Of a stretch of 43,872 bases of DNA, positions 1 through 43,872 are shown in pieces (position 1 is the first letter of the stretch; each line of letters starts with the position of its first letter). Both the position numbers and the translations under genes were made by a program. The DNA is from Hyphochytrium catenoides (lineage: Eukaryota; Protista; Hyphochytriomycota). The DNA lies in assembly GCA_900088475.1 (NCBI GenBank), contig FLMG01002029.1:1-43872 (forward strand), in the 5' to 3' direction. The notes beneath the pieces are model-generated. The model was not told the DNA's origin. It saw nothing but the letters and a program-made list of their open reading frames with translations, and did no database searches.

Positions 1-278
1 GTCCGTGCTCGTGTGGAAATCTTAGGCGCGAACTCCTCCTACACGGGAGAGAGGAGAGAGACGAAGGGCGCGCCTTTCCTTTGGGACGGTTTGAAGATTG
101 GAGACAGAGGGAGCGAGAGGAGAGAGAGAGAAAACAAGAGGACTGAGAGAGAAAATAATTAGGATAAGACGGGAAAGCGGCATCGAGGAGAGGGCTTGTA
201 GATGATGAGTAAAGCAGGACGCATGAGAAGGTGACCGTCAACAACAAAGGAAGAAGGAGGCATTGTTGGTTGAAGCAA

Positions 279-296
279 GAGAGAGAGAGAGAGAGA

Positions 297-338
<42 letters not shown>
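279..338. repeat. (GA)n microsatellite
   Basis: Near-perfect GA dinucleotide run. Confidence 0.95.
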
Positions 339-339
<1 letters not shown>

Positions 340-810
340 GATGGACCAACCATCGGTGACAATGCACAGGCAACATGGACTTTATCTCTTTTTGCCTCGA
401 TCCTATGGCGGACAGGGAAGGGAAGAGGAGAAGAGCCAGGAGACAGAAGAAGCTATCTTCCTACTATAGATAAATGCTATGATATTCTCCCAGTCAAACC
501 TCTTTACTTTGGACTATTCGTTCGTCCACTTCTCGCTCATCTAAGACGAATGTCGTCTTTGACATCACGTAAGAGCAAAGCAGATAACCATGGGATGTGG
601 ACTATTGCAGACCAGGACTGACAGTTTATCGAAAGAGAGAAAACATTCCCAAACGCTTGGTCTCTTCTCTTAGGCCTCTTCCCTGTGGTCTCTTTATCTC
701 TCTTTTTTCCAATCGGCTTTTTGTGGTCAGTCTGACAAAGGCATCTATCCTCATCTTTAAGCGTTATCCTCTGCCGCAAGCTAACAAGGGCATCAAGGAG
801 TATCTATCTC

Positions 811-3800
811 TTACAATTTAGGTCCTGTCATATCCATGATGGTCACTTCTCTCTTTCTCGTCTCTCCTTCTTCTGCCACCGTATCCTCTTTGGGCTTCCG
901 GTCCCATCTCTCTCTGTGGCCCCGTCTACTTCTCTCTCTCCAACCTCGCGCCAGAGCCCTGACGATTTCTTTAGCGGCTTCTTTGCAGAGAAGAAGAGAT
1001 ATCTCTGCTTCTTCTTTCTGCTCTGTGTAGGGTAAGCTCTTTATGCCCATTCGGTGGATGCAGAGAAGCCTCAGGAGCAATTTGTAGGCTTTCTCTTCTC
1101 CGTTCTGGGCAGCGCTAAAGTCGCGCTGGATGTAGCTCCTAATATAAAGATAGGGAATCCTTTCCTTTCTTGGATCGAGGCGAAGAGGAGAATTGAGGCT
1201 CTGCAGAAATATTGCAGCGGGTACAACATGAGAAAGAGAGAGGACAGAGGGAGACGTGGAGACGACAAAGAGATTGTGAGACGAGGGAGAAAGAGAGACA
1301 GAGAGACTGAGACAGACACACACACACACAGACAAAGCGCTAGGAAGAAGAGAAGAAGGAGAAAAAGAGTTAGATTTTCGAAGAGGACGGGTAAAGCAGA
1401 GGAGAAGATCTTGGCAGGGGATTGAACGGTCAACGCCACCACTGGCCATAGCACTCAAAGACATAGAATCCTCATTCTCTCTCACTCTTTCCTTACCCGC
1501 AGAAAGGCTGGAAGCTTGTGAAGTGCAAAGGCACCCTTATTCTCGCTGTCGAACCGCGCAAAATTATCTCTGAAGTCTTCCAGATCTTCCTCTGTGATCG
1601 TTATCTCCGTCTGCCAGGCGAGCACCACGTTGAGAAAGAGAGCAGGAGAACAGACAAAAGTAGTTGCGTCAATGCTTGCACTCAGGAATTAATAGATTTG
1701 AAGAGAAGACATGTCTCCAGAGATGGCCTTTTCAGTCTACTCTTTCCTTTTCTCTCGCTTCATGCTTCTTTACGTCCAACCTCTCTTCAGTTGTTAATAT
1801 GTTCGGGTTTTCTCTCTCTCTCTCTCCTGTGAAAGTCTCTCCGGGGCTGACCTTGACACAGACTGCTGTAAAGCTTTCAATGATGAGAGCCACGAAGACA
1901 TTGAGCAGCAGTATATTGGAGAGAAGATGGAAGGAAGAGAAGAAGACAGCCGAGCCGACCACTGAGCCGCAGTCGCCGTTTACAGTGCAATATGGAGGCC
2001 GCACCTAGAAGAGTATATTCAGGCGGTTCAACACAGAGTTAAAAGGCAAAGAGAGAGATGCTTTGGTGAGTGCAAAAAATGGCTATAGAATGAGACGGCA
2101 GATAGAGCCAGGACTACAGAAAATCTCTGCTCATGAAGGCGAAGAGAGAAAAAGGAGCCAGGAGAGAGCTCCAGACGACGACACAGAGAGGGAGAATCGT
2201 TACCATGCTGTCTCGCATGATGAGGTGCCACTCATCGTTAGAGGTGAGCTGGAACATTAGCAGCAGCGCCTTGGCGATCGTCGAGAAGTTTGAGTTATCA
2301 TTAAGAAAGTACCCAAACTTCGTAGACCCAAAGATCTGGTCGCAGTCAGGGTGAAGCGACAAAGAGGAGTAAGAAAGGAGAGAAAGAGAGAGAGACACGA
2401 GAGAGGGAGAATATCGTAGAAAGCGCCACAGCAAAAAAAGAGCAAGGGCAGCTTAAGACTCTATATTGCCATCCCTAGGATTACTCGCTAAAAGCAGTAG
2501 AGCTAAGAAAGGAGAATACGATATGAACTTAGCGCCATCGAAGCAAACGGGGCCGCAATAAGATGGCAACCGTGGCACAATCAGAGCAGGGGCACGACTA
2601 GGAGACAACACTGAGAAGGAAGTACAGAGGAGAACACCCGGAGTCCCAAAGACAGAGAGAGGTTAGGGATCAAAGAAAAGGAAGTGAGAGAAAGACACAG
2701 ACAACCAAGTGTGTTTGTGATAAAAAGCAGCGATACTAAGAGGGGAGAGGGCTCCACGTACAACTCTTCCGATGCAGGCGTAGAGAAAATGTACAAGGAA
2801 GATCAGGACCACAAGGCTGTAAATGGAAGGGAAAGCAATTCGAACTGTCCGGATGACCTGCATCAAAGGAGGGATGCGAGGGATCAAGCGCATATACCTG
2901 CGAGATAGAGACAGAGACAGTTTAGAAACCAAAGTGAGAAAGAGCGTAAGAAGAATTAGAAAGAAAGAGGGGATGAGAAGAAAAGAAAGGAGAGTCGAAG
3001 TGCGAGGAAAGGTGGCACCTCAAGTATAGAAGGGCAAAGAAGGTTGCGCCTCCTCTCTATGAAAAAGAGAGGCAAGGGACCGAAGCCGCAAAGGAGAGCA
3101 AGGTTACATTCAAGGGGCCCAAGGAAGACACATGGCAGATACCATAGGAATTGGATAGGGCCACCGAGGGAGAGAACAGGCAGAGAAGAACGTGACATGA
3201 AACAGAGATGCTAGGTGAAGGAGAAAAGACCCTACAAAAGGGCGAGATTCCTCACCTTCCCATCCTAAACAGTCGATTCCATTGCCAAGGAAGAGATGTC
3301 CTGATGGCGGTACCCGGATCTTCATAAGACCAAGGCCCAAAGGTGACACCGCCCAACATCATCACAAAATCGAAGAGATTCTTACTGTCTTGGAAGTAAC
3401 CCCGTCCCAAAGCGAGAGAGTGGACCAGGACCTCAACGAAATAGCAGGAGAGAAAGAAGAAATCCAGGTCCTACAATAGGCATAGATAGAGACGCGGAGG
3501 TGAGAGAGAAAATGACAAAGAGAGAAAGAGCGACAGAGACACAGCAGGGGAAAGATATGCTAAGGTTGAAGTTGAAGGGGAAGGAAGAGAAGGTCAAAAG
3601 AGAGAAGATGTTATTCAAGCGTTCAAGGGAAAGAGAGCTATCGAGAGAAAGGACCAGTTTCTCTCTTCTCTAACCTTCAACAGGCTCGCATAGGAATGGT
3701 CGGCCTCTCTGTAGGAGAGGCACATGATGATGACACTCAGGGTGGTCCAAATGATAGAGAAGCGCTTGAAATAGCGATCTAACCGATAGAAAGAGAGAAT

Positions 3801-5569
3801 TTAGAACGAGCGCAGGAGAGAGGACGCAGCAATAAGTTGCTAGGGCAGTAGACCCAAGATCTCGTAGAAAAGAGGTAAAGAGCCAGCCAGAGCCGCATTC
3901 CCTTACCTCCAAGAGGGCCCAAAGTGGAGAGATAGAGTTTGGGATAAGAGGAGAGAGTGAAAGACAGAGCTTGAGAAATAGACCAAGAAGTCGGATCACG
4001 AAGAGAGAAGGTTTACTGGTACGGAGATATTAAGGAGCCATACGTCTGTATATTGCGAAGCACTTGCTTCTGATTACGGCTGTTGCTGGAGGTGCCCGGA
4101 TAGCGCGCAGAGGGAATCCGCGCATCATGAACGCGAGCTCCATCCACCTAAAAGTGGAGAGGTGAAGGGAGTCCCGGTGGGAAGAGAGAACGAGAACGAG
4201 GCCATCAATCGAGAATGACAGAGTCAAGGATCAGTACGGGACAGTAAGTGAGTCAAGGCTGTCACCCAGATATTGGAATGACAGATGAAAAGGGAAAGAG
4301 AGGAAGAGAGAAGTGTAAGAGGACGACGACGAGAATGGGCTGTTGATACCTTTTCTGGTCGGTCGTCAAGAAGGCTGTGCCATCATTGTGTCGGAACTGC
4401 TGAATCTAAGCGGGTAGAGGTGGACAAGCGTCAGTTGAGTTGATAAGCGGATTGGGAAAGAAGAGAGAGAGCAGACGGATCAACGGCGCTGAAAGGGTTC
4501 TTCCACTCCTCACTTGTGAGATGCTTTTCTACTAGGTAGTACCCTCCCTCTCCCCACTGTTTTTGCTTCTCTCTCTCTTTCTCTCTCTCGTTTTAGCCTC
4601 TATCCTATATGTACCTCTTACCAGAACGCCCAGCAGTAGGTTCACGAGGAATATTGTCCCAATGCATATGTAGGCCACGAAGAAGTAAGCCAACGAGAAG
4701 GAAGCATCGAGGGACGGCTGTTGACCTACTTCCGTCACATTAATGGCATTCTTCATTGTGTCCACCCACTTCATAACAGTGAAGGAAGGGAAAGAGCGAG
4801 AAAACCGTAGCCGTAGGCAGAAAAGCAGACGAGACAATCAACATATTGTTAGAACAGAGAGTAGCACAATTAGAGCCCCAGGGAAAGATGAAAGGCACAG
4901 AAAAAAAGGAACGACCATCCCATGAGTGAAAAGAACGTGCAGGTGCGAAATAGATCGGAACCTTCTGAGGCTATGGCCCCTAATCGCTTGATACCCTCAC
5001 TCTACTTATTATTCGCTCCAGGGTTTCCGTGATGACTCTCTTTCTCTCTATCTATCGTTAGTCACCTGCTTCCCTCCTTGATGTTCTCTCTTTCTTTGTC
5101 AAGCTTCACACCCCCTGGCTCTCAGTGGTTCTCTTCGTCTCTCTCTTCCACTTCGTTTTTCCTTTTGGCCAATGGACTTCGACTTTTTTCGCTCCTCTCT
5201 TCCCTGCAAACTATGTGCACCCACTTCCCTTCTCCTTCTCAATGTCCCACCTTTAGCCCTGTCATCTGCATCACGACCAGCATCGCCGCAAAGATGTTAT
5301 CAAAGTTTCCCATTTTAGAAATCTGCCAGACCCGCGGGACATAGAGTCCATCTCCAGAGTTGGCGAAGTCTTCATAGCCGCTGGAAGAGTAGAAGAATCC
5401 AACGCAGTCCTCTCTTTTGTGGATGGTAGGGTCATTGCAGGAGTAAAGCTATAAAGGGAGGGGGAAGAGAGAGAGAGAGAGGGGAGAGAGAGAGAGAAAG
5501 AGAGAGAGAGACAGAGAAAGAGAGAGAGAGAGAGAGANNNNNNNNNNNNNNNNNNNNNNNNNNNNNNNG

Positions 5570-5601
<32 letters not shown>

Positions 5602-8600
5602 GCCGAACAAGAATAAGAGGGCATGGCGTTAAGGGAGATACCAGAATAAGGAGCCACAGGGCAGAGTGCGAGCGCTATAAGTAAAAGAGAGCTAAACAAA
5701 GAAAGGTGAAGGGGACCGCCTCGGGGCGTAGCGAACAGTACACGTCTGGCAGACAAGGACAACAACAACTCCGTGCCTCCGCGTGAAAAGAAAGCGAGGC
5801 AGAAAAACAAGCTGAGGTGTCACATCCGAGGGGAGCCGCAGTTGGGAAGAATGACCGAGAAGGACAGGAAACAAAAGAAAGACAGACTAACAGAGTCAGA
5901 GTCAGAGGGATACACGGAGATAAAAGGCAGACACAGAGAAAGAAAGAGAGAGAGAGGGTGGGAGAGAGACAGAGAGGGAGCGAGGAAGAGACGCGAGAGT
6001 AAAGGACAGCTCGCCATACCTTTCCCTTAAAGATTTGTATGCCAACCACGCTAAAAGCCAGCGCCACGACAAGGAAGAGAACCAAGACGTTCAAGACAGC
6101 GCTGATACTATCCAGCAGATACCACATAGTGGCGCGCAAGCCAGGGCTTACCACGATGAAGCGCAGGGGAATAAAGCTAGGCAAATATCTATAGAAACGG
6201 AGTGTGAGCAACGTAGGATGTGGAGAGGGGAACCGGCGCGTGCATCACAGCGCAATGGTAAACTTGAAGGACCGCAGCAAGAGCTCTCTTTCCTTCATCA
6301 GACCTCTCTCATTTCGTCTCTCGGATAAGCCATCACTCTCTCATTTCATTGACCTGCTTAGCTATCGCTTACGAAGATCTCTCTCTTCCTCAGGCGCTCT
6401 TCTCACTTACGCCAGTAGCACCAACATCTTGGGCCTGCTCTTCATGCCTCCTTCGGCTTCGGTCCAGCTGGTCCCTGCAAGGTACGCCACGGTTCCTCCC
6501 AGGGTACAGAGCAAGATGAAGAAATCAAAGAGATTCCAACGGATCTGAGAAGCGGAAGAAACTGACAAAGACGTAGAGAACGACGCTTCCTTCTTATTGG
6601 CGCTGGTGCTTCTAGTGGCTAGGTAGGTTATAAGCGCATCCAGCCAGAATACCACCTGGGAAGATGACAAAGAGGGAGCAGAGAAAATCGGCGATAAGGA
6701 GAGAGCGAGGCGAAAGGAGAGGGCAAGAGAGAAAGAGAGAGATAGAAACAAGAGGAAGGAGGAGATAGAAATGAGGATGGAAAGACGGTAAGAATGAAGG
6801 ATTGGATGAGCGCGATAGCCGAGAGACCAGACAAGCGAAGAAAAGCAAAACATGAGGCCCAATGTCCTGCAAGAGTAGAGACACAAGCGGCCGAAAATGT
6901 CAAAGCACAAAGATGGAATAAGTACCAAGAGAGAGAGAGAGAGAGTCTCAACCCTTCGGCCAAACGAAGGTACAAGGCAGAAGACAAGTGATAGGCACGG
7001 TCGCGTATAGAAGGAAGGTGCGGACGAGCGCAGAGCCGTTGTCTACAATCGCCATACCTGCAGCACGATGAGTGCGATGACGGAGATCTGCTGTATGCCG
7101 TCAGACGATACTGGGAAGTTAGGATTGAACACTGTTACACAGCCACTCGCCGCGATGACTGCGGCTTGTCTCCCTCGCTGATACCATTTGTTCCTATAGA
7201 TATGCTGAAGAGTTACAGAGAGAGAACACAGTGAAGCCATGATCTGGGAGCTCGTCTTTTGACTTTGGAGTTGCCGGGCAGGAGAGACACTGCAGGAAAG
7301 AGAAACAGAGCCCCAGAAGTGCGCCTTCAATCCCTGAGCGTCGCGTTTCCCTAGCTCCTTGGCCTGGAGGAAGGGGACATAAGGAAAAGAATGAGAAGAG
7401 GCGGAAAGAGAGCGTGAAGGAGACACAGGATGAGGATCAGGGGCTATCTAAATATTAAGCGACTGGCATCTGGGAGCTTGCGATACGAAGGCGTCAGACC
7501 AACAACTTTAACAAATGAGACAGAAAGGGTAGCGCCGACCTCCGCAGGGGTGATCTTCCTTATGGCTGCCTTTAGACTTTCCTCCTCCTTATGAGTGAAT
7601 TGGAAGTTCTCAAGAATGGCCTACGATGCAGAGGTTTAGTGAGCAATAGACTAAAGATAACGCGAGTAGGAAATGGAACGGGGATATGTCGGGTACATAG
7701 GTGCACAACGAAGAGAGAAGGGCTAGAGACAGAAGGGTTATTAGCCAGAATAGAAAGAGAGAAGTGCCGCACGGAGTGAGATGAGGAAAAGGCAGAGAGA
7801 GATCTGGATCCGTAAAGTCAGAGTCAAGCCATATATCGAGGAGAGACGGAGGACAGCAAAGCTTCTGTTCATCCTTAACTCCCAATAGTTTGTCTATCTC
7901 TTCTGCTTACCGCAATGACAAGGTTAAGTACTACGAATTGACTGATGAAGAAGTAGATAAGAAAGAAGAGAACGGTAAGCACGTTCCCTGTTCCTGCCTT
8001 GTCCATCTCTTCGATTGGGAGACTCCATTGATCGCCAGCGAAAATCTGATGACGATAAAGAATAAAAAGAGACGCTTAAGAGATGTACAGAAGAGGGAAT
8101 GAAATGAGTTAGAGCCACACCCAAGGGACATGCGAGATAAGAAGTCCATGGGGAGAGATATTGGAAAAAGAAGCCACAATAGAGACTGACTCTGAGAAAG
8201 ATGAGCCACTGGAGAGCTAAGAAAGGAAAGAGAGACTCTGACAATCCAGACGTTGCATCACTCACCATGAACATTGATAGGAAAGACCCAAAGAAGGTGT
8301 CAAAGGGAAAGCGGAGTCCCTCTCCTTTGTTATGTAGGAGCTGCTTGGCCATCAATGTTGCCACTAAGAACACGACGAGTGGAAAGACCAAAGGAGACGT
8401 CAGTGACTGGCCAGAAAAAAGAGTGGAAAGAGAGCAAAGGGAAAGTCCGAGAGAGGATTGTGAACAGCTGGAGGAGATTGAGGTACAATGACAAGACTTT
8501 GGATCGTGCCATCCTGAAGTCTCTATTTGTCTCTCTCCGTCTCCTTGTCTTTTCTTTATATCTTTGTGTCTCCTTCTGCCTTTGGCTTAGCTTTCTGAAA

Positions 8601-11600
8601 TTTGTTCTACATCTCTCTTTTCCTTGCTAGTGCCCCCGTCTTATCCGTCTAACAAAGGTCTTACCTAACAGGTATAATAAAATGAACCCTAGGAGGTTGA
8701 CGATAGGCTTGTACTTCCTCAGCACGGCAGTCACAAGCGTCTTCACATTTTGCCAGCCAGACGCGAGCCTGATGATCCGCACGGCGCCGTAGGGCCGCAG
8801 GACCATGTCAGACCAGCTGTCAATGCCGTTAACAGCGAAAGAGATCTACAAATGCTGACATGAGGTCCTCACTACGCGTCTAAGGTAAGGAGGAACATCG
8901 GGATAGATAAGAAAAGGCAAACGCGAAAGAACTGCGTAAAAACAGTCACGATCGGGAGGGGGAGTACGGAAAGGAGAGGAGAAAAGAGACGGTCCAAGCG
9001 ACAACTAATGCAGCATGTAGAAGAAGAGCTAAAGGGCGGGAGATAGACTTTGTTACCATGTTCACCAATGAGAAGATTACGATAGATACAGTGAGGAGGT
9101 TGCTGGGCCTTAGATAATAAGTAAGCCTGGCGCGAAGAGGTTAGAATTCAGGGAAGAGAACCCAGACACTTGAGCTGGATCAAAGGAGGAGCAAGAGAGA
9201 AGAACGGAGAACTTGCAAGCGCAAGAAGCGTGACCATCTTAACCGCATGCTCCCCAAAAATATCTCCAGACCACTGCTAGCGGAGAGCGAAGAGTACAGA
9301 GAGAGAAAAAAAGAGAGAAAGAAAAAGACAGAGTTGAAAAAGACAGAGATGAGAGAGAGAGAGCTTATAACAAAAAGTATTAGTGCTGTCCTTCCCCTTG
9401 GCGATCTACAGATGAGCCGCTGTACGCTCTACTCTCACCCGAAGCCAGTAACCATCATGACGCTTTCCACGACATAAAAGGTAGCGAAAAAAAGCTCAGC
9501 GTAGAGACAGAGGCGCTCGTGTGCTCTCGTCATGCCATAGTACTCGGAGCACATCGATATAGTGTTGAGTATTAGCACTGCGTTCACGGCACGGATGAGC
9601 TTGGGATAGTGCTCTTTCACCCGTTGCTGAAGAACTCTATGGAGCGAAAGGACAAGAGGTGGCCGGAAAAAATGGCAGGCAGCAGGTGAGCTTTATCACT
9701 TGGGATTTGTGTCCTTTCACACTCATTCGCCATCTAATTGTCCCACAAACCTCAAGAATGGAAGACTATTCGCTCGATGGCTGACAACTGAATATACGCT
9801 CTGCACACGCTTCCACCGACTTCGAGCACTTGCTCCTCCAGGATGGTCTCTCTGTGGTTCCGTCTCTTCGCCGCCCCTACTCGTGACCTTCACTTTGGCC
9901 TCTTTGCGCAATCTTGTTAAGACGACGATAGACTTTGCGATAAGTCTAACTTTCCGCACACCCTTGATAACTGTGGAGGCAAACAACATGATGATAGGTT
10001 AGTTGAGCAGGCAGAAAGCGAAGGACAAAGTGAGAGGGAAGAAGGAACAGGGGGAGAGAGGAAGATATATTGGAAAAGCAGCGGTCTGCTCCATAGGTGG
10101 CAACACTTCTGCTGTTTCTTACCTAAGATGGCGGACTGCCTTCTAGCTAACCCAAGCGTCGTAAGAGGCAGAGTACTCCTTCTCTTCATCCTATTTCCGA
10201 AGGCGCTGGTAGGGGGAACAGAAATTGAGGAGGAAGGAGACAGAGGAGAGCATTAAGAGATTAAGGTGCGTGTTCGGAAGTGCGGGGAGACAGGGAAATG
10301 ACAGAGGAAAGAGTACAAAGAGGTACCTAGAATGCAAGGAAAGTTAACAAGAGGAAGGGGAAGAAGGCTAACCTCTCTTCGCCTCCGAACTTGTGCCTTG
10401 CCATGGCAAAGTTCGCCGTGATTGCCGCTGCGAAGAGCTTGGAAACAATAAAGGTAATAGAGATAATGGCAGCTACGAAGTAGAGTGCCGCTACCTGTCG
10501 TTGTGAATGAGAGGTCAGGGCCCAGAGACTAAATAGATGATAGATAAGGATGTGATTCCTAGTATAGAAGACCTGAATGGCTGTCCTTGATACCTATGAC
10601 ACGACGTCACTCACAGCGTTAAAGGAGAGATTGACGATAGCACCATGGAGGTGAAGTCAAGGGCAGTGGCAGAGGAGAGACCAAAGTCCTCACAATACCT
10701 TAAAGTAGCTCTGCAGCACAGGAACCATAATTGGGAAGGTCCACTTGTCTATGGTGACAACCTGTGGACGTGGAAGAGAAAGAGAGGACAAGAGAATATT
10801 AGAAAGACACTGTCGGTTATGGTCTGACAGCACAGAGGCCGCAATATCTAAATAATGAGGTGAAGACAGTGAGCTACCAAGAGTTGCATGCGGAAAGGAG
10901 GACTTATGGCAACAGCAGCCAATCTCAGTGGGATGAGATCAAGCAGCGATGGAGGCTGCAAGGAGTAAGCTTACAATGACCCATAGACCATGGCCCCGCC
11001 ATAATGGCAGACAGGGTGAGAGAAGAGCTGAAAAATGGAGAATATGACATTCAAGAGATGGAGCCAATCCTAACCGCGAAAGAATAGAAGAGAGACTTGC
11101 TAGGGCAAAGACTAGCGCACATTGGCGTGCCAAATCTTTTTTGAAATTGTGAGCGACAAAGGCAGTACTAACCCTGAAAGTGGCCAATAGTGCGTGGAAG
11201 ATGGTGTCGAAGTTTATGATTAGGTGAGTGGGAGCTTCCTCGCACTCCATCATAGGCGGACAGACGAACTGAATGGCATCTGCATAGTGAACCTCCTTCG
11301 GGTGGCAGTGGAGATCTGAGGGAGGATTTTTATGTCATATCAGAGCCAGCTTTTGTGACTAAGGGGAGAGAGAGTAGCGATTGTAGAAAGTATAGAGCGA
11401 ATGAGGAGAAAAGCGATGACTCATGATGAACTGTCACAATGAGAAAATCGTGATGGAAGATGTCAAGGAAGAAAGGAGAAAGAAGGAGAGCGATGGTCAT
11501 AGAGACCGGGACCAAGTGAACTGGTTGAGCCTGATAGAAGGGGTGAGCTAACCTCTATGTGAACTTACTAGGGAAAGATGCTCTCTGAAGCTCTGAGCTG

Positions 11601-13049
11601 TTGAGAAACAACTCCTGGACTCCGTGGCAGTAGCTGCTCTGTGCTTCTCCCGTACAATCTATGTTCTTCTTCGCCGCGCAGTGGAAGCTAAACGCCCCGC
11701 TGAATAGCTAACGCGACGAGATGATGCATTGAGGAAAAGCAAAGGTAAGACTTCCATGGAACATAATGATAGTGGCAGCGTCCAGCATCGACGGCGAGGC
11801 CATGAGCAGACATCCCGTAAGCCAGTAGATAAAGATGCGGGCACAAGTGTTATGAAAACTATACGACCAAAAGGCTCACGGACGTTATTGAGCGGAAGAG
11901 TAGACGCTGTATGTTTTGTCTCACCTCCAAGCCGACCAGACTGAAGCCTAGTAAGGTGAAGAGGTATAAAGACGCGACTTGGATCAACACAGGCCAAGAC
12001 GAGACCAGAGAGTCCATGATAGTTCTTATTTCACCAAAAAATTTCATAGAGCGAAGGGCGCGGATACCCCTCAAGCCTCGTAAGGAGGAGATTCCGGGCA
12101 GAGAATTGGTCGAGAGGAGAGAAATGAGAGAGACAAGCACTACAAAAAAGTCAAGTTTGTTCCAGTTGTCCGACCGAAGGTACGAATCTATCGGTCGACC
12201 GAGCAGCACGAGCGAGGAGTAAAGGGGAGAGAAGCGAGAATGGGGGAAAGAAGAGAGAGGGAGAAAAAGAGAGAGAAAAGAGAGAGAACAGAGAGAGAGA
12301 GAAGTTGTCAGTTGGGTAGGCATAAGACAATCACAGAGATCGACTCAGATAGAGCGTACACTTGTGTCTAGAAAACTGAACAGCTTCCAGATGTAAGCAA
12401 AATGAGATGAACGGAAGTATGTGTCAAGCTAGAGTATGGCCTCGGCGAATGAAGAGGTATACCGAGACTTCGTTCCAGCATGGCCAGTGTTAGGAGGTTA
12501 GACTAACAGTCTGTCTATAAATAGGAGAAAGTAGGCAAGACTCAGAGGAGGGGCTTTCCTACCTTTTCCGAGGATGAACCCTAGCGCGACAATCTTCAGA
12601 GAAGCTTCCACTGCAAAGATAATAGCGGCCACAGCGTCCATAACTTCGAGATCATCAGAGTTCCCGGGGTCGGTCACGCACATTGTGCCAATGTTGATAA
12701 TGATCATGAGGAAGACGATCATCTCGAAGACCGAGTGACAGATAAGGCGGTAAACTTGCCTTCTCAGCCAGTTAGTCTCACTTAGAACAAAAAGAGACGT
12801 GCCAGAGAGCTTATAGACGTCCTCATCTTCAACTGTGCGAAACTCTTCCTTCATTGCACGCGTCTTCTTTTCCACGGTTTCTAGACCTTGACGGAAGTTC
12901 TGCTCCACGATGGCAACGGACTCTCGCATCTTGCTCCTCAGTTGCGAAAGTCGCGTGGTGCTGCTGCTTTCTGTGTTGTCTCCGAGGCTCGCATCTTGCT
13001 GGTTTGGTGGGTTCTGAGCGTCCCTCGGGTGTATCTTTGTAACCCCCAT
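811..13049 (-). CDS. Four-domain voltage-gated-type cation channel alpha subunit (Cav/Nav/NALCN-Cch1 superfamily), more than 20 exons
   Basis: Spliced exons give four 6-TM repeats. DI: S1-S2 in 12563-13049, S4 SSLRGLRGIRALRSMK (about 12040-12090), pore NFDTIFHALLATFR|VVTIDKW. DII: pore FDTFFGSFLSMFM|IFAGDQW, S6 VVLNLVIA. DIII: pore GNFDNIFAAMLVVMQMTGLK|WVD, S6 LVNLLLGVL. DIV: S4 NRLFRMGR|YMRLIPR, pore NFSTIAKALLLMFQLTSNDEW, S6 LLLNVFVALIIESF. The C-terminus has an EF-hand-like segment (DLEDFRDNFARFDSENKG) and an IQ-like segment (IVRALARGWRER). Start ATG at 13049 (MGVTKIHP). The 3' end is uncertain. Confidence 0.95.
5466..5601. repeat. (GA)n microsatellite spanning assembly gap 5538-5568, inside a channel intron
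   Basis: GA runs on both sides of the N stretch. Confidence 0.9.
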
Positions 13050-14315
13050 CGTCTTCTGGTAGATTATGTCTGGCGCCTGTCGTAGTTGGCGGACAAGTGT
13101 GAAGGGTAGTAGGCTCACTTCCAGCCTTTCTTCGAAGGTGAACGATAAAGATATATTTCGGAGCCTACTCCAGTCTTAGTTTAAGCAATCAGAATAGCTC
13201 AGCTCCTGACGAGCACTTAGCAGCTATTGGTTGCTTCCCGTCCTTCCCTCTGTAGCATGAGTTAGACAGTAATACTGTTTGTACAGCAGAACCTAAGTGA
13301 ACCGAGAAAGCCGAGAGCCAGCTCAACTGACAGCCGTTATCTTAAACCAATGGAGGTCATCCGCTACTAAGAACCGTGGATCTGGTAAAGAAGCCCATCG
13401 CATGGCCTTGCCGGGTACTATTTTTCTAATCTCAACTTTCTCTGAACGTTTGCTCCCATTGCCACTGGATCTCTGTGGCTTCTTGTTCTCCTAAAGTGAA
13501 TAAAGAGAGCGGACCTCCTTGCCTGCCACCACCGCCATCATATGAAGAGAGTCACAGCTCGTCCAGCGGCCAGAGACAGGCGGGCCGGTCGACAGTCACA
13601 CGATCTGGTTGCGAGATGTCCAAGACCTCATCCGCAGCCATCATCAACGCAGCTTGTTCCGCCTTTCTTCCGTCTGGATGCTGATGTGATGATGGCAGCG
13701 GAGGAGCAAGAGCAAGAGAAGCGTCACCTCGTCGAAAGGTTGGCGCCCGTCCGGCTGATGATAGAGCATGATTCTTGTCGAACAGAATCCTGGTTTTTCT
13801 TATAAACCTACTCAAATCTTTCGGTCGACAGAGTTCGTTGAATGTTTCAAGTAACTTTTAGCTAAGCACTTTTACTAAGCATGGTCCAACTGAAAGTTAA
13901 GATAGTCTTTCATTTCAGCTTCAAGAAGTGGATAAACGCCATTCTGAACCTTTAAACGCCATTTTAACCGGTTTGGCAACTATAGCAGGGCTAAAACATT
14001 ACTACTCTGTGGTCCTCTACTGCCCAATAAACCTTCTGGACATAATTGATGCTGTTGAAACGACAAGCGGTCCGCATCCTCTATCATTGAGACAGTACAT
14101 GTTGTGCATGTAGTTTGCCGTCTGTATGTTCACTGTACAACCAGGCCGATAACCCTCTGAACCTGAGAATGTTCCTCCTGTAGTTCAATTCATCTCACAG
14201 AAGACAGCATAAGGGAACAACACGGTTATCCGAACTTACTCCACCGCCCCTTGTTGTACAACGTTGTTGTTTCCACGGTACATATTCCGTAAATGCAACG
14301 TCTGAGAGTGCCGAA

Positions 14316-14389
14316 GCTCCTATAGCTCAGTTGGTTAGAGCGGTGGTCTTATGAGCCGCAGGTCGTGGGTTCGAGCCCCACTTGGAGCA
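14316..14389 (+). tRNA. tRNA-Ile, anticodon UAU, intronless
   Basis: Cloverleaf: acceptor GCTCCTA/TTGGAGC (one T-T mismatch), D arm GCTC-AGTTGGTTA-GAGC, anticodon arm GTGGT-CTTATGA-GCCGC (TAT at 14350-14352), T arm GTGGG-TTCGAGC-CCCAC, discriminator A. No encoded CCA. Confidence 0.96.
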
Positions 14390-14393
14390 CGCC

Positions 14394-14398
14394 TTTTT
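14394..14398 (+). terminator. RNA polymerase III terminator (T5) of tRNA-Ile
   Basis: TTTTT starts 5 nt after the tRNA 3' end, and a second T5 run follows about 20 nt later. Confidence 0.75.
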
Positions 14399-14464
14399 GT
14401 CCTTATTAGACACTTTTTGTCGTAATAAGCTGTTCTGTATGCTGTATTGGGATTTTGTTGTCTC

Positions 14465-14491
14465 TTGGCGGGAACGCATTTTTGCGCGAAA
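14465..14491. promoter_or_regulatory. Two candidate E2F/DP binding sites upstream of the FIGNL1-like gene
   Basis: TTGGCGGGAA at 14465-14474 and GCGCGAAA (reverse complement TTTCGCGC) at 14484-14491, about 170-190 bp before the ATG at 14658. Confidence 0.5.
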
Positions 14492-14657
14492 TTTCGAGCT
14501 CTTCGAATACTCAGTCGAAGTACCGAAGAATCGCAAAAAAAGAAAGGCGCGTCAGTGATGCGACAGATCTGCGGACGATGCGGAGGCCAACTTTGCTTTT
14601 TGCCATCGGTCCGAACGCTTGAATCGACATACCGCGGAGAGGTACAGCGAAGGAAGC

Positions 14658-17600
14658 ATGACCACTGTTGACATAAACGATTTGTTACGAGCGCGTCATG
14701 ATAGTCTTTATTTTCAACTTACCGACGAGTCCACCGAAGTTAGTTATGATGACAAGCTCTACCTACTCCTGTCTCGGTTGTGCCTTGTTGAGGCCGCAAG
14801 GGTCCCACAGACGGATGAAGAAGGTAAGAACATCGAAGCACTTGTCAGCTAATTGGTTATTGATCCATTGGTTATTGATCCCATAACGACATCCATCCCT
14901 AAAGGAGACAAAGCTATGAGCCATCACCTCAGCAGCCTTCAGAGCTATTATGAAGATGACGTATGTAAGTTCTTCGTGTCTAGGGTTTTTGCAAGGCTCA
15001 GATAGGCGCTCTGTGAGGTTTCGGTTTTCTCACCATTCACTCTCATAGACTCTCACCTCTTGCAAGGAAATCCCCTTGTAGCGGAGGTTGCTAGTCGAAG
15101 CATAAAGGACCCCCCAAAGGAAAGCCCGATGACAGCAGCGGAAATTCTAAAGGAATTTCCTGAGATGCTAATAAAAGACAGCAGTGTCAGATTGCCACCA
15201 GGCCATGCTGGCAACTCCATGCCGAGTCCTCTGTCCATACCCACCCAACCGCTCCGGACGCAGCAGACTGCTCAACCAGTCAAGACGGTATCTTCTACAG
15301 GTGCTGAGCTAAGAAGGTCCCAAACTTTTAATGGTAATGGCCAGGCCAGACCTTTGGCTGTGGGGCCAAACCTACACTCCCGGCCCCAGCATAACTATAA
15401 CCAGCCAACCCCTGTGCAACGGAGGACTCAGCCTGTCAAATCTAAGACATCCGGTAAGATGCAGCCTGTGGTATATAAAGGGTCATTTAGGTAGAACTGT
15501 CCGCCATCTTGCTATTGGTTCTTCCTGGCGCTTTACTATTCCCTCGTGCGCCGTCTCACCTACCTGCAATAGGGCTAGCTGACTCCTTAGCGGACAGACG
15601 AGCTCGTAACGTCTTCGCGAGCACAGAGCATTCTCAGGGGCCTGAACCCTTAATATATGGCGAGGAAGACGAGCCGGAGGACGATCTTCCGTTTGTAACA
15701 GCTAGAGATCAGCTATCAAGAGTAAGTGCTCATAAAGGGTCGCTATGCTATGGCAGAGATTTGTGACGTGTGAAGGGTCTTGACGCTAGATGAACATGCA
15801 ACTACTTAAAAACCGGTGCACGTAAGCGAGACAGCGTGGGTAGCGATCACTAACTTGTACAAGAGCTTAACCCTGTTATGAGGAATCGTGGAAAGAGAGA
15901 TAGGTTGTTAGAAACGATAGTTCAGAAAGTGGGCTGGCATGGAGATAACTCATAAGCTCCTTCCAACAGAATGAGAGAGAACAAGGACGACGAAGTCAGA
16001 GACCGACTGGCCAAGTTCATAATGCAAACTCACGGAAGACTCTTGGGGTAAAGCGCCGGTTCGTTCCTCCCTCAAGGCTGGACGAGGAAGACGAGCCTAG
16101 AGGAAGCGGAAGGTGGATTGGCGCTACTATCATGAGTGCTCCTTTCCCTAAACCCCTCCCATGTTCGCTTTGTTGATGTTTCAATTTTACGTCGATTGCT
16201 AATTATTCGTCACTAGGCAAATGCACCAAAACAACGGCAACAGAGGGAGAGCACCACGCCATGGAGGTAGTTTGGGTGGAGGATCTGGAGGCGGAGGTAG
16301 AGGTGGAGGTAGAGGCGCAGAGCAAGAAGGAGGAGATCAGGAGAACGTCGATCCGCGACTGCGCAATTGCGATGACTACCTGATAGAGAAAATTGAAAAT
16401 GAGATTATTGACCGAAGTGATCCCATCACCTTTGAAGACATTGGTACGTCGCACAAAACTAACTCTCCTACGTTTACCCGTTATATATCATGGCGCCTTC
16501 CCCGAGGTGCATGTGCGTTAAGTTAAGTCTGTTTCTTCCATCACTTTTAGAGACGCCATGGCCTGATTTTACCTCTTTTCTGTCTCTCTATCTTCCTCCT
16601 AACCCTATCCTTTTTTGCCTGGAAAGAGCTAACGCCTGCCTTCCCTCCGTCTCTGGACACTGGGTGGATCTTCTTTCCCGGTACGATATGGTTACTAACG
16701 TCACTTAACCTCATTGTATATAGCTGGCTTGGACTTTGCTAAGCGTTGTGTGACGGAGCTCGTGATTTGGCCAATGGCACGACCGGATTTATTCACAGGC
16801 CTGCGAACCCTTCCTCGCGGCTTGTTGCTCTTCGGGCCACCGGGCACTGGCAAGACTCTAATTGGAAAGGCGATCGCTTACCAATCTGGAGCAACCTTCT
16901 TCAATATCTCCTCCTCCTCACTCACGAGCAAATGGGTAAGTCGAACGGTTACTCCTCTTTCTTGCGTTCATGTTCGCTCTATTCCAGCTACATTTGCAAC
17001 CTTAGCTAGAAAGCGTGCTCTCTAGTTCGGACACTCTATGATCCTTGCCGCCTCAGTGATACCTCTGCCTCTGTAGTCTTTCCGTTCACCGGCTTGTATA
17101 CTTGTTCAACAACGTCCGTATTCACCTAAGAACTTCTTGTCCCTCCCTGCGTACCTCTCGCGTGCTCATAGATAGGCGAAGGTGAGAAGCTCGTACGGAC
17201 TCTCTTCGCCGTGGCCTCATGCAATCAGGTAAAAATGAACTGGCATCGACAAGATGATGGAAGTGCACATTGTAGATATTTAGCAGTATCATCAATCGGC
17301 GAAGGATAGGATTGGTAGTCCGCAGCTAAGGCCTCTGTTTCTTACCAGCCTGCAGTCATTTTCATTGATGAGATTGACTCTCTTCTGACGCAAAGGAGGT
17401 ATGAGCATCGACCTTTCTGTTTTTCCCTGCTACCCTTCTAGCAGGAAGACAAAGCTAGGGATTCTACGACCCCTCTGCTCTCTCTGCTCTCTCGACTTTC
17501 ACACTTACCTTTTATCGACTCTTAGATTTCCTTTCTTTTACCTCCTCTTTTGCGGTCTGCAAAAAACGTAGTTCGGATGAGAACGAGGCCAGCAGAAGGA

Positions 17601-18812
17601 TAAAGACGGAATTTCTTGTACAAATTGACGGAGCAGGGACCTCTTCATCGGATCGTGTTCTTGTGATAGGTAAGAACATTGCTAGAAAGGAAAATGCTCA
17701 GATGTCTCACTTTCTTGATCGACACTAGGTTTTCCTTTCATTTACCTCCCTGTGGCTCCTTTTCTGGAAGTTACCTCGGGGCACGATGTCTTTAAACTTT
17801 TATTGTGACTCTTCGTTGATGTCAGCACTCGCAGACTAATTATAGCGCTGCCACTGACAAAGTTCTTTTGTCTGTATAACCACCATCTTGGCTTTCAGGC
17901 GCTACAAACCGGCCGCAGGAACTGGACGAGGCTGCCCGGCGACGATTCGTGAAGCGTTTGTACATTCCTCTTCCCACTTTGGAAGCCCGGAGAGACCTTA
18001 TAACCCGGCTTCTAACGAAGAATGATCACGAACTTACCGCTGCCGATATAGAAGAAATCGTCCAGCGCTGTGAAGGTAAGAACTGAGTTTCAAGTCCATG
18101 AACCATGGTGCACAGGACCATCAGGGACTGCCTAGTGGAGACCCACAGGGCACAGAGGTGCGACTGGAGAAAAAAGGAAGTTTGGAGAGGAGAAGACGTA
18201 CGACGGATGAATAGGAGGGAGGACGAGAGGAAACGGAATTGTATCCACCAATCCTCGGGGCAACTCCGAGTATGAAGGATACGGGAATGTTGCTGCCCTT
18301 CCTCTTGACACTAAGGCTGATCTTTCAGGCTTTTCTGGTGCGGATGTCCGGTCTCTATGCACGGAGGCCGCAATGGGCCCTATCAGAGGCTGTGTAGACA
18401 TCCGCTTCATGGATGCAAGAGCTGTGAGTGGACATCTATTGATGGTCTTATGGCTGTGTCCGGTTTTCGCTCTCTCAGTTCCTATGCATTCGCTATCTAT
18501 ACGGTCACTAAACGAAGAAATGCCTTTTGACATGGACTCACCGCCTCCAACAATCTTTTGTGCTTGCAGGTTCGCCCCATCAATCGCAAGGATTTTGACG
18601 ATGCATTACAAGTGGTTAGTCTCATAAGAAGATTGGACTAGACCTCTTCTCACGTCATGGCTTCTACGTTTCATGTTCTCCAGGATCTTGCTGTCCAATT
18701 ACCTCTAATCAAAGCTCCTTAATAGGTGAAGCCAAGCGTTTCCCAGAAGGACTTAGACGTTTATAGAGAATGGAACTCGGAGTTTGGCTCTTTCCAGATC
18801 GACAAGATGTAG
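14658..18812 (+). CDS. FIGNL1: Fidgetin-like protein 1 (AAA+ ATPase, spastin/katanin/fidgetin clade), multi-exon
   Basis: Exons give [17 protein letters not shown]|[28 protein letters not shown], Walker A GPPGTGKT (about 16834), SLTSKW|IGEGEKLVR, Walker [11 protein letters not shown] (about 17360), [40 protein letters not shown] and a Vps4_C-like end [24 protein letters not shown]-terminal FVTARDQL and [10 protein letters not shown] motifs are typical of FIGNL1. TAG at 18810-18812. Confidence 0.92.
14852..14881. repeat. 15-bp tandem duplication in the first FIGNL1 intron
   Basis: attggttattgatcc occurs twice in tandem. Confidence 0.8.
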
Positions 18813-19388
18813 GCGCTTGGTAAGAAGCAGAAAGGGAGAAAGAGTAGGGAAGAGAGACAACCAGCGAACTATGCAAATCAGCCATCCCAAGGTAGGCAAC
18901 TACGGGTCACTGCCCACGTCCTCGCCATATTTATAAGGGCATCTGGCCCAGTTTTGTATCAAGTAAGACGGAGTATCTCCTAAGCGCTCATTTTCCATTG
19001 GGACGGGCCACTATTGTCTCACAGAGCCTCTGCCATACCTTAGCTATCATACACTTTTGATTGAGCAAAGAGACAAGAGAGGAAAAGAACTGGTTATGTG
19101 ACAGCCACACTGGAAGCTAAAAGACGAAAGTGGGAACGCAAGCGGTGAACTTTCTTATAATAATGCTGTGAGAGACTTCAAGACAAGCGATACAGAGAGA
19201 GGGGATGGGCACGAGAGACAGATGCTGTGGGACTAGACGACGGGGAACTCGGCCCAGAGGCGAGACATGATACTTCTTTTCAGGAAACTCTGAGAGAGAG
19301 TAGATAGAAGGGAGACTAACAGCGAAGGAATGGACGGAATCGAGGTCAGATTCGTAGAGTCTTCCTCCTTCTCAGCATGTTACGCCCT

Positions 19389-21265
19389 CTAGAGCGCCAT
19401 TGGCTCAAAGCGAGCTCGTTCTCCTTCTCTTTCTCCTCTGCCCTCATCTCCTTCTCTCTTTCTCTTTTTGGCTGAAGGAATCACATGCGCCGCTGCCCTG
19501 AGGACTGACAGAGCGACCTGTGGATACGCCTCAACTTCCTTTGTAAATTCTGGAGACTCAGAGATGTTTGGCAGATTTTGCAGAATGAAATCCAGACAAA
19601 GTTCTTTCAGTCTTTCTGCATTGAATCGTTCCGCAGCAGACAACAGGCGACCCACACTGTCGGAAGTGATTGCAGACCCAGCAGAGTCTTCGCAAAGTGT
19701 CTTCAGACGAGGAAGAAGGAACTCCTCCGAGATTATAATCAGGTCTACCAGTTCCTGGCAGGAAGAGACACAAAGTATGAGAGAGAGAGAGGAAAGGACG
19801 GAGAGAAGAGTAGTGTCATATGGACGACATGACTAAGAAGCGGAGGGGTGCGGGAGAGATAGAACAGGAGACAGACAGAAAGAGTCAGGTATGAAAGGAA
19901 ACAATAGGGAAGAACTGTGCATCTGTAGAAGAAGCGTGAGACCTCAAGGCGCATGAGACATCTAACTAGGTCAGTCCTTTGGACGAAACATTAGCCAGTC
20001 AGCATGGCAGAAGAGGTAGACAAGCTTCCATCTTCTCTCTTTTGTTCTTCAGTTCTTCCCTCGTGCACTTTCTCTTTGACTTACATCGACAGGACAGCTT
20101 TCAAGATCTCGAACTTCGTCTGTGTAGATGTACTCTAGCAGACGACTGACCGTCTGTGGTCTCCTGTCAACCAGCTCCACCTCTCCCACGCTCTCCCTCA
20201 TTCCTCCGCCTGCTTTGCTGAACATTGCCCGGAAGTACTCACTCCGAGCGCTGAGGATGGCCCGATGAGCTCTAAATTCTGAACGAGTAGTGCTTCCCTG
20301 AGGCCCCACACGGAAGGTGACGTCGGCGTGCTCTCCTCTCTGTTCAATAGCAGGCAAGAGCGAAGGTAAGAGGATGTCCCAGGAAGACGTACAAATGGGA
20401 AAAAGGTCATAGCCGTATCTGCTTCGAGGTATTACTAGACATAAAGGGCCTGGACAAGTTGTGCAAGGAGGGAATCAAGGAGGATGGACGAGGCCTAACT
20501 GGAGAGAAGGCGACAAGGGGATAGAGCGTACACAATTGTGGAGGTCTTGAACATACCTCGTAGAGATCAGTCATTGCTGCAAAGAACTCAGTTTTTGACT
20601 TCTCTCTCTCTTGCATCCCTTTATGCTCTTGGCCCTGGGAGCGCATTCGAACCAAAATGACATCTTTCTGCAGTAATGCCAAAGTCAAAAGTGAGACACC
20701 CCATGCCAGCACGAGAGAGAGAGGAGAGCGAGAAAAGAGGTGAGAAGACAGTACCAACTAGGGCAACAGATAATGGGAACGAGACCAAACAATGCATGGA
20801 GCCAACGAGAGCGAGAAAGAGTGAAAAGAAAGTGCTAGTTGACCATGAGGGAGGGCACAAGGAGAAAATCTCGAGAAGAAGACGGTTAGACAGCAAGAAA
20901 CTAGTGAGACATTGAACTGAGGTCCAGTAAGGGACAAGGTGACGCTGTGGTGTAACCTTCTGTAGCATGATAGAGTCTGGAGTATCGTCGGGCTGGATCT
21001 CATCCTAAGACATTTGACAAAGGATGTCTAAGACCGACAAGCGGACACAGGGAAGCACACAGAGAGAGTCAAAAAAAGAGAGGCTGAGGGCAGAGGAAAG
21101 GATGGTACCAGCTAAGACATTGTGCAAGAAGATGAAGAGAAACGATCTTGCAAAACATAAAGAGAAATTGTTGTTTTACAACCAGAGGACAAATGGATGA
21201 GACAGCCGTGAGTAGAGAGAGCCAGACTTGAAGAAGATGTGGCCGGCAAGGAGAGGAGGGAGAAA

Positions 21266-21314
<49 letters not shown>

Positions 21315-21318
21315 GAGC

Positions 21319-21349
<31 letters not shown>

Positions 21350-21870
21350 CGAGAGAGAGTGAAGCGAGGTTGAGACTGTTTGTGGAAGGTGTGAGAGAGA
21401 TAGAGCTCGTGAGGGAGAGGTTACATCTGCGACAATGAAAAATTTGCCTTGCCTCACCGTGAAATAGAAGACGAGGGAGTGCCTAGGTAGCCCATGATGT
21501 TTGCTATAATGTCGGAAGAGAGAGGAGAACTTCTGATTCTTCATCATCATGCACGCGTAGAGAAAGTTGGCCGGGACGCGGACAATGGACCGTTCGGTGC
21601 CTGATAATGTTAGATCCTCCGCCGCCTAGCCAAGGAGAAGAAGGAAGGATGAGACAGAAGAAGAGAACAAAAGAGAAGAGAAAGAGACATATGAGAGGAA
21701 AAAAGAAGGTGTCCCCAGACCGCAGAGGGACAACTAAGAGAGTCAACGGCAGAGAAAGAAGAGCCGTTGATCTTCGTATTGTAAGACTGTCAAGGGCGTC
21801 CATCCCTTACCTTGACCGTGAACTCCACATTATCGCTACTCGACGTGTTAGCACGGCCTCTGGAGCTCAT
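19389..21870 (-). CDS. Ubiquitin/SUMO-like domain + BTB/POZ + BACK-like protein, 6 exons
   Basis: Exons: 21870-21811 (MSSRGRANTSSSDNVEFTVK), 21625-21458 (AAEDLTLSGTERSIVRVPANFLYACMMMKNQKFSSLFRHYSKHHGLPRHSLVFYFT), about 21004-20957 (DEIQPDDTPDSIMLQK), about 20667-20557 (KDVILVR...), about 20339-20085 (BTB: HADVTFRVG...FRAHRAILSARSEYFRAMF...LLEYIYTD), about 19755-19389 (EEFLLPRLKTLCE...LKELCLDFIL, NLS-like KKRKR). Confidence 0.88.
21266..21359. repeat. (GA)n microsatellite in a BTB gene intron
   Basis: Imperfect GA run with GC interruptions. Confidence 0.9.
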
Positions 21871-22553
21871 TGTGTCTAAATCCTTAGCGCGCACTAGTGC
21901 AGCTCTATGCTCACTCTCTCTCCCTCTGTCTCTCTCTCTCTCTCTCTCTGTCCGTGCCGTCAATTGGCAACGCTGGTGAGGGAAGAATTGGATGCTAGCT
22001 CATTAACAGTGTCGCCTTTCCGCTACAGCAGGAGGATAGTCCCCTTATTCGCCATTGATCGGCAACAGACTAGAGATCTATTGTTGCCTAACATCAGCAG
22101 GAACTACTGAGTCCTGGAAAAGGCCTTGTGTAGGGGAACTTTTAGCTATCGGGACAGGAGAGAGGGAAAGAAGAGAGATGCGGCTCCAAGATCATGTACA
22201 GCCAGCAGGAAGAAAAGGATGGAGAGAAAATGGTGGCGCAGCTTTGAAGTTATGCGTACAAGGGAAGACAGCTTATGCCGGAAGAAGATTTTAAGAATCA
22301 GCGCTATGATGAGAGGCAGCAGCCGTCAGAAGAGACAGTTAAAGTGTGATGGATAGAGGACCCACGAGGGAGGAGAAGATGGATGTGGCGCTCTAGGCTC
22401 TGGGTGATGATGAATGATGAATGAGGTTACAGCAGCATTAGATTCTTGAGAGCCAGAGCGTGAAGGGAGACAGAGAAAGAAGATGCAGAGACAGAGGACG
22501 ATACCATGGAGAGAGAATTAAGAGGAGGAGATAAAGAGAAAAAGGACAGACAC

Positions 22554-22556
<3 letters not shown>

Positions 22557-22602
<46 letters not shown>
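22557..22602. repeat. (GA)n microsatellite
   Basis: Perfect run of more than 20 units. Confidence 0.95.
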
Positions 22603-22605
<3 letters not shown>

Positions 22606-24065
22606 GAAGGAAGAGGAAGCAGTACTTCTCCTCGTCGAGAGCGTACAGTTTTGAAACTGTACTATACATTCGGTTCTTCCTTTTGTACACATCACCACAT
22701 CAGAGAAAGACCCAAAGACGATGGGGTGTCCACTTGTGACATTCTCAAATCGTAATTGGCAGATTTCGCATGCTTGTTAGGTATCTTCTCTGTTTGTCTG
22801 TGATTCGTTGCATTCTCTGCTGAGCAGTCTTGAAGCTCTGTCATCCGTCTTCACGTCATCGCCACCGGGCGCCCAGGCCCAGGCCTCGGACCTTTCATCG
22901 TCATTATCCAGCATGCAAGCAGCAGACCGCTCTTACTTACCCTCCTTGTTTGTCTTACCGAGCTTCATTATGATTAGTATCTCATGAAGCAAGAAAAGCC
23001 CTGTTAGCTTCTCTTTGCCTCATAGTCCACACTCTACACTGCGTTCATGTCGATGCGCGGAAGACTCGGTGGTTGCGGAAGATCTTATCGCAATGGAACT
23101 TCATCAGCACACGCAGCGCCTCTGGCAGCTGTCATCGGTGTTGTTATCGTCCACTGTCGTCTCCTCCTGCTGCTAGTGCTCCTGCGTCAGTTTCCTTTTC
23201 CTTCCTTTTGTGCAGGTTCGCCTTCTACTCAAAGGGCTTCTTTTTCTTCCCTACATTGATCATTATTCTCGACTGATAATGATGGGAGTAGCCTGCAGAA
23301 GTGCCGTCACCAGCCATACTCCTGCTCTTGGAACCGCAGTGGCGTGCGATGTATCTATCTGCATACTCATCGTCCTTCTGTCGAATATACGTAGTGGCGT
23401 TGGCCGATGTCAGCCATCCTTAAGCACCAGGGAAGAAGTGCGTAGAACGGGCTAGGATGATATAAGAGAAGTAGGTCTTTGGCTTTGATAACCCTTCTAC
23501 TCGCCACGTAGAACCACAGACATTACCCTGAAAACGTTAAGGACGAGGGCCTGAGGAAGGAAGAATCAGCTCGTCTCAAGCGTATGCTGACTGTACTGAC
23601 AGCCTTATGGACGACCTGAAATAGATAACAAGGCAGCAGCCCAAGCGACAGTACTGGGCTATCGCGAGGAAAGCGCATTGACCAAGTAAGCGAGGAAAAG
23701 CCGAAGAAAGGCGAAAGCTCTCCTCTGGGTAGTTTTGTGGCGCTTGGCCTTTCCTTTACTCTTTGATCGGGTCAAACAAATAAGGTATCACTGGCATAAT
23801 CAGTAGTGCATCATAATAAGGTGTGCACCAACCGGATCTGTCTTCTCCCATCCTCTTTCTCCCCTTCCTCATTCCTCCCGCGCAGGTCTCTGCTCTCTCC
23901 TTCCAATAGTGTATATATCTAAGAAGGTGAGGAGTAGGAGGGAGAGCCACAGCTTCTCGCTGTGGTTTGCTTTCTTCTCCCAGGTGCCTCTATAACATCT
24001 TAAGTATACTGGTTTCCTTCTCCACGAGAAGGCTCTTGCCGGCCCATTGAAATGCATAGGATCAA

Positions 24066-25531
24066 TCAGGTAGTACTCCGCTTTGAGGTGGATAGAGGGG
24101 CTGGCAACACTGCTATCACGGTGCCCCGGGATCCCTGAGTCGTACTTGGTGATTGAGCACCTGTGAGAGCCGATAGGGGCTTAGAGATCAACCCTCCGCC
24201 CTGTCCTGCTTCCATTATCTTTTCCATAAAAGCACTGACAAGCGTAAAGGCCTTAATATTGACCGCCCATGAGACATCAACGATCACAGAGCCAAGATCT
24301 TCCTCAAAATAGCAAGATATGGTTGCCCCAAGGTAGAAGATAGTCGTGAAGAGCAGCAATCTGGCCAGCCAGGTCCGCTCTTCTACTCGGTTGCTGGCTC
24401 TTCTTGCTAATACGCCCCTCGTGAGCGCGTGTATGAGACCCACGTGCATCAGCAACTGGTTGAACACCATCACCACGTTAAAGCTGGCCCATATGTCGTT
24501 TACGATACTCTCGTCAAGGTGGCCAGCCATTCCCACTAGCTCGCAGATGTTGGCGATGCCATAGAGAATGGAAACTGAGGTAAAGATAAGGATGAGCTTC
24601 CGGTTTCTGTTGCTGATAAGGACCGCCCGCATCCGTAAGATGTACGCTAGGTCCAGAGTAGTGCTAATGAAGAGAGAGGAGAAGAGACAACGACAGAATG
24701 CAACAGACAAGTTAGCACACAGATCGGCGGAGATTAGAGGTCTTCAGCATCTTTTGCCTTCTTCAGCAGCCAGCAGTCAATCCCTCCTCCTTATTGTGCG
24801 CTCTGTCTCTGTCTCTCTGCTTCCCTGACTCTGTCTCAAGTTTGTCTCCGTCTCACTACCCTCTCTCCCTCTTCTTATTCTCTCTCTGTGTCTCTTAGTT
24901 CCCTCTCTCTCTTTCTCTCTCCCTCTCTCGCCAACTCCACTGGCCTTCTCCTTCCTTCCCCATCGTCTCTCTTCCCAGCTTCTCTCTTTCTCTTGCTCCC
25001 TCCCAACATCATGATGATGAACATCCCAAGAATATCTCACGCTCACCCGCTCGTCGTGCCGATACTATCAACACCATTCCCTCCCTCTAGCTAGTTACGC
25101 CCTCCTAGTTTTGTTAGTTTTGATCTCTTTTTCTTCTCTTTCCTGCTGCTGCTGTCTGCTGCTGATTCGTGGCATGTGTGAACAGATATTATCTCTCTCT
25201 CTCCTTTCGCTACCACTGCACAGCGTCCCCGCCTGGGCGCCTGTTCCTACCTTGTTATCCAGTCCATGAAGATAGCAATGAGTTCCATGCCCAAGGCGCA
25301 AGGGGTTTGCTCGGCCTCTTCTCCACCATCTCCCTCTACCGCAGGCGGGCCAGCACATTCCTCAGTGTAATTAACCAGAGAGCTGAGGTCGTAGACGACC
25401 GCTGAGAGAAGTGCTGCGAGGGCCAGTAGAGGCACAGGCTTCTTGAAAGATCTCCAGCCAAAGCAATGCAGAGATGAGGACTCGATGATCAAGCTACAGC
25501 CCGTCCCTAGCGCTAATGCTATCTGAGACAT
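24066..25531 (-). CDS. Uncharacterised seven-transmembrane protein, about 292 aa, 2 exons
   Basis: Exon 1 25531-25251 (MSQIALALG...DWIT) has donor AG|GTAGG. The intron has a CTAAC branch point, a pyrimidine tract and TTAG. Exon 2 is 24663-24066. The frames join in phase (WIT-S-TTLDLAYILR), and seven hydrophobic segments are visible. Confidence 0.75.
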
Positions 25532-27576
25532 CTTTCCGCTGAGAGACACAGCTCCCTTCTAAGGGCTGGGTTATAAGGGAGCTTTAAACGGCCAAGGAGT
25601 TGGAGGAAACCGATGCTTATCTCCAGCAAACCGCTTTGCAACGCGTCGTCCGCTGCGAGAAGTTCTCTGTCCAGGCCTTTCTGTCTGTGAATGAGGACCT
25701 TGGCAGCTGGTAAGGATGATGTCAGTCAGCAGCAGTAATGCACTTCCTGCTATTACTTTGTGCCATCATCGGACGGACACACCGCTAGAGTCTCCACATT
25801 CTGCGAGGAGAGACGAAAGAGGAGATTGATGGTCTCTACTCTGAAGCAGAGGGATCCAATAGCTAGTCTAAAGCTCCTCCACCGACCGTCGTATAAGAAG
25901 CTGGACAACGAACGACAGCAATCAATAGTAGAGCCAAATAGTTGTTACTTAAGTGCTAATCGTAGGGCACTTCCCTTCTCTGTAATAGGGACTAGGCCGA
26001 CTGAGAGCCCGTGGACATCCAGGTCACGTTGCCTTCTTCTTCGTCTGCTGGCGCTTTGCCGTCCCTAAGACGGTTGTTAGCTACACTGCTGGCGGCAGAC
26101 TCACATGGCGACGATCCCCATTTCTTCGGGTTTCTGAGTGGGCTTTGCTTTTTTTTATAGTTCAGAGGTGCTTCTCCAAGAGCGACGAGGGCCCTTTGGC
26201 TGTTGATAATGCTCTAGGAGGAGGAGGAGTTGGAGGCTGCTTTGTCAGTCTATCAACCTGAGAGATGGAGAGGAGGAGGAAGTGGAGGCGCTTGAGTGAC
26301 AGAGACACCAGAGCGGAGGAGACGGACGAGTAGAGAGAGGAGGACTTGACCGAAAGAAAGGCCCAAACAACCGAAGATTAGAAGCTGGCACTGTAATAAT
26401 GACTGGTTTACTATATTCCGATCCTGTCACCTCGTATTTTCGGTTCTTCTTGTGAGTGTGGGCGTTACACTGAAACCACCAGCAGGGTATCCAGTGCAGC
26501 ACAGAGTCCACCCATCGCGCATCCTTCATCAAGTGAACTACTGGATACGCTGCCTAAAGCAACATGCAGACCTTTGATGAAGGGCGTCATGAGTCTCTAG
26601 AAGAGAACATTTAGAGGCCAGTATGATGGACAGACAATGACAGTGAATATATAGTTGGCGACACCACCCACTCACGACAAGAAGAGATGAGACTGATGAT
26701 AAGATACTAATTTATAACTAGTCCCACTGTGCCTCCGCCTGCTAAGCTTATCAGAAGTTGTCTCAACGCACGTCCCGCTCAGGAAGGATTGAAAGATGAG
26801 TCATTTTGTCTTTCGAACAGTCGTGGCCTTAACGAGCTCTGCAGCAGCATCAGCACTCTCTTATGCTGCCTCTCGCTGCTCTTCCCGACACCACTTCATC
26901 AACTGGGCCAGAACCCCCAATGATCATTATGACCAGCTTTATACTACGCGGCTCTACTCTTGTTTGTTTATAGAGATAATAGTAGCAGAGATGCATCGTC
27001 AATGAGATCACGAGTGGTGAAACGACGAGGAGGACACGCTCGCTCTGGAATGGGTGAGACGTGGGGGAGGAAGTAAAGATTCCCAAAGAAAATATTTTCA
27101 AGAATTGGACCTTATTAACGGCTACTGATGAGCTTAATAAAAGATGTGTGTGGTTGTCGACTCCACCAAGGGAACTCTCTCTTTTCTTTGAAGTTTGGCC
27201 TTCTATTGGTCTAGTATGTGTCGCCCACCAAAAAAGTCCATTTCTTCTTCTTCGGGGCGCGTGTGACGGTGGTCGGTCACAGACAAACGGCTCAAATATA
27301 GGAATGTACTGATTATGCTCATGCTTCCTGGGCCACTCTGGGCCTCGATGGGCGAGCTCCCGGGAAGAAAGAAAGGGAGAAATTGCCTTAAGATGGTGTG
27401 TGATTCTTCGAAAGAACTCTGTAATAGAAAACTCCCGGAGAATTTGCACAGCAGTCACCCTTTCCCTTATTAATTACCGGCAAAGGATATCTCATCACTC
27501 CCTCGTCCATCTTTCCCTCCTCCCTTCCTTTTCTTCATCACCCTCCTCCTGTTCGGCAGAGGAAGGGGAGGAGCGC

Positions 27577-27680
27577 CTGCTGCTGCTGCTGCTATTGCTG
27601 CTGCGCCCGCCATCCTCTCCGTGCGGATCAAGACGTAACAAGAGAAGAGAAGTAAAGAGCCGATGCTGCTGCTGCTGCTG
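27577..27680. repeat. (CTG)n trinucleotide tracts
   Basis: Two short CTG/GCT runs at about 27577-27603 and 27665-27680. Confidence 0.7.
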
Positions 27681-28016
27681 CCCTGAGGATGATCTGATGA
27701 TGATGCTGAGCAATAAGAAGATGAGAGAAAGAAGAGAAGTCCGTGCTGGAAATCGGGCGTGCAAACCTAAGTATAACGGGGGGACTTGTAACTAGTTCCA
27801 CAGTACCAGCACATAAAAAGTTGCAGATATAGCCTGTATTGAAGCACTTGGATAAGTATAATTCAAGTCCCAGGTGGATGGTTATCTAGGGTCTGGTAGT
27901 GGCTTTTGTACTTGGTACTTGTACATCTGAGGGGGGCTATGTGAATGTTGAAAGAAACGCATGATGATGGATCTTGAAGTTTCCTTGAAACGCTTGAGAG
28001 CTGTGTTCTTCTGTTC

Positions 28017-28020
<4 letters not shown>

Positions 28021-28066
<46 letters not shown>

Positions 28067-28083
28067 CTCTCTTTCTCTCTCTC

Positions 28084-28127
<44 letters not shown>

Positions 28128-28160
28128 CCTCTTTCTCTTTCTCTTTTTCTCTCTCTCTCT
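28021..28160. repeat. (CT)n microsatellite
   Basis: About 140 bp imperfect CT run between the 7-TM gene and the esterase gene. Confidence 0.95.
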
Positions 28161-28691
28161 GTTTCCTCATCTCTTCCCCTCTGATTCTGTTCCTCCCCTT
28201 TCTTATTGCCGTCGCTGTCGCTGTTCTCTTCTGCTCCTTGCATCCTCTTCGCCGCCGCCGAAGCAGCAGAAACCAAGAAGCTGGCACCACGAGCCCGTAC
28301 ACTGAAGAAGCCCTGAAGATAGAGATTATGGTCTTCTGATCTCTGTATTCGTAGACACCTAGTAGCGACGCCACTCAAGCAAGAAGACGGCATCATCACT
28401 TGTACCTTGTAGTCATCTCAATAATTTCTCACGTCCTCGTCGTCGCTTTGTGCCTCCTATGCGTCCGTCTTCTCTCCCTATCATCTACTCTACTAGTTGC
28501 ATTGTCACCATTTCTTCCCTTTGTGCTGCCTCTCCCGGGGCAATAGGCCTCTTCTCTCTGTCTCTCTCGGTCCTTTCTTTCAAACATCTCTTTTCTAAGT
28601 TCAATCCGTAGCTCTAACGAGCTTCCAGCCACCAGCCCTGTGACTCTCTTGCTCTCTTCTCTCTCTCTCCCAAAGTCCGGCCTTCGAGATC

Positions 28692-30496
28692 ATGACATCC
28701 GTGATCCCTGAGGAAGGCAGCTTGTTGCTCTCTTCGGATTACCTCCTGCCTGCAACCGCGGCAGTGATCATGCTGGTCCCCACTATCAACCGCTTCCTCT
28801 CTCTTCTCTCTTCCTCGTCTCTCGCATTGCCCATCGTTAGGCCAGAAGCCCGAGCTCTCTCTTCCCTGGCTTCCTTCTCCTCTCTTCCCCTCTCCCTCTC
28901 TCACTTGTCAGATAGAGATAAAGTGATGCTAGAGAACAAGAAGAGGGGAAAGAAGAAGAGCGCGTATGAGGACTCATCTTCTCTTCCTGAATCTTCTTCG
29001 ACTCTGTTCTATGATCCTCTCCGCCCTGTTCCTATTCCCTACGAGTGGAGCGGGTCATTTGCACCTTCGCTCATGAGGGTTTGGCTCACAAAGCTATTGT
29101 TCCAGCTCATGTACCAGCGAGCACTGGCTGCTGAAGAGAGGAAGAGACGGAAACAGAGATGTGCTGAAAGGAAGAGAGAGCGTCGTGTTGAGAAGGAGGA
29201 GGAAGAGAAGGGCTCTACAGAGAGGGAAGCGCTACGGAGCTTTTCTCTCTTTGTGAAAGAGAGACAGCGGAATGACCTGCGCTGTATGAGACAGCCTTTC
29301 TTAGCCCTTATTTGTCCCCCAACAGTTCCCTTCCGGGTAGAACTCTCGCGTCTCTCTTCTTCCGCTGTTATGTACAAAGTGAGCCATTCTGTCAAGAGAA
29401 AGGAGAAGAAGAGAGAGGAAAGCCTAACTCCCTTCTCTCTGCCTGAAGCCTCAAGCCGTCGAGCAGTGTACTATGTACATGGAGGTGGCTTCGTGTCTGG
29501 GGACTTTGCGGGATTCAAGAGCTACATCGCTGGACTCGCTGCGGCTCTCTCCTGTCCCGTTTTCTTCCCTCAGTACCGACTGGTAAGTTTAAAGATAAGC
29601 GCAAGGAGTTATAATGATGAGAAAGCGAGGGAAGTTGGGCGACGACTAGGAAGGTGGGAAAGAGAAAGAGAGGAAGGAGAAGAGACGGGTTCTGTCAAGG
29701 CAAAAAAGACGTTGACAATGACGCAGGTGATCTAGCGAGAGGACGCCAGGGAAAACGGAAAGAGTTGAAGGAGAAGCAAAGAGAGACAACACAGAAGTTT
29801 CGATAGAGGGGGCAAAGGTCCACACGGTGAAGAAAGGGTACTGAAGGTGGTTCTTGGGCCTTCTCTGCCTTTCCTCTCTCTCTCTCTCTCGCTTTCTCCT
29901 CTTTCCTCTCTGTGTTTGACGATCTCCTTCGTAGGCCCCCGAGCACCCCCTCGAAGCCGTAGTCCAAGATGTCCTTGAAGGTTACCTGCTGCTCTTAAGA
30001 GAGACAGACTATGAGGAGATCATTCTAATGGCAGACAGTGCAGGCGGCTGCCTCTCTCTTCTACTCCTCTCTCGCCTTCATGGTTTGGCCGTCAAACAAC
30101 CTTCGAAAGCTGTATTTTTCTCTCCAGTTACCGATCTCAGCTGTTCAGGCGCTTCTTTTCAAGAGAACAGAGTAAGAGACGTCACTCTTTCCGCAGAGAT
30201 CGTGTCTTCTCTCTTTCAGCGAGTGAGAGGGGAGACAGATGGCAAAGACGGGAAAGTCTCTCNNNNNNNNNNNNNNNNNNNNNNNNNNNNNNNNNNNNNN
30301 NNNNNNNNNNNNNNNNNNNNNNNNNNNNNNNNNNNNNNNNNATGGATGGCAGTTCGTCCCTCATCTTCTTCCAGAGGCGAAAGAGACATTGGACGAGACG
30401 GTGCGCTTCGTCCTTGAGAGCTATCTCTCAGCCACATCGAAGAGAGAGAGAAGAGAGAGAATCGACACTCACACGATTGCAGCGGGGGCAAGCTGA
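28692..30496 (+). CDS. Alpha/beta hydrolase, hormone-sensitive-lipase (Abhydrolase_3) family esterase
   Basis: Motifs: YVHGGGF oxyanion motif, PQYRL|APEHP across intron 29583-29934, nucleophile elbow MADSAGG (about 30028-30048), FSPVTDL, and catalytic His region (H)GWQF just after the N gap 30263-30340. Stop TGA at 30494-30496. The gap hides the catalytic acid. Confidence 0.9.
30263..30340. other. Assembly gap inside the esterase CDS (other gaps at 5538-5568 and 31943-31973)
   Basis: Run of N. The reading frames either side are offset, so the stated gap length is inexact or hides an intron. Confidence 0.95.
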
Positions 30497-31874
30497 TCAA
30501 ACAAACAAGAGGATCAGAGCGGCTTCCAAGAGAGATGATGACTGGGAAGAGGAAGAAGTAGGCGAGAGAGTGCCAGCGTCTTGCCCTCCATTAGTCGCAT
30601 GAAGACAAAGAGGACAGCAAGATAGACCTGCCCAATTCCCTATGCGAAGAAAGAGGGCCTGAAATGAAAAGCTTGACTCGGCGTATGGGGAGATGAAGAA
30701 GAACAGAGGCTGAACAAAGAGAGACAGAGGTAAAAGAGAAAATAGAAGCTTTCAAAAGAGCGACCTAGCACTAGTCCATCTAAAGAGCAACGACCGCACT
30801 TTATCTCTTAAGACTTGAGAGTTACCTATCCATACGCGTTTGCACCCCATGGATGCACTCCAAGATAATTTGGCTTTCAGAAGAGGGAAGGACGAGCTCT
30901 TGCGCATTGAGATCTTTCCTGCGAGCACAGCTGCACAGACGCACTTCAGGAAGCGGTAGAAGGGCCCTACCGGGCCAATGTGATAACATACTGCTGACGG
31001 ACCAGCTCGTGTCGACTGTCTCAGCATGTGCTTTCTTGCCAAGCGGTAGTACCAAGAGTATTCCCCTCTGATAGAAAGGCAGAAATGCCGCGGAAATTGA
31101 CTGCAGAGGGTCACACAGCCCAAACCATGCCACCGTTCATCGTGATCTCTAGCGCCGCTGGAGAGGAATTGCCCTTAGTGCCTCTGATCCGCAGAAGCTT
31201 GCTACAGAAAAGATGGCACGTTTGGCGTTTAAGTAGGGACACTCATAGGAACCTCCTTAGCGCGAGGTACCTCTATGTGCCCCTATAACACCTACCCTGA
31301 CCATGAGGGAGATTATACCTTCCCGTGCGCGTTGCCTTTGCTGCATGCCCGAGTCTATTTAAACCGTGATACTTACTCTTCCTGACTCGCCTAGTGCCAA
31401 TAACAGGAGCGACACTGAGCTGAATTGTCGTGAAGGGCCGTATCTCTCTCTCTCTCATGTCCGCTGGCTGCTACCTCTTCTGCCCTCTAAGGAAGGTGTA
31501 GCTGTCGTAGAGATTTTATAATGAAAATGAGTCCCAAGATCTGCCATATCATCCCAGACAGTGAAGTGTTGGCATCACTGCACTCAACAGGGCTCGACGA
31601 TGAAACTCCGCCATACATCTAGGCCGCAGGCTCGTCGGCGCCATTGGGAACTCGATTTGGAGCGCTTTGAAGGTGCAAACTTGTAAGGCAGCCGAATGTA
31701 GCAAAAAGTAAATAGTCTATAGTCTAAGTGTTAACAATAAATAGTCAGGGACATGCGAACCCAAGGATCGTCGACCTCAAACCCGAAAGAGCAAAACAAA
31801 AGATCTCGAGGAGACGGCGGGAGATGAAGACAGAACAGCGATAAAGGCTAGAGGACATGGGCAAGAGATGACCT

Positions 31875-34800
31875 CTAGTAGGCGATCTCTTCCCATGAGA
31901 ACCTAACGTATGCAATGATATCCTGCAAAAGAGAGCAAGAGANNNNNNNNNNNNNNNNNNNNNNNNNNNNNNNGAATGCGCGGAGAGAGCCCGAGAGAGA
32001 GAGAGAAAGAGAGATCGTCAGAACGAGCTTCGTTCTGTCCTTTCTTCTACCTGCAAGAATGTTTCTTGTTGATTTCTATGGATTGGGAGGTAGGAAACCC
32101 AGTGCCGAAGAGAGTCCTCTAGCTTCTGAAGTTTGGTCGTCCGGCCCTTCCAAACTTCCTCCAGAACGATTCGCCGGTAGAAGGTCTTATAGCAATCAAT
32201 GACATGCAAAGACTATTGATCAGGAAAGAGAGGCGAGGGATAAGAGCGGAACAGCGGAGGGAGAGGGAGAAAGAGAGAGAGGGGGTTGTCAGCCACGTTG
32301 ATAAACCTCGAAAGACCAAGAGAAGAATCTCCGCCAAGGAAGAAAGAAAGTGCATCTTTCCTTCCCTAGCCTACCTGCAGGACCAGTGCCTCTGTCTCTC
32401 TACCATAAGCTATGAGCTTCTTCCGAAGACTCTCTCTACACTGACTGAGTGCGGGGGAGGGATGAAGAGCCGAGAATCTGCGTGCTGAGAGCTCTCTTAT
32501 CTTTGCTTGCTGTCTTCTCTTTCTCGCCTCCAAAGAAGGTTCAAAGCCTTTTCCATCCACTCTCATGCTAATCCGGACTAGTTTCTGATCTATCTCTGCA
32601 GGAAGATGAGAAGGCACTGCAGAGGCGCGAGGGTAAGGAGAGGGATAGAGATGAGACGGTGGAGAGGGAGATCGGTCCACCGCGTCATGTTTCCGTTTCC
32701 CTAGGATCCCATGCCCTGCTACGTCCCTCTTCACTTTTGTCTCTCCCCCTCGCGTGTCAGGGCCTTGTTTGAGGGATGCCTCCTCACTCTGGGACTGAGA
32801 AGGATTCTGGGAATCAAAAGGGTATTCTTTCGGTTGGACTGGATCTGTCCCGCTCTCACTGAGGACACTGAGAGAGGTAGAGGGAATAAAGGAGGAACTG
32901 TGATGGGTGGTTGTACCGTCATCACTTTGAGAAACAGTGACAAAGGACGGAGCTCCCTCTTCTCCCTGACTAGTAAGTGTACTCTGCTCTCGTCGGGCAG
33001 AGCTGTGATATTGTGAGATAGACACTGATGCCGCCGCTTCACAGTTAGAAAGTTTGGAAAGAGATATTTCTTTTCCTTCCATCTCATCCTTGTCCTCTCG
33101 CCCCTGCTATAAAGATGCGAGACGGTTGATGATAAGTCAAAGAGAACAGAAGGCAAGACAAATAACTCCAGACACCAACTAGGTAAGTAGGAGGTTGGGA
33201 GTATAATTGGGAAGAAGGTGGCATGTAAAATTGTAGAATACGTGAGGCAAAACTCGAGAGACCAATGCAGAGAGAAGGGTTTAATCTGTTTCTGCTATCG
33301 ATTTTTTCTCTTACCTCCGGCTCATAAGCGTCTTCGTCGTCACTCACTCCCTTTCCATTGGGATCTCTGACTGCGCTCGCGCCATCCCCAAAGTCCGTCT
33401 GGTAGCCCAGACACCGAAATACCTTCATTTGAATGGAAGGTGGATATCAAAAGAAAGCCAATGTCACGTGGAAGACCGCTGAGTGTGAAGGAAGGCCAAC
33501 AAAGATCAATCAAAAGAGACCAGCTCATGCCCAAGAGCGACATAGTCCAGGTCACGCGAACAACGAATAAAGACGGATAAGCAAAAGCGGAATAAGAAGA
33601 GGGCAAGAGCTTTGCCTACCTCTGGATACATGCAGGATGAGCCGATACCGTTGCCAATGTCAGCCTCTGTTGGTGCTTCTTGGGTAGCCCTGCGATGCTT
33701 TCTCATCTTCACGCGCAGCAGCATCGGGTACACGACCTGCGACGAACACGGAATGCGGGAACGTACACTTTAGTGAGACATAAAGGGACGCTAGGTAGCC
33801 TTCTACAGAGACGAGAGGAAAAGACAGAAGCATCTTCATCTACTTAGATACTGAGTATGTGAGTGAGAGAGAGAGAGAGCTCCCTTATAAACTGGGCTCT
33901 GGAGCTGAACGACATGAAATGATCTTTCAGCCGTGAAAGGCAGCTCAATCCAAGAGTACAGAGCCAGGAAAAGAGAGCGAGAAAAATGGTTCAATAGTAC
34001 CAAGGCGAAGGTTTTACAAATACGAGTGACAAGAGTTAATGGCAAGGAGCGAGGGGAGGGATAGACGACTGGTGCTATGCCTTTTACCTTTTCCTGCCGC
34101 ACATGAAAGTACCGAAAGAGACTCTTATTGGAGGCGTTTTTAGGGTCATAGGTCCCCACGATGAGACCGAGAAAAGGTTCGATACCTCCTTTCCTCCCGT
34201 TTCTGCTCCTCTCGCTCTCTTCTTCTTCTTCTCTCCTAAAAAGAGTCTGATAGCTGTGCTGGTTCTGTATATCCATGACGGACGGATTGGGCTCGAACAG
34301 TGGGTGCGAGTGGTACCAGCCGACCACCTAAGGCGAAGAGAACATTGTGAGAGATAGAGGGAAGTAAGGAAAGACACATTCAAATGCACACAGAGAAGGA
34401 AGAATAGGCCAGCGACTCCACGATATTGAGGATAGGAGACGTCATGTAAGGAGAACTATCAGTAGTGAAGGTGAGGGAGCGAGAACAGCGAAGTTAAGAG
34501 CACACGAGTAAAGAGACAGGCAGATTGGCGGAAGAGTCAGACTCCACTGGAGAATGAATGAAAGTTGAAAGGCGCAGCCAACCGTGTTGCTTACCTGCAT
34601 TCCTCTTTTATCAATGATCTCTCTGACTTCTATCTCACTACTAGGGTCCATCTCCACATCAGTGCTGCCATCGTGGGCGTCTGAAGAGAGGGAACGGCAG
34701 GGGAAGGCTGCTTGAACAAAGACCTGGCGAGAAGCCAGATCATAGCGGCCACCTAGGAACCCTATAGAAGCAAGAATATAGAGAGACAGGCACGCTTATA

Positions 34801-37800
34801 AAACTGGAGGTAGCCAGAACAGGTAGACAATAAACGACAAGGCGGGTAAGAGATCACCCAGACAAGACGAGAAGCCGTTCATAAAGTCCATACATAGAGT
34901 CAACTGCGTAGGGGAGGGAGAGGGAAGAGAGCCGACATGCAGCTGAGAGAGAGAGAGAGACCCCAGGATGGGGAGGTACCTAGGGAAGGAGTCTTTCTCT
35001 TCTAATCACTCCCCAATCCTCTCCTTCAGTTCTAAGCCACTACGTTATACCGTTCTCTTTGTGCTGTCGCGTTTCCTTTCCCTCTCTCTTCTCACATATT
35101 TGTAGCTATGTCTCTCCATCTGGACCTTACCAATAATCTCAATGTCAGCCAGATGCGCATGTAAATCACAAAGGAAGGCAGCCTCTGGGTTTATATAGAC
35201 AGAGAAAGGCTGATTATTCGACGACGATGGAGAGGAAGAGAGAGCGCGTGAGGAACTTGGGGAGGAAGGAAAACCATCTTCCGGTGCTCGTGGCTTAGAG
35301 TGAAGGTAGTAGTCGCAGCTGATGAGCGTGTGCGGATCCAAACCACCGCCAGACAGACTGGACTTCACCGCACTGGTCCTTGTCGAGGACTCTCGACGCT
35401 GTAAGCAAAAGGAGGAGTCAGAAGCTGGAAGATACACACATAGAGAAGAAGATATTGTTAAGAGAGGAGGAAAAGACAAAGTAGAGTCCCAGGGGGCGCT
35501 TGAAATGAGATGTGCACAAAGCAAGGATATAAATCAAAAGATAGAAAACGTGGTACATCCTGTGACATCGATCACCTTGAATGCTCAAGGACACGAAGAA
35601 GTTAATTCTAAAGGGTAAGGTCACACAGTGAAGAGAAAGAGAGAGAGAGAGAAGAAGAGAGAAAGGCAAGGATGTGACAATATGAGAGAGAGAAAGAGAG
35701 AATCTGTTCTCTTACAGAGGAACTTGTCCTAAGCTTGTTCGCGGAATACTCGGTCCTTGCCTCCATCCCTTTGTCTCCGAAGCCATTCTCGTCCTCGCTT
35801 CCATCTGTGAAGTGTTGGTGGTCCCATACATAGTCAAGGCGTAGATCGTCCCTCAGCACACTGCCCGCACATATATCGCTGCTCGTTAGAGAAGAGATGG
35901 CGGCACGCGCATGGGATCGAGGAGAGAGGGTTTTTGGTACAGATTGAGTAGGGAGAATTTTAGGAGAGAGAGTGCCCGACTTGTCTTTCGCTTCCTCGGG
36001 CACGACGGACGAAGCAGGTCTCGTAGACGAAGAAGGTGTAAGATGATCGGCAATGTCCTCCTCTTCTCTCTCTCTTTTCTCCTCAGTCGTCATCTTCGGC
36101 CCAAGTTTCTTGACGCTCGGCTTTTTCTTCGATGGCTTGCCCTTAGGTTGGGCCTTGGCTCCTCGAGGTTTTTTGGCCTCCTTCAACTTTTGCGGCGTGG
36201 GCGATTGAGACTTCTGAAACGAGAGAGAAGGAGCAGGACCAGGGACTGGCTCCAGCGCCTGAGTCTCTTCCTTGATGACTCCCGAGAGGCCAGACTGGCC
36301 TTGACTCAAGGGAACCAAAAAGGTCTCCGCTGACTGGCTCACTTCCTGTGTGGGAGGCTTCGATTGAGGCTGACTGAAGGCAATGACTTTGTTCGCGGAA
36401 GGCGGCAGCATTAGTCTCTCCTTTATCTTCTTTTTTGCCTTGTCCCGGCCCTGCTCAGTCTCTCCTACTATGACTGGCAAAGAGTCGACTGTGTCCGTAG
36501 TGCCCTTCTCTTCGACAACCTTCAAAAGCAAGCCTTTTCTCCGCACCGCCTTTGCTTCACTTGAGCTCATTTTTACTGGTCCTTGTTTCTTCTTGTGGGA
36601 CTGTGGCTGCTGCACGGGTTTTTTCTTTGATTGAGAAGGGGCAAACTCCTCGACTTCTCCTCGAAGCTTCTTCTTTCTCTGTCTCTGCGGTCGGGAGGGA
36701 GAAACGCTATGTAAGACTGGTTCTGCAACCTTCTCTGGCACCTCCTCAACCTTTATTTCTTCTATCTCAGCGTGAGTGGTGACCTTCTTACGTGGCCGAC
36801 CTCTCTTGCCTTTTGCTTTAGAGCCTTTTGCTTTGGTCGAGAGAGCGGAAGACGGGGAAGACGGCCGAGGGCATGAAGCAGAGGAGAACGGATGCATCTT
36901 GATCATCTTAGAAAGTGGTTTATCTTCTTCGTCGTCAATTGGCTCCGCTTGCGGCTCTGTCTCTTGGATTTTCCTCTTGGTGGCTCTCTTCCTTGGTTCA
37001 TTAAGTCTCTCTCTTGCCGTTGAATCCTCCGAACCTTGCCGTGCGTTCTTCGCCTGAGATGCAGAAGGACCTGCAGCCACACTGGCAGAAGGCAGGCTTT
37101 TCTTCTTAGCCAGAGCCCGTGGCGACTTCCTACTCGCAAGCGTGGCTGTTGAGGCTCCATGTACTACCTTTGGCTTCCTCGTTCTCTTTCGGGTCTTTCC
37201 CTCTTCCTCTCCCTCTCCCTCCTTCAAGGGAGTTGGTAGAGAGGGAGAGATGTCTGTGTTGATCGGCATCAAAGTCTCTGCAGAGTAGCTCTCTGGGTCT
37301 TTTCTCTCTTCCTCGATAAGCTTAATCTGCTCTACGTTTACCTCTGGCTTGATTTGCTCTACGTTTACCTCTTCATTAGAAGGAGCAAGCTTTGCCTTCC
37401 CTTTCTTTGACCTTGATTTCTTTCTCTTCCCGCCCAGCTTTTGACGCTGGACCCTCACTCTTTTGGCAGGAGCAGTGACAGCCTCAGCAGCACCACGGAG
37501 AGTTGAGGAAGATGCGGTGAGGTCGCTCCTATCTTCTGTCTTCGTGGTCTCTGGCCTATCAGAGGAAGTGGCGAGATCAAGAGGGGTTGGCCGTTCCTCT
37601 CGGCGCCTCTTGGATAGCGGCGGAGAGAGAAAGTCTTCGATTCGCTTTCGAAGTCTGGCGGATCGAGACGACTGTCGAGTGGTACGAGAAGAGGCAGTGA
37701 GAGGGAGAGAGCTCTCTTCTGTGGCCCCTGCGTGTCCTCCTTCGTCCTTTTTGTTTGAGGCATCGTTCGCTATGACTTCTCTCTTGGTCTCCTCTTCAGA

Positions 37801-40800
37801 ATGATTTTCTCTGTCTAGCTCTCCGAGCGTCTGTTCGGTCTCAGGAGAGGCAGCCACCTCAGGAGAGGGAGACGAAGAGGGCAGGCCGTTCTCTCCATTT
37901 TCGGTCTCTTCTATTAGTAGCTCAGGTTTGTCACGCCTAAGCATAGGATAGGAATCCATTGAGGGAGAAGGAGAGTCGCCCTCCTCGTCTTTCTCAGGCT
38001 CTTCTCTCCCAAGAAAACTGGCGTCAGGTGAAGACAAAGATAAGGAAACCGTTTTAACACCTTCCACTGGTGCCTCTCCCTTCTCTTTCTCTTCTTCCTG
38101 CTGTTCTACTGAAGCCACCTGGTCCTCGGACGACTTCAGCTGCCTTTCCGGAGACACAAAGGGAGCTAAGACCTCTAGCTGGTCGTTTTCTTCCACCTCC
38201 TTCCCTTCCTCTTTGCCCTCTACAGCCTTTACTACTCGTTCTTCTTCTCTCTCAGTGCTCTCCGGGGTGGTCTGCTCCGTCTTCCTGTCTTCAACGTCTT
38301 CATTCACAATAACCGCTGCGACAGCCGGGAGCGACGTCGGAGGTGGAGGTCCTCTTTTCTTCTCTTCATCGGCCATCCTTAGGATGGAGACAGAGCCATT
38401 TGTGACAACCTTTCCCTCGTTCTCGTCGACAGACGTTTGTTGCCCATTCTCCTGATTGGTTGCACCTTTCTCTTCTCCATCTTTGGACCGATGATTGACA
38501 GAATGATCCTCCTTCTTCGTCTCTCCCTGTGGTAGAGGGACTAGCGAAGGAGAAGCAAAAGGGGGAGAGAACGGGGCGAGACGGAGCCCTGGAGCTTGAT
38601 GCCGCAGAGGACGGCTTCCTAGCCTCTTCTTACGTGCAGAAGAAGACAAAGCAGAGAGAGGGAGAGACGGAGAAGACGACTTAAAGGAAGGGCCCTGAGA
38701 AGAGAGGGAAACTGGAGGGCCCTGGAGGTTTGGATTAGAAGAGAGTGAAAGCTTCTGGCTTGAACTGGAGAAGGCGGCCGAGGAGGAAAGAGAAGGAGCG
38801 TCAGGCTTGAGTGTGTCTTGAGACGATGTCTTTGTTGCAGGCGTTTCCTCAGGGTTCTCTTCTTGCTCTGTGCCGGCTCTGTCTCGCTCTAGCTTGTCCT
38901 CTTTGTCTTCTTGCTCCCCCTCCACTGTCGGCAGCATCGCTTCCTCGGTCTGTCCAGCAGCTTCCGCTTCCTCCTGTTCTCCCGTCTTCTCCATTTCCTC
39001 AGTGAAAGGATATCGATCGGTATCATCTACCGGAACTGCGGGGAGAGCCGGTTCGCTATGGAAGACCATCGCTTTTTCCTCTCTCTCTAACTTGTGGAAG
39101 GCTTCTTCTGTCTCCACTTTCTCCTCTTGAGCTTTCTTTTCTTCACTTTCTTCCTCTTCCTGTACCTCCCTTCCGTCCTCTTTCCCGGTGTCCTTCTTCT
39201 CTTCGCTCGCTCCAACGTCCTGAAATGACATATCTTGCTCTTCCATGTCCTTAGAAAACCGCCTGCTTGCTGACTGACTTGCTTTCCTCCGTCGGGAACC
39301 TTCTTTAGGCTCACCTCTTCGGCTTCTACCAGCTTTCGTGGGCTTTGATAGATGGAGAAGAGGCATGGGGGAGGGAGACGACGAGGATAGAGCGGCTTTG
39401 GCCCTTATTACTTCCTGCTCGGCAAGGAGCTCACCTAGAAAGACACTTTCGCCGGGGTCGCTTCCCACTTCGTCTTCAGAGGGGGAGGTTGAGGGAGGAT
39501 AATAAAATGGGACGCTGGTAACTCTGCGCGCAGAGCGGCGAAGGACTGTCTGTGAAGCTCCACTATCGCCTTTCCTCATTTCCTCTTCGCCTTCTGCTGC
39601 TAGGACCTGGTTGACCTGGTCCTCACTTTCTCCCTCTTCGCCCATTACCTTGCTTTCTTCCTCTTTCGTTTCCTCTGCTTTTTCTTCCATACTTTCCTCC
39701 GTATGGACCAATTCCTTCATTAAGATTGACTTCTCATCCGTGGACTGCTGCTCAATCTCCATGCTCTCCGCTTCCTCCACGATGGGCCATTGATCCTGCT
39801 CCTTCTTCTTCTCATCACCGTCCTCCAAAGCTTCTTTGTCCGCAATGCCGCCTCCTGCGATAACTGAACGCTTCTCTTCTGCTTCCAGTTCTTGCTCGTC
39901 CATTGATTTCTCATCCCTCTTCTGAAGCTCGCCTATCTTCTGAGATGGCCGCCCTTCTATTTTCTGATCTTCGATTTCTCCGCCCTTCTCATCAGAGGCG
40001 GCGGAAGGGACTGACGTCCCATTTTGAGGAATATTTGCTGTTTCTGGGTCCTCTCTTTCTTCTGGCTGTGTCGCGCCTGGCAGAGAAACTTCGCCTTTCT
40101 CTTCTACTGTGGCGTCGTTGTCCTCCTTTGTCACCTCCACAGCTAGAGCACTATCCTCTACTCCTATTGACGCTTCTTCCACTGTCTCTCTACCAGGCGG
40201 CTGCTGTTCCTCTCGTCCAACAACCTGTTCGTGCGTATATCCCTGCTCCAGCATTTCTGAAACCCCGGTCTTGGCAGTATCTGCTAAGAAAGGAATCAGA
40301 GGTTTACAGACCGTAGAAAGATGGGAGAGGACTGAGGAGAACAGGAGGCAGACTAGGTGTATACTCCAGACTGCAGGGCACACCGTCCATGCTGTTCCCA
40401 ACCCTTATCTTCCTCTTCTTCACCTCTCATCTCAATCACCTCCTCCTTCTGCCCTGTCTTGTTTGTCCATCTATCTCTTTCTCTCTCTTACCCTCTCTCC
40501 TTACATCCTTTCTCCCTCCTCGCTAGCGAGAGCGTTTCAGACCACTTGCGTGACTTCCTCCGTTCCACTCGTCTCCATCTTACTCACCTTCTTCCTGGCG
40601 CATCCATAGCTTTTGTCCCCTCAAGAAGCGAGAGAGAGGAAAGCCTTTGTACATAACAATGTCCCAGTAGTGGTTGTTCACCTCTTCTTTCTTCGATGGG
40701 GGACTCCGTCCCTTAAGAAAACAGGCAAATCCCGACGGAGATTGAAAAACCTCTTCGCCGTAACTAATTGTTCCATCCTCTAACAGATCAGCAAAGCGCT

Positions 40801-43443
40801 GCTCACCCTAGAAAGAGGTTTAAGAAATCAGAGAAGAGTCACCAGCGAGAGAGACAGAATGGTCGATGCTCCTCCATTTAAGCAGAAGAAGAGCAGGTCG
40901 TGGAGGATTGCCAGTCAGAGCTAAGTAGGCCCTAGTATACAAGCCATAGGCAGAACGTAAGCTTCTGGCAAGTAGAAGAGCCATAGACCCAGCTTGCTAA
41001 GAGAGCAAAGTGTGCAGCTTAGAGGAAAAAAGGCGAGATGGATGGCCTCTTTCGCACCTCTATTTTCATCTGCAGGCTCCTGACTCCATACTTTATTCTC
41101 TTACTATGTATGAGCCTCCGTAGGGTCATGACGGTAAGCGCCTCTGCGACCTCGTACAAATCTTCAGGGAAGGAATGAGAGAGTTGGAAAGACTCCCACT
41201 TTTCTCTCTGCTCCCGAGAAAGAGAGAGACTCTTCCTCTTCGTTTGCCCTCCTTCCCCATCATTCGCAGCCTCCTCTTCCTCGTGGCTGAGCACATAATA
41301 AAGATACAGCTGGGCTAACTCACAACTAGCGCTCTGAGAAAATGCGAAAGAGCTTGGGTCAGGGATGAAGAGGAAAAGAGAAGAGAAATGACTACTAAGG
41401 GGACAGAAGAACAAGATCTCGGCTGCAACTTAGGAAGGTGTACTTCTCGACCCAAGAGCAAAACACAATCCATATGATCTATCTAGAAGTCAGGTGTGAA
41501 GGTAAAGTAGGAAGAGCATGGCGGTCGCAGGGGAAACAGAGTAAGAAATGGGGGTTGGTGATACCAAAAGATGGAGGAGAGAGAAGTTAGGAGACAAAGA
41601 AGATGGTTCGCCAACAGATAGAAAGAGAGCGAGATGGAGAGAGAGAAGAAGACAGAGGGAAATGACGAGAGGGAGAAAGAAGATAGAAGAGACGGTGAGA
41701 GATGAAGAAGAGAGATAAATACCGTCAAGAGCGGCGGCTCCAAAGCCCTTTCTAACTTAGCTTTCAGGCCATCATCGCCCGTCACGGCCAGCAAATCAGT
41801 CACCATTCGCCTCAAGCTTTCGCTCTCGTCATCCTTTAGGACAAGAAGAGAGGAGAGAAAGGAAGAGTAGAATAGAGCTGAAGATATTGCCGGAGTATGT
41901 AGAGACTCTTCTTCTCTCTCTTCCTTTGTTCCTTCACTCTTGATCTGACCGCCAGCGCCTGGCCCAGCATTACCTACCACCTCATTTCTCTCCTTCAGAG
42001 CAAGAGACATACCCTGTGAAGCAGAAGCACTGTCGGAACAAGAGGATGCAGCAGAAAGGGTAGCGGGACACTTCGTCCGCTTCCTCTCTCTCTGTCTCCC
42101 TCGGCAAGGATCTCTAGTAGAAAAGATGAGAAATTCTGCCTCCGATTCAAAAGAAGGACCACGGGCCGAGGATCGAGTTTGTCTCCTTCCTCCATCCTCT
42201 TCAGCAAGAAGGCGAACAAGCTTCTCATCTTCGAAAGTCTGCCTCTTGATACTTTTTCCTCTCTTTCCTCTCGGCACCCTGTCTCTTTGTCCTGTGTCTT
42301 CCGCCTCTTTCTTTCTCTCGTTTCGCTCTGTGCCTCGCCGAGATCTTCTAGCATTTGGAGGCTCTTCCTGGGAGGACATGGGAGGAGAAATGGAGGCGGA
42401 CGATGGGGAAGAAAGAGGCGAGGGTCTCTTCCCCCTTGTGAGCCTCTTTTGAGAATAGTCCGAGTCATTTCTGTCCGTCTTCCGCCTTGATGTCGAAGGG
42501 AGAGAAGGAGAAGGGAGCGGAAACTTCGAGGGCTCGTTGTTAGTCTTATTCTCTCTTTCCTCCGAGCCTACAGGGGAAGGAGACGACCCAGTGCTCTCTT
42601 CCTTCTGAGGAGCTTGTTTGTTAGCTTCAACTGGCTCTGCCTCACGACCATCGGGTCCTATTCCCTCTCCATCTTCTCTCGCTTCAGGTCCTGTGTCTCC
42701 TCCTTTAAGTTCCGCGCTCTCTCTAGAACCGCTGTCATTCTCCTGTACGTGGAGCTGATTGACGTTCGCCAGCTCTTCCTTCTCCGGGGGCTGCTCATTG
42801 TGCTCCCCATTGCCGGCAGGAGAGAGGGGCGGTTTTCCCCGCTCCGCGTCCGACTTCGACGCGCTAGGTTTGGGAGTAGGAGAAAGCGAGAGAGAGGGGG
42901 AGAGAGATAGAGAGAAAGAGAGAGAGAGAATGTGGAGAAGGAGAGTCCGTGAAGAGAAATATCGTTAGCATATACGAAAAGGAAAAAGAGAGATGAGAGG
43001 TCCGAGGGAGGATGGTAAGGACCTGGCAAAGCGAGTGGTGCTGGAAAGTCGTAGAGAGACAGAGCAAAGGAAAAGAAACATGCACGGGTGCCGAGGTTGT
43101 TAGGCCCAACGACAGGCATGAAAGCCCTCGTAGGACTCGATAGCCGCATAGAATTTTTTTAAAAGGAGGAAAAGAAGGAAGCAGAGAGAGAGAGCAGAGG
43201 AAAGGAGAAAGAGCGCGGGAAGAGAGAGAAGACAAAAAGAGCAGAGAGACAGAAGAAGAAATGGGCAAAAAGGAGTGGAGGAGAGGGCGGGAGAGAGGGA
43301 GAGAGAGAAGGGGAGAGAGCGAGAGAGAGAGAGGGCGAGAGAATTGGCAGATGACAGAGAAAGATGGCAGACAGAGGAAGGTGAAGGGGAGACAGAGGAA
43401 CGAGCGAGAGTTTTGAGGGAGAGGCTGAGGCTTACTTATCCAT
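31875..43443 (-). CDS. MPND: MPND-like protein: RAMA domain, AT-hook, very long low-complexity linker, MPN+/JAMM deubiquitinase domain
   Basis: RAMA-like region MTLRRLIHSKRIKYGVRSLQMKIE|GEQRFADLLEDGTISYGEEVFQSPSGFA...WDIVMYKG (about 41130-40620). Exon 40280-35716 is a single 4565 bp exon. MPN region: LDPHTLISC...QPFSVYINPEAAFLCDLHAHLADIEIIG|FLGGRYD...AAFPCRS...EMDPSSE...|[23 protein letters not shown]. C-terminal conserved block CYKTFYRRIVLEEVWKG..KLQKLEDSL and last exon DIIAYVRFSWEEIAY*. The start is a putative 8-nt coding exon ATGGATAA|GTAAG at 43443-43436 that is in phase with the exon beginning at 42864, and it is uncertain. Confidence 0.85.
37321..37371 (-). repeat. 27-bp in-frame tandem duplication (EVNVEQIK twice) in the giant MPND exon
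   Basis: cttaatctgctctacgtttacctc and cttgatttgctctacgtttacctc, period 27. Confidence 0.85.
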
Positions 43444-43583
43444 GTCCTGCGCTCCTCATGTCGAACTAGGAATCATCCTTCGGAAAGAAAGTCCTCGCAT
43501 CCAACCTAAGGCTCTATGTTCTTAGAGAGAGAGGACCTGCCCTTGTCTCTCTCTCTCTTTCTTCTGCCTCTCTGTCACTGGCT

Positions 43584-43816
43584 CTATCGTTCCTCTCTTT
43601 CCTTCGCTTTCCTCGCCTTGCTGCTCCGCCACCAGACAGCAAAAGAGCCAAAGAAGGTCACAGGGAGAGAGGCCTGGAAGAGTTTTTGTCCGGTATCTTC
43701 CTCCGCTGGGCTTTCTCTCCTTCTTATTAGCTTGCCTCCTCCATGTTCGGTCTCGCTCGAGTTGTCTCTCTGCCCGAAGGGGCCTTCATAAATGGGAGGA
43801 TTGGGCTGTGGAGATT
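43584..43816 (-). CDS. Probable last exon of an upstream gene truncated by the window edge
   Basis: A pyrimidine tract and CAG acceptor near 43817 are followed by an open frame ESPQPNPPIYEGPF...FQASLPVTFFGSFAVWWRSSKARKAKEREER*. No recognisable domain. Confidence 0.35.
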
Positions 43817-43872
43817 CTGATCGTTGGGAGACACAGAGGGAAGGAAAGAGCAACGAGCGACACAGAGAAAGA

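Follow-up and report, generated by a model that had tools for sequence, protein, structure and literature searches.

An intact four-repeat cation channel gene from an intron-rich protist, with a probable Asp/Asp/Lys/Asp selectivity filter

In the window, i.e., the whole 43,872-nucleotide stretch of DNA that was analysed, lies an intact channel gene of an intron-rich protist. Its product is a cation channel with four repeats and belongs to the Cav/Nav/NALCN superfamily. We consider it probable that the four filter residues of this channel form an Asp/Asp/Lys/Asp ring of the catalogued DDKD type, lining a putative pore that passes monovalent cations.

Gene structure and domain organization

By exon chaining with GT-AG sites, a four-repeat cation channel gene of at least 24 exons was traced on the minus strand, from 13049 to 814. 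The modelled channel comprises 24 exons and about 1310 amino acids, and excludes the I-II linker, the II-III linker and S1-S2 of DIII. The 24 modelled exons contain neither frameshift nor stop, their splice sites are all canonical, and one block of 12 exons is stop-free over 550 amino acids. Exon pieces from all four repeats yielded Pfam Ion_trans matches in order, which bears out the earlier note's claim of a four-domain channel, and a single gene encodes all four repeats. Matches to solved structures are collinear with repeats I, III and IV, and the C-terminal exons had no Pfam match. The S1-S2 region of DIII is barely recognisable, scoring 6.4 bits when compared with a homologue profile. 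The features of the gene are presented in Table 1.

Table 1. Coordinates of the channel gene and its main features in the window.
Feature	Coordinates	Strand	Evidence or remark
Channel gene, modelled span	814..13049	-	Exon chaining; Pfam Ion_trans on pieces
First modelled exon: Met, N-terminal cytoplasmic part, DI S1-S2	12563..13049	-	Ion_trans positions 1-60
DI S3-S5 exon, S4 Arg-rich (LRGLRGIRALRSMK)	11925..12187	-	Solved-structure comparison: Nav1.6, Cav2.2 best
DI P-loop exon, VVTIDKW	10699..10761	-	Translation
DII P-loop and S6 exon, IFAGDQW	7911..8045	-	Translation
DIII S3 exon (6544-6411) and S4-S5 exon (6188-6020)	6020..6544	-	S4 charge-poor (MLVLLAYLPSFIPLRFIVV)
Intron between DIII S4-S5 exon and DIII S5-P exon	5449..6019	-	Contains assembly gap 5538-5568
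DIII S5-P exon: Cys-containing turret (CNDP..REDC.., VPRVW), P1 helix, end MQMTGLK	5251..5448	-	
Phase-0 intron splitting DIII P-loop between Lys and Trp (GTGGGA...ATGAAG)	4769..5250	-	Sole GT, first AG
DIII P2 helix and S6 exon, start WVDTM, Trp 4766-4768	4622..4768	-	
III-IV linker exons (4405-4350, 4147-4044), about 55 aa	4044..4405	-	
DIV S2-S4 exon (3470-3256) and S4-S5 exon (2897-2762), S4 Arg-rich (RLFRMGRYMRLIPR)	2762..3470	-	
DIV S5-P exon, LTSNDEW	2204..2335	-	Best solved match NALCN
DIV turret (two Cys) and S6 exon	1864..2004	-	
C-terminal exons 1610-1497 (EF-hand-like, non-canonical loop) and 1200-817, plus stop codon	814..1610	-	

Four-domain channels share a framework consisting of a short III-IV linker (about 53-57 residues) and Cys-bearing turrets in DI, DIII and DIV (PMC6259924). 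This framework is present in the window channel: its III-IV linker is of canonical length, and there are six Cys in the turret of DI, two in that of DIII and two in the post-filter turret of DIV. The S4 segments of DI and DIV carry five regularly spaced Arg/Lys each, that of DII about three spaced Arg (by reading), and that of DIII is degenerate and charge-poor.

The run of N in the intron ahead of the DIII S5-P exon falls in a (CT)n microsatellite. The exon join over it (IQIFKGK/LYSCNDP) is in frame and collinear with both a retrieved homologue, P0033 (QLFSGKFFKCNDD), and NALCN (KCNDP), with no residue missing. Given that the flanking exons are in frame and collinear, no coding sequence was lost in the gap.

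RNA reads from four runs were also considered, none of which was placed on the window. The 16 candidate runs shared only 4% of sampled words, a level consistent with simple repeats.

Pore motifs and the domain III filter

Direct translation of the minus strand reproduced the four pore motifs at the coordinates claimed in the earlier note. The filter Asp of DI is at 10747-10749, followed at +1 by the Lys that had been reported (10744-10746); the filter Asp of DII is at 8031-8033, and that of DIV at 2234-2236, with Glu at +1 (2231-2233). In DIII, the motif ends with Lys at 5251-5253, after which the sequence continues with GTGGGA. Asp in three repeats and the lack of an acidic residue in DIII, both asserted previously, can therefore be read in the translation itself. 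Since every motif piece lies within a Pfam Ion_trans match, the motifs are real P-loops and not chance strings.

The splitting of the DIII P-loop by an intron likewise held. The GT at 5250-5249 is the sole one ahead of the in-frame stop that follows the Lys, the AG at 4770-4769 is the first after a pyrimidine-rich tract of about 80 nucleotides, and the resulting phase-0 junction, K/WVDTM, is the sole canonical GT-AG option. Lys thus stands directly before Trp, as the earlier note had it, and the residue usually found between filter and Trp is absent in DIII. Hence, the register is ambiguous, with either Lys or Leu in the filter.

Counted from the (N/P)F(D/S)x motif, the residue 15 positions on is D, D, K and D in repeats I to IV, and the same spacing is found in NALCN. 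It is this P1-helix spacing that gives the Asp/Asp/Lys/Asp ring and leads to the DDKD-type assignment. When the DIII loop was compared by BLAST with the homologues from the exhaustive search, the top alignments placed a one-residue gap after the Lys in the great majority of cases. The DIII S5-P exon also aligns with human NALCN 1044-1115 without gaps, from NFDN to its final Lys at the filter residue Lys1115, an alignment that cannot separate the two registers because the query exon ends at that Lys.

The strongest competing reading takes its frame from the ring of Trp. In nearly all known channels Trp is found at filter+2 (PMC6259924) and, if that position is fixed, Leu is the DIII filter residue, the filter becomes Asp/Asp/Leu/Asp, Lys moves to the +1 ('beacon') position, and the position that is missing falls upstream, within the P1 helix or ahead of it. 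If DIII is aligned on Trp, its T-G-L-K-W falls into the canonical T-G-E-x-W frame seen in repeats II and IV, and its Thr, at W-4, has a counterpart in DI. In addition, hmmalign with a profile of 163 homologous DIII P-loops placed the gap at the filter column itself, against Lys in the filter, with a posterior of only 0.6-0.7. A pore of this kind would carry two Lys (DI +1 and DIII +1) one step above its three acidic side chains, and would probably be poorly selective among cations, with some Ca2+ permeability. Although these points are in its favour, we find a shifted register unlikely: it requires an indel within or just before the packed P1 helix, whereas the motif-to-filter spacing is exactly 15 in all four repeats and in NALCN, the BLAST gaps mostly follow the Lys, and Lys in DIII occurs in related lineages, in published DDKD channels (PMC5824947).

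A fault in the gene model or the assembly near 5250/4769 (another junction, a micro-exon, a non-canonical site or an error) could instead hide a DIII that reads K-G-W or x-E-G-W. The lack of placed RNA reads leaves room for this, the loop is one residue shorter than all 163 loops in the profile, and the two ends of the intron are alike (AAG/GTGGGAC versus AAG/TGGGTGGAC), which could favour boundary sliding. Yet there is one GT before the in-frame stop and one AG in the pyrimidine-rich stretch before the WVDTM exon, the phase-0 junction keeps the 12-exon block open throughout, and the assembly gap sits in another intron, all of which makes an artefact improbable. Finally, the degenerate sensor III with its lost S4 charges, the shortened DIII P-loop, the low DIII S1-S2 score and the long branch, of 1.24 substitutions per site, on which the tree places the protein might be taken as relaxed constraint in a decaying or non-functional copy, but this is very improbable given the uninterrupted exons with canonical splice sites, the conservation of pore helices, S6 segments, Cys-bearing turrets and III-IV linker, and the charge-poor S4 of the functional NALCN and Cch1 (PMC5824947).

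Likeness to known four-domain channels

The established filter classes are EEEE or EEDD in Cav, DEKA in Nav, EEKE in NALCN and DDDD in CatSper. The earlier note placed the present filter outside the standard classes, which stands insofar as EEEE, EEDD, DEKA and EEKE are unmatched, and fails insofar as D/D/K/D is already catalogued (PMC5824947, PMC6259924). Given that the DDKD filter type is in the literature, the gene alone opens no new question.

Filters of the form D/D/K/D(G), with D/E at n+1 of DIV, were described in oomycetes (Phytophthora, Saprolegnia) and in the cryptophyte Guillardia, and likened to the E/E/K/E of NALCN (PMC5824947). The corresponding clades are WSC VI for Phytophthora and Saprolegnia and WSC VIII for Guillardia (Pozdnyakov et al. 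2018). The name 'DDKD' is used by Fux et al. 2018 (PMC6259924), where the passage on this type cites Verret et al. 2010. The window channel has in common with WSC VI and VIII the Asp/Asp/Lys/Asp ring, with a DIII register that is not fully certain here, and the acidic n+1 residue of DIV, which is Glu in the window channel (SNDEW) and D/E in the two clades. Stramenopile-type hosts are a further shared trait, as would be, by analogy, a candidate Na+ permeability. This likeness is based on published filter descriptions and S4 strings rather than on full sequences, and four table entries were placed in WSC VI by inference from genus composition. The DIV S4 of these probable WSC VI members (GRIFRMMRVLRFV) resembles that of the window channel (NRLFRMGRYMRLI), whereas their DI and DIII S4 strings clearly differ from the corresponding ones of the window channel.

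In comparison with solved structures, the DIII S5-P exon scores 31.8 bits with NALCN versus 19.6 with Cav1.2, and the DIV S5-P exon matches NALCN 1356-1399 with an E value of 7e-10 and 41.1 bits versus 33.7 for Cav3.2. Of the seven exons tested, three, all of them pore exons, have NALCN as their best solved match, and for the other four it is absent or not best; Cav or Nav matches better in the DI S3-S5, DIII S4-S5 and DIII P2-S6 exons. As judged from these matches, NALCN-likeness is confined to the outer pore, in the DIII and DIV exons, and with three of seven exons matching NALCN best, calling the gene simply a NALCN is unproven. Shared with NALCN are an acidic n+1 residue in DIV and the DIII turret motifs CNDPxIxxREDCxG and VPRVW; the likeness is partial for Lys in DIII with acidic residues in the other three repeats, and for the S4 segments, one or more of which are charge-poor. 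The differences are Glu in NALCN for Asp here, Lys-Gly-Trp for Lys-Trp, and the fully charged S4 of DI and DIV in the window channel. The filters of NALCN and Cch1 have Lys in DII or DIII among acidic residues (EEKE/EKEE). Both channels belong to 'clade A' in PMC12412391. Their partner subunits are FAM155/Mid1, UNC79 and UNC80, for which the 44-kb window gave no evidence.

With Nav1 (DEKA), the window channel shares Asp in DI, Lys in DIII, a WVDTM that resembles the Nav WMDIM, a short III-IV linker, and a hydrophobic triad, AFL, at the position of IFM. It differs in having Asp rather than Glu in DII and Asp rather than Ala in DIV, so that its filter is not D/E/K/A. IFM itself is absent, with only Phe kept in the aligned AFL (DGTAFLTTDQK), and neither Na_trans_assoc nor other Nav-specific Pfam domains were seen in the window channel. 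Cav1/2 (EEEE) and Cav3 (EEDD) have the same 4 x 6TM architecture, yet their four acidic residues are not found here, DIII having Lys or Leu. CatSper (DDDD) is a tetramer of single-repeat subunits, whereas here one gene holds the four repeats.

The longest clean exon, used as query in an exhaustive protein search, produced 519 matches, none above 39% identity and no self match; in all of the 150 listed, DIII is without Lys. An orthologue was not among the sequences retrieved, the best of which are 25-36% identical and have no Lys in DIII either. The DDKD proteins of Phytophthora, Saprolegnia and Guillardia were absent from those 150 matches and from the 240 listed rows of two word searches, and the published oomycete DDKD S4 strings were found in none of the retrieved proteins. 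Two metagenome scans with both DIII pore exons as queries returned no match, and for the first exon the ESM Atlas returned only generic Ion_trans clusters. P0051, which shares words with the oomycete DDKD strings, is an AT-rich and apparently unrelated channel, and P0125, chosen for its PRVW turret and S4, led by word search to a Cav3-like clade that is not that of the window channel.

In the FastTree phylogeny, the window protein is on its long branch as sister to P0025, a member of a stramenopile clade, with support of 0.99. This grouping may be long-branch attraction and, as the tree lacks NALCN, Cch1, Nav1 and oomycete sequences, it has no bearing on family membership. A word search with P0025 led to bolidophyte (Triparma) channels with 23-31% identity to the window channel. 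These bolidophyte-type channels, P0025 included, have the same overall 4 x 6TM architecture as the window channel, but an E/D/E/E(D) filter and a standard L-E-G-W in DIII.

Predicted selectivity and significance

Na+ permeability in four-domain channels is known to be reached through filters that contain Lys, which arose independently in Nav and NALCN. By analogy, a Na+-permeable or non-selective pore, as proposed in the earlier note, is a reasonable expectation for the window channel. With the role of the DIII Lys modelled on NALCN (EEKE) and Nav (DEKA), the combination of this Lys, the three Asp, the +1 Lys of DI and the +1 Glu of DIV would form a pore permeable to monovalent cations (Na+) that either discriminates against Ca2+ or is blocked by it. 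By analogy, we infer that the channel would be gated by voltage acting on sensors I and IV, and that sensor III would be largely inert.

The residue missing between the DIII filter and Trp may be a new feature. It is a tentative possibility, and one we hold doubtful, that the DIII pore loop is truly one residue shorter than in any Cav, Nav or NALCN channel, or any four-domain channel of protists, described so far, with the filter Lys abutting Trp. If true, a Lys beside the near-universal Trp ring would be a structurally new and more asymmetric placement of positive charge in a selectivity filter.

We know of no protist DDKD channel that has been expressed or recorded. The finding bears on whether protists have Na+-selective or Na+-leak four-domain channels, for which the window gene is one more intact candidate, with outer pore loops like those of NALCN and an unusual spacing of Lys and Trp, from a stramenopile-like and apparently unsampled lineage.

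The channel gene and its pore motifs

A multi-exon gene occupies the minus strand between positions 13049 and 814, where ten stop-free pieces match the Pfam family Ion_trans and follow one another as the repeats of a four-repeat channel (DI to DIV) should. Enumerating the GT...AG pairs that leave the reading frame open, and comparing every join with homologues, gave a gene model of 24 exons. These fall into three blocks; DIII S1-S2 and the linkers between DI and DII and between DII and DIII are left out of the model. Every intron in the model has GT at its start and AG at its end, and the first 12 exons of Block C encode 550 amino acids without a stop. Coordinates are presented in the table.

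Coordinates of the channel gene and of other features in the window
Feature	Position	Strand	Basis or content
Block A: N-terminus and DI	13049-10380	-	GT-AG exon chaining
Block B: DII	9647-7911	-	GT-AG exon chaining
Block C: DIII S3 to C-terminus	6544-1497 (12 exons) and last exon 1200-817	-	GT-AG exon chaining
DI pore motif VVTIDKW	D at 10747-10749	-	direct translation
DII pore motif IFAGDQW	D at 8031-8033	-	direct translation
DIII pore motif MQMTGLK	K at 5251-5253	-	direct translation
DIV pore motif LTSNDEW	D at 2234-2236	-	direct translation
Presumed DIII S1-S2	7250-7046	-	6.4 bits against profile of homologues
Intron between DIII S4-S5 and DIII S5-P exons	6019-5449	-	holds N run 5538-5568
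Further N runs	30263-30341; 31943-31973		away from channel gene
tRNA-Ile gene, anticodon TAT	14316-14390	+	ARAGORN
ORF of 1597 uninterrupted codons	35608-40401	-	rich in Glu, Ser, Lys, Pro
ORF piece	28692-29735	+	partial Pfam Abhydrolase_3, 26 bits, profile positions 1-39
ORF piece	33836-34327	-	partial Pfam JAB/MPN, 23 bits, end of profile

The earlier note had read a D/D/K/D selectivity filter from these motifs, with the DIII Lys and the following Trp separated by an intron at 4769-5250. The motifs and the split are borne out at the sequence level. Minus-strand translation recovers the four motifs in place, with Lys in DI and Glu in DIV at +1 (i.e., right after the filter residue). The DIII Lys codon is followed by GTGGGACATTGA, in which a single GT precedes the in-frame stop, while a pyrimidine-rich tract of about 80 nt before TGGGTGGAC (WVD) contains a single AG, at 4770-4769. 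Given one GT before the stop and one AG in the tract, K|W is the only canonical junction, in phase 0. The ends of this intron are alike on the minus strand (donor AAG|GTGGGAC, 5250-5238; acceptor AAG|TGGGTGGAC, 4776-4760); one may speculate that this reflects intron gain by duplication, or a boundary sliding that removed a Gly codon.

The N run in the channel gene sits within a (CT)n repeat, leaves the coding sequence untouched and belongs to a different intron from the one interrupting the DIII P-loop. The join across the gapped intron (..IQIFKGK|LYSCNDP..) is in frame and collinear with the retrieved homologue P0033 (..QLFSGKFFKCNDD..) and with NALCN (..KCNDP..), no residue being missing. 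Long (CT)n/(GA)n microsatellites are found in many introns throughout 1-13000 on the minus strand (e.g., 5450-5620) and appear as SLSLSL in ORF lists; the window as a whole has many such runs and a G+C content of about 48%.

Elsewhere in the window, the tRNA-Ile gene is found some 1.3 kb upstream of the channel's first modelled exon. The 1597-codon ORF is disordered in appearance, has a higher local G+C content (about 0.525) and had no match in Pfam. The pieces partially matched by Abhydrolase_3 and JAB/MPN probably belong, as exons, to two further spliced genes.

Register of the DIII filter

Between NFDN and Trp, the loop of DIII has one residue fewer than in homologues, and the filter residue is probably the Lys. 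In the channel's own four repeats, D, D, K and D stand 15 positions past (N/P)F(D/S)x, and BLAST against the retrieved homologues places the gap after the Lys in the large majority of DIII alignments listed. The DIII S5-P exon also aligns with human NALCN 1044-1115 without a gap from NFDN to the exon's last residue, ending at the NALCN filter Lys1115, yet this alignment cannot discriminate between the registers because the query exon stops at the Lys.

That Leu is the filter residue, with Lys at +1, is rather unlikely, albeit with arguments of its own. Anchored on the Trp, the loop reads T-G-L-K-W and resembles the canonical T-G-E-x-W, and in an alignment to an HMM built from 163 homologous DIII P-loops the gap falls on the filter column, at a posterior probability of only 0.6-0.7. 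Further, a Trp two residues after the filter is described as nearly universal (PMC6259924), which counts against the Lys register. In either register, DIII is predicted to give the pore mouth one positive charge and no carboxylate.

Relatives and described D/D/K/D channels

An exhaustive search with exon 1 returned 519 four-domain channels, all at 39% identity or less and with no self hit among them; the drafted domains of the window protein share 22-36% identity with the retrieved four-domain channels. None of the 150 matches listed, of the 519, has Lys in DIII. In a FastTree phylogeny (LG+gamma; 174 sequences, with no NALCN, Cch1 or oomycete DDKD protein among them; 885 columns), the retrieved homologue P0025 is sister to the window protein with a support of 0.99. 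Both fall inside a six-member clade (0.997) including Platysulcus, an MMETSP, a diplonemid and a Picozoa sequence, while deeper nodes are without support. The window protein's branch is long (1.24). The relatives of P0025 are channels of the bolidophyte Triparma, which differ from the window protein in having the standard LEGW in DIII and share only 23-31% identity with it. The sister grouping may be a product of long-branch attraction.

Among solved structures, NALCN is the best match of the DIII S5-P exon (31.8 bits; Cav1.2, 19.6) and of the DIV S5-P exon (41.1 bits; Cav3.2, 33.7), and is about level with Nav1.8 for the DIV S6 exon (24.0 and 23.5 bits). The DI S3-S5 exon best matches Nav1.6 and Cav2.2 (E about 1e-22), the DIII S4-S5 exon Cav1 (NALCN not among matches at E <= 0.1) and the DIII P2-S6 exon Cav2.3/Nav (NALCN not among matches at E <= 1); the DII P-S6 exon had no match among solved structures. 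The resemblance to NALCN is real, yet limited to the outer pore loops.

The earlier note had also held that the pore matches no standard class. The filter observation is correct, but its novelty was overstated, since protist channels of the D/D/K/D type, though uncharacterised, are already in the literature. According to Pozdnyakov et al. 2018 (PMC5824947), filters of the form D/D/K/D(G) occur in clade WSC VI, from Phytophthora and Saprolegnia, and in clade WSC VIII, from Guillardia, with D/E at n+1 of DIV. The authors compare this filter to the E/E/K/E of NALCN and regard the channels as candidates for being selective for, or permeable to, Na+. Judging from Tables S1/S2 of that paper, WSC VI probably includes P. 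infestans XP_002897879.1, P. parasitica XP_008902841.1 and S. diclina XP_008603782.1. 'DDKD' also appears in the list of non-animal pores given by Fux et al. 2018 (PMC6259924), who cite Verret et al. 2010. Senatore and colleagues (PMC12412391) assign stramenopile-alveolate-rhizaria (SAR) channels to a broad 'clade A' that also contains NALCN and Cch1. In comparison with the entries taken as WSC VI (S4 table, PMC5824947), the DIV S4 of the window protein is much alike, whereas its DI and DIII S4 are unlike theirs. The absent residue between Lys and Trp in DIII may be a new feature.

Voltage sensors and predicted conduction

S4 is fully charged in DI (..LRGLRGIRALRSMK..) and DIV (..RLFRMGRYMRLIPR..), carries about three Arg in DII, and has essentially lost its charges in DIII. 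The presumed DIII S1-S2 region can hardly be recognised as such, and its S1 holds Arg and Gln. These features and the scarcity of charge in the DIII S4 suggest that the third voltage sensor is degenerate. The III-IV linker is of canonical length (about 55 amino acids), with AFL at the position of the Nav IFM. At the C-terminus there is a non-canonical EF-hand-like loop, and Pfam showed neither an IQ nor a GPHH domain.

We infer that the window protein is a plasma-membrane cation channel. By analogy with the role of the DIII Lys in NALCN and Nav, a ring of three Asp and one Lys, flanked by the +1 Lys of DI and the +1 Glu of DIV, would make the pore prefer monovalent cations and select less strongly for Ca2+. 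Given the fully charged S4 of DI and DIV and the charge-poor S4 of DIII, gating could still be voltage-dependent, via sensors I and IV.
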